This document shows positions 1-64,000 of a stretch of DNA of 64,000 nt, piece after piece; the first letter of the stretch is position 1; each line of letters opens with the position of its first letter. Source of the DNA: Vitrella brassicaformis CCMP3155. Taxonomy: Eukaryota; Protista; Chromerida. The translations under genes and the position numbers were made by a program. The notes beneath the pieces are model-generated. The model was not told where the DNA came from. It saw nothing but the letters and a program-made list of their open reading frames with translations, and did not search any database. Location of the stretch: positions 388,856-452,855 of the forward strand of contig CDMY01000385.1 in the NCBI GenBank assembly GCA_001179505.1, in the 5' to 3' direction.

Positions 1-3000
1 AGCGGCCAGCACAAGCCACCCAGCTTTCAACCAAACAACCTACCTGATGAATGAATGGATGGATGGATAGACTGGATGCCTCCCTCGACGACTGTGTGTC
101 TGTGTCTGTGTCTGTCTGGTATATATTTAAGTGAGTGCTGCGTACACGTCGTCTTGTCTATCTGTCTGTCTGCCTGCTAGCTAGCGGTGTTTTTCCAACT
201 CAAGCGGCCTGTCTGTCTGTATGTCTGTCTGTCTGTCTGTCTGTCTGCGGCTGATGCCCAGCCCACACTCAGACAGGCCGTTCCGAGCTCTACATGCTCT
301 CCCTATTTGCAATCCCTCCCTCCCTCCCTCCCTGCCAACCTGATGACTTGATGACCTGATGACCTGATGATTCGCTCACTCACCTGTGTGGCGAGGCTCC
401 CCCCACAGAGACTCGCTCACTCCTCTCCGACCGACCTGCATTGCATTGCATTCGTTATTGTCCGCTCGTTTCTGGTTGATCGATATGCCTCTGAGTAGTC
501 AGCCTGTCTGTCTGTCTCTCTCCTTCTCTGTCATCTCGCTTGTTCGCTTGGTTGCTTGGTTGGTTGGTTGGTTGATTATCTGTCTGTCACGTGGGATGGG
601 ATGGTCGGGCTGCCCCAGACGGGCAGGCAGGCCATCGCCCTCGTTTTTGTCTCTCGCTCACTCCATCACTCACTCGCCCACTCACTCACTACACTCTCTG
701 TTCCGCTGTCTCGGTCTTTTGTATCGACTGACTCGCTCCGTCGCGGCCGGCCCCTCCAGCCCTTTCCCGTCGCCCCACCTGCTTGCCTACCCTGCCTGCC
801 TGCCTGCCTGGGTGCCTGTTAGCCAGCCTGCCTGCCTGCCTGCCTGCCTGCCAGTCAGCCAGCGGGTGGGTGACCGAGGGGTCTTAACGATTTCAATGTG
901 ATGAGGTGATCGCCGCCGTTTTCCTCTCGTGTGGGGCGGACACACACAGACAGGATGGATGGGGGATGACTGAATGGAGAAGGGATGGACGGACGGGGCA
1001 CCTGCTGATGATCTCTGTCTCTCTGCCTGTCTGCGGATGGTTGGTTGGTTGGTTGGCTGGTTGGTTCGTTCAGGTTGCTGATGTGGCTGCCTGGCTGGCT
1101 GCTGAGAGAGGCCCCGTTGTCTGCCTGCATATGTGCGTGTGTGTGTGTGTGTGGGTGATGCCTCAAGACAAGACAGTTGTCGATAGGATGCCTGCATCAT
1201 CATGCGTGTGTGTCTGGATGTATGGATGCATGGATGGCCCCGCTGCTTCGTACCGATAGCTGGGGAGGGGGGGCAGAGGGAGGGAGGGACAGGTGAGGTG
1301 AGGCGGGGGGAGGCGGTGTGCGTCGTGTTGTGTTGTGTTGTGTGTTTTGTGGTGTGGTGATGCGATAATGATGGCCATCCATCCATTCATCCATTGCGAC
1401 TTGAGACGCCTAATTAAGCTGCTCGCCCACACATACACCCACTTCACCTTCATTCGCTCCCGCCCGCGGCCGGCCTGCCTTGCTGCCTGGCCGGCCGGCC
1501 GGCTGGCGGACTTTCTCGTGAGTGACACCTGCCTGCCTGCCGGCCTGCCCTGATGGATGGATGGCTGGCTACATACCGCCCTTTTTGTCCGTGTGTTGGT
1601 GTGTGTACTTGCTCTCTCTCCGTAGCGATCTTGCCTGTCTGGTGCCTGCCTGCCAGGAGGGCTCGCCATACAGTCTGTCTGTCTGTCTGTTCGTCTCTTT
1701 GTCTGTCTAATCACCAGCTGTCTGTCTGTCTATCTGGCTGTTTTCAGGCTGAATTAAGGGGGCAGAGGGACGGGGAGGAAAGGCAGAGCACAGCCACCCC
1801 ACCAGACAGAACAGACGCCCGCACACCACACCGCACACCGCAGACAGGCACGACCCATCCCCATATATCCCCGTACCCACACCCACACCCACACCAACGC
1901 GGCTCTCAGGAACGGTGTAAATACTTTGGAGCAGCCGGACAGTTGCATTGCTTGCATTGTGAGCGCCTTTACGACAGACAGACAGCAGCAAGCAACCGTC
2001 GACCGACTGGGGTAGTGGTGGGTGGGNNNNNNNNNNNNNNNNNNNNNNNNNNNNNNNNNNNNNNNNNNNNNNNNNNNNNNNNNNNNNNNNNNNNNNNNNN
2101 NNNNNNNNNNNNNNNNNNNNNNNNNNNNNNNNNNNNNNNNNNNNNNNNNNNNNNNNNNNNNNNNNNNNNNNNNNNNNNNNNNNNNNNNNNNNNNNNNNNN
2201 NNNNNNNNNNNNNNNNNNNNNNNNNNNNNNNNNNNNNNNNNNNNNNNNNNNNNNNNNNNNNNNNNNNNNNNNNNNNNNNNNNNNNNNNNNNNNNNNNNNN
2301 NNNNNNNNNNNNNNNNNNNNNNNNNNGGGGGGGGGGGGGGGGGGGGGGGGGGTGGGTCACCCTTCTTCCACCCATCCATAACACATTGGGTGCCTGTTGT
2401 GCGTGGGTGTGTTGGTGCGTCCGTGGTCTGGTGGTTGGTGTTGTGTGTGCGTGCCTGCCTTTGAACCGACTTTGTCGCTCGCTTCCTTGGCTGGGTGAGT
2501 GGAGGAGAGAGGCGGCCTCGATATATCGATGGCCATCTCGTCCACCCAACCGCCCGCAGCCACTACACTCACTGACCTTGTCATAAGCTTACCTCACCTT
2601 GCCTTGCCCTGCCTTGGGCTCTCTCTCTCTATCATACCACACCATACCAGCGAGCGGCCCTCCTGATCGCTCTCTCTGCCTCTGCCTGTCGCTACGAGTG
2701 TGTGTGCGCATGTGTGTGGGGGCGTGGTGGATTTTCAGTCTTAATACGACGGGGGGAAGCTGACCGAGCTGTGCTGTTGTGCTGTTGTGCTGGCTGCTGT
2801 GGTGCCTTGTCTGTCTGTCTGTCTGGGGTCTTGTCTTCTGAGAGAGAATGAGAGGGCGGGTGCATGTCTGTCTGTCTGTCTGTGTGGTTGGCTGGTTGCT
2901 TGTTCACTCACTCCCCTGTTCGTTTGTGCCGTGCCGTGCCGTTGGTTGCCTTGCCGTGATCATGCTATGCTCATGCAACGAGGGGTGCAAAGTGGTCCAG

Positions 3001-5900
3001 CCACCGAAAGCACCATCAAACCATGCTGCTGCGATTGACTGGGGCCCTCTCTCCCTCACCCCACACACACCCACACCTTTTGTAAGATAGCCGAGTCACG
3101 TCACATACCTCTCCCACGCACAGGACACAACACACCACACCACACGCACCCGTGCCGTGCCGTGCCGCCAGCTAGGATAGCCATCTGCCTTCTGTATGTG
3201 ATTTGCTGTAAAAGGTGACTGACTTACCTACTGACCGACCGACCGGCTGGCCGTGTGCAGTGTCGATGGATGGATGGATAGATGGATGGATGAGACGTAC
3301 CTAAATGCGATCGACGACGGGTGTCTGTCTGTCTGTCTGTCTCTGTTGTCATCTTCTGGCCAATATGCAAGTGAGCCGGTGGCGTCACGCGCCGCCCGCC
3401 CCACGCCGTGCTGTGCACCGAGGAGAGAGGGACAGACCAGACCAGACCGGCCAACGGTATTTTTGTCTTCTCTCCCACTCAGCCCTCGTGTCTTTGTCTC
3501 GTCTGTGTGCGCGTCTGTCCGTCTGGCTGGAGGGGTGTCTGGGGGGTTGAGGGAGGGGGTGAGGGAGGGAGAGGGAGAGCTGCATTTGGTCTTTTCTAAC
3601 TAGCTCTCTATCGCTTTCGCCTGTGTGCTTTTCCCTGCCCTGCCCTGATTGGTTTGCGAGTCCTCTCTGGGGCGAGATGGATGGCATCGAGAGATAGCGA
3701 TGGATGGGACAGAGTGTTTTCAAAGCGGCCGAGCCGGTGGGGAGCGCGGCGGGCCGGTGATTGAGGGCAGGAGCAGCAGAGAGGCGTTCTTCCTTGCTTG
3801 CTTTGTTTGTCTGTTGGATGGCGTGTTGGTCGGTTCGGTTGGTTGTTTGTATTTGGTGTTTGGTTTGGTGTGGCGGGGCGGAGCTTTCTTTTTTGGAGAC
3901 CGTCGCCGCCGCGCTTTACGTACCTACCGACTTCTGTTGGGTGGGGTTGAGGGAGGGGGAGAGCTGGCTGCTGAGTGAGTGGTCGATTGGTCGGTGCGAG
4001 TGTGCATCAACGGATTTTGCGTCCATACATCCATCCATACAAGCATACATACAAGCATCCACACAGACATCCGCACCACACCCATATATCAGAGATGCAT
4101 ACATACGCACTTACACACTGCACAGGGATGGGTGACCGGATGGGTGGGTTGATGGACGCCAGAGCATGGCACACGAGACATGCAGGGCCGGAGGGGCATT
4201 GTGGACGTGGCGGGGCGGGGCGTGGCTGTGGTGTGTGTCGGGGTTGGTTGGCTGAGTGTGTCGCCATTTAAACACATGTTCGTTCGTGCCTCATGATCAC
4301 CATTTTGTCGCATTGGTTGCATTCATTGGTTGGTTCGCTGATGGTTGGTTGGTTGATTGGTGTGCACAGGGAAGGAAGACCAGACAGACTTCCAGACACT
4401 GCAGACACGTACGTCGAAGAATCCAGTATTTTTCACCGTGCCCTCCCCCCATCCCCCCACGCCCTTCGTGGGTATAGACAGCAGACAGAGAGGAGAGAGG
4501 TATTGATTGCAGCATTGGTGGGTAACTCAGGCATGCGTCCCTTCCTTCACTGGTCTGTTCTTTTTCGCTCGATTGTTTGCACCGCACCTCACCCATGAGA
4601 AGGCTCCGCGTTGTTTGCGTCATATGGGGCTTACGAGTGGGCAGGCATGGCACACACAGCGGCATAGCACTCATCTTTTTCCCTCATCCAGTCCGAACAC
4701 ACCCACTCTCTCTCCCCTCCCACTTGCGCACCGATCGAAGGGCGCACACGACCCTCTGTACGACTCGACTGTGTGTACTTGAGTGCGCGCCTTCCCTCGC
4801 GTTTTTCAACCCGTCGATTGATTGACCCTTGGGAGAGCACCTCTATGCATCAGATTCTTGATGATTCTTCCTAATTAAGCCGACCGGGCTTGCTGCAGAT
4901 GCTGTGGTGGACTGGGGGAAGGAGGGGGTGAGGGTGTCATGTCTGGGGGGCAGGGGAGGGGAGGTGCGTGTGTGGATGCATTTGCACTATTCGGTCTCCT
5001 CTTCATTCATTCTTGACTTGTCGTGTCTCCACTAACTTGGCGTGCTGATGCTGGTGGTGCTGATTGCTGCTTGTGCTGTGTCGATAAGCCATCCCTTCCT
5101 TCCTACCCCTTGCCTGATGACCTTGCCCAATTGCTTGCTTTGCTTGCTCAGTGTGCTATGCTGTGCTGTGGTGTGGTCTCGTGCTCAGTGATGATTGTGT
5201 GGTGTGAGGTACATGATGTATGTGACGTGCTGCGCCCCTAGTCGAATGGATGGATGGATGGATGGGTGGCTGGCATGCGTGGTTCATGACAGGGAGAGTG
5301 ACTGAGGGTTGTTAAGGGGGTGTGGGGGGTTCCATGCAGGATGTGTCCACCTACCTGCCTCGCCCTGCCTGCCTACCTGCATTTTTGAAGCTCACAGCAG
5401 CACAGCACAGCACAGCAGGTCGGCATTCGCGAGTGGTACATACCTACCTTTTCCTGCACCTTACAATACAATCTCACACATGATGCCATATTTAGATTCT
5501 AACAACAATGACATTATGCCAGAGAAGAGAAGAGGCTAAGATGGGATGCGTGCCCCCTTGCCGTGACACATGCACACGCACCTGCTCTCGCTGATGCTGC
5601 CTTCATCCTTCGTCCATCCACTCACTGACTCACTCATCCAGCCGTGAATCGATTTGACGACTGCTGGCCGGTCGGCCGGCCGCCACTCTGCTCGTACTCT
5701 CACTCTGACATGGCGACTGACTCTTGCAGGAGTGTGCCTGTGACCGACTGACTTGACTGGCTGACTGACGCGAGGGGATGGATGGATGGATGGTGAAGAA
5801 AGACCGATCATCATGATGTGCGATGTGCATCGTGCCAGACTGACTTCCATGTGTGTGAACATGCGTGACGCCGATTGAGCTGTAATTATATTCTTGTTAT
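1..5900. repeat. Microsatellite-rich non-coding tract
   Basis: Dense runs of (CTGT)n, (GGAT)n, (GCCT)n, (GGTT)n, (TCAC)n, (CA)n. ORF-track translations here are low-complexity repeat products (e.g. [16 protein letters not shown]). Confidence 0.85.
2027..2326. other. Assembly gap (300 N) adjoining a poly-G tract
   Basis: Run of N followed directly by a G homopolymer. Confidence 0.98.
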
Positions 5901-5922
5901 ACTGACAGCACACACACGCCGT

Positions 5923-6459
5923 TCATTGTCTTCTCCGCAGCTCCCTGCCCGCAGTCCCATCAGCCACCTGTCTGCCCTCCTCGCCACCCACACTCCTGAG
6001 TGTCCTATCCCCACCACCCTCACACATGCTTGTCTTGCTGCGGCCACGTGTGGCCCACTTGCTGTGACACAGGAGCACCACTCCCGTGAGCATCAGTCCA
6101 GCCCCTCCCCACCAGGGCAGAGGCAGCCTCTCGCCAAACACCACACTCCCCGCACACCCGCTCAGCACAAAGCTCAAGGCGAAGTTGAGCGTCGTTGCCG
6201 AAGTCACCGTCATCTCCTTCATCGCGTCAACATATAGTTTCAGCATCACGGCATTCGACAACAGCCCCAGGGCCAGGCACACCGCCCTCAGATGCCACAC
6301 CAGAGAGGCCAGAAGAGCGTCACTGAGTAGCGGCAGGCGGCGGGATAGATCTGCGAGTAGGCTGTCATCGCTCCAGTCGAACGCCATCTTCAGCAGGCAG
6401 GATGCTGCAGCGCCACACAGGGAGCTCTTCACTGATTTCAGAGGCAGTCGCATCCCCAT
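5923..6459 (-). CDS. TMEM42: Transmembrane protein 42-like (EamA/DMT-like small membrane protein)
   Basis: MGMRLPLKSVKSSLCGAAASCLLKMAF...LGLLSNAVMLKLYVDAMKEMTVTSATTLNFALSFVLSGCAGSVVFGERLPLPWWGGAGLMLTGVVLL matches my recollection of the TMEM42 pattern (N..M...F...L...S...A...NF..S...G..VFGE....WW.G..L...G..L). Apparently single exon; start codon chosen by eye. Confidence 0.75.
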   Translation of the reverse strand: MGMRLPLKSVKSSLCGAAASCLLKMAFDWSDDSLLADLSRRLPLLSDALLASLVWHLRAVCLALGLLSNAVMLKLYVDAMKEMTVTSATTLNFALSFVLSGCAGSVVFGERLPLPWWGGAGLMLTGVVLLCHSKWATRGRSKTSMCEGGGDRTLRSVGGEEGRQVADGTAGRELRRRQ

Positions 6460-6671
6460 GGTGACTTTCAGAGCGATACCGAGAGATTTACCGATGGATG
6501 ATAAGATGCTGGCAGCTGTGGCATCGCACCGCCTTTTCGCTTCCTGTCCACTGCCGCCCTGAAGCCGCCCCGGCATCGCTCTGCATCTCAGCGCTTGCTC
6601 AGCGCCCCTTCCTTTGCGTCCATTCCCGTCACCAAGCCGCGTCCCCGTCATCAAGCCGCTCCTTCGCCACC
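6460..6671. promoter_or_regulatory. Putative bidirectional promoter (TMEM42 / LAGLIDADG gene)
   Basis: 212 bp between divergent start codons; the downstream ATG sits in a GCCACCATG context. Confidence 0.45.
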
Positions 6672-7780
6672 ATGCATCTGGCGATGATGATGCGACGCAT
6701 CTCCAGCAGCTTCGCAGCCGCTTGTCACTATGGCCGTACATCAGCACCATCTCCATTCCGCATCTCAGCACCGCCCTTCCGCTTCCTGTCCACAGTCGCT
6801 GCCAAGCCTCTCCTCCGCCATCGTGAGGCTGCTGGATGCCTGTCGCTGGTCAATCAAGACAGGCGACCCCTGACGACCCCTCAAATCGCCGGCCTCATCG
6901 ATGGAGAGGGATGCTTTTGGCTGTACAGGGGCGTCTACCCAAGGTTCAGCCTTCTAGAGCATCTGCAACAGTCCCTGGGTGTTGGCAACCTCTACTCGCA
7001 TATGGGTGCCAACCTTATTGCCTACGAGATTCAACTGAAAGAGCAGTGTCGTCGGCTGGTTGAGGTGTGTGACGCCTTCCCGCCACTGACGGTGAAGGGC
7101 CACGACTACGCCAAATGGAGGGAGGTCGTTCTCCGCCAGCACAAGAAAGGGGTGGCTGCAAGTCGCCACGAGTGCCTTGGCATTGCTGAGGAGATGAATC
7201 GTGGCCGCCCACATGGTGCTTCGACTGGCCTGGAGCTCTTCCATGACAGCAGCAGCATCAGGGAAGACGAGCTTCTGCAGTGGCTGTCGGGCTTCATCAC
7301 AGGAGAGGGCTTCCAGTGCCGCAAACTTTTGTGAGATTTGAAATCGAGCAACATCCAGCAAGCGCAAGACTGATGTGCTTCATTCGCGACTTCTTCGATG
7401 TCGGCCATGTGTACCGAAAGAAAAACGCCACGGCTTGGAACGTCTTCAAGCGAGATGACGAGAGGAGGCTGATCTCCCTCTTGTCCGACTGGCCCCCCTT
7501 TGGCTGCAAGCTGATCGACTTCATTCGCTGGCGCAGCTTCATTGAAGACAGTGACGAAGCCAGAAAGATGCACGGCAGCAGGTGGAAACATCACTTCGAT
7601 TGGCAGCCGTACGACCCAGCTGAGTCCCACCTTGCCTGGTACACGTGCAAGTATACCCACTTTCGATCAGATGTGCAGAGAGACAAACTCAGGCAATACC
7701 TGGCGGAGGGGCGGAAGCGAATCAGAGAGGAACGCAAGAGAGAGATGCATGGTGCGGATGGACCACAGGGCACTGAGTGA
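6672..7780 (+). CDS. Double-motif LAGLIDADG homing-endonuclease-like protein with N-terminal organellar presequence; frameshifted as assembled (possible pseudogene)
   Basis: Motif 1 IAGLIDGEGCF (6885-6911) is followed by LQQSLGVGNL and PPLTVKGHDYAKW. Motif 2 WLSGFITGEG (7281-7310) continues in the -1 frame as RFEIEQ...LMCFIRDFFDVGHVY...PPFGCKLIDFIRW. N-terminus MHLAMMMRRISSSFAAACHYGRTSAPSPFRISAPPFRFLST is Arg/Ser-rich with no acidic residues. No introns. Confidence 0.85.
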
Positions 7781-8685
7781 TGTATACGTGCGTGTAATGC
7801 TGGTCGACCAAAACACACTTCCACGAGACAGATTGCTTTCAGTCATCTCATACTTATATCCGCACGCTCCTCTGCTCTCACCATCTGTTTCTTTCACATT
7901 CGGTCAAGCTGGTGTCCGATTTCATCCAATGCATTTGGCATCCATCACTTCATCAGACAAGCAACAGCCATCACGAGCAAGGCTCGTTTTGCGAACAGGT
8001 GCGTGTTGACAAAGGCGGCGCAGGGAGCCTAACGTCCATGACCATGCTTTCCCTGGTCCACAAGCAAGCACGTCATCCCGCTTTGGACCCCACTTCTTTC
8101 TCAACTACGCACTCTGCCCGTCTGTCTGGCTTTCTACCCTCCTCCCAGGCTGGTGCGCACCTCATCGCGCCACGTCAGCGAGGGGGAGTCATCAAACCAC
8201 CACAGAATCCTTCCCATTCCCGCAGGCACTCACACACACACACACACACACACACACATGAAGATGGACATAGATACCCGACACACAACACAACACAGCA
8301 ACGAAGCCAGTCGTAGCACCACACAACAAAAATACGCAGGGCGGAATGCACGACACATCTCTGTTGTCCCTCTCTGCTGGCTGCAGCTTCAAGGCAGTCG
8401 GACACTCACGCACCGCACACCGAGATAGAAAGATGGACCAAAGCAGCAGGCACGCACACTCACCTCCCTCATGTAATCATGTAGCCATGCATTCCTCCCT
8501 CATCAGCAACACAGGCAGGCACGTCCACATCCATACGTGACACACACGTCATCATACATCCACACACACACACACACACACACAAGGTCAACACACATCA
8601 GCCAGTCACTTAACCAACCATGCGAGCCGATGCCGGCTGCCTCTCTGCAATGCAATCGATGAGAGGCCGGCAAAGACGGCAGCCG

Positions 8686-11600
8686 CTACCTCGGCCCAAA
8701 GTAGAAGTCCATCAGGTCGTCCTCATCATAGTCCTCCTCGTCCAGCTCGTCCTCCCACGACCCCCCACTCGCCCCATCGCCGCCTATCATGTCGTCATCG
8801 TCAACCCCCGCGTCAGACACGCCGCCATACGGGTACGGCGCGCCATACGGGTACGCTGACCAGCCGGTACCGTACATTGACATTGGTGGTATCCCCACCT
8901 CACCGGCGTACATTGCCCATGGCGGCGGATCAATCCCGCGCTCACCAGGCGCTCGCGGGAGGCTGCTCTCGAAGGCAATCGCCGCTTCGTGTGCCAGCCC
9001 CAGCTCACGGGTGAGGTACATCCTGATGGCCGAGACCACACCCGTGTGTGCCATTTGCTGTGCAGCAGCAGCAACAGCAGCAGGGGTCAGCTTAGGCGGC
9101 TCCTGGGTCTTGCCGTGCTGGGCGATGTGGTAGAGAGTCGTACCCTCCCGGATGGCGAAGAGATGGCCGAGCGGGAGTGAGAATGACGCCACGTGGCAAA
9201 AGGGAGAGGCATCCAACCGGAAATCTGAAGAATTATGCACACCAGAATGAATGAGCAGGTGAACGCTGGCATGAGCGTTTCTTTTGTGTGAGTCAGTCAC
9301 CTTGGTGCGAGCCTGGGAACAAGCCAGCGTCCTTGTACTCGCCCTGGCTGGAAGCCAGGAGATCCACATACGCCAGCAGGCGGCCCTTCGACTTGCCCTG
9401 CGTCAATACAGCCACAGAAGAGGCGCGGTGCAAACGCATCCATGCATGTTTGACTCTGCTTGCGCCGGCGACCTACCAGCCCTGTGAGAGGGTCTTGGTC
9501 GCCCTTGGCCTCAGACTGAGGCCGCTGCGGCTGCTGCTGCGGGTCGGGCGCAGGGGTGTCCGTGGGGTTGCCATCGTCATCATATTTCATGCTGCAGGAC
9601 TTCTCATGCTCGCGACTCATCAAGCCACCACGCTGCAGTCGCCACGGATACACAAACCACGGCTCACATGTGGCGCCTCACAAACTACCACCTCCCCGTC
9701 CAGCTTCCATACATCCTCACTACTCACCGCGATGGCCTCCAGCGAGACGGGGATGTGCCGGATAGCTGAAGGCATATAGTCGTTTAGCAGCGAATAGCTG
9801 AAACAGGGAAGAACCCCGCTACGCAGCAGCAGCCAAGGCTCCCGCGCGCCCCGACAAAGCAGGTTCTCTCTCTCTATCCTGAGTGCCGACCGCTCGGCAG
9901 CCGACGCCGCGGGACCGACGCGAAGCTCCGGGAAGAAATACACGCGGCTGTGGCTCATCTGGAAGGGATGGAAGACGCCATCATATCGCCACTTGCACTC
10001 CTTCGGTGGACGCGAGAAGCCGTTCCACAAGGTGGGGAACCCGGCGAGGGCCAGCGAGTGGGCTGAGTGGCCCACCCACAGGCCGAATGACGGAGAGGGT
10101 TGCAATGAAGGTACGGGGCGACGATTCGGAGGTCCGAAGCCCGGAGGCCCCAAAAAGCCGGGCGGCAGGCCTCCGACGCCAGGGAAAGTGGGAGGCGGGC
10201 TGTGGGGGCCGTCGTCATGGCGAGTGGCCTGGGAAGCCGGGCCGACGGCCTCTGGCGTCATTCGCACCTCCGTGCCGAGTCTGCTGTCCAGCCGCACCTC
10301 AGTGCCGCTCATGTAGTGCACCACGCGGAACCGGAGCACTTCCTGCCGGCGCCAGGCGATGGTATCATCGCCACAGCCGACCTTGGGAGCAATCATGCCC
10401 GCAATGCTCTTGGGGGGCCGCGACCGAGAGAGCGCGACAACGGTGTCCCCACGGCGTGGGTCACGCTCGAGCAACCCTGGAATCGAAACAGACGTACCAG
10501 AGGCCACAGATACATTCAGAGGGCATTGGATCCCTCTGCCGGAGAAATGCTATCTCACCTGGTATGTTCGGGGAGTATTCTGGATATCTGTCCGCCGTGT
10601 ACGCACCTCCTAATTCGGTCTCCGTGGCACGCGCGATCATTCTCACGTTGGTGAGGGTCGCCCCCAATCTCTCGGATAGGCGCAGCAGCACGCCGACGAA
10701 TGGCGACCCTGCGCTCACGAAGAAGGACACCTCAGGATGCCAGAAGGGGACGTTGCTCCCAATCTCCTCATCGGCGACCTTCGTGGGCGGCGGCTCCTTG
10801 GTGGGGTCAACCACTGATGTGGTCAGCCGCTTGCCGTCCGGTGTGAAGGTCTCCAGCCAGATGGCTGTCGGCAAGGGGTCGGGCGGCTCGCGATGGTCAT
10901 GCGCCTGAATGGCAAGGGAGGGCATCGACGCCTGACTTGGCGGGGGCGGGGTGGGGACCCACGCCTGTGCGGGAGAGGTTCGTGAAGCCCTTCGTCTCTG
11001 CCTGCCTCTCCCTCGACCCCTCCCCCGCGAAGGAGGGGCAGAGGACGGAGCGGCTGCTGCTGCTGCTGCTGGTGGAGGTGGGTGGCCCTTCTGGATGAGT
11101 TTGGGCGGCGGGGGAGGTGGGGGAAGTGGGATCCACTGGGGCTTCCTCCAGGGTTGAGTGAACCGAACCAGCACGACACTGCCGTCCACGCCAGCTTTCG
11201 TCGGGACCAGCAGCGCCGCGGGGGACAGCCTCTCGAATGAAGAGCCATCAAAGATTACCACCTCACCCTTGATTGCATCCACAGGCTCGTCCGGTCGCTG
11301 ACGACTGACACCCTCGCGGGCTGCGCGGCGTGCCTCGTACAGCGCGCGGTCCGCCTCGTATGCGGCGCCGACGTCGAGCGGCGGCACCGGGCCCTCACCC
11401 CCTCGTGCAGCGCCCTCATTTAAAGGAGGACTCTTCTTCGGAAGGCGCGCCGCATGCGAGTTGCAGAAGAACGCCCTGGAGACCACACAGACACGAACAG
11501 CAAGGATTGAGTACTCTTTCCGTGCTGGTCGGTGTCTGTGTGTCTTGACATACATACCTGCCGTGTGCCACGAACATAGTGGTGGGGAAGAAGGACAGTC

Positions 11601-12612
11601 TGCCACAGGGCTTCCACTCGTCCGTATGGGCGTCGTAGCGCGAGACGAAAGCCTCTGGCGCCTGGACGTTGAAGGCAGAGACGCAGTAGAGGCAGCCGTG
11701 GAGGACGAAGCCATTGCCCTCCTCACGCACCCTCGGGGGCATTCCCTCAGACATCCTGCCTGGCAAAGGGCCTGCACACAAGACAACACATGCAGTGACT
11801 GACTCACAGACATCGACCCGCCAGATAGATCTTGCCTCACGTGATGGTGTCGGCTGTGGCGTGAATGAAGGAAGCAGCCGCACACGCGTCTTCTTGACCC
11901 TTTGCTCCGTCTCACGATCGGCCACCGAGAAGTGCTTCCTGTGCCACTCCGCGAAGAGGGATGACAGGCCCTTCGGCAGGTCACCCCAGCACCGCTCCGA
12001 CGGGGTGCCCAGGAAGAGGACACTTGTGCCGCTGTCCCAGAAGAAGTCGCGCAGGCTGCCCGCACACCACTGCTCCGCCGCGGTGAGCAGGAGGGAGGGG
12101 AGGAGGGCGGATGGGGGAGGGGCGGAGGGCTCGTCCATGAGTGGCTGCAGGCCGCACCCCTTGGCAGTGTTGACGAGCCACCTCTCGACACCGTCCCACA
12201 CGCCCTTGGCTGCCTCGCCATCAGCTCCCTGCAACGCAGATAGCACGCGGACCAGGAAGCCGAACCCCAGTGCCGATGACGCCTCGTGGACGACGGCACA
12301 CGTCACGCCGCCGACTTGGATGAAGGCATTCGAGCTGGATCCGTGCATTCGGCCCTCGTAAGCTGTGAGGATGTGGTCGAGAGGGGAGCCTCTGAAGAGC
12401 TGGAAGGTGGCTGCCGGAATGGCGACGTGGACGCCACGGGGAGAAGCAGATCCGTCGATAGGCGCCTCCTGCTCCATGAAGAAGACATTGACAGATCCGT
12501 CATCGCCGACGAAGGGTCCCTCGATGTCGCATGAGCTGGCTAAGTGGAACTCCTCTCGGAACGAGGGGTCGAGGGGTGAAGCAGATGACGACGCTGCTGC
12601 TGCCGCTGCCAT
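8686..12612 (-). CDS. Multi-exon hypothetical protein with N-terminal BTB/POZ-like region, a kelch-like repeat and an acidic C-terminal tail
   Basis: Exons join in frame across GT-AG introns (e.g. 11476-11557: HGR|AFFCN). TFQLFRGSPLDHILTAYEGR...WLVNTAKGCGLQPL resembles a KCTD-type BTB; GCLYCVS...VSRYDAHTDEWKPCGRL resembles a kelch repeat; ends EDELDEEDYDEDDLMDFYFGPR*. Domain calls are by eye and weak. Confidence 0.6.
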
Positions 12613-13042
12613 ACTGAAACTTCTTTAGCCTCTCTTTTTTGCGAGGTCGTGTTTGGCCAATTTGGCTGGGAGGTTGACATCAGTGCCGGGTGGTGAGTTA
12701 AGGAAGGAGAAAATGCGTTCCTCGCCACCTTTACCTGATGCATGTTTGCGCCGAATAGGTTTGCGCCATGCATACGTCGTCGAGGCATTCATTATTCAAC
12801 TGTGGTACACACACAGTCCGACCGGCTGTGTCTGAGTCTATTCACTGGTACATCGGTACAACAGAAAGACGTTCTCTACCACTGCCACACCACTGTAGCT
12901 TTCTTGATGGGCGAATTCTAGAGGTAGCTTTCTCGGCTTCACCTCCCTCTCTGACAGCCAGCCAGATAGCCTTGCTCTCAGGCACTTACTTAGGCAGGCA
13001 ACCACCCACCCACACCCACACCCACCATCACGAACATTCCCA

Positions 13043-16000
13043 TCACGCAGCGGTGTCAGCATGTCCACCACCGGAGGGAATCGTCAGCTCATCCGCATGC
13101 CCACGCTCATGCTCATGCACCGCCGCCCCATCACACAAACCCACACCACCTGTTTGCGCAAACAGATCCGTTGTTGGGGGGGCTGGCGGTGGGTGCGGGT
13201 GGCTGCCCTTGCCGGCCTTTCTCGTGCGCTCCCTAGCAGCTGCCTTGCCTTTGGCACGGCTGGTCTTGGGCCTCGCCGACGGCTGGCCCACAGCGATGCC
13301 TCCGACGGCTGGCGGCGCTGCCGACAGCGGGGGGAGGGGCTGCATGGGATTGAGGGGACATGAGAGCGGCGGGATGAGGGAGAAGGGGCTGGGCGAGTCG
13401 TCACCGACGAGGGCAGCAGATGATGTGGACACCGGCACCATCCCAGTGGGGCTTGTGTGGTATGGGGTTCCCCCTGACGCGTCGGATGAGATCGGGAGGA
13501 AGGGAGGGGGCAGCGGGTGCACCGGGGGATTGGGAAGAGCACCCGACGACTCGGGAGAGTCCGGTCCTTGTGGCTGCTTTCCATCCGCTGGCACGGTGGG
13601 GTCTATGCCCGCAGCTGCAGCCGTCTCCTGGTCTTGCTGACGCTCCTCTGATGCATTCGGCTTGTCCTTGTCGCCCGACCGCCTGGCTCGCTTGGACGCG
13701 GGACGTGGCTCATCGTCACTCGATCGCCCCCGCACCGCCCCTGCTGCGCGTGAGGACTCCGGCTCCTCCTCTGGCGGCCAAGTGGACGCCTCAGCGATCG
13801 TCCAGATGCCCAGCTCGTGGTAGGCGATGTTGCGATGCATGACAGCCTGCTCAAATTGGCCCCTCAGACAGCCGTAGGTCCAATGGTCGATTCCGAACTC
13901 CGCCCGCCTCACGCCCTTCTGGTGCTCGATGTCCACCCGCCACCCATACTGACAATGGGCGTCACAGCGGGAGACGAACCGGATGTGCAGGCGCAGGGGG
14001 GCCGGGGGGGTGTTGGCCACGACCAAACCAGCCGCTAACTGCACCAGCCGGCCCTCGGGCAGCGGCTGGTCGGTGGCCGTGGCAGAGGGACGGTCGGCTG
14101 GATGTTTGAGAAACTGGGGCTTGAGAAGGACCCGCGTGTCGATGGAATGCTGCTGCTGTGGGGAGCCAGGGGCGCGGGGTGGGCCAGACGCAACCACGGG
14201 CAGCCGTGGAAGGACTGAAAACAAACATGCAATGGCGCACATATGCATTGGCTGGGTTTCCATTCTGACCTGGCGGAGCGGGACGGCCAACTTGAAAAGG
14301 TGGCTTCGGAAGCGAGCCGTCATGGACCGGCCCACATGCACCAGCGCCGTCTGTGTCTGCAGTGCAGACGACACAAGGCAGTGTCGTCCCCATGCATTCG
14401 TGCCTCGATACCTCGGTCAGGCAAGGCACCGGCTTCGTGCTCGCGAGACGGCAATGGAGCAAAGGGATCCTGAAAGACGGAACAGAACACCCATAAATCA
14501 CTTTCTCCGCGTCTGTCTGCCTGCGTCATGTCACGCCCGCCCTTTTCCTTTCTTACCGGACTCGGTGGTGCATTGTCGACAGCTGTGGTGCCGTTCTCGC
14601 CGGGGGCCTGCCTGTCTCTCGCGTCGGCCTCCTTGCGTTTGATGGCCTCGAGGATCTGATTCATGGGCTTGCCGCGACCTGGTGTTGATCCGCCTCGCGC
14701 ACCCGGGCTGGTGCCCTGCTGACTCAGCTGGTCCATCGCACCAACGGCCTCTGCGACCGATGCTGGCGACGGGTCGGCTGCCGCAGACATGGCATCGCCC
14801 GCCTGATCTGCTGCCTCTGGAGCCGCTGAAGGCACCACTCGCTGCTTCTTTCCGCTCTGGCCTCTGCTCGACCGCGCCTTGGAAGCCTTCCGCTTCTTCT
14901 GCTGTTTCTCTGTCGGCGAGCTGTCGGATCCCACCCCCAGCAAGCCGGCCGCCTCCTCCCTTGCCTGCGGTCCCACCTGGCTGGGGTCGACATCTGAGGC
15001 CTGGAAGGTGATGAAGCGGCCCTTGCTGTCACGCAGCGGCCGCCTGGACGGCGAGCGGGGAGGCGGGTCCCCATCACCACCACCCCTCTTGCGGCTTCTG
15101 GCCCTGGAATCGGACCTGCCGCAACTCGGGCTGGTCTCCCTCTTCCTGCTCGGTCGGTGGTCCTGTTGCTGCTCCTCCTTGACAGCTGGTATCTGCTCCT
15201 TCTGCTCAGGGGGTGCTCCCATCACGCTGCCGAAAGGATTGTTCATGGGGCGAGAGATGAAGGGAAACCTGAAGGGGTTGAAGGGTGGCATGCCGCGGAG
15301 CCACAGTGGTGGGAAGAGAGGGGGCAGCGGGGGATAGCGTATCAGGGGGGAAGTCGATGGCCTCGGCGGAGGAGGTGCTTTCAGAAGGGGCGAGGGGCGC
15401 CTCGGTGCAAGGGGCGGGCGCTGCAGCTTCAGGTTGGGGTTTGGGGGTGATTTGGGGGCAGCAGGGGGCGGGACCGGCGGCGGGGCTGAGGCCTGCTCTT
15501 CTTTGCGCCTCCTGCCGCGCGTCTCGATGGGCTCCATGGGCGGCACGATGTAGAGCTTCTTGGGTCGCCGGACGGATGAGGTGGCCTTGGAGGGCGCCAG
15601 GGCTGCGGGTGCTGGTGCAGTGGAAGCCACCTCAGCTGGCTCAGCAGTGCCAATCTCAACAGAGGGCTGGTCACGATCTTGCTCGTCCTCCCGGAATGGC
15701 TCCTGCAGGGCAGGGCAGGGCACGCACACACTGACTGCTGTGTCTGTCGCCTGTGCGCTCGTCTGTGCGGTGCGTGCATCGACCCACCCACCCTCCCTCC
15801 CACCTGTGTGCTGATGATGGTCTTGCCTTTCTCTACAGGCGTCTGATCGGGGTCCTTGCTCGAGGGGGTCTGCTCGTCATCTGCTGGCCGGCCTGATGCC
15901 GCATCGCTCGACGGACGCGCCACGTCGGCCCTGCCGTCCGGCTGGCTCGGTGAGGTCTTGGCCTTCACGGGGATGAAAAGGCCGGGGAAGTGTCTCTGGA

Positions 16001-18755
16001 GGGTGGAGTTGAGGAGTGCCTGCTCGGGCGGCATCTGGCGGCTGTCCGTGACGGCCTCGAAGGGCATGTCCTGGTGTCGCTTGCCCCGCTCCCTCCTTGG
16101 CTGAGGGCTCTCGTCCTGCCCCGTCCGCTGCAGCTGCACCCTCTCACCCCTCTCGCGCCTGGAGCCGCTCATGTGTTTGAGGAACTCCAGCTCCATGTCT
16201 TTCACGCCACCCCCGCCCGCAGCCTTCTTGCCATCGGTCGCCTTGGCAGCCATGCCGGTCTTGTTGCCACTGGCCGCCCCTCTTGTCCTGGCCCCCATGC
16301 CCACTCCCAATCCGCTGAACGGTGATGCGCCGTGATCCTCGCAACGCCACTCGTCATCGGCTTCCTCTCTGCCGTACGGCCGTCGTGCCAGCGGGCTGTC
16401 GAGCTCCGATGCATCCTGCTGCACCGTCCCTGGGTCGTCTGACTCGTTGTCCTCGTCTGACGGCAGCTTGTCTGGGGAGGGGTCGGGCTTGGCCTTGTCA
16501 GTGGGGGCTTGGCGATCCCGTCTCGCCGCAGTGGGGCCGATGCCGAGCTCCATCTCCTTCTTGCGTCTGGCCTTCATGGCCCGCTGGACACGGCGGTCGC
16601 GCAGGCGCTGGTCCTCCGCCTCGGCGTGGAAGCCGAAGTCAAGAATCAAACCCAACTCGACAGGCAGGCCGCGGGATCGCCATTCCTCGGCAATGGCCTG
16701 CCTGCGGTCACGCTCCTTCTTCTGCGCGCGGCGCTCACGCTCAGTCATGCCGGCAGCTCCCCCCTTGCCGCCCTTCTTCTTGGCCGCTGCTGCCTTCTTC
16801 TTGGATCGGCCCGCATCGGGTGAGCCGCCCATCAGACGCTCCGACATGGCACGTGCGAACAGCTTGGCCTCCAGCTCGACCGGGCTCCTCTGGGCGTACT
16901 CGTCACGCAGTCGCACCAGTTGCCGTGCTGCCTTCTCCTGCCGACGGCCATCATCTGGGGTCGGCTGCTGTTGCCTCTCGTGCTCGGGCGTCTTGACGCC
17001 GAACGAGGGGCCGAATATGCCCTCAGCGACCTGCTGGGTGGCGGGATCGAAAAACCCTGGTGCACAGGGGTTCAACACAGGTGCCGACAGAGACACAGGA
17101 GGGGGCCGCGAACCCGGCATGAGGGCGAAGAAGGTTTGCGGGGGCTGGTCAGCACCCTGTGTGGGCAGGCCATCAGCGGTGGGGGGCACGTCTGCCGAGG
17201 GGATGGGTGAGAAAGGGGGAGCGGGGATGAATGACGGAGGGGCAGAGCGGTCGGCAAGAGGGCTGAAGTCATCCTTGCTGGACTCGTCGCCCAGCCATGA
17301 GCGCGTGCTCTGGTCGGTGAGCTTGCTGATGGACTTGAGGGGGAAGCAGTCGTCCTGAGACTCCTTCCTCACAGGCTCACACGCATCTCTCAAACTGACG
17401 AGAAAAACCGACACAATGCGTTGAGATGTGTTCGACACTCCCATCTATGTGTTGCTCACGTAAGCAATGCCATGGCGGCCTCGTCAACGGTGGTCCTCTC
17501 CCCCAACTCATGCTCCTCCTCATCTTGCCCCACACAGAGCGACGCAGGTGCACCAAACGCCCGCAGCCACGCCTTGCGGTGCCTGAAGTGTCGGATGGGC
17601 CTGTGGTAGAGCAGGATGGGGGGAATGGCATCGGTGCGACGACTGGTCTCCCGGGGCGGTGGCGATGGCTCTGACGGGCGAGTTGAGCTGGCCCCCTTCC
17701 TCGACGTCAGCCGGGGGCCGGTGCGCTTCCTGATCGGTGCACAAACAGGAAAGGAAACCATCCAGTGCTCGTTTCTAGCTGTGTCTGCGTGTCGTGTCGT
17801 CGCACCTCAGGCACATGCCGGCATCTTGCAGTCCCTCCCAGACCGCCGGCATCGCGCCAGGGAGGTACTTGCCGCCGCCCGCCGCCCTATAGTACTCCTT
17901 GAGCTGCTTGTGGTCCGTGGCTGTGGGGTGCGGCTCGCGAATAATGCGCTTCCCGAACTCGGGATCGTCCAGATTATGGGATGTTAGCCGCCCCCGCCGA
18001 CCCGCCCAGCCATGAGTCATGCCCGGCCGCTTCCCTCCTGCGTCGTCCTCTGGCTCGGGCCGCGATGAGGGCGTCGTCTGACCTGAGAACCCCCATGGCT
18101 GATCCGATAGCTGTGGTCCGTCTGCTGAGGGGGTCTCTTGGCCTTCTGGGGTCCCCTCTGGCCGTGGCCTGGGTCTCAGGACTGGCCGAGATGTGTTGGA
18201 GGGCGCCACGGACGCCGGTCTCTGCGGGGGTGAGAAGACTGGCACTCCGAAGGCGATCGAAGAAGATGGCGGGGCGTTGCGCCACCTGTCCATCCAGACC
18301 TCGATGGGCGATGCCGCCGCCACGGTCGAGCTAGGGTGCTGCTGGAGGATCATGGCAGCCGCCGACATCTGAGGAGCAGCCGCCGACCCCTGCTGGGGGT
18401 GAATCCCATCGACAGACGCCTCCTTCTCTCCTCCCCGCGACCCTCCCGCGCCATCGCCATGAACATGCCGTTCCTCCTTGTCGCCAGCGACGCTCCCCTC
18501 CGCTGGTGACTGCCCCCTGTAAGCGGCCGTTGCATGCTTGCGCTCCATGGGTGTGTTTTTGCCGCTGGATGACGGGCTGGGCATCTGTGCCTTGACGGAT
18601 GACGGCTGCCGGCTGATGATCCCTGGCTGGGACGAGTAGGCAGGGCCGCCAGAGGGGCGACGGCTGGGACGGAGAGGTGCCTGGGAGGCTGGGTTAGGGG
18701 CGGCAGCAGCAGGTTCTGCAGGAACAATATCTTGCTCCACGGCCTGCTGTGACAT
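13043..18755 (-). CDS. Large low-complexity (Pro/Ala/Arg-rich) multi-exon protein, possible AP2-like domain in last exon
   Basis: Consecutive minus-strand ORFs (17775-18761, 17456-17761, 15429-17444, 14320-15729, 13962-14501, 13043-14374) are linked by plausible GT-AG introns; basic NLS-like stretches (RKRGGG, KKRKASK). Confidence 0.65.
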
Positions 18756-19502
18756 GCTCAACTGTACCTAAGGGCAGAAATCGACAGCATGCACAGGCAG
18801 AAAAGCATATAGCGACGCGCCACGGAGATCTCCGTGTCACATGCAGCATCTAGTCAGTCTCAAAGCATGACAGGCAGATCCACAGCCTCTCTGAGCCCCT
18901 GACCAGCCCCATGGAGGCCCAGAAGGCCCGTCACGCCAGATCTTTGACTCACCGATCGAAACGCAGCCTCAGCGGGAGAAACGCCTCATACTGTCCCCTT
19001 GGTAAAGCCTCGATCCACCACAGTCCTCCAACGACCGTGAATTCCCTTCGAAACTCGGGAAAACGGCAACTTGACGCCGCCGGATGAGCTCGCGGGATGG
19101 CGCCTTTCTTTCTCTTCAAACCGGACAAGAGACCGTCGCTTCCTGCGGCAGATGCTCAGATAGAGAGCCTTCTTTGCACCGGAAGAACCAGGGCGACAGC
19201 ATCTCGCAGGAGAGGCCGGGGGTCCGGTGGAAAAGGAAGCCGGCTCGAGACGAGCTGCTTACGAGTCTTGAGGCACCGGCATCTATGGGATGGAACGCCC
19301 CTGCCTGCCTTGGAGAAAGAAGGGCAGAGGACAAGGCCCGAGGGCTGCCCGTCTCCTTCGTTTCACGGAGGAGGGAGCAGCTGACCCCTTCCTCCCGGGC
19401 TCACGCTCACCAGTCCTGCGCTTACCCTCGATTGAACCGGTCCCTTTATTCATTTCAGCCGACGAACGCTTCATCGCATCCTCCACGCGCCACAAGCAGC
19501 CC

Positions 19503-20972
19503 ATGGTGCCCTCCACCCTCCTCCTTCTCCTGTGCTGCACCGTGGGTGCATTCAACCCACCATCTCTGCGGCCGACGCAGAGATCTGCCACTCGACGCAA
19601 CAAAGACATGGTGACGCGCAAGAGCTCATTGACGCGCATCCGAGACGGCTTCAGGAGCCTTCGGGAAGAGCTGGCGAGGCGGGAGGAGATGGATCAGGCA
19701 TTTGACCTCAAGAGAGGCATAATGCAGATCGGGGCGGCATGGTGCGAACGGCGCGGGGGGGAGAGATGGATCAATACGCGAGCATTCGTATGTGTATGTG
19801 TTCAGTGACCGTGGTCAGCAGGCAACGACAGCTCAGCGTCAAGATGTGATGGCCATGATTGAACGGCTGGAGCGCCTGAGCCCCACCCAAGAGCCATCGA
19901 GACTGGTACGACACAAACAACCACCATCAACTCAAGGACAAGGGGAAACGGGGTTGTTTTCTCCTTGTCGACTGTCTTCGTTCAGCTTGAAGGCACGTGG
20001 CGCCTGGTGTATTCTGGCGAGAATCCAACGCGCTCATCGCCCTTCTGGTGGGCCACACGACAGCTATTCGGTACGCCCGCCGCCTGAATGCCAAAAGGAT
20101 CACTCGTTTGTCCAGATCATGCTGTCTGCCTGTAACGTGCTTCATCCAATCAGGCGGCGTCGCAGCAGACCTTCTGCGGCTGCGTGATCTTGTGGAGTCG
20201 GCCTATCGGTGGAGCGACATGATCCCAGTGACACGGACGGGCGAGGCCGTCCAGATGATCTCTGGTGAGTGAGTGAGTGAGTGAGTGGGTGAGTGGGTGA
20301 GCGGGTGTGCCGTCTGACACACCACACCTTTGTCAGGTTTGAGCGATGGCGAGGGAGTTGGTTCGCTGGTCAACAGGATGCGCATATCGGTCTCGGGTGC
20401 TGGGTCTGGCATCTTCGAAACGACCGCAACGGTGGGGGAGATGACGACTCTGTGACATCTGAATCAAGGGCCCACGTGATGGTTTGCACCTCCTCTCCTT
20501 GCTGTTCAGGTGCAGCAGAGCAGGAAGCACCCCGAGGTGCTTCGGTTGGACGTCGAGACCGAGAAGGTAACGGCAACGACCAACCAACACCTGTCGTGTT
20601 TGTTGTGTGTATACGTGGGTGCGCATTGGTATTCACCAATCAGATCACTGATTCTTGGGTGCCGTATCTCTCCAATGTGGTGTTTCCCACCCAGCGCGTC
20701 TACGAACGCTTCCGTCGAGGCGCAGCAGAGGTGGGTGAAAGACCCATCTTGCCGTTGCGTACACGGGCGCGTCTTTCTTCCATCAGCTGCGCATGACAAC
20801 AACCTACATCGATGACGATATCCGGATCAGTCGCTACTTGTCCGACGAAGCTTCGCGCGAGGTACGCAACTGGCACAGACCGCCTTGGCTCGGCATCACG
20901 GCGATGGGTCTTCCTCTACCTCTGTGTGTGTGTGTGCAGAAGGACTTCGTGTACGTGTATTCGCGAGTGTAG
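19503..20972 (+). CDS. PAP/fibrillin family plastid lipid-associated protein with bipartite plastid-targeting leader
   Basis: MVPSTLLLLLCCTVGA|FNPP signal peptide with Phe at +1. Spliced exons give DRGQQATTAQRQDVMAMIERLERLSPTQEPS, LEGTWRLVYSG and LRMTTTYIDDDIRISR, the hallmark fibrillin motifs. Last exon KDFVYVYSRV*. Confidence 0.88.
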
Positions 20973-21627
20973 TCTGGCTCATTTCCGACTGGGATGATGG
21001 TGAAGGGATGATGTGGCACAGGGGGGGCTGTCGATAGCGCATGAATGCATCGCTGGACCGGCGATAGGCGTGTAGAGCGTTTGTTGTAACTAGGCTAGGC
21101 AGCTGTACATAGTTGAGTCAAGCTGTGGAGTACGGTTGAGCTGTAGATACCTGCACACAGATCAGCGGCAGAGCTACATACCGAGTCTGTCAAATGAAGT
21201 CAGCGCGAATGACGACTGGATCTCTCAATTCGTCATTGCAAATCAGCGCTGCTCTGCCGCCACTGCACAGTTTCGTTGTGTGATGTCATTTGGCCCCATC
21301 AGCCCTGACCAATTATAAGCTCGCACCAGTGGCCTCGACCGAAAACGTTTGCGATGAAGAGGAGGCATTAGCTGATCGTGAAGGTGCATACACAGCAAGG
21401 ATAAGTGGAGCATTCGTGGACCATCAGCCAAAGACGAAAACAACGTTTCTCTGCTACTGATCCCGATGCGCTTCTGACTTTTTGAGGGCGGTGAGGGACT
21501 AGAGTGAGGACACAACGTCACTGCGACATCGGCTCGTCATTCCCTCACCCCTGCATTCATCCCGCTCACCCCCAAAACGCCCACTCTGATCCCCCTCCCC
21601 TCTCCATCGAGCGAAGAGCCCTCTGCA

Positions 21628-24600
21628 ATGGCCGATACGCCGCCCACGGCACCCCGCCGCCTCCCCACTGCACCAGGGCGTCCATCAGCGTGTGCTCCCT
21701 CGCAGCCTTCGGCGAGAGTTTGGGGGCTCGGTTGGCGTTTGGCTTTGGTGACGGTGCTGGCTTGGCTGGGCACGGTGGTTGGTGACTTGCCTGTTCATTG
21801 TGAGCGTGATGACATCATTGGCGAGTGGGTGTTTGAGCTGACGCGTGAGTACGACCACAGGACCAGCTGTGGCCACTCACACCCTGACGACGAGCGATGC
21901 CAGCCTCTGCACAGTGAGTGGGTGGGTGGATGGACGGATGGGAGAGATGCCCCCCTCATTCATCCTTCACCTCTCTGTGTGTGTCAGGTTCCTTCAATGG
22001 CACTAGGACAATTGGGTTGAAGCTGACGGAGCCGAACAAGTGCGAGATGGACGACGGCAGCCGCTGCTCCTGGACCATGGTCTACGACGAGGCCTGGGAC
22101 GTCAATGCAGAGGACCTTACCTTCCTGGCCTTCTCTCACTTTCGCCTTGTGCAGCCCAGCCTCCCTGGGGTGAGTGAGTGTGACCACACCACACCACAGA
22201 CACTGCACACGTGCGTCCATGCATCATATCTCGCTGCGTTTGTCCTTGTGCTGTGCGGCACACACACCTGCCGTCTCGTCTGTCTGCTAGCAAAACACGC
22301 CCAAGGATTCTATCTGCACCGAGACGGAGGTGGGATGGTTCCACAACTGGGCCACCGACAAGTGGGGCTGCTACAAGGGGCGCATGACCAAGCGATACCA
22401 ACCAGAGGACAAGAAGTCCCCCTCATCATTGGACAAACGGCGGACAGACATCGTCATGTCAAGGTCCTCTGTGCAGCACTCCCGGTCCGGCATCAGTGCC
22501 GCACTCGGCAGAGTTGCTCGTGGTGCCAGGGACGCCATTCGGCGCCAGTTCATGCCGCTGGCATTCCCCTCGCTGTCGTGGCGGCGGAAAGGTGCCCGGC
22601 GGCCGAGCGGGACCCTGGAGCCGGGTGTGGGTGGTGGGGAGCCGGGAAGGCTTAAGTTGGAGACGCGAGAGGGCTATGGGCGGGGGGGCGGGGAGAGCCC
22701 GCTGTCGATGCTGTTCGTGCAGGCCATTATCGACAAAGAGAAGCCGCTCTCGCTCGCACAGCACCAGGTGGGGAATGAATGCAATGCACCCATGGCCACG
22801 ATGGATGGATGCATCAGCGGAGAACGCCTTAAGCGTACCGTATCCTGTTGTGTGTGTAGACGCTGGTGGACCACCTGAATCGGGTGATAAGTCACAACAA
22901 GGGCAGCTGGAAGGCCGCCGTCTACCCGCAGTTCGCCGGCAAGTCCTTCGAGCAGCTCAACCGAATGGCCGGTCTCCCGAGGGACGCACAGCAGCGCCAC
23001 TTCCCCCCGCCCCACATGGCTGTGCCCGCCCATCCACACACCATCAGCCCGGAGGACTTCATCCAGACAGCCGCGTCTGTGACGCTCGCCTCCAAACACT
23101 ATGCCAACCGCACTGCGTCGCAGCACCGGCATAGCGACGAGGCGCCCATTTCCGAGCCGTCTGCTCACTTGTACAGGGGATCTGATGTGGACACGGCAGA
23201 GTTTATGGACAACTTCTCATGGGGCAGCCAGATGGGCGGGGCCAACTTCATGCGACCGGCAGTGGACCAGGGCGACTGCGGATCCTGCTACCTCGTGTCG
23301 ACCATTAACATGCTCAATGCACGGTGCGTCACACGAACGGCGAAGGGCAGGTGTTTGTGTGTATGTGTCCATGTGTTTGTGGACGGCCATGTGTGTGTGT
23401 GTAGGTGGAAGATCAAGCATCCGGACGACCGTGACTTTGACGGTTTCAGCGAGGCGTTTGGACTGTCGTGCAGCGAATACAACCAGGGGTGCAAAGGCGG
23501 ATACCCATTCATGGTACGGTCAGGTCAGGAGGGAGGGAGGGAGAACGAGAGACCACCTGCGAAAATGTTACTAGACTATGTGTGCAGGTGGTCAAGTGGA
23601 TGAGTGAGGTGGGTCTGCTGCCCCGCCGATGCGGCGGATACACTGCACAAGACAACTCATGCCACAAGGTCAGACAGACAGACAGACAGACAGGGAGACA
23701 GGGAATGAGGGAGGGATGGAGGGAGCCGACCATCACGTGGATGATGGTCCTGTGGTCTCCTCTCCAGGGCCACGTAGCTAAGTCGTTCCGTCAGTGCCTG
23801 GACAATCCCCGGGTACCCAAGTACCGCGTCGCGCGATACGGCTATGTGGGGGGCTACTACGGCGGATGCACTGAGGAGCTCATGATGCAGGAGCTATACA
23901 AGTAACCACACCTACACCCACACTCACACGTGTGCAAATGTGCTCCCCTCCCACATGTACTCGTGTGCGTCGGTCAGGAATGGTCCCATAACGGTATCGA
24001 TAGAGCCGACGCCCGACTTCATGTACTACCATGAGGGCGTCTTTAGCGAGGGGGGCGAGGTCCAACACACAGACTGGATCAAGGTACGGACGTACGGTTT
24101 GTGGGTTGTGGACACCATCCATCCATCCATTTATCCCCTAATCTATCACACGTACACCATAACTAAGCGTGGTTATGTGTGTGTTGTCCTTCCTCTGTCT
24201 GTCAGGTAGACCATGCCGTGCTGCTGGTCGGCTGGGGGCTGGAGAAGGGAGCCAACCCCCTGGTATGGCCAGTCAGTCAGCGACCGGGCCATCGCCGCCC
24301 GCCACACGCTCATCCATCTCATTCATCCATGTGTGTTGTGTGTCTGTATTAAATGTGCAGAGGTACTGGTTGGTTCAGAACAGCTGGGGCACCAACTGGG
24401 GCCTCAACGGCTACTTCAAGATAGAGAGGGGCCGCAACATCATCGGCATCGAAAGCGACGGCGTGTTCGCTGACGTCGACAAGATCCAGCACTCGCCCGC
24501 CACACTCAGCAGCTTCTATCACGTCAGACGCACCACTCCCTGCCTGCCCGACACGACAGCCCATACATGTCTCTGTCTGTCTGTCTGTGTGTCTGTCTGT

Positions 24601-24778
24601 CTGTGTCCAGCTGTTGAGTCCACCGAAGAAGGACGACATTGCGTGGCAGTATCACGACACGTGTGAGAGAAGTGAGGGCGGCGACGGGGAGGAGGCCTCT
24701 AACCTAGAGCTAGCAAGAAGGCGGGAGCAGCAAACGCATCCCATCAACGTCGACAGCGCCAGGAACATGCGCAGATAG
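21628..24778 (+). CDS. CTSC: Cathepsin C / dipeptidyl aminopeptidase (papain family C1A), multi-exon
   Basis: Hydrophobic leader then DLPVHC (exclusion domain start) and [11 protein letters not shown]; catalytic motifs [28 protein letters not shown]; GCKGGYPF. Confidence 0.95.
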
Positions 24779-25731
24779 CCACTTCGCACCAACGACACCA
24801 ACCAAGAGAGATAGCTGCAACGGTCCGCCCATCGTGGCCAGCTAGAGACAAGGTCGCTTGCTGCTGCTGAGTGACAAGGAGGGTGTGTGCAGGGGAAGGG
24901 TCGCTTTCCATTTGTGCAGAGGAAGGAATTAAGGGGAGGAGGGGGGCGAGGAGAGGGCCATGTACGTACATGTATATTTGCTTCCATCGATCACCAGTTC
25001 GCTCATTTGAGATGTCTATAGGGGGGGAGGGAGGGAGGGAGGGAGGGAGGAGGGAGGGAGGGGGGAAAGCCAGCCAGCTAGCACCTCGCTCTCAGAAGAT
25101 AGTTCTGAGGCCACCGACCGAGACACACGACACGTGTATGTGAGCGCATGTGTGTGTACATGTATGCCGACCTCACCGCAATGTGTATGTCGACACCTAC
25201 ATGTCTGTCGGCTCATGAATTTGACTCATGTGAGTGGATGGATGGATGGATGGACCTGTCTATCTTATCGCTCACGTGTCCGGCCGGCTGCTGCGGCAGT
25301 CTGTTCATTGAAGAAATAGTGAAGAGGGTGCCTGACGTCGAACCGGTGGGTGGAATGAAGCGCTTCTCGGTGACGAGTTGTGTTCGTGTATAGCTATGTA
25401 GGATACAGATCCAATCAATGAGAGTCTGCCAGCCATGGAGACGAATGTCCAGTGCACAATCGCTCGTGCGCACTCATGTCAAGGCAATCTACTCACAAGC
25501 GAGAGAGGTCCGGTGCATGTCCAGATCTCTCTTGCTGTGGCCAAACGACGATGACGGAGAGAGCACACGCCTGCCTGAGGTGCCTGAGTCCCTTGGAACA
25601 CATCTACTACCGGTATACGTACAGATGCTACACAGCTCAGCTCACTCACCCATCCACCGGCTGTACACACCCCACCCCTCACATACGCAGGCAGCTACAT
25701 ACCTACCGATCCCCCTTCCTGACCGCCTCCC

Positions 25732-26229
25732 TCACTCGCCCTGCTGCTGTTGCTCTCTCTGCTGTGCCCGCCTCTGCTCGGTCTGCATCTGGATGTGCAG
25801 GTTAACCGCCTGCAGGAACCGCTTCTTCTCGGCCAGCGGCCCCGCCGTCTGCGCCATCATGTCCTTGAGCATGTCCACCTTCCGCTGGCAGTACTTGACC
25901 GCATCAGGCACCGACTTGCGCACGTGGTAGCCCGTGCCGACGTCCACCAGCACCGCCTCCGTGTTGGACAGCACCCCAGGCACATAGACCGACTGGGTGA
26001 GGGGGATGAGGGCCTGCGTGCCGCGGCTCTCGGGCGTGAGGGTGTCGAGTGCGGCCACCGACTCCTTGAAGCGGTTGGAGGCCAGCCTTGAACCATTGAC
26101 GCTGGTGGTGAGTTTGATGATCTCCTGCTCCACCTGCTCCTTGAGCTGCACGAGGTTCTCCAGCGGCAGGCTGGCGATGGGGATCACCTGAGGGGAGGCG
26201 CCGCCTTCGCCGCCGCCTTCTGTCGCCAT
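25732..26229 (-). CDS. PFDN5: Prefoldin subunit 5 (alpha type), intronless
   Basis: LPLENLVQLKEQVEQEI...ALIPLTQSVYVPGVLSNTEAVLVDVGTGYHVRKS...YCQRKVDML, characteristic of PFDN5. Confidence 0.95.
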   Translation of the reverse strand: MATEGGGEGGASPQVIPIASLPLENLVQLKEQVEQEIIKLTTSVNGSRLASNRFKESVAALDTLTPESRGTQALIPLTQSVYVPGVLSNTEAVLVDVGTGYHVRKSVPDAVKYCQRKVDMLKDMMAQTAGPLAEKKRFLQAVNLHIQMQTEQRRAQQREQQQQGE

Positions 26230-26552
26230 TTCCAGAGCGATCCATTTGCGAGCTTGAGATTTTGAGGGCAGGGGGAGATCTTGGCGGAAAAAGGTGCTGT
26301 GAGGCCATTTTATGGGCGGTGAGCCGATGAAGCTTGAAGATCTCTCCATTCTGCAAGTGTCTTTCCCGATTCTGTTCGTTGTAGGTGTGCTTTCTAACTG
26401 CTTCGACAGAGAAAGGGTATTGAGGACCGTTGAAGAGGCCAAGTCTGCTGCCCCTGCCGTTGGGTCAGATCGCAGTCAGAAGACAGCTCGAAAAATCGAA
26501 AGATGCTCGTCATTCTGTGTGCCTGTTTGCCTGCAGTGACCTGTCTACCGAG
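26230..26552. promoter_or_regulatory. Putative bidirectional promoter (PFDN5 / MDHAR)
   Basis: About 320 bp between divergent start codons; a possible 5'-UTR acceptor (ctgcag) lies just before the MDHAR ATG. Confidence 0.45.
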
Positions 26553-28796
<2,244 letters not shown>

Positions 28797-29389
28797 GTGT
28801 AGAACAAAAGAGGAGTCCCTGGGATCAATCCATATGTCCATGCCGCAGGCCTCACTGCTCGATGTGAGAGGCATGGGGTACACCTACATGTCCGTAATTC
28901 ATGAATTTGTTGGCTTTACATCGTCACGCAGTGACGAATACATTGCAATGCATACACGTGGGGATGAGGAAAGAGAGGAGCGAAAGGGAAAGAGAGACAT
29001 GACCTATCCCACATGCATTCATGGAACAGCCTGGTTACAGCCATTTCGTGTCGTTTCGTGAGCCAATTGGTCAAGAGACCATGTTGGTTTGTAGATTTCT
29101 TGTGTCGGTGGGTGTATGTACAAAGAAGGTGGACATTGTTCTCTGCTTTCTGGTGGTGTGAGTGTGTGTGAGTGCGAGTCTCGGATGCTGTGCTGGGAGC
29201 ATATTTCTGGTGGACACGGCGGGACTTTCTGTGGCCAGAAAGACACATAACACACACACTCACAGACAGAGACAGAGAGAAAACATAACGGACGAGAATC
29301 GGTCGAGCGGCCCCAAAGGTTTGTGTGCCCCCGCCTCCTCGTTCCCTCTTCCCTCCCCTCCCTCCCCCTCTCCTTCCGGAGCTCACGAG

Positions 29390-32300
29390 ATGTCCACTAG
29401 CAACGGTGGGGGGATGCCCTCCCCCTTGGACGCACCCCTCGACATCCCCAAACTCTTCGATGTATCGGGGCTGCAGCAAGCATTCACCTGGGTGGTCCAA
29501 AAGCTACAAGTAAGCTCCGCATCCACAAAAGCAAGGCATTCAGCCCATCACCACCGCTGAACACATGACCCCTCCGTGCCTTATTGCTTGCAGTCGCACG
29601 AACAGACGATAAGGGCACAACAGGAACGGATTGCTGCCCTCACGGATGCGTAAGGCGATGCACGACACTTGGACCATTGCTACGTTTCCTGGTCCCATCT
29701 CATCAGGAGGCCGGTTGCTCAGAATGGCGACCGGCAGTTCCAAAAACTCACCGAACAACTCAGCACGGAAGCAGACCAGGCTGCTCAGGTACGTGTGAGG
29801 TGCCTCATATTCTGCAGCGGGTATGCACAGCATCCCTCCCTGCTGCTGCTCAGGTGTTGGGCAGCATCGAGCGCAAGATGGCTTCCCCCGAAGGCCCTGA
29901 TGCAGCCTCGCCCGAACAGCCACCGTCGGTGCCCGAAGGAGAGTCACCGCCGCCTCACCTCATCTCACCTGAAAGGAAACTCAGGTGAGCGAATCTTGAG
30001 GGACCGGGAAGTGCCTGAGGCTGTGGTCTTCGTACCTGGCGCTTTTTCTTCATCAGGAGCGCCCACGGGAGGGAGGAGTCGCCGCCCCCGCAGCTCGCCC
30101 CCCGCTCCCAGGCAGGCAGATCCTACGTCCTTGTCCTTCTGGTCTGCTGCATCTGTCGGTTGTCATCCTCCAGACCTTTGTGGGCACTACTCCCGTCATC
30201 TCGTCTTTGTCGCCGGTCCTGCGCCCACCTGGGGACAGCGGAACCGTGGCTGAATTGCAGGAGCGTGTCTCATCGATGCAGCGTCAGCTCCATGGCCTGG
30301 TATCATGCTCCTGAATTCGATGAGGCATGATACCGCCTCCCCTGATCATCCCCTGAATTGCAGGTGGCTGTCCTGGCGCAGCAGGAGGGAGAAGCAGCGC
30401 CTGGCCAGCCAGGCACCAGGGCCTCGGCCCATGCAGTCAGCGTCCTCAAGTCAGACCTCCTGGGCAAGATAGAGAAGCTGGCCAAGGGGCTCGACAGCCT
30501 CAAGAACATACAGACAGAGACGGACAAACGCCCGGAGTCGGAGGGCAGCGCGAAGAGCCTGAAGGTCGTGGAGAGCGACAAAGGATCGCCAGCGGTAGAA
30601 AGAACCGAACATACTTCTTGATGATGGAAGCGGCCGGTTCTTGTTCTGTGCAGATCACAGGAGACATGCCTTTTGAGGCGGTGTGTCAGCGCGTGGCTAA
30701 GCTTGAAGAGAAGCTCGCCGATGCGGAGCGGCAGCTGCTGTCCGAGGGTACCAAGAGACGCCAGCTGACCGAAAAGAACCTACAGCACGAAAGAGAAAAG
30801 GACACGGGTGAGCGATGAGGGAGGAAATCTCCTCTGCCGTCATCAATGCAGTTCATCTGTATTCCTCTTCCCTGTTCAGAAGGCAGTGGCAGTGGCAGCA
30901 GCAAGGGATCCCGGCCAGGCACCAGAGGCACCCCTGACAAGCAGCCAGACATCCTCGTGGTCGGTGCCGAGAGCCGCCTCACTCCGGATCATGGGAGCCT
31001 GCAGGAGTTCAAGCAACGTCTGGAGCGCTTGGAGGTGATGGCCAGTGTTTTGGGCGGCGACGAGCACACGGAGGATCTGATCGACCGCCTGAGAGACGAG
31101 GTCATGTCGGGGCCAGAGATGGCATCGGTCAGACAGCTGCCTGCCAAAGTCGCACAGCTGCAGGTAAGGCACATACAAACGGACACGTGTTCATCGTCAC
31201 TGGATGACGAGGAGCATTCATATTGGTTTTCAGGAGCTGCTGAGGCAGAAAGGCATGTCTCCAGCGCCGAGCCCCCGCAACAGGCCCCGCAGTGATGCCA
31301 GCGGGTCAGATGAGAGCGCAGTGGCGTCCGATGCCGAGTTGACGCCCAGAGCGGCCCAGCAGCAAGCAGAGTTCGAGAAGCGCTTCCAAGCCGTTAAGAG
31401 GCATGCATGAGCGAATGCATACGCACCATGCCAACCTGCTGTGGACAACAAGTCTCTGCATACGTCAGGTTTGATGCGAGTCTCAAGTACTGGCTTCGTC
31501 AGGAGCGTGAGGTTGTTAAGGACATGATAGTGCAGGCCCTCACTAACGCCCGTGACCTGGAGGACAACTATGACCACTTCGACCTGGGCATCGCCGAGCC
31601 GCCGCCCCCGCCACCAGAGGCCGTGGAAGGAACCGGGCTGCCAGTGGTATGCATACACCTGCCAAACAACGCCCATTCTCAGTGAGTTTGGCTGCCATTG
31701 GTCAGGCTGCGACCAAGAAGGACGTAGATGCGCTAAAACGGATAATCGATGACAACGAGAAGGAGCTCAAGACGGTCAAACGCGATTGCCAGCGGCTGAG
31801 CGTAGCCTTCAGTTCATTCAGGCACAAGAAGCGCCGTTCCGAGTTCATGGAGGGCCAGGTGGTGCATGGACTGTCTGAGGGAGATGAGAGCGGTGAGGGC
31901 GATGCCGGCAGCGGGTTGCGTCCCAAGGGGAGAGCCAAGAGTGTGGCGATCGCCCAGCAGACGCGAATCGACGCCATCGTCACGACGAGCGAGAGCGCGC
32001 GCAAGAGTCGGATCGAGCTCGAAGAGGAGGAAGAAGACATGGTACAAGAGGAAGGGGATCACGCCGTACCTCGAATCGACGACGAGAGCATTGTGGAGCT
32101 GAACGAGAAAATCAAACGGTATGTGAATGCATACGGTGAGAGTGACAGGTGTCTCTCCTGAAAATGTGTCAGAACGGAGGCCCTCGGCATGGCACTCAAG
32201 ACGGACGTGGAGGCTCATAAGAAGAAGCACGAGGAGATACTCGCACACACACACCTCCTCGAAATCACCAAACACCTGTACAGAAGCACTAACAGAGATA

Positions 32301-34915
32301 ATCACGCAATCAATCACGTATATCTGTTTCTCAGTGACAGTTCTAGCGGATCTGAGGCTCCCTCTCGGCTCGCAGGGATCATGCAGGGCGTGCGCGAGTC
32401 GAGAGGCTCCTCGAACGGCAGAGGCCCACTCGTCGGGCCGCCGCCAGACGCCGCCGCCATTCGCAAGAAGCCGACGGGGGTCTTCGAGGGCTCCACAGGG
32501 ATGGGCGTGGAGGGACAGGAGCTGTCGCAGTCCCTTCAGCGGCAGATCAACATGGACCATCACAGAATATTCGACCTGGAAGAGAAAATGAAGAACCTCG
32601 AGGTGGCACACTGATGGAAAGAAGGGAAGCCTTCCAAATTTCTGTACTTGCTTTCAGGCTTTTGAGTTGGCGGAGCTGAGCTCGAGCATGAGCACACTGA
32701 ATGCCGAGTTCCAGGTCTTGTCGGGAGACGTGACGGACAAGGCCGGACAGATATACAAGTGAGCAAGCGAACAACGCGCACACACGCGCACACGGACTTG
32801 GTGGCCATTGTCTGCCCTGCGTGCCTGTCTGCCTGTCAGGATGAAGGAGGACTTTGGCAATCTGGGTCTGGAGTTCAAGACGGTAAGCGGCAATTTAAAG
32901 CAGATGGCGTGGGAGGCCAAGGAGGCCGTTAAGAGCCTACGCAACGAGGTGCTCTACAAGAAGGCAAACATGGAAGATCTCGAACGAATCGCCGAAAAGG
33001 TCACAGCTCGTTCGCGAAAGCGTGTCGCAAATCCGTGTCTCGGTCGTCCCTCGTCTATGCAGGTGAAGGTGATGGATCGGTCTTTGCACGACAACCGCAG
33101 CCTGCTTAGCGGCACTGTGAGCGAGGAGGCTGTCCGTCGTGCCCTTCTAAACTTCGAGGACCGACTCATCGGTCTGCAGAGACAGATGGAGGCCACACTG
33201 CAATTCGCCAAGAAAGGAGTGAGTCGGAAATGAGCGGAAGCGAGTGGCATGTGATTTGTTTGTTGCTACAGGGCCGTGGCATGACGCGTGAAGACGCTGA
33301 GCTGACGGGTGGCACTTTGAACAAGATAGATGAATTCAACCGCGAGATCGAGAGAAACGAAGAAGTCACGGCGCAACTCGCAAAGTGACTCAAACAGAGA
33401 AGACAGCCTGAGACATGCATGGCATGGACCAACACTCACTGTCTTTGTGTTTGCGATGCAGACTTCAGGCCCGTTTCCGCGCCATGACTGACGAGCGCGA
33501 GAAGGATGCAGCCGAGCTCAAGAAGGTGGTTGGCCTCACCCGCGCCATCCAAAAAGACGCAGACGCTTCTACCGACCACCTCCGCCGCATCGATGCGGTC
33601 CTGAAGCTACACGCAGAGAAGTTCGCCCGGCACGCCACCGTCCGTGAGGCCTTTGCCGAGTTCGCCCAGTCCCTCGACGCAGTGCAGCACCGACTGGACG
33701 AGAAGGACACCAAAGACCCGATGGCAGCCAGTGGCGGCAAGACTCGTCTCGCCAAGAAACGGGGCGGGCAGCCGGAGCTGGGAGAGGCGATCGAGAGTCT
33801 GAAGGCAGCCATGACAAGTGCCGCCAGCGGGGCAGACATCCAGGAGCAGCTCGACGATTTCAGGGTGGAGACACGGGAGGAGATGGCCCGCCAGCTGCGG
33901 CTGTTTGACCTGCGCCTGGCGCCGGCCTTTGACGAGGTGCGTGATCGCCTCAGCCGCAAGGCGGATGCGGCGGCGCTGAAGACCAAGGTGGACCTGACGG
34001 ACTGGCAGAAGCTGAAGGAGCGGCTCGAGGACTTTGAGAGGTACATCGGGGGAAAAGACGGCTTCAGGACTCTCCTCTCGCGGAAGCCCCTGCAGGGCAC
34101 TCTCTGCGCCTCGTGTGATAGGGAAATTGACCAACTAGCGAGTAACACGGATGGCCAATAAATGGCTTGCTCTTGTATGTGCATGTCTGGTGATGTCGCT
34201 GTGTCTGTATGCAGCCACAACAGGAGGCCCTAGCACATGGAAGAAGCTCCCGCCGCGCGAGCCGCCCCCCACACTCCCTCCCCCCGCCAGCAGCCTCCCT
34301 CCCGCCGGCACCACACTCCCGCTCATCCCAACAGCCAACGGATCGATGGCACAGCTGGACGCCTCACAGCAACACCACAATGTCGGGATGCCGGCTCTGC
34401 CGCCAAATACAGCTCGTGCCTCGCTGCCACCCGTGCTGAGCCCCGACACCAGCAACCCCCCACACACGTCGAGACAGGCAGGGGGTGTCGATCTGTCCAT
34501 TGGAGGCACGCCAATCAGGCGTGTCCAGCCTGGTGTTGCAGGCAATGAGGGCGAGGGCGGTGCTGAAGATGAAGGAGGGCAGCAGACCAGCGCCGGACCA
34601 CAAGCCGCAAATGGGAAACAGACGAATGGAGGTAGGTGCCAAGAGGTCCAAATATGGATGCTCCCATTTGCGTGTCTCTCTCTCTCTCTCCCTCTCTCTC
34701 TTTTGTCCGATAGCAGCTGGACGTCTTCCGTCTTTGAACAGCAGCAGCGAGAGGTGGATGCCTGGCTCGCGCCGGCCGAACTCGCCAAATCAGGAGGATG
34801 GAGGAGCGGGAGAAAGACAGGAGGGGACAGACAAGGTGGTTCTTGCCATCACCCCGACGCCAAGAGAGGAAAAGAAATAGGAGCCCACGGAACGATTGTT
34901 TTTGACTTGCATTGA
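29390..34915 (+). CDS. Large coiled-coil protein with C-terminal RKPL...CASCD motif (DUF4795 / QRICH2-C16orf96-like), multi-exon
   Basis: Many short heptad-rich exons (e.g. VAKLEEKLADAERQLLSE, IFDLEEKMKNLE); KADAAALKTKVD...LLSRKPLQGTLCASCDRE then STWKKLPPR. 3' end approximate. Confidence 0.7.
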
Positions 34916-35278
34916 CATCTGCTCACATTCTTCATGCATGCGACGTTCACGGTATCTCATGTTTGCGCGCATGCGCATACATGCATGAGGGATTAGGCGT
35001 TGACTCGACACACAATCATCTTACTGCACAAAACCATCTGCAACGCCAAATCGTCCGAACACCGAAGCAACACCCACCAAGCAACCAGAGCGAACCACTT
35101 TGTCTCAGTCCGCTCGAAAGACAAGCGGTCAGGCACATCCACTGAATCATGACACTTGTCATTTCTCTGGTATGCATCCACAGAGTGCGGAAAAGAAGCA
35201 GACGGAAGGAACGGCCAAGAGCCTTGCGAGCTAAGCTTGCCAAGCGGTGAGTGGAAACGATCGACGAGCAGTTGTGCA

Positions 35279-36145
35279 ATGATTGAAAGCGTAGCCTTTC
35301 CGCACTTCGATGGTGACAAGGAGAAGGAGGCGGCTGGAACGGCTGTATCTGTGCCCATCGGCGGCAGCCAGGAGGCAGCTATGACCTTTTGCGTTGTGCT
35401 GCCGCAACCTGACGCTAACGTAGAGGTGCGCATCGCGTCACACACGACATCCACAGGGACAGTGGCTGGCTGTGGTGGTGTTAATTGCAGGTTGAGAAGG
35501 GCGTGTATGAAGGAGGAGTGCAGATCTGGGAAGGGTCACGCGACTTGGTTGCCTTCATGGCCCGGCAGAGGCAGGAGGGCGTTGATTGGTGTGCTGACAA
35601 GGTCGTCATGGAGCTAGGTCAGCGGATGAATCAGTTGCAGACATGCACCTATCATTCTGTCATTCTGTCTGGCAGGTTGTGGCCATGGCCTGCCTGCCCT
35701 CTTTGCGCTGCAGCATGGGGCCAAGAGCTGCACCTTCCAAGACCTCAATCCGGCTGTCTTGCACAACATCACTGCCCCGAATGTGGCCCTCAACGTTCCC
35801 TCCGACGCTTCAAGATGCCGCTTCGTGAGTGGCGACTGGCCTTCCCTGCCCCGGCTGTTCGCCAGCGAGCAGCTCGATGCGTGTGACGTGATATTGAGTG
35901 CCGAGACGCTGTACAGAGAGGAGGGCTTTGGTGACATTGCTGCCGTGTTGAAGGCTGGTCTCAAGACAGGCGGTGTGGCGCTGTTCGCGTCCAAACGATA
36001 CTACTTTGGTGTGGGTGGTGGGAGTGTGCTGTTTAGTCAGTATATTGCGTCTACCTGTGGGAGCGACTTGCGTGTGGATAGTGAGAGTGTGATTGAGGAC
36101 CAGCGCAGCAACGTGAGAGAGATACTAAGAATTGTGAGGACCTGA
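35279..36145 (+). CDS. METTL18: Histidine protein methyltransferase 1 homolog (METTL18/Hpm1)
   Basis: GVYEGGVQIWEGSRDL; VMELG|CGHGLP (SAM motif I split by an intron); FQDLN; FVSGDW; DVILSAETLY; ASKRYYFGVGGG. Start codon uncertain. Confidence 0.92.
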
Positions 36146-36571
36146 AGTCAAGACTGCATTGCTGCATATATACATGTCCACGAGTCTTGCAGCGATGTTG
36201 ACTCCTATATTGACATCACAAGCACTTGAATGAATCCATCTGTATGGTGCCCTTGTCTTCTCTCCTGTTGTCAGTCTTCCTTGACTGCAGCAGTGATGTG
36301 AAACACCAGCGCAGCTGCATCAATGGATAATCGACAGCGGAAGGAGGCACGAGAAGACAAGGGGAGCCTGGCGCAGTGAGCAGCATGAATAAAGAGGGCG
36401 ACCTGGTCAGGAAAAAATGTCACACCAGCAGCAGATGTACCTGTCCGAGGGAAAAATGACGCACCCAACACCTGTACACCCATCTGTCACCCTCACCTTC
36501 CTTCATCACATAAAACCACTCGAGCACACCAACACAGCAGCAAACAGACCGACCGCACACACACACATTCT

Positions 36572-37159
36572 CTACGCTCTGAAGGTGCCTCCAAAGGTGC
36601 CTTCGAGAGTCGACACGGCAGACGCATCAGAGCGAGGGCCATCACCAGGGAGGGGCTTGCCGCCAGACAGGTGGCTCCAGATTGCCGACACACCGAGCTC
36701 CAACGCCGCCAGCCGCTCCACAACGGCACCCTGAGCCGCCTCGCCCTCGGGAGCAGTCTTGCCGCCGATCGCCCTCCTGAGCCTCGAATTTTCCGCTTCC
36801 AGCTCCCTGATGCGGGTCTCCTTCTTGGTGAGCAGCGCCATGAGGCTCCTCGTGGTCGGATCAGACGCCAGCGCGCGAAGAGCGCTTTCACCTTCCTCGC
36901 TGTGGGGCGGCAGTCCGTCGATGGGAGGGTCCTGACCAATGTGCAGCATTCCTCCGTGCGGCTCGTGCGGCACCTCGTGGCTCACGGGATCTGGGCGGGG
37001 GACGCTCGCGGATGGCGCTTGCTGCTCCGAGCCAGCCTTGACAGGGCCGTTGCGGGCGGCTGGTGCGTGGTGCTCGTTGCCGCCTGCGAGGATCTGCGCT
37101 GTGTGCGGATGGGACGGCGTCACGATGTGGTCAGACGCGCCAAACTGAGGAGAGCTCAT
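36572..37159 (-). CDS. Small hypothetical coiled-coil protein
   Basis: Open frame with LMALLTKKETRIRELEAENSRLRR and VVERLAALELGVSAIW; divergent from the next gene by 200 bp. May splice to further 3' exons. Confidence 0.55.
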   Translation of the reverse strand: MSSPQFGASDHIVTPSHPHTAQILAGGNEHHAPAARNGPVKAGSEQQAPSASVPRPDPVSHEVPHEPHGGMLHIGQDPPIDGLPPHSEEGESALRALASDPTTRSLMALLTKKETRIRELEAENSRLRRAIGGKTAPEGEAAQGAVVERLAALELGVSAIWSHLSGGKPLPGDGPRSDASAVSTLEGTFGGTFRA

Positions 37160-37359
37160 CGTTGACACGGCCGAATAAAGCAATAGAAACGAATGGCCAG
37201 GGCGGGGGAATGTGACAGTTCGGAAGAGAGCGGCCCTGTCTGCGAGCTTGCAACGGCGCGAGCTTTGCCGTTGAGATCCTCTCCACCTTTCTCCCCTCTG
37301 TTTTCAGTGAGGCCCACGAAGAAGAGAGCCTCAGCCGTGATCCCCACCAGCCTGTCGTC

Positions 37360-39827
37360 ATGGGGAAGAAGAAGAACAAGACCAAGGTGAGAAATGCACG
37401 GGATGATTCTCATGCTCTCACATTCTGACCATCCACACGCCTCTCTTACGTCCCTGTGGTCTCTGTGTGCCTACAGAACAAGTCACAGGCCGCTCCGGCC
37501 GCTTCGCCCGCCCAAGCCCCAACATCCCCCTCGCCATCCCCCGACGCATCGCCCACGACGAATGCCAACGCCCCCCAGCCGGCCGCACCTGATGCCCCCA
37601 ACCTCCCACCAGGAGACGACCAAGGCCCCGAGAACGAGCCGGGCATCGACCAAGAGCCGGCATCAGCGGACGACAGCAGCACCCCGGCCGAGGAGACGCC
37701 GCAGGACACCGACACGACGCCCAAGGAGGACGGAGAGGGGCAGTCAGCCGGGCAGGAGGACGACGAGCGGCTCATCAATTACCTGAAGGAGCACGAGCTC
37801 AGCTTCAGCATCGTCATCAAGGCGATCAAGAAGTGCCGGAAAAACCTCGACGCCATCGCTCGGCTGGAGGCACGGCAGCCCCACACGTTGTCGCGGGAGG
37901 AGGCCGAGAAGGTCAAGAGCAAGTTGCGGATGGAGCACGAGATGGCGATGCTGGTCAAGTTGAGAGACGAGTGCCTCAAGGCTGCGAGGGAGGGGGTGGG
38001 GAGTGAGGGGGCGAAGGGCAAGGGGCATGCTACGACCCAGACGGAGATTGTCGTTGTTGAGGTGAGCAGGGAGGGTAGGCAGGCCACGGGAGCACCTCTG
38101 TGCCTGTCACATTCCCTGGTTCCCCTGTGTGTCATTATTCCTCTCTGTGTGTCTGCAGAGTGTTGAGGCGCAGACAGAGGACGGGCCATCGCCTCCTGAT
38201 GCTGCTGCCGAGTTGTCTGGAGATGACGCTGCTGAGGAGCAACCTGACGAGCGGCCTGCTGACGAGCCGCCGGCACCTGATCCGGAGCAGCCTCCTGCTG
38301 ACCACCATCAGCAAAGCACAGACCAAGTAAGACAATCCACAATGCCACACCGGATTCTGACAGCACTCAAACCATCGCTCCCTCTCTCTGTATGCAGCCG
38401 CCGCCGTGCCAACAGGGTGAGACCGCCGAGGAGGCCGTCATGGTTGACACCATGCAGTGGTTGGGGCAGAATGTCGAGCTGCACGGCGGCCGCCAGCCTC
38501 CTGAGGCCTTCCAACCCCGTGCTTACTTCGGCATGCAGCCGGAGGGCGGGGACCGACCGGGCTACTACAGCCCTCCCCCCAACTACCGCCTGGAAGCGGA
38601 CGCCGGTAGTGAGCCGAACTTCCTCCCAAGTGGCTGAACAGCAGCAACAGCCAGTGGAGCCACAGCAACAGCCACAGCAGGGGGGCCAGGGAGTACAGCA
38701 GCAGCAGCAGCAGCAGCAAGAGGGTGATGTGATGGTCGGTCCCCCCTCTCACCCTGCAGCAGCACTCGGCCAGTTCAACAATGGTGAGGCGTCCCCCGCA
38801 GGTATTGTTGCTCAGCCTCAGCTGCAGCCAATGCCCGCGTTCGTGCCGCCGTCCATGCCCAACTCGGCCCACTCCCTCCCTCCCCCGCCACCCATTGCCG
38901 TGGCCATGGAGACGCCGCAGTTCCCCCCGGCTGGGGCGCAGCAGGGCGCTGCTACTGGTGCTGAGGGACGAGATGGGCAGGGGCAGGGGGAGGGGGAGGC
39001 GGTGTTGGCGCCTCCGGCTGTGGTGCAGCGCGTCGGTGGTGGTGAGGGAGGGGACCCGGTGATGGTGCAGCCATTTGTGCCCCCCCAGCAGATGATGCCA
39101 GCGGCGCCGCCTGCGCCCTCTTCCCGCATACCCCTCTCCCCATGATGGCCCTCCCGGCCATGGGCAACGGCATGCAGCCAGGCTCCATGATGCCCATGAT
39201 GCCCCAACTGTTCGGTCCGGCTGCTCCCCCGCCACCCCCGCCCATCCAGTTCGATCCGACGCCGTTGGTCCACGAGTCCGCCACGGCCATCGCCAACTTC
39301 CCCCCGCCACCCGCCCATGAGGTGAGGAAAGAATGCACACATACACTATGATTGTGTGTAAGCACCTGTGTGTATGTGCGTATGTGTGTGTGCAGCACCA
39401 GGGCGGCTATGGAGGCTGGGCAGGGGCCAACGCCAGTAGGGCCGCCAACATGTATGCCGCTCAGCAGCAACACCAGCACTATCAGCACCAGCACCAGCAC
39501 CATCCCCACCACCAACAGCCGGCGTATGGCGGCTATGGGCCGGGTTACAATGCCTACGGTGCCAACTACGGCCAGATGAACCAGTACGGCAATGCCCAGC
39601 CCCACGCCAACCAGCAGCAACAGCAGCAGCAGAGATTCCCCACCATCCTCCCCAGCCCAGGTGCCAATGGACAGCAGCACAGTTACCGCCGCAACGAAGA
39701 CAATCGGCAGAACGGGCGGGGCGGCGGATGGCGCGGCCCGAGGGGCGGGCCAGGAGGCAACGGGGGCCGGCTGAGAGGACGCAACGGGCGAGGAGGCGCA
39801 GCAGGTGAGAGCCGCGGTCGGCACTAG
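37360..39827 (+). CDS. Caprin-like RNA-granule protein candidate: helical/coiled-coil domain, Pro/Gln low-complexity region, prion-like YGQN tract, C-terminal RGG boxes
   Basis: MGKKKNKTK exon 1; VIKAIKKCRKNLDAIARLEARQPHTLSREEAEKVKSK; PAYGGYGPGYNAYGANYGQMNQYG; NGRGGGWRGPRGGPGGNGGRLRGRNGRGG. An alternative last exon after 39975 is possible. Confidence 0.6.
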
Positions 39828-39993
39828 GAGATGGCCCACGGGAGGGCGTCCTGGACGTCTGTTTTGTGTTTTGGGACGTTGGGAGGGATGGGAGGGGGGG
39901 AGAGGGTGGGTGAGTACATTTGTATGGATGAGCTGACTGACTGACCGTTTCCTCGACTGTTTGCATTTCGTCAGAGATGTCTCCACCTGGCTG

Positions 39994-40521
39994 CCATGGT
40001 GTCACGCTGGCGAGGTGGCCGGCCGGTGGACACATCTCGACTTCTTGGCTTATACGCCTGGCTGTCCGGCTGTTTGCTTGTGATGCACAGGGAGTGTGTG
40101 TGAGTGTGTGTGTGTGCGCCTGATAGACAGCAGTGAATATGACTCACCGAACACGCCAGCGAGAGAATGACAGACAGTATGCGTCAAATGGGGGAGGAAG
40201 GGCATTGGGCTCACTGTTTGTTCGGGGCCATGTGTGACTGCGAGGGAGAGGGAGAGAGGAAGGAGAGATCGGGGAGGGGAGTTATGCGTCACTGACTATA
40301 GCGTGCTTGCGTCGGTTTCAAAGGGGGAGGCTCGTGCGTGGCTGCGAATGTGTGTGTGAGTGAGAGAGAGGGTGATGTCGGTCGGACAAAAGACAATCGA
40401 GCGGTTCTCAAAGGTTCAACAAGATAATCCAGACCTGGCTCGGTCAACCGTCAAGGTCACACGCACTGCACACACCCAGCCACACATACGCTACATCACA
40501 TCCAGCTGCACAAACCACCAC
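39994..40521 (+). repeat. Copy A of a diverged inverted duplication (partner 63523-64000)
   Basis: Reverse complement of the window end aligns by eye nearly base for base (ccatggtgtcacgctggcgaggtggcc...gctgcacaaaccaccac), with scattered substitutions and small indels. Confidence 0.95.
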
Positions 40522-41887
40522 ACGCAACAGGCGTTCATCTAGCAGTCCGCCTCGCGGTCGTGCCTCGTTGGCTGGTGTGGCCACATACCCGCAGTATCCC
40601 CTGTCCTGGATGGATGGATGGATGGAAAGGTGAAGAAGCTCATTGTCTATCTGAAGCCTCTGAGGTCAACCTTTCGTTGCTATGCTATGTACTCTGTCTA
40701 AGCTTGCTGGCTCTTCTCTGCAACTGCTTCTTGCCAGGGTCATGGTCAGGCCCTGCGGCTTGGCATTCGGATCAGCCAGCAAACTCTGGCTGCGCCATGT
40801 CGTCGACTGTCGGCCAGAAATCATTCTCAAACACAGCACGGCCATCCCCGTCCTTGGTGCTCCGGTGACATGCACCGCACATATGCAGAAACAGCACATC
40901 CACCGTGCCGTGTGTGGTATGAGCTCCCTCACAGTGCCCGGTAGGATCCATTACCTACGACTTTTCTTTGGTGCCCTGTTGGTGAGTCAAACGCGGAAAT
41001 CCTGCACTCATCTATCCACACACACACACACACACACGCACATTGCCAAGAGCACTCAACGCACACAATGATCAGTCTACCTGCAATGCATTGACCAACA
41101 CACATGACACACACGTGTGCTTCTGTCTCGAGGATCCATCAACTGCAGATCTGACTCTGCAGCGCTAATGAGCAAGGCTCATCTTCAAGGGCCACAGATC
41201 CATCGAGTTGCAGCACCCGTCGCATTAGCGATGGGTAGCGGATAGGCTGGCGTCGTGGTTGCTGCTGCAGCTGCATGGCTCCTCAGCCTCCCCAGAGCCG
41301 CCAGGACCCTCCTCCGAGTGCCGAGGAAGAGCTGTCTTCCATTCCGTCATAAGGGAGATCTTTGAACACTGATGAACGACGCGTAGGCTGATCACCGGAG
41401 GAGCTCACGCCCCTTCCTCCTCCACCTCTTTCCTCGCTCTGGTTGCGAGCTTGTGTGGCGATCTCTTGCGAGCTTGAGCTCGCAAATCAGGACTCCGCTC
41501 CGTCAGTTTCTGTTCATTTTGCCCCTCCCGGGGAGATCTAGTGATAGATCTGGGTGTGTGGTGCGTTTGCTGGCGAAGAGAGGCCGTCCGTCCCGCGTGC
41601 GAGTGAACCACATCAGCTCCACGGTAGTGAGAGCATCCAGCCTGCCGCCGCACAGCGCAACACCCCCCAGAGGGCCACCGCTGCGTGAGGGAGCCAGCGA
41701 GGGAGCGTCCGGCCTTCGGTGGTGCGGATCGACCTGCCATTCTCAGCTCCGGCCTTTGGTCACGTCCGCGGCGCCTTTGCTTTTGCCGAGCCGCAGGGGT
41801 GACGTTTGTGGGGTTTGGGTTGCTGACTGACCCTCATCGTCGCTGTTCGAGGACAGAACTGACATCACTATCACCTCCGTCGTCCAT

Positions 41888-44800
41888 ATGGACCAGGTGG
41901 ATCAAACTACTCCCGCTGTGGAGATCCCCGTGGAGATCCCCGTCGAGTCTGCACCGACACCGGCCAGCATGCCCGAGGCACTGTCGGTCGATGTGACGGG
42001 TGCCGCGGCGGGAACACCAGGTGCGGGCCAGGGGGGTGTGAACCCGGCTGAGAACCCCTTCCACAAGACCAGATACTGCCGATACTGGCTGCAGGTAGGT
42101 ACACTCACACAGAGAGAGGAGATAGTGGTCAGCCTGTTTGTGTGGCTGGTCTGCCAATCCGTGCTGACCTGACTGACTACTTCCTGTCGAATGATCGATT
42201 CTTTTGTTGATTGATTCTCTCTGTGCTGTGCTGCAGGGCAAGTGCCTGAGAGGTCCCACGTGCCGCTTCGCGCATTCCTGTAGGCTCAGGGCATCCACAC
42301 AGGGGGAAATGGTGTCTCATCGGTTGCTTCTCTGCCTTTGTGTGGTCGTGTGTGTAGGCGACGAGCTGAAGCAGAAGCCAGAGCTCAGGAAGGTATGCCC
42401 ACAGGCAGTGAGGCCGGCAAGCCAGCGCGTGTACACACCTGTTGCCCGTGTGATGTCATGTCATGCGTCAATCAGACCAAGTTGTGCGAGGAGTTCATGA
42501 AGGGCCTCTGCGACGACCAAAACTGCAACTTCGCCCACGGTGAGTTGTGTCAGGCAGACAGGCAGGCAGGCAGGCAGGTACCAACACGACTGGCGGCACG
42601 GTGGCATTGTCTGTCTGTCTGACGTATATATGTGCAGGTGTGAAGGAGCTTCGTTCGACGGAGGAGTTCTACAAGACATCGCTATGTATTTTTTGGAAGA
42701 AGGGCCACTGCGAACAGGGGTGAGCCAGCCCAGCCAAGCAAAACAGACAGACCAATGACTGCACACACCCACACCCACATTCACACGCCCTCCCCTGCCC
42801 TGCCTTGCCTTGGCTGCCTATGTGTGTGCAATGCAGTGCGAACTGCCGCCACGCCCACGGCCCTGAGGAGCTGCGTCCCAAGAAGGCCCCTCCCCGCCGT
42901 AGGGACAGCCGGGAGATGCTGGGGCGGGCCGGCATCGGCCCCTACCCGCCATACATGCAGCAATACGACTCCCCCATACGAGACGGCTACAACAGGATGG
43001 GCATGGGCATGCAGCGCACCAGATACCCTCCCACCACCATGGCGCACCCGCCCTACCGCCGCCCCCGGGGCGACAGCAGCGGCCAAATCTCCTCCACCGG
43101 CAGTCGGCGTGACGACAACATCATGCCCATCGCCGGCAGCCCCGCTGCACAGCGACAGATGCAGCATCACCCGCAGGAGCAGGACCAGGCTCTGTCCAAG
43201 TCGGAGATGTTTCGCCAGGAGATGGAGAGAAGAGGCCGGCCCAAGAGCCCCGGGGCACTCTCCGACCCAGGCGACGCTGCACGCCGGGTGGCCATGATGC
43301 AGGGCCAGGAGCACCGCGTCGGGGAGGTGGGCCACGAGGGTGGCGTGCCCATTCCGCAGGGCGAGGGCGGCTCCGACAACAGCGACCCCACACAGACGCG
43401 CGACCCCGAGAGCGCCGATGCCAACGGTGCGCGGCTGCGTCCCCTGGAGCACGAGAAGGAGGTGAGCGGCAGCATGGACCACAGTGAGGAGCCCGAGCCG
43501 GAGCACCGCGGCCCCTCCCGCAGCAACAGCGGCAAGGTGCGCAGCAGGAACGGACGCAAGAGGGGCCAGACTGGCGACATGATCATCCCCGAGGGTGGCT
43601 CTCCTGGCGTCGGCATGGCCATCGACAACAAGGGCGGGCGGCGGTCGTCGGGCCGCTACGGAGGCAGCAAGGCAAGACACTCGTCCTCGTTCTTCCCCCC
43701 CGCTACTGCTGAGCCCGTCATGGGCATGGGTGCCATGCCGCCATACCAGACGTCGCCCATCCAGGTGTTCCCCTCCGACGTAGCTGCCGGGGCGCCCGCG
43801 TATGGGATGCAGGGTGGGTGGGAGGGCTACCCGGGCGGCTACTACGACTACCCCTACGCCAGCCAGCCGGCGCCACGCATGGAGGACTTCGGCTTCCAGC
43901 AGGGCGCCCCCATGGCCCAGCGCAACGCCATCGTCCAGATCACGCCATCGACTGGCGGTGCATACCCGCCACCACCCCCCATGGCACCCCCTCCCCCACC
44001 GCGCACCAACTACCCACCGCCCCCTCCTAGTGGCGGCCACTCGACCCAGAAGATGCAGCCGGGGCCGCCTGGGGCGTTCCACCACCAGCAGCAGCAGCAG
44101 CAGCAGCCCGAGTTCGACATGAGCGGTTATGGGTACGGGCAGGCGGCATACGCAACGTCGCCCATGTATCGAATGGACCAGGCCGGCCCGGGGATGTTCG
44201 CGATGGGCACGGGGCCCACTGGTGTGTCGGACGTTATGGTTAGTGGCTCACAGGGATACCCTCCCATGCCCATGCACGGACAGGTGAGTGAGTGAGTGAG
44301 TGAGAAGGGCGGGAGGGCCAGTCAGGACATTGACTGATTGCAGATGAGTGAGTGTGTCTTCCCTCCCTTGTGTGCGAATGCAGCCTCAGTCGGAGATGCA
44401 CATTCAGGCCGGTCCTCCCGGGAGCTTCCCTCCCCCTCCCCCCGCCACCGACAGCGGCATCCCGCTGCACATGCCGTCCCTCCCACGCACCTCCCACCCG
44501 GTGCCCTTCGTGCGCCCCGCAGAGGTGGCCTCCACGCAGCGCACCCCCACCGCCACGAACAGCGAGGGCCGCACTCCCCCCGGCGGCGAAACCACCAGCA
44601 CCACTGCCGGCAGCTACGCATACAGCCCCGCCGGCTTCGTCACGGTGGCGGGCCTCTCGTCCCCCTCGCCCGTGCAGTCGACCAATGGAGGCGGCCACTC
44701 GAGGCAGCGCCAGCAGAGGAGGAGCGTCACCAACCAGGCCCAACAGCAGCAGCAACAGCATCAGATGGCCCAGCCGCCGCTCCCCCAGCCGCCCTCGGTG

Positions 44801-44911
44801 GTGAGCACTCCCATGCCGTCGACGAGCATGCCGATGGCGCAGCAGTCCCCCGTCGGGGCGCACGACGCCTCGCCCATCATCTTCGTGTCGCAGCAGAGAT
44901 ACGAAGAGTGA
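41888..44911 (+). CDS. Tandem CCCH zinc-finger RNA-binding protein (3 fingers) with long Pro/Gly/Gln/Tyr low-complexity tail
   Basis: FHKTRYCRYWLQ|GKCLRGPTCRFAH; TKLCEEFMKGLCDDQNCNFAHG; YKTSLCIFWKKGHCEQG|ANCRHAHGPEELR, each with C-x7/8-C-x4/5-C-x3-H and (F/Y)KT-type lead-ins. Confidence 0.9.
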
Positions 44912-44919
44912 TCGACATA

Positions 44920-47900
44920 ACATGCCCACTCACAGACTGACAGACGGGGAGGGAGGGACGGATGGAGGGGGAGGGAGGGGGGTTTTGCGTTGTGGGTGTT
45001 GGTGTGGATGGGTGTGGAGAGAGGAGAGGCTGGACGGAGTATCGTGAGCCAGCCCATGTGTGGCTTTAATTGAGTTGTTTGGAGGGAGGGAGGGAGGGAG
45101 GGGAAAGGGCTGGGTGCGTACAATATCTATCTTGTCTGTATCAGCGAGTACCGTATATAACTAACATGGATCTATTTCATGATGAGTGAGTGTATCTTCC
45201 TATCTATGGCCGTATGTACGTCTGTATGTCCGTATGTCTGTCTGTCTGTCTGTTGTGTGGCCGACACCACCATCCACCCCACCCACCAATCCACCACTCC
45301 ATCCATCCATGCCTGCATACGCATTACGTTCACACGTATCGTACCGTACCTTACTCTACACGGGTGTCTGTATGACAATGGTGCATAACATAACATAACC
45401 TGTATATTCACTCACTACCACTACAGGGCAAAGGGGGCTGGCTTGTGGGGGCGGCCGGCCGGCCACATGGTTTTCAACACAGCGAGCAAGCGGGATGGGC
45501 GTGGTGGGTGTCGGACTGGGTGTGTGGCGTCACACACATTGGTGTCATCGCAACCAGCCAGACATAGTACAGTCCCTAGCTAGTTACGTCGGTGGTGGTA
45601 TTGGATGGATGGACGGATGGATGGATGGATTGCTGTCGGTCTATCCATTTAGTCTGCCGCGTAAGTGTACGACGGCCGGTCTACGCACCAACACAAACAA
45701 CAGCACGGTGGCTCATCGATGGATGGATGGATGGACAAGCCGACCAGGAGTGAGAATAGAGGTAGCTGTGAGGCAGGCAGGCAGACAGCCGCATATGCCC
45801 ACTGTCGGGCGGGGGGTGGTTGATCGTACGGTCCAGTACTAGCGAGAGAGAGAGAGAGAGAGAGAGAGAGGAGGGGTTACCTGCCTCAGCCTGCGGAAAG
45901 ACAGAGCGATTCGCACCACCATCCATCGTCCATCGCTCCCGAATCGTTTTTACGCGTGATTTACATCCGGGCGGGGCGGGGCGGGGTCTGCATGAGAGCG
46001 AGCCGTCAGTACTGTCCATGTGTACGTGCGGGAGTGGGTGTAAAGTGTTAGATGGGGCGTGGCGTGGCGTGGCGATGATTGTTTGATGGATCAATGGCTG
46101 GATCAGTCAGTCGTGAGAGTGAGCTGTGAGGGTGTGTGTGGAGGAGCATCAATCGCATCCCGTGTGCAGGTTGCCGTTTTATCCACCCATGCTCCTTCTA
46201 TCTAGTGTACGTGTTATACCTGTCTGTGTTCCTGTGTGTGGTGCTAGTGGTATGCTGTGGTGTGGCGTGGCGTGGCGTGTTATGATGCTCTCTCCATGTG
46301 CGTGTGTGTGTGTGTCGGCCCTGTCTGTGCGCTGTACAGCGTCCCTCTGTTGGTGCATTTGTGCAGACGACACTCTACCTCGTTCATGATGACCATGTGG
46401 TGTGTGTAAAGGCCTAGCTACCTGACCCCACCCTCCCTCCTGGCTGCCTGCCTGCCTGCCTGCCTGTGTATGTGTGTGTTCGATTGTGCGCCACTCCACT
46501 CGTCTGTCTCGAGCCATCAATAATTTTCGGGGCGAGAGCCTCACCACCTCTACCACTACCACCGCTGAAGGACGTCCAGGTGTGTCTTGTGTTTGGATGA
46601 TCTGTGCTGCCTGCCTGTGAGTGAGTGAGTGAATGACATTTGCTGAACGTCTGTGTGCTGAGTTGGGTCGGTGGGTGCATTGCACAATGCATTTACATAC
46701 CGTACATGACATGGGCTCCGTGGGGTGCCGTGCCGTGCCGTGCCGAGGGATCCGTATGCATGCTTTTCGTTTTTCGCCGTATTCACTCACTCAACTCACT
46801 CACCTGTGTGGCTGTGTGTGTGCGGGGTAGGGGGGAGGGTGCCCGCGTGTGTTCCATCCATCCATCCATCCATCCATGGGTCTGACTCACTCACTCACAT
46901 GTACTGTATGCCATACAGCGCATTTACACCTTCACACACACACAGACAGACACACCCCGTAAGTAAGTATACGTACTGCCTAGTATGTGTTCGTACGTAC
47001 ATATCCATGACATCACGTACACAAGTGAGTACCACTACAGGGCAGGGCAGGGCAGGGAGATAAAACAGATAGATACAGGGATATATGGGAGGGGTGAATT
47101 AGTCGGTGTGGTGTGGTGTGGTGTGAGCTCTCTCTCCTCCCTACCTTCTTCCCCCGTCTGCTGCCCTTTCCCGGTCCACTGAAGCACTGATCCGCTCTCG
47201 CAATGGCCGCCATCGGAAGACGCACGACGCACGACCACGCACTCTCAGAGAGCCAGCCCCTCATTCGCTCATTGTGTTGTTTGGTCGGTCGGTCGTTAGT
47301 TCGGTAGGGTAAGGCGCGGTGCCCGTGTCGATAGGTAGGCAGAGTGACGGGGGGAGGGGAGCAACGCACGGCACGACGGGCGGGCTCTCGGGTGCGGCTG
47401 GCTAGACCACAAGAAGGCGGGGCGGGGCGGGGCGGGCGCATGTGAGGGGTGGTGGGGTTGTCGTGGGTTGTGCCATAGATAGTCATGACACATATATGCA
47501 CTTACATGGATTCATACGCAGCAGAGAGGGAGGGAGGGAGGGAGGGATCGCCGGCTGGCTGGGCTGCGTCCTTGCCTGCCCGCCCGCCTGCATGTCTTCG
47601 TGCCTGGCTTGGTGTGTCCCTGTGAGGTCATTATGATCGCACCCACACGCGCACACGCCTGAGTACCTACGGTACGGTACGGTAGTCTCTGTGCGTGCGT
47701 GTGTACCGTAGTGGCCCGCCAGCGAGGTTTTTCCCTGATTCCTCTCTGACATGCCTGTTGTGTGTGTCGTCCACCATCCATTCCATTCCATTCCATTCGG
47801 TGTTCGGTTCATGTATTCGTATGCCTACCGGCATTGATTGCCTGGATTGATGCCGAAGGCGGCACTCACTGCTTACGTTCCATCGCATTACTCTGACTGG

Positions 47901-50420
47901 GGAGAGGGGAGGGAGGGAGGGAGGCTCTGTGTGTCTGTCAGCCGGTGTGGGTGCATTCATTCGTTCATATACGTCCGTACTGTCTGTCTGTCTGACTGAA
48001 TGTGTGTGTGTGGTTGCCTACTGCCTGCCTGCCTGCCTGTTCGTTCTATTTTTCCCGCTTACATGCCAAGCAAACGACATACACACTATGACGTTCATGC
48101 CAATCTTCGCCCTGCCTGCCTGCCTCTCTCCATCTTGCGACACTGTCTGCCCGTTCTCTCTCGTCTCTACCTGTCTGTTGATCGCTTGATGCCATCGGAT
48201 GTGGTATTTTTAATTCGCCAAGCGGCCGGCCTCCTGGCGGGCACGGCAGCAAGGATACATACGTTGCTATGGGTGCCCTCTGACTGAGAATCGACTTGGA
48301 GCTTCCTCACACACGGAGGCAGGCAGACAGGCATCGCACGGTCACCTCGACCGACTTGATGGCAGTGGCAGCTGGCTCTGGTATTCTATTCATTCATCCA
48401 CTCACTCGGTGTCTGTGTGCCTATTCTTTTATCACATCTCCGTCAGCCAGCTTAGTGTGTGTGGTGTGGTGTGTGGTTGGGCTGTCTGTCTGTCTGTCTG
48501 TCTCGTACTTGTCTTCCAGCCTGCCTGCCTCCCTCCCTCCCCGGCGGCAGGCAGGCAGGCAGGCTGGGAGAGATGTGGTATACTATGGTATGCTGTGGTA
48601 CTCTACAGGCGCGCTACACACACACACACACACACACAGAGGTCCCTCACACACATGGATGGATGACGCTTCGCACACCCTGAAGTAGGCTCTGGGGCGC
48701 TTCTCTCTCTCTCTCTCTCTCTCACACCCCCCAACACATTGGTTTCCTTCCGTGTCATGGCTGTTATGTTAAGCCTCGTGTGTTGCGTTTTATAACAGGG
48801 GCGGGTGCATGGGCGTGGGGGCGGGTTCTCTTTGTCGATCGATCTCTGCATGTATGGCGGATGGAGGGTGGGTCGTGAGTGTTACTTTCAATTCGTGTCT
48901 GACCGTTTCGTACAAACACCGTGGTTCCGAACCGTTGTCTTTCTTACATGGCTATCTGTTTAAGTGTTTCTTTGTGTTTGTGTCTGTGGCGCTGCTGCGG
49001 AAGTGCAGAGTGCAGGTGTGTGTCCCAAGCTAAGCTCGCTTGAGGCACAGACAGAAGATATGTATGGGTCATTTTTGAAGGATGGATGGACCGACCCACG
49101 CGCAGCCCTGTTAGCCATGAATGGATGGGTGTGTCGATCGATGGATGTGTGTGTGTATGTGCGTGAGTGCCTTTATAAAGCCTGCCCGCCTGTCGTCGCA
49201 TTTGCCTAGCTGCCCTCCCTCCCTGCCTGTCTGCCTGACTGTCTGCCGGTCACGGCATTCATTTGCACGGAAGCTCCTTGCCTCCACGGCCACTCACTCA
49301 CTCACTCACTGTATTCACCACATCATCACATATATTGCACCAGAGGAGCAAGGGGCCCTTCCTTCTCGGCTTGGCTTGGCGTGTGTGTGTGTGTGTGTGT
49401 TGTGTGTGTGCCTATGTGCTGTCTGGCGTCTCTCATACCTACCTACCTGTATCGCACTCGTCTCTCTCTCTCTTGTCTCCTCCTGAGATCTGTGTGTGGA
49501 CACAAGTGTGTGTGTGTGTGTGTATGTGAGTGTGCGCGCGAGAGAGTTGCTGATGATGCGAGACGTGCGAAGTCACTGCATGGTATACCATGATGATTGA
49601 GTAAACGAGAGCATCACATTGCTCGCCTGGTCGTGGGGTGCATCAAAGTGTCTCGATCTCTCCATCAATCCATCATGAGCAAAGCGTCCATCCATCATGC
49701 AATCGGCCAGCCATCCACCCGGATGGACCCACTTGCACACCGGCGACCTACTGGTGGTCATTGAAACGCCCCCACCCCCCNNNNNNNNNNNNNNNNNNNN
49801 NNNNNNNNNNNNNNNNNNNNNNNNNNNNNNNNNNNNNNNNNNNNNNNNNNNNNNNNNNNNNNNNNNNNNNNNNNNNNNNNNNNNNNNNNNNNNNNNNNNN
49901 NNNNNNNNNNNNNNNNNNNNNNNNNNNNNNNNNNNNNNNNNNNNNNNNNNNNNNNNNNNNNNNNNNNNNNNNNNNNNNNNNNNNNNNNNNNNNNNNNNNN
50001 NNNNNNNNNNNNNNNNNNNNNNNNNNNNNNNNNNNNNNNNNNNNNNNNNNNNNNNNNNNNNNNNNNNNNNNNNNNNNNNNCCCCCCGCCTCTACACCACA
50101 CCCACCCACAGCAATCGCCGTGTAGGTCAATGATAATTCGGGTCACAGCACACCACCCCAGACCACCCATTTGGGCGGCACGCCCCCCACTGAATTATCC
50201 GCCGTGCTGCATTTCTCTCTGTCTGTCTGTCCATCTGTCCATGCTGAGCTTGTCGGTCAAGAACAGGTCCGTGTGAGCTCACTCACGCGTGACGCACCAC
50301 GCAGGCAGGTGAACACCGACGCATCACCTGAGACCCAGAAACGAAGCCAGAGAGAGGTCCATTCCGACCCCCTCCCCCCGCGACCTCCCTCCTCCACTCA
50401 CCTTAATCGCGTCGCATACG
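44920..50420. repeat. Microsatellite-rich intergenic tract between convergent genes
   Basis: (GGAT)n, (CTGT)n, (GA)n, (CA)n, (GGCA)n, (GCCGT)n, (CCATT)n runs; no credible ORF. Confidence 0.8.
49781..50080. other. Assembly gap (300 N) flanked by poly-C
   Basis: N run flanked by C homopolymers on both sides. Confidence 0.98.
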
Positions 50421-50429
50421 ATCGATCAG

Positions 50430-53400
50430 TCACATCATTGTTGGCGGCGATCGAGATCTGCCGTCTCCACCCGGCCCCTGCTGCCCCATCATTGCCCCCG
50501 CCGGGCCGGAGCCAGCGGGCATTGTCACCGCCCGCATGTCCCTTCGAACACCCTCAGGCACCATCGGGGAAGCCCCCGCACTCGGACCACCTTGCTGCTG
50601 ATACTGCTGAAACTGCTGCGGGTGGGACGGCATCTGCATCTGCTGCCCGTGTGTGGTTTGTTGAGGCATGGGCGCACCTTGCTGCTGCTGCTGCTGCTGC
50701 TGCGGATACGCACCTCCCATTGCAACCATCCCAGGGGCAGCTGACGGAGCGGTTGGCTGCATTGGGGGCCCCTGTGCTGGTGGGGGATAGCCATGCACCA
50801 TGTTGCCGTCAGTGAGGGGGCCGCTGTGGAAGGACTGAGGGTAAGGAGCGTACCCATTCTGCTGCTGCTGCTGTTGGTGATGCTGTGAAGGCGCCGAGCT
50901 GGGCCTCTGCTGCTGTTGTGGGGCGGCATTGTTGAATGGTGGCTGCTGGGTGGGCTGATAGCCCATCATCGACTGTGGCGCAGCCAGCCTCTGAGGTTGC
51001 ATTGGCTGGTCTTGGCTGGTTTGTCGCGGCACCCCACTGGACAGCGTGTCGGCATTCCTCTGCATCTGCATCGTCAGCAGATCCTGAGCCGGGCCGCCAA
51101 TAGCACCACCCCCACTCGCCACCGGCCCCGACACTGATATGGACCGGCCGAAGGGATCTGCCGGCATTGTGGGCGACGGCACTTGTGAGTACGGCTGAGG
51201 GGGCGACGCCGTCATGTCACTCGATACACGAGCAGACGGCGTCGAGCTCGTCCGTGGTAGCCCCCCCGACCTACCATCGACCATGGGTGACGCAAAGGGC
51301 TGCCCCTGCATGGTCCGCATCGGGGGCTGCAGGCTGCCACCACCCATCCCCATTCCACCACTGGCCATCGGCTGCGGATAAGAGGGGCTCTGCAGCGGTG
51401 ATGATGATCTCGCTGGCACCATCGGCTGGTTCTGGTACGGAGCGGTGGGCGGAGGGGACGATCCGACAGAGTACGACGTCGGCTGGGCCGCTGCTGTGGG
51501 ATCGTTGGCGGCTTGCATGATGATGCCGGCACCGACGTCAGGCAACGGGGGCTGCTGTGGCTGTGTAGGATAGAAACCGGTCGCGGGCAGAGACGGAGGC
51601 ATTGTGGGGGAGGGGGGGCGGGCAGCCCGTTGCGGCGGCATCTGCTGTTCTTGCTGTTGCTGCTGATACTGATGCTGCTCCTGAGCCTGCGACTGAAGCA
51701 CCGGTGCAGGGGATCTCCTCCACTCGTTGATCAAATCCAGACCGCCTCCGACGTCCTGACCGCCAGGGGACGGTCCATGTATGTGCTGCATCTGCATCAT
51801 GGGCTGGGTCGGCTGCTGCTGTGCCGACTGCAGACCGCCACTGAGTTGCGTCGGCGGCACGCTCGGGTCGAATGAGGGGCTCATGAATGACGGCATCCCG
51901 TTGGCCTGCACCATGCCGCCCTGCTGCATCAGCGGTGGTGGAGACGGGGGAGGGAGACTCGCCGTCTCCCGTGGCTGTCGTTGCTGCTGCTGCTGCTGTT
52001 GCCAGGGCGGTGATGGTGGCAGAGGGGCATGATGGTTTGGTGTGGGCTGGGGGGGCTGGGGGGGCAGAGAGAACAGATCGGGAGGGAGACCAGGGCTCGC
52101 CGGCTTGCCGTTGCCTACAGGGGGCATCCCAGCCATCACACCATCATTCGGCGAGGCGTTGTGCATCATGTTGTTGGGAAGCGGCGGTCGGAACGCCTGC
52201 TGCTGCTGCTGCTGATGTGAGGCCTCGTCGACGGCAGGTGGCAAGAAGCCCCATCCCGAGTTGAGCTGTGGCTGTGGCGGTCTCGCCTTGCCAGCATCGC
52301 CTTCATCAAACACCGCCCAATTGCCCCCTCCCCCGCCACCACCACTGGCCGTAACAGGGCCTGGTGCGTCGCTCAGCTGCTGCACCGGCGAGGGGAAGCC
52401 CTGCCAGCCACTGTTGGCGTCGAAGCCCGCCGTCGCCCATTGCGGCGGGGAGGCCGGTGGCGGGCTCGGTGACGACGTCCAGCCCGCGAACGGCTCACCT
52501 CCACCAACGGCTTGGCCCAGATGTTGGTGTCTCTTCTTCTTGGGCTTGTCCTTGTCCTTGCTTGGCTTCTTGCCGCCCCCCATGGCCACCGCAGATGGAT
52601 CGATGGGGGCGAACTTGAAGTCAGGGTTGTGGTCCCGCGCCTGCTGGCTCATCCGCTGCGACTTCTGCAGCACCGCCGGCGGCAGGTACGACTGCAGGGC
52701 CGATGGGGAGATGGACGCATACTTGCTGAGGATGCGGCACAGCTCAGCAGCAGACGGGCGGTCGCGGGGGTCGGCCGCCAGCATCCAGTGGACCAGGTCC
52801 AGCAGCTTGGGGCCGACGCGGAGCTTGCCCCCTCCCTGACCCCCACCCCCACCCCCACCGCCCCCGCCGGTGGACACCCGGATCGTGTCGAGTGGCATGG
52901 AGTAGTTGGCGTTGGCTATGGCGAGTGGGGACTGGTCCTGGAAAGGGTGTCTGTAGAAGACAAGGGTGTAGAGGATGCATCCGAGCATCCAGATGTCGAC
53001 CTTGTCGCTCAGCTCGTAGCCCTTGTAGAAGTCCACCATCTCAGGCGGCCGGTACATCATGGTCGTGTACTTCTCAATCTCCTCCTGCAGCTTCAGCAGA
53101 CGCTCACGGGCACACGTCTTGGGCTGGATCTGCTCCGTAGAGCAGCTGCCGAAGTCGCACAGCTTGTAGTGCCCGCCAGCCCCCAAAATGTTCTCGATTT
53201 TGAGGTCGCGGTGCACTATCGGCGGTCTCTGGCCGTGCAGGTGCGCCACCCCTTTGCAGACGTCGTGGAATATGCCCACGATGACGTCCTCGGCGAGCTG
53301 CCCGTCATGGGCGTCCAGGAGACTGAGGAGGTGCCCGTCGCGGCAGAATTCCATGAGGATGCAGACCTCTCTGCTCTGCCCGCCCCCTCCACTCTCGCCC

Positions 53401-53720
53401 GCCAGTATGGTTGACCCGAGGTAGCGCACCACGTTGGGGTGGCTGGGGATGCGCTCGAGCATCTCGATCTCCCGCTTGGCCAACGTGTACCGCTCCTTGT
53501 CCTGGCACAGGATTTTCTTGAGGGCGTACTCCTCCCCACTGCCCGTGTCGCGAACCACAAAGACGAATGCGAATCCGCCCTCGCTGAGCTTCCGCTCCTC
53601 CCACACGACGCGCTCGCCGATCTGGTAGGTCCGCCCCGAGCCGAGCTTGCCGCGGACGTTGGCACGCAGGTTCTGGGCCGCCTGCACCAGATTGCTGCTG
53701 AGATTCTTCAGGCCTTGCAT
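50430..53720 (-). CDS. NAK-family (AAK1/BIKE/GAK/Ark1-like) Ser/Thr kinase with long Pro/Gln-rich tail, intronless
   Basis: LSEGGFAFVF; YALKK; HPNVVRY; ILMEFC; PPIVHRDLKIENIL; KLCDFGS; TTMMYRPPEMVD; DIWMLGCILY. Single 3.3-kb ORF. Confidence 0.93.
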   Translation of the reverse strand: MQGLKNLSSNLVQAAQNLRANVRGKLGSGRTYQIGERVVWEERKLSEGGFAFVFVVRDTGSGEEYALKKILCQDKERYTLAKREIEMLERIPSHPNVVRYLGSTILAGESGGGGQSREVCILMEFCRDGHLLSLLDAHDGQLAEDVIVGIFHDVCKGVAHLHGQRPPIVHRDLKIENILGAGGHYKLCDFGSCSTEQIQPKTCARERLLKLQEEIEKYTTMMYRPPEMVDFYKGYELSDKVDIWMLGCILYTLVFYRHPFQDQSPLAIANANYSMPLDTIRVSTGGGGGGGGGGQGGGKLRVGPKLLDLVHWMLAADPRDRPSAAELCRILSKYASISPSALQSYLPPAVLQKSQRMSQQARDHNPDFKFAPIDPSAVAMGGGKKPSKDKDKPKKKRHQHLGQAVGGGEPFAGWTSSPSPPPASPPQWATAGFDANSGWQGFPSPVQQLSDAPGPVTASGGGGGGGNWAVFDEGDAGKARPPQPQLNSGWGFLPPAVDEASHQQQQQQAFRPPLPNNMMHNASPNDGVMAGMPPVGNGKPASPGLPPDLFSLPPQPPQPTPNHHAPLPPSPPWQQQQQQQRQPRETASLPPPSPPPLMQQGGMVQANGMPSFMSPSFDPSVPPTQLSGGLQSAQQQPTQPMMQMQHIHGPSPGGQDVGGGLDLINEWRRSPAPVLQSQAQEQHQYQQQQQEQQMPPQRAARPPSPTMPPSLPATGFYPTQPQQPPLPDVGAGIIMQAANDPTAAAQPTSYSVGSSPPPTAPYQNQPMVPARSSSPLQSPSYPQPMASGGMGMGGGSLQPPMRTMQGQPFASPMVDGRSGGLPRTSSTPSARVSSDMTASPPQPYSQVPSPTMPADPFGRSISVSGPVASGGGAIGGPAQDLLTMQMQRNADTLSSGVPRQTSQDQPMQPQRLAAPQSMMGYQPTQQPPFNNAAPQQQQRPSSAPSQHHQQQQQQNGYAPYPQSFHSGPLTDGNMVHGYPPPAQGPPMQPTAPSAAPGMVAMGGAYPQQQQQQQQGAPMPQQTTHGQQMQMPSHPQQFQQYQQQGGPSAGASPMVPEGVRRDMRAVTMPAGSGPAGAMMGQQGPGGDGRSRSPPTMM

Positions 53721-54192
53721 CGCCGGCAGACAGAGACGGACGGTAGGTGGTATGAAGGTGGTCCGTTCACTCACTCACTTCACTCACCTCCCTGCAGCAG
53801 AGTCGAACAAACATTTGGATAGGTGAAGATGCCCCTGGGTGCTGTGCTCGTGGAGTGAGTGCCATTTCTCTTTCTTACCAGAGCAGTGAACCCGCAGTCA
53901 ACACACCAGTCGGTCGCCACAGAATGCTTCAATCTCGACGTCAGTCGGGAAATCTTCGTAACACCATGGACAGGACACTACAGAGCGCCACAATCGTTCG
54001 TCTTTCGCCTGAACATTCCCTCCCACGCGAACTTTTGCGAGCTAAGCAAGCAAAGCGGATGAGAACCGAACAGAAATGAGTGCTGACGAAGCGAAGCATC
54101 AGCGAGGGGAGTTGTAGCTACAAGTTTGAGCCGCGGAAGCTGAGCGAGAAGGGTATTCAGTCCTTGGGTTTGGTCATCGTGTTGTTCAGTCG
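53721..54192. promoter_or_regulatory. Putative bidirectional promoter (NAK kinase / C2-DUF1765 gene)
   Basis: About 470 bp between divergent start codons. Confidence 0.4.
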
Positions 54193-57100
54193 ATGGGGAA
54201 GATATGCACCAAGCACGCCAAGGGCCAGGGGGCCGAGCCGCTGAATGCCAACCTCAACCACTCGCGCTCCTTCACGGGAGGCGAAATGGCCGGCGCTGTC
54301 GAGGTAAGAAAGCCCACACAAGGATACACGGCGGAGGGAGGGCTGCGTGGGTGGTAGACAGTCGTGTCGGCGTGGCCGCCACTCATGCATGGCATGGCTG
54401 ACCGCCGAGGGGCTGGTCGGGTCGTGATGGATGGCTGAATGGATGTGATGTGTGGTGTTCGTTGTGTGTCGCGTCTGTGTCAGGTTGGGCCGCCACACAA
54501 GGTGGTGGACGAGGAGATTGAGGAGATTTCCAAGACCTACAAGGTCAGCGGCTAGATCAGCTTAGATGTATGAGGCATACGGCCGGACGGACAAAGACGT
54601 CGCCTCCGCGTGTTATCAATTGTGTGTGTGTAGTTTTTTGTGCACATCTGGGGCATCAAGTGCCGGAATCTCAAGGGCGGGGAGAACAGCTTCACGTTTG
54701 TGGTCTTGAACTGGGACGATTACGCACTTGAAAAGAAGACACGGACCGTCAAGAACGGGGCCAATCCAAAGGTGGGTGCTCTGATGATAGATAGTGTGGT
54801 GAATGGCGGCAGGCAGAATGCCGATTGGTGTTGTGTCTGTCTTGCGCCGTGTCTGCCGTGTCTGCCGTGCCGTGTGTTGATGTGAGCAGTGGAACGACGT
54901 GTTTCAGTTCCACTGGACGGCTTCGTCGATCCGCAAGATGAAGGACCAGTACCTCATCATCACCGTCTGTGAGGACGACAAGGGACAGGGAAACGTTCTC
55001 GGATCCGTCAAGGTCAGCCCAGCCCAGCCCAGCCCAGCCAAAGACACAGAGCAGAGCAACTGACCGTCTGTCTTGTGTGCTCGTATGTGTGTCTGGGGCG
55101 GGGTGTGGTGTGGGTGTAGATGTCGTTGTACAGCGTGGCTTCGGGGCCGATTCACCATGACTTCCGTCTGGAGGAGGCGCCGGGGAGCAAGAAGGACTGC
55201 GGCAGGGTCATTTTCGACATACGCATGTCACAGATATGCCAACTGCTCATCAACCCTGTTGAGGTACGTACGCCAGACAGACAGACAGACAGACAGAAGG
55301 ACAAACGCATTCAAAGGCACTCAGGGAGGGAGGGAGGGAGGGAGGCGACTGACTGACTCTCTGCTGTGTTGAATGGACCGTCAGATTCTGGTCAGTTTCC
55401 ACCCCGGCGAGACCTTCGAGGATGACTCAGAGACCTCACCCACACGAGAAGCGGTACGTGACGGTGACAAAGAACGAGAGTGACAGCAAGGGCACAACCT
55501 TGGGCCCTTGCTGTGTTGCGTTGTCTGCAGAGTTTGGATGATGATGACGTTGACACCTCCAAGATTGACATGGAGGCCGACCCCATAGAGGACGAGACCG
55601 AGGCCATCGAGGGCGAGTGGCAACTCGTGCTCTCACCCACGGGCGTGGAGGGCGAGCAGGAGTACTTCTCGACCTGGACAGAAAAGTAAGCGAGTTGGTG
55701 GGGTCTTGTGGGGTGGGTTGGCCGTCCCCACGGCAACCACACACAACCGACCGACCTGCCGATGTGTGTGTGTCCGTGACCCTAGGTGTTCCAATCCGTA
55801 TTGGAACGCCGTTGACGACTCCAAGCTGCCGGACATGCACGTGTCAAGCTCACACGTACGTCAGCAACAACCACCTCACACCAACGTCACAGCACCGCAC
55901 CATGGGTGCCTGCCTGGCTGGTGTACTTCTCTGTTTGTTCAGGTGTCGTTATCTCCTCAGAGCAAGGCGCGTCATATTGTGAGCGGTGACCACCTGGACC
56001 CCAGCCACATCGTCGTGGTGCACCCACACCCATTCACCAACGACGGTATACCATGTCATGGGACACACAGCACAACACAACACAACACATGTGTCGTCTT
56101 GTCTGGTGTCACGCAGCGAATTTCCTGGATGTGCGTTCGGATTTGCGTGCCGGTCCGCCCACGCCGTCTCCCCGCGGGTCGCCCCCCGAGCCCCTCTCCC
56201 CCTTCCCCCTCGGCAGCCAGCCATTCAGCTCTACCGACACCTCGGCCAACAACAACACCAACACCACTGCCGCAACGACAGCCACCACTGCAGCGACTGG
56301 GTCGACGTCGCCGCCCCTGGCAGGTGCTCAGAGGATGTCCATTGCGAGTGTGGCGAGCGGGAGTGTGTCGCCTCCCACTGCGGCATTGCGGTCGGTGACC
56401 AACTCAACCCCCACAACCACCACAGAGGCCACCAGCAAGTCGCCACAGAGGAGACTACGGATAGCGCCCGTCACGTAAGCCGACAGAATGAGCGGCCGCG
56501 TTTCTTTCGTCTCGCTTTGCCGTGAGTCCTTCCTTGTTGACTGTCGCTGTCTCTTTCTCCGTGTCTGTCTGTGTGTGTCAGCGCCCTTGACGACGCGCTG
56601 AAGAAGGAGCTGCAGCACAGCCACTCGTATGCGTCCCTCCACCCGTCAATGCACGCACTCGACCGGCAGGCGACTTACCACAAGCTCAGTAAGCTAGCTG
56701 CACACACAGCTGCACTCAGACTTACACCACAGCGGCCTTTACATTGCATCCGTCGCTCCCTCCCCTGGTGCTTGCAGCGTTGATGTGTCGTAAGGGTCGT
56801 TTGGCCCGGGGTATGCTGCTGGAGTGTCTGCCGACGATTCAGCTGGAGACGACCATGGAGGAGCTTCACCACCAGCACATCCACTTCAAGGTCTACCTGC
56901 GGCGGCTGGGGCTCTCCAGCCTTATGCTCTGCGGCGAGGTCTGGCTGCCCTTCCTCAAGATGTATGACCCGGACGTCGTCGACACGCCACTGGTACCGTA
57001 CTCACGTCAGACACACGGCCGCCCACCATACTGTGTGTGGCTGACGGGTGGGATGATGGTTCAGGATAAGCATTTTTTCGACTCGTATTTCCGTGAGAAG

Positions 57101-57773
57101 CTGTGGCGGTACGGCAAGGCCATCGGACACATCGAGGGGATCGTCGTCTTCCAAAATAACCCCACGGTCAGCCCCTGCCACACACCGAGACACGCAGACA
57201 GAGATCCGCACTGCGCTGTGTGTGTTGTGTGTTGTGTGCTGTGTGTTCAGGTTCGTCAGCTGCTGGCTGGTGTGCACACTGAGGACGGCTTCCGTAGGAT
57301 ATCGCCGCCCATATTGGGGGCGGAGCACAAGTCAGTCAACTTCTTCTTCAGAAACCAAGACATCGTGCCCGTCGAGGTGACGACACACACCACAGACAGA
57401 CACACGATGCGAGCTGTGGAGGCGATGTGTTGTCGTATGTACGTTTGTCAGATCAAGAAGATCACTCAGCTGCACCAGACCCTACTCGACACCCTCTTCG
57501 CTAAGGGACAGCACAAGCCACAGGTAAGCACCCCCACCGACCACAGAAGAATCCTTGTCTGGGTGTGCGTGTCCATGTGTGTCTTTGTGTAACCAGACTG
57601 GCGGTGAGTCGTTCAGTTCGGTGTTCCAGCGGGGTCGGTCTCAGCGGCCGGACTCCCAAGTGCAGGACCTTCCCACCATATGCGAGCAGCTGCTCGCACT
57701 GCTCAAGACCTCACACGCGGTGCGCTCCGCTGCAAACACAGACACACGCATCATATCTTGTTTGTGTGCACGT

Positions 57774-57804
<31 letters not shown>

Positions 57805-60800
57805 GTTGTGTGGTTGTTGGTGTGTGCAGGAGACGCGCAAGTCGTTCATCTACCAGAACGAGAGCGCGATGCTGACAGGGCAGCGGGTGCTGCTCAACCT
57901 GGGCAATCACGTCCTCGAGTACGTCGACTACATCCTGTGGCAGCACCGCACGGGCTACTGCGCCATGCTGCACCAGATTCTCAAACGCGGCGAGCTCGAC
58001 ATCGGCACCTGCCTACCAGAACTGCCGGAGCCATGTAAACTTGTGTTGCCACTTCGCACAGGCAGAAACACCGACACATGAATTGAGTCGATCCACATGT
58101 GTGTTTGTGTGTTTCTCTCTCCTGTCCTCTCCTCTGCTCTCCAGTCCGTTCCAAGAGGTTGCCGCCGCACGATGCCTACCTGTGCTACAAGCTGGTCAAG
58201 CAGGCAGAGAAACCCGCACAACAGATGGAGAGATCGTAACTAACACCTCCCCGCCCACCCAACACACACCACACCCCCCTCGGCCGACGAACGAACTAAT
58301 CCATCGTGCTGTCTCCTTGCTTGGTTGGTTGCAGGGGCCCGACTCAGAGCAAGATCGACCCGCCCTCGTTCAGGAAACCCAAGAACGTAAGAACAAAAGA
58401 GCCACACAGCCACACTAGTCACACTGGGAGAAGTACCGGAGAGACGGACACACACCCATCAACCAACCTGGGTCTGTGTGTGTGTCTTGTGTGATCAGGA
58501 GGAGGCGGCCCCGCTGAAGCTCATCCGCAACTCGTCGCTCTGGTCCATGCAGTCAGACGTACGTGGCAGACACAGACATACTATAGACGACACAGAGTAC
58601 CAGACAGTAAACGAGTCGTTTGATTGATCAATTTATCTGATATATTAGGCTGACAACGAGTCGACGGATGAGGTCCACGCGCACCACCTGCAGGAGCTGG
58701 CCGAGTCACTCACCGACGTGCAAAAGACCGAGCTCATCCTCTACCACAAACGAATGAAGGTTTCTATCCATGCAGTGCACAGATTGATCAGAGATCCTGG
58801 GAGGGAGGAAGCGAATCATCTGACAGGTGTGGTGTGGTGTGTTGTGGTGTGTTGTGGCCCGCAGTTGTGTCGCCAGTACTACCTGTTGCTGCTGAGAATG
58901 CTCTACTACTCCCTCGACAAACTCTCCAAGTCAGTGCCGACACACAACACAAGGACGGCGCGTGCGTTCGGCCGTTTGCACCTCTTTATCAGTAAATTTG
59001 TGGGCTGGCTGGTTGGTTGGTTGATTGGTCCATGGATTGGATTGGATGCAGCGACGCAGTGTTTGAGGGTCAGAAGAAGTACCTCTCGATCTTCCTCTGC
59101 ACCGCATATTTCAGGCTACCTCACGTACGTATGACATACATCGACACTGAACCTCAACAAACACACCGACGCACCATGACACCATTTGTTTGTGCTGCGT
59201 GTCTGCACCGCCCGCAGTTCCGTGAGGACTTGCTGGGCGGTTTGCTGACTAAGGAGGAGCGTGAGATGCAGATCGAGGAGTGGCGGGGCACCGAATACAA
59301 CTTATTCGACCCGGCACTCTCCAGACTAGAAAAGGTCCGTCCGTGGGGCAGTGAGGGAGTGAGTGATGGAGGGAGGGAGGGATGGATGGGCGCGACAGCT
59401 ACTGCAGATGTCTGTCTGTCTGTCTGTCTTCGTGTGTGATGTCTCTATTTGTGTCATGTGTGCAGTGGGTGGATCGCACTGACCTGCAGGTCGTCCTGGA
59501 CTGGGGGGCATTCCACAGAAACCTCAGGGTCAGCCAATACATTCAATCCATGGGGCGAGGCGACCCATATCGCTGTCGTTTGTGCTACATTGATTGCTTG
59601 ATTGGTTGGTGTAGAGTTACTTTGGTGAGGGGTCGTTGGAGGAGGCGGCTGCGTCGCTGACCAAGCCGAAGGGTGACGAGTGGAAGGAACGCATCTGCAA
59701 ACGGGGGACGGCCTTCTTCTCATTTCTGGAGCACTGGGTGGGCCGCTCAGGGGGGAACACAGACAGAGAGACTGCTAAGGAGCTGTGTGTCTGTGTGTGG
59801 CGCGTGTGTGATGTGATTGCTGGCTGCCTGCAGTCCAAGCACGTGTACCAGTTGGTGCCGAACAAGCAGTCTCTCCGGTGGCATCTGATTGCGGGCTACG
59901 CCACTCTGCTCAAGGGGCTGCTCCTGGAGATGAAATACAGGGAAGTCACAAAGGTACGTCAGTGAGTGCAGTGCCAGCCGAGCACTTCACTCACAGGCAT
60001 GTCGGCTGTCGAAGCCAAGCCACCAAATGTACGTGTCTGTGATCGTGTGTGTCCTGTCTGTCATGTGTTGTGTGTGCTCTGCAGTATCCCGATTCGATGC
60101 TGAACAGCAGCGGTGCGATGCTGGCCAACGAGCGGCTGCTCAGCGTTTTCATCAAGATACTCTTCCTCAAAACAAGGTAGGTAGGTAGGTATGTATGTCG
60201 GCACTGACTGCCGCAGGCGTCTCGTCATGCACACGTGTGTGCCGACCGACGGACGTGTGGTATCATTCTTGTCATGTGTGTGTGTGTGTGTGTGTGTATG
60301 TGTGCAGTGCGTATCATCCGCCCAGTGTGTTCTCGGCGATGAACTACCTCGACTACTGGATGCAAGTGAGAAAGGGAGGGAGACAGGGAGGGAGGGAGGC
60401 AGGCCACGCAAGCCGACACAGATGGGGGGATGGATGGATGGCAACGAATCATGTGACGAATGAATGGCCTTACGTGTGCGGCTGTGAAGGTGCTGTCGCT
60501 GCGCAACCAGCCGCTGCCGCCCAACTTTGATTTCCACTTCCTACTCAAGGGTAGGGTACACACACACACACACACACACACTGGCGCGGCATGCATCCAT
60601 GCCCATCCATGGCCATCCATGTGTGTGTTATGTATGTGTTGTGTGTGTTGTGTAGGTTTGGACATCTTGGTTGGGTGTGACATGTGTCTGAACGTGGCCA
60701 AGGGTCTGTGGTTCATCTACAAGAACCTCTCGGTCTTCCAGGGCACTCACCTCAGGGGCATCGTACTCGACCTCCTCATCAACAAATACTTTATCGTGTA

Positions 60801-61869
60801 TGATCAGAGGCACACGTGCATTGCAATACAGACAGACAGACACACACACACACACATACGTCGGGCGGCCACTCCCTGCACACGTCTGTGGCTTTGTTTG
60901 TCTGTGCGGTGTGGGTGTGTCAGTCTGTTTCTGAACTGGAGTTGGTTAGTGCGCAAGTGCTACATCTGGTTCCTCCTATACCGCGTCTGTGGTCAGTGAG
61001 GCGGGCAGGGAGGCACGCTCACATGCAGCCACCTCGTGTCATGCATGTCATGCGTCCACCGTCTGTCTGTCTGTCTGTCTGTGTGTCTGTCCACCATCAG
61101 AGGCGGCACGGCGGACCATCACGCGCATCAGCAGCCCCATGAACAAACTGACCGCAGACGAGAAAACGGTAAGGCCACACACACACACACACACATGCAC
61201 AAACGCCTCCGCTGTGTCATGTCACCCCTCTCCCTCCTCCCTTGATCTCTCCCTATCTTTTCCCTTCCCCCCATCAGATGTTGGACGCCTACAGCCGTCT
61301 GTGTTGGTACCTCAACAAGGTCGGCGCCCCGCCGGTCTTCCCCCACACCTCCCTCCCAAGATACAGATCACTCTCAAGCGGCGAAGGCCAGGAGATCGCA
61401 GCCGCATGTGCGCAGCCTGGGGCACCCGTCACCACCACCACCAGCGGACCCACACCATCCCCAGCCACCAACAACGGCACGGTCGTGGCGGCCCCCTCCC
61501 AGTCGGACACGTCCACCCTGCCGGTGCCTGACAAGGACAGCGGCAGGAGGCGTGGAGGGACCGCTGGTGGTGGTGGTGGGGACAGGAGTTCGCTGATGAA
61601 GCTGGCGGTGGTGGAGGAGATCCCTGAGGAGTGCAACGTGTACATTGAGAGTGCCGTGCCCGAGTTCACCAAGGAGCTTGCGGCCTACAGGGACTGGGTC
61701 ATGGCGGGGGCCGACCCGGTAAGTACGCATCCACTGCAGATTGACAGACACCAACGTCTGCGTGAGACTTGTTCGTTCTCTGTCTTTGTTTGTCACATAG
61801 CTGCCGACGATGCACATTCCCGCGTCGCCGTTGGATCAGAACGTCGATGTGCCCCTGGAGAACTGGTGA
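54193..61869 (+). CDS. N-acylated C2-domain protein with C-terminal DUF1765-like helical region (more than 20 exons)
   Basis: Exon 1 MGKICTKHAK...; C2-like exons VHIWGIKCRNL...KKTRTVKNGANPK|WNDVFQF...LIITVCEDD...LGSVK|MSLYSVASGPIHHDF; C-terminal KRGTAFFSFLEHW, AKGLWFIYKN, FLNWSWLVRKCYIWFLLYR; ends VDVPLENW*. Confidence 0.8.
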
Positions 61870-63014
61870 TGGATGCCATTAAAACCCTCCATCCATCCAT
61901 TCCCCCCCGCTCCCCTCCCCTCCCCCGACGCAGCCATCGTCGGCGCCCCTTGCTTGTGCGTGCCGTCCATCGTCGCGACGCGAGCCAGCCCCAACCGGGT
62001 TTGTTGCTCTTGGGTGGGGTGTGTGCGTATGTATGTATGTGTATGTGCTATTTCTGGCATGGTTGCCTGCCTGCCTGTGTGTGTGCTTCCGTGTGTGTAC
62101 GTCTGTGTGGCCATGGATGCGTACGGTGCCTTGCCTCTCTCTCCCTCTCTCTTGGGGTTGTTTCTCACTCACTGGGTCTGTCTGTCTGTCTGTCTGAGAT
62201 TTAGCTGTTTTTGTGCTGCTGCCTGTGTGTGCGGTGCGGTGGTAAGGGACAAGGGCGCCTGTCTGTAAGTGGGTGGTGGGAGGCTTGGGACGGTCAGGCT
62301 AGCTAGCTGGCTGTACAGACACACGAGAGAGACGCATAGAGAGGGAGGAAGCCAAGGAAGGTGTCCTGTTGCTCGCTTCCTCCACTTAAGTGGCCGGCTT
62401 GCAGAAACGAGGCCAATGCATTCATGGACATGACATGACACGGGCATCGCACCGCTGGCCTTGGATGGGTGATGCATTCATGGCCAGCAACGCCCGCTCA
62501 CGGATGCACAAGTAAGCAAGCACCCAGCCACCCAGCCACCTTGCCAGCCAGGGCAACGGAATGATGTGTGTGGTTGGTGGTTTCAGACGATGGATATGGG
62601 GGCGCGGCGCCTGGAATGCAGCTCTTGTAGTGTATACATCTGCCTCGATGGTGGCTGGCTGGCTGCCTGGACAGCGCTCATCGCTCATTCGAATGGTCAT
62701 TTTCGAACCCCTCGAGGCGGGAGGGATGGCGAGATGACTGGCTGCATGAGTACTGCAGTAGGGAGATTGTGGGCACTGAGGTGAAGCTGGATGGATGGAT
62801 GGATGCTCGTGTGCCTGGTGGCCTTTTTCCGTCTCGCGGCTTTTGAGCCACAGACAACCAGGCAGGTTCTGTTCATCAAACATCACTACCTATGCCTCCA
62901 TTCATCCCATCCCGAGTCAGGCAGCGCACAGCAACGTTCACTACACAATGCACTTTACAAGTACCTCGTCTCTCCCACGCACGCCCATCTCCCTCCCTCT
63001 CTCCCCGGCATCTC

Positions 63015-63374
63015 TCAGCCAGTCGGCAGCTGACTCAGATACCTTCGCCCACACAGCACGAAGCACCGCTCCTCCAGTGCAGCGAACTTTGCCCCAACAA
63101 ACTCTGCAATGACGGGGTGTGAGGGCTCCAGTGCGGCCTCCCTCTCGGCCTGCTGCCTCAGCCGCTCCAGGCATCTCTGTTGGCACTCGGACTGCAGCTG
63201 CGAGAAGTGCATGATCTGCTGCACCATGAGAGGAGGTGCCTTGGGCGCGTCAGACACGGCCTGCTGCAGCTCTGCCAGGCTCTTGGGACGCAGCACCTCC
63301 AGAATGTCGGGGGGACAGTCACTGCTGCTGATCTCGGCAGCCGCTGGTGAAGATCTATCGACTTCGTTCACCAT
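63015..63374 (-). CDS. Hypothetical protein or gene fragment (lineage-specific)
   Basis: Non-repetitive, coding-like open frame MVNEVDRSS...LRPKSLAELQQAV...CLERLRQQAEREAA; may splice onward; no family recognised. Confidence 0.4.
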   Translation of the reverse strand: MVNEVDRSSPAAAEISSSDCPPDILEVLRPKSLAELQQAVSDAPKAPPLMVQQIMHFSQLQSECQQRCLERLRQQAEREAALEPSHPVIAEFVGAKFAALEERCFVLCGRRYLSQLPTG

Positions 63375-63522
63375 GGTTGATGATACAAAGAGAGGGAAGC
63401 AAGAAGCGGACGAGACTCAACGCAATGCGCAGATCAGGACTTGCAGCGGCTAACAGAAAGGCTTATTCCGACGCCCTCCCTCCTCGTCATCGTATGCAAA
63501 CTTTCAACGGCTGCTTACAATC

Positions 63523-64000
63523 GTGGTGGTTTGTGCAGCGCGTATGTGTGTATGGGTGTGTGCAGTGCGTATGACCTTCACTGTTGACCGAGCCAGGTTT
63601 GATTGTCTTTCGTCCGACCGACATCACCCTCTCACTCACGCACACATTCGCAGCCACGCACGAGCCTCCCCCCTTGAAACCGACGCAGGCACGCTATAGT
63701 CAGTGACGCATAACCCCCCTCCCCGATCTCTCCTTCCTCTCTCCCCCTCCCTCGCAGTCACACATGGCACCGAACAAACAGTGAGCCCAATGCCCTTCCT
63801 CCCCCATTTGACGCATACTGTCTGTCATTCTCTCGCTGGCGTGTTCGGTGGGTCATATTCACTGCTGTTTATCAGGCGCACACATCACACTCACACACAC
63901 TCCCTGTGCATCACAAGCAAACAGTCGGACAGCCAGGCGTATAAGCCAAGAAGTCGAGATGTGTCCACCGGCCGGCCACCTCGCCAGCGTGACACCATGG
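63523..64000 (-). repeat. Copy B of inverted duplication (partner 39994-40521); runs off the window end
   Basis: Reverse complement matches 39994-40521; homology is still intact at base 64000. Confidence 0.95.

Follow-up and report, generated by a model that had tools for sequence, protein, structure and literature searches.

The question raised by this locus is whether the nuclear genome of the chromerid Vitrella brassicaformis CCMP3155 carries a domesticated LAGLIDADG endonuclease that is returned to an organelle. LAGLIDADG enzymes are almost always selfish ORFs in organellar introns or inteins, and domesticated nuclear cases are rare. In the preliminary description of the window (the whole 64,000-nt stretch of DNA that was analysed), the locus was read as one intronless ORF with a Kozak-like start, encoding a double-motif enzyme with a mitochondrial-type presequence. 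The present analysis leads to a different reading of the locus itself, which is best explained, with a probability of about 80%, as a weakly transcribed pseudogene of a nuclear chrompodellid family of I-OnuI-type LAGLIDADG genes. The features concerned are collected in Table 1.

Table 1. Features of the locus and its surroundings (window coordinates)
Feature	Position	Strand	Basis or remark
EamA/TMEM42-like small membrane protein gene, head-to-head neighbour	5923-6453	-	Pfam, atlas cluster, RNA contigs
Degenerate 46-nt direct repeat (78%) of leader-coding 6768-6813	6526-6571	+	Repeat search (family D1)
Candidate locus	6672-7780	+	1,109 nt, no multiple of 3; contig CDMY01000385.1
Upstream in-frame ATG in Kozak-like context (MHLA)	6672-6683	+	Outside the stretch common to the paralog (DNA alignment)
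Leader, 47 acid-free residues, Arg/Ser/Ala/Pro-rich, with R-x-F/L↓S motif (FRFL↓ST)	6684-6824	+	Composition
Family-specific junction R-E-A-A-G-C-L-S-L	6822-6848	+	Matched in Alphamonas proteins (H-R-A-A-G-C-x-A-L), family alignment
LAGLIDADG motif 1, IAGLIDGEG (catalytic Glu 6906-6908)	6885-6911	+	Sequence; Pfam and PDB alignments
Two in-frame deletions versus paralog and all outgroups	6925-6949	+	DNA and family alignments
LAGLIDADG motif 2, LSGFITGEG (catalytic Glu 7305-7307)	7284-7310	+	Sequence; family alignment
Breakpoint	7311-7336	+	16-nt deletion after 7314: 26 nt versus 42 nt in the paralog and 13 codons in Alphamonas proteins
Remainder of LAGLIDADG domain 2 and family-specific C-terminal extension (H-G-S-R-W ... 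D-P ...)	7337-7780	+	Frame +2, stop 7778-7780
3' flank alignable with the paralog, end of the duplicated unit	7781-7880	+	Identity of about 65% at aligned positions, tapering off

The locus is free-standing, as originally described: it has no group I intron, intein or organellar-genome context, and spliced nuclear genes are found on both sides. The head-to-head neighbour is TMEM42-like as claimed, its top atlas cluster being 'Transmembrane 42-like' (score 0.96), with a borderline Pfam EamA match (27.8 bits, just below cutoff) and with RNA contigs (X7 4731-6461, X12 5892-6492) that extend to about 6461-6492. Among characterised enzymes, the closest are those encoded by fungal mitochondria, which would agree with a recent organellar insertion (NUMT or NUPT) or a fungal or bacterial contaminant. 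This explanation is scarcely credible, and it was rejected on composition, context and the presence of a paralog. The GC content (57%) and GC3 (0.66-0.67) are like those of the flanking nuclear DNA, the host is a 452-kb nuclear contig (452,855 bp) on which the flanking genes are expressed and contain spliceosomal introns, and a diverged second copy (dS about 0.3) is located on the same contig. Moreover, the nearest relatives found among 1.84 billion representatives, at 35% identity, are transcripts of chrompodellids.

Both LAGLIDADG motifs are present with their acidic residue, a Glu in each case, as first reported, and both halves score above the gathering threshold of Pfam LAGLIDADG_1 (PF00961; 42.4 and 30.7 bits versus 23.1). 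The pocket Lys of the T/G-x-K-x-x-D-F/Y motif is found in both domains of the window copy (LTVKGHDY and FGCKLIDF), in columns that are nearly invariant in a 60-sequence alignment (K176 and K320 in the Alphamonas protein P0003, described below). Sequence matches in the PDB reach 2.3e-18, and domain 2 of the window copy matches domain 2 of I-AabMI at 1.9e-7. The arrangement is that of I-PnoMI, I-PanMI, I-SmaMI, I-OnuI, I-LtrI and I-AabMI, which likewise have two tandem LAGLIDADG_1 domains per chain, and enzymes of the I-OnuI family share the Glu closing each LAGLIDADG helix and the Lys in each P-x-x-T/G-x-K-x-x-D-F/Y. Nonetheless, these enzymes are AT-rich and leaderless and reside in fungal mitochondrial introns or rps3 fusions, whereas the Vitrella/Alphamonas family has a conserved A-A-G-C junction, a leader of about 50-75 aa and, at the C-terminus, a helical extension of about 60-90 aa. 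The window copy further differs from them in being nuclear, GC-rich, free-standing and frameshifted, with domain 1 partly missing.

The single intronless ORF of the preliminary description was not recovered, and the locus is instead divided between two frames. Frame 0 ends at a TGA at 7332-7334 because the 16-nt deletion at the breakpoint shifts the frame; the second domain follows in frame +2 (7328-7777). The two deletions in domain 1, of 9 nt after 6925 and 27 nt after 6948 (36 nt in all; 3 and 9 residues), take out the conserved M-N-x-K-D/E segment, which maps onto the end of strand beta2 and the start of helix alpha2 of I-PnoMI. Domain 2 is short of about 5 residues in its first hairpin, and the alpha-beta-beta-alpha-beta-beta-alpha core is incomplete in both domains. 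In the alignments, the deleted segments are kept in the paralog and in four outgroups, and the lesions of the window copy are thus derived. At most, this copy can encode a fragment of 216-220 aa, in which the leader and a damaged domain 1 are followed by the second LAGLIDADG helix on its own.

It could be argued that the gene is intact and still yields a full two-domain, organelle-imported endonuclease, the frameshift being an assembly error, a tiny intron, or a lesion overcome by RNA editing or programmed frameshifting. The catalytic Glu and pocket Lys pairs are all kept, constraint is seen between the paralogs, and a T4 run (7327-7330) and a possible 20-nt GT..AG stretch (7316-7335) are located at the break. 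However, DNA contigs X1 and X3, from two studies, are identical to the broken sequence over 7214-7663, and RNA contig X7, from a third study, is identical to it over 7273-7547, with 0 differences in both cases and no gap or joint across the break. The DNA runs may include the source data of the assembly, and one or two culture strains are the probable origin of all the data. Other members of the species may lack the lesions. An error at the T4 run is ruled out, given that 16 nt are missing in the alignment with the paralog and outgroups, which is no homopolymer slip, and that three run sets reproduce this. The tiny intron is likewise ruled out, since the RNA contig retains the 20-nt stretch and the introns observed by RNA in this window are far longer, at 76-79 nt. 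A search for an X-XXY-YYZ slippery heptamer at the break found none, the RNA carries no correction of the frameshift, and the 12 conserved core residues of domain 1 are missing in any frame. An intact gene is on this evidence very improbable. At a likeness of at least 80%, exactly one other variant contig was found, which corresponds to the paralog.

This paralog (P0002, L001) is located on the same contig, 134.5 kb away and in the same orientation (261,009 versus 395,539), with 78% protein identity to the window copy. It is also broken, by a gain of 1 nt and a loss of 4 nt at sites other than those of the window copy. Its first ORF, of 271 aa, is open. The duplicated unit is practically the ORF alone, starting 4 nt before the ATG and ending about 100 nt past the stop, and the upstream flanks of the two copies are unrelated (29% identity, no common sequence). 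Terminal repeats and target-site duplications were sought around this unit, and nothing convincing was found. Retroposition is an unlikely copying mechanism, given the distance and common orientation of the copies on one contig and the lack of a poly(A) trace. A 20-nt inverted pair with 85% identity was also observed at 6660-6679 and 7743-7762, the right arm of which falls within the CDS.

The differences between the two copies are distributed over the three codon positions as 41/35/73 and are mostly synonymous, with an NG86 dN/dS of 0.32 (binomial p=5e-9), a value obtained from two sequences only, such that the changes cannot be placed on either branch. The most constrained part is the leader, with 91.5% nucleotide identity, 12 of 17 changes in third position and an NG86 dN/dS of 0.13. 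A more conservative measure, the divergence at 0-fold versus 4-fold sites in the first half, gives 0.095 versus 0.178 (p=0.024), a ratio of about 0.6, and downstream of the frameshifts silent changes are not significantly in excess. The synonymous excess between the copies shows that the gene was once under purifying selection, and this selection acted on the ancestral gene after duplication, although it appears weaker on the 0-fold/4-fold measure. Gene conversion between the copies could mimic such constraint.

With respect to expression, for which a check of RNA-seq data had been proposed, the locus is indeed transcribed, but its RNA depth is only 3.5-4.6 versus 100-300 for the neighbours (about 1-4%). 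RNA run X12 gives no coverage of the window copy, and its 5' half has no RNA contig of its own in X7 or X12, save one clipped X7 contig that matches from 6887 on only and lifts the depth of its bin to about 40. The upstream letters of this contig are unrelated to the locus: the 30 letters preceding the match are absent from both the window and the paralog, and in the LAGLIDADG frame they contain a stop five codons before the motif. This contig may derive from another LAGLIDADG gene, or it may be a chance or chimeric match.

The low-level, exact RNA contigs, together with the presence of the 135-aa downstream ORF (7373-7777) among the MMETSP peptides (P0160), bear on the possibility that the truncated product of 216-220 aa, or the RNA, has taken on a new role as a remnant, such as binding nucleic acid or regulation. 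The leader is strongly conserved at the head of a first ORF that remains open, and the first ORF of the paralog, which is annotated in public databases, is open too. Nonetheless, the deletion halves strand beta2 and leaves helix alpha2 without its cap, parts that every relative conserves, and a single LAGLIDADG domain requires a partner domain. The 5' half has the scant RNA coverage described above. Furthermore, the paralog is broken at a different point and, therefore, no common truncated architecture has been conserved. A new function for the remnant is improbable, and decay of a formerly functional gene accounts better for the window copy.

Intact homologs with a similar leader, which had been proposed as a check, were found in the predatory colpodellid Alphamonas edax. 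The top non-self match among the 1.84 billion representatives is the uncharacterised protein P0003 (GDKI01034485.1.p1, 416 aa; 1.9e-24, 35% identity), and a second uncharacterised protein, P0012 (GDKI01009578.1.p1, 382 aa), also ranks high. Both are complete transcript ORFs, known from transcriptome data alone, and both resemble the window gene in architecture: a basic leader precedes the H-R-A-A-G-C junction, and the two domains are followed by a C-terminal H-G-x-x-W. They differ from the window copy in being complete and free of its deletions, and they carry a W-x-W-N-R that is missing from both Vitrella copies. The other close relatives are two metagenomic eukaryotic ORFs, and among the 150 best matches the family is confined to Vitrella, Alphamonas and these two metagenomic eukaryotic contigs. 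Recovery of the Alphamonas relatives was achieved by the exhaustive HMMER search alone; when the first ORF and the paralog were run in word-index protein searches, only the two Vitrella copies came back, and a profile word search yielded for the most part ordinary organellar LAGLIDADGs. In the tree, the six family rows group as one clade (SH-aLRT 93), which adjoins GC-rich, bacterial-looking LAGLIDADGs and not organellar ones, a position that the tree program flags as a possible composition artefact. The structure model of P0003 has a core with pLDDT above 90 and a disordered leader (below 50), and it matches I-PnoMI, I-PanMI, I-OnuI and I-SmaMI with TM values of 0.75-0.79. By alignment and by model, the predicted fold of the family is that of I-OnuI.

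The start of the protein requires some revision. The context of the ATG at 6672 is Kozak-like, as had been noted, but this ATG is not conserved in the paralog, with which homology begins 4 nt before ATGATGATG at 6684. Counted from the conserved ATG, the acid-free leader has 47 residues, and from the upstream one it has 51, with 8 Arg/Lys and the FRFL↓ST motif, in agreement with the stretch of about 50 residues originally described. The composition of the leader alone says little, because about 10% of random ORFs of at least 100 aa in this GC-rich window begin with an acid-free run of at least 51 residues. Judging from the family alignment, the junction is probably the start of the mature protein. 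Import of the leader-bearing protein into the mitochondrion is plausible, as predicted from composition and by analogy. Plastid targeting was rejected, given that the leader has no hydrophobic core of the signal-peptide type (maximum Kyte-Doolittle 15-mer 0.84) and that the host of the relatives has no plastid genome. Colpodellids show no plastid genome (PMC6722601), which would leave the mitochondrion as their sole source of organellar DNA.

Two known systems offer points of comparison. Plant OTP51-class proteins, which are a homing-endonuclease fold relocated to the nucleus, are similar in combining a nuclear gene, a LAGLIDADG fold and an N-terminal organelle-type extension. OTP51 differs in being fused to PPR and in acting in plastid group II intron splicing, whereas at the window locus the catalytic residues are kept and no PPR family was found among the Pfam matches at E up to 1; chromerids are not known to have organellar introns. 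Yeast HO is also a nuclear, free-standing and domesticated LAGLIDADG enzyme, but it originated from a VDE-like intein, functions in the nucleus and carries a zinc-finger tail, and it is not known to be related in sequence beyond the fold.

The family may also never have been domesticated, and may consist of selfish, free-standing homing-endonuclease genes that propagate through nuclear genomes and act on nuclear DNA, the Vitrella copies being the dead end of a cycle of invasion, fixation and decay. The basic leader and the Lys/Arg cluster of the C-terminal tail (RKRIREERKRE) would then serve nuclear and not mitochondrial localisation. Such a history would fit a duplicated unit that is little more than an ORF, the patchy distribution of the family, the decay of both Vitrella copies and the position of the clade next to bacterial-looking LAGLIDADGs. 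On the other hand, that position may be due to composition, and the flanks of the copies have no common sequence and, therefore, no common target site. In addition, acid-free leaders with an R-x-F/L↓S/T motif occur in Vitrella and Alphamonas despite their differing sequences, as is typical of presequences. We consider a purely selfish nuclear history unlikely.

The pseudogene reading implies the following course of events. The ancestor would have been a free-standing gene in the nucleus, encoding a two-domain LAGLIDADG endonuclease that was monomeric and of I-OnuI type. Its product would have had a basic leader of about 50 aa, an R-x-A-A-G-C junction, two domains, each retaining the catalytic Glu and pocket Lys, and a C-terminal helical extension. 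A duplication at the DNA level would have given the two dispersed copies, with purifying selection continuing afterwards, until the window copy was shortened by 36 nt within the domain-1 core and by 16 nt immediately past motif 2, and the paralog decayed independently by its own two indels. What is observed is that the two copies carry independent lesions, that lesions appear in reads and RNA, and that the gene belongs to this family and has its fold. Given the family, the odds are about even that the ancestor, while still intact, entered the mitochondrion as its Alphamonas counterparts would, and that it acted there on nucleic acid by binding or cleavage. The mitochondrial DNA of myzozoans is tiny, fragmented and recombining. 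It is doubtful, and suggested here only tentatively, that the intact family members (two from Alphamonas and two eukaryotic metagenomic) are domesticated, nuclear-encoded enzymes that are imported into the mitochondrion and cut or recombine this DNA. The proposal of a domesticated nuclear enzyme stands in part: the family is nuclear and free-standing and its leader is conserved, but the window locus is broken, and so is its only close paralog.

Chrompodellids are the free-living sisters of the apicomplexan parasites, and in the literature searched no paper was found that links LAGLIDADG proteins to chromerids or colpodellids. The present results indicate that they carry a nuclear lineage of I-OnuI type in which the catalytic residues are kept, the leader is under selection and the C-terminal extension is new. 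If intact members enter mitochondria, they would be candidate nucleases for the recombining, fragmented mitochondrial DNA of this group; if they stay out of mitochondria, they would be rare cases of homing-endonuclease genes that persist and decay as free-standing units in a nuclear genome. As regards annotation, both the window locus and the paralog warrant pseudogene flags, given that the truncated 271-aa ORF of the latter is now named 'Homing endonuclease LAGLIDADG' in the public databases. Finally, the degenerate direct repeat of the leader-coding sequence listed in Table 1 is intergenic and in a frame that differs from that of the ORF, and tblastn with the first-ORF protein (P0001, residues 29-79) aligns to 6526-6681 (E=8e-4).

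The sequence at 6672-7780 is, with a probability of about 0.8, a pseudogene that is transcribed and belongs to a nuclear LAGLIDADG family not described before. The preliminary description was right in giving it two LAGLIDADG motifs with a catalytic acid, given that each retains its Glu and that the two halves score 42.4 and 30.7 bits against Pfam LAGLIDADG_1, both above the gathering score of 23.1. The single intronless reading frame that was also described does not hold, since the 1,109 nt contain more than one ORF: frame 0 ends in a TGA and the second domain lies in frame +2.

CDMY01000385.1 is a nuclear contig of Vitrella brassicaformis CCMP3155, 452,855 bp in length, and the GC content (57%) and GC3 (0.66-0.67) of the locus equal those of the surrounding DNA. 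The TMEM42 neighbor described earlier is found head-to-head as a small EamA/TMEM42-like gene, whose RNA contigs stop at about 6461-6492, approximately 190 nt from the LAGLIDADG start, and the RNA runs reveal spliceosomal introns of 76-79 nt in genes farther downstream. These features show a nuclear, free-standing locus, in agreement with the original proposal.

Features of the LAGLIDADG locus, its paralog and its neighbors (window positions unless a record is named)
Feature	Position	Strand	Remarks
LAGLIDADG motif 1, IAGLIDGEG	6885-6911		Glu kept
LAGLIDADG motif 2, LSGFITGEG	7284-7310		Glu kept
Frame 0 stop, TGA	7332-7334
Second domain, frame +2	7328-7777		stop 7778-7780
First ORF of the locus	CDMY01000385.1 395,539-396,189
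Direct repeat of leader-coding segment (APPFRFLST...KP), 46 nt, 78%	6526-6571 vs 6768-6813		242 nt upstream, intergenic, out of frame with the ORF
Inverted pair, 20 nt, 85% complementary, centered on ATGCAT	6660-6679 and 7743-7762		flanks most of the ORF
Paralog	L001:10001-11201 = CDMY01000385.1 261,009-262,209		second domain in ORF L001:10698-11201
Upstream neighbor, small EamA/TMEM42-like membrane protein	5923-6453	minus	head-to-head
Intron 1 of downstream gene	9224-9301	minus	76 nt, GT..AG; in RNA contigs, absent from DNA contigs
Intron 2 of downstream gene	9396-9476	minus	79 nt, GT..AG; in RNA contigs, absent from DNA contigs

Word-index searches returned a sole close relative, P0002, encoded 134.5 kb upstream on the same contig in identical orientation, with 78% identity; the public annotation of this frameshifted paralog is a 271-aa 'Homing endonuclease LAGLIDADG'. 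In the DNA alignment, homology between the two copies runs from 4 nt before the ATGATGATG start to about 100 nt past the stop, where it fades, while the upstream flanks are unrelated (29% identity). The window copy carries three deletions relative to the paralog, of 9 nt (after 6925), 27 nt (after 6948), and 16 nt (after 7314); the last of these causes the frameshift. The deleted segments are present in four outgroup proteins, indicating that the deletions of the window copy are derived. On alignment with I-PnoMI, the nine lost residues (conserved M-N-x-K-D/E) fall in domain 1 where strand beta2 ends and helix alpha2 begins; the 16-nt deletion leaves domain 2 with a shorter first hairpin. The paralog has differing lesions of its own, an extra A in an A run (opposite window 7359) and a loss of 4 nt near the C-terminus (opposite 7693), which likewise shift its second domain out of frame.

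Contigs of four public runs were aligned to window 4000-9500 at a likeness of at least 80%. The two DNA runs, X1 and X3, belong to different studies, and each gave a contig across 7214-7663 with zero differences and zero gaps; either may contain reads used for the assembly, which makes the RNA contig the more independent witness. At variant positions there is exactly one other contig, at about half of the total depth and with the letters of the paralog, including the 4-nt deletion at 7693, and the genome therefore has two copies at this similarity. X7 and X12 are RNA, given the spliced CT..AC joints at 9224>9301. The RNA contigs of X7 are exact and unspliced at 7050-7268, 7273-7547, and 7525-7806, at a depth of 3.5-4.6 versus 100-300 for neighboring genes, and the 135-aa ORF at 7373-7777 is found among MMETSP-derived peptides (P0160). 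The broken sequence is thus weakly transcribed, without repair by splicing or editing. RNA-seq, proposed as a check in the preliminary description, accordingly confirmed transcription in X7, while X12 had no contig of the locus and the frameshift stayed uncorrected. One high-depth X7 contig (bin mean of 40, where the remainder of the locus has about 4) begins to match only at 6887 (about 6887-6943), in motif 1; its upstream letters are unrelated and its source is absent from the window and L001, and it may come from another LAGLIDADG gene or be a chimeric or chance match.

The two copies can be aligned over 352 codons, in which 41 first, 35 second, and 73 third positions differ, a clear silent excess with a binomial p=5e-9. 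The NG86 dN/dS is 0.32 overall, 0.13 in the leader, 0.42 in domain 1, and 0.29 in the second half. By the more conservative comparison of 0-fold with 4-fold degenerate sites, the first half gives 0.095 versus 0.178 (p=0.024) and the second half 0.122 versus 0.167, which is not significant. This is real but moderate evidence that the gene, including its leader, stayed functional for some period after the duplication, with the disabling mutations coming later; a similar pattern could also arise by gene conversion between the copies, or if both descended from an active master that was not seen.

When 1.84 billion representatives were searched exhaustively by HMMER with P0002 as the query, 907 hits were obtained, and intact relatives with leaders, which the preliminary description had suggested looking for, were found among them. 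After the window's own protein, the best match is P0003 (416 aa; 1.9e-24, 35% identity), with P0012 (382 aa) also near the top; both ORFs are complete and belong to the EukProt transcriptome of Alphamonas edax. Alphamonas is a colpodellid, and the chrompodellids unite it with Vitrella and Chromera (PMC6722601). Two more members, P0010 and P0031, are encoded on ENA metagenome contigs of 37.8 and 14 kb; that of P0010 (L003) has sparse, eukaryote-like gene calls and a GC of 47-50%. The gene call for P0010 (L003:10001-11062) reads TGA at codon 6 as Trp; with standard decoding its ORF begins at Met12 (MASVSYLARLSRKRF...) and a short basic leader remains. What all members have in common is a basic leader, a conserved R-x-A-(A/S)-G-C junction, two domains, and an extended C-terminus carrying H-G-x-x-W. 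A quick maximum-likelihood tree groups the six rows as a clade (SH-aLRT 93) beside GC-rich, bacterial-looking LAGLIDADGs, a sister group that is not relied on given the compositional heterogeneity warning.

The nearest solved structures by sequence belong to the I-OnuI family (I-PnoMI at 2.3e-18, then I-SmaMI, I-OnuI, I-LtrI, and I-AabMI). In the AlphaFold model of P0003, residues 80-365 form a two-domain core with pLDDT above 90, the first 75 residues are disordered, and the C-terminus has an additional long helix; the model superposes on I-PnoMI, I-PanMI, and I-SmaMI with TM 0.75-0.79. Both catalytic Glu and a nearly invariant Lys per domain are kept even in the window copy, so the ancestral protein was probably a nuclease with catalytic activity and not a maturase devoid of it.

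The acid-free basic leader noticed earlier is present. Its acid-free run is 47 residues long when counted from the start at 6684, which is conserved, and 51 from the ATG at 6672, which is not; it has eight basic residues, and no signal-peptide-like hydrophobic core was found in it. Nonetheless, about 10% of arbitrary ORFs of at least 100 aa in this GC-rich window start equally acid-free, so that composition alone is weak evidence; across the family the leaders are basic, yet unconserved in sequence between genera. The 46-nt leader repeat, not found in the upstream flank of the paralog, may be the scar of a duplication or insertion event, whereas the inverted pair is probably due to chance because its right arm lies inside the coding region.

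A domesticated endonuclease re-imported into the organelle, as first proposed, does not describe the window locus but is a live hypothesis for the family, because presequence-like leaders occur in three genes of two genera, constraint is strongest in the leader when the Vitrella copies are compared, and the mitochondrion would be the only organellar DNA in Alphamonas, given that a plastid genome is not seen in colpodellids (PMC6722601). Three points speak against domestication: the family is patchily distributed, both Vitrella copies have decayed, and the duplicated unit extends little beyond the ORF. All three fit a selfish element in its decay phase. Full-text searching turned up no link between LAGLIDADG proteins and chromerids or colpodellids save for one incidental co-mention, and the nuclear cases in the literature searched are plant PPR-LAGLIDADG splicing factors.

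At 5397-5417, 5776-5793, 8218-8271 (where the tract is CA-rich), and 8550-8593, short repeats or microsatellites occur at which dozens of contigs from all runs stop, their loose ends unrelated; such simple repeats are dispersed and break up assemblies of short reads. X12 and X13 are small RNA-like runs labeled with other organisms that also contain the neighboring genes of the locus. X11, a marine-sediment metagenome from 2025, contains 47% of the sampled 31-mers of window 5600-8400 and three other runs contain 7-10%, so marine sediment samples seem to include near-identical Vitrella DNA.
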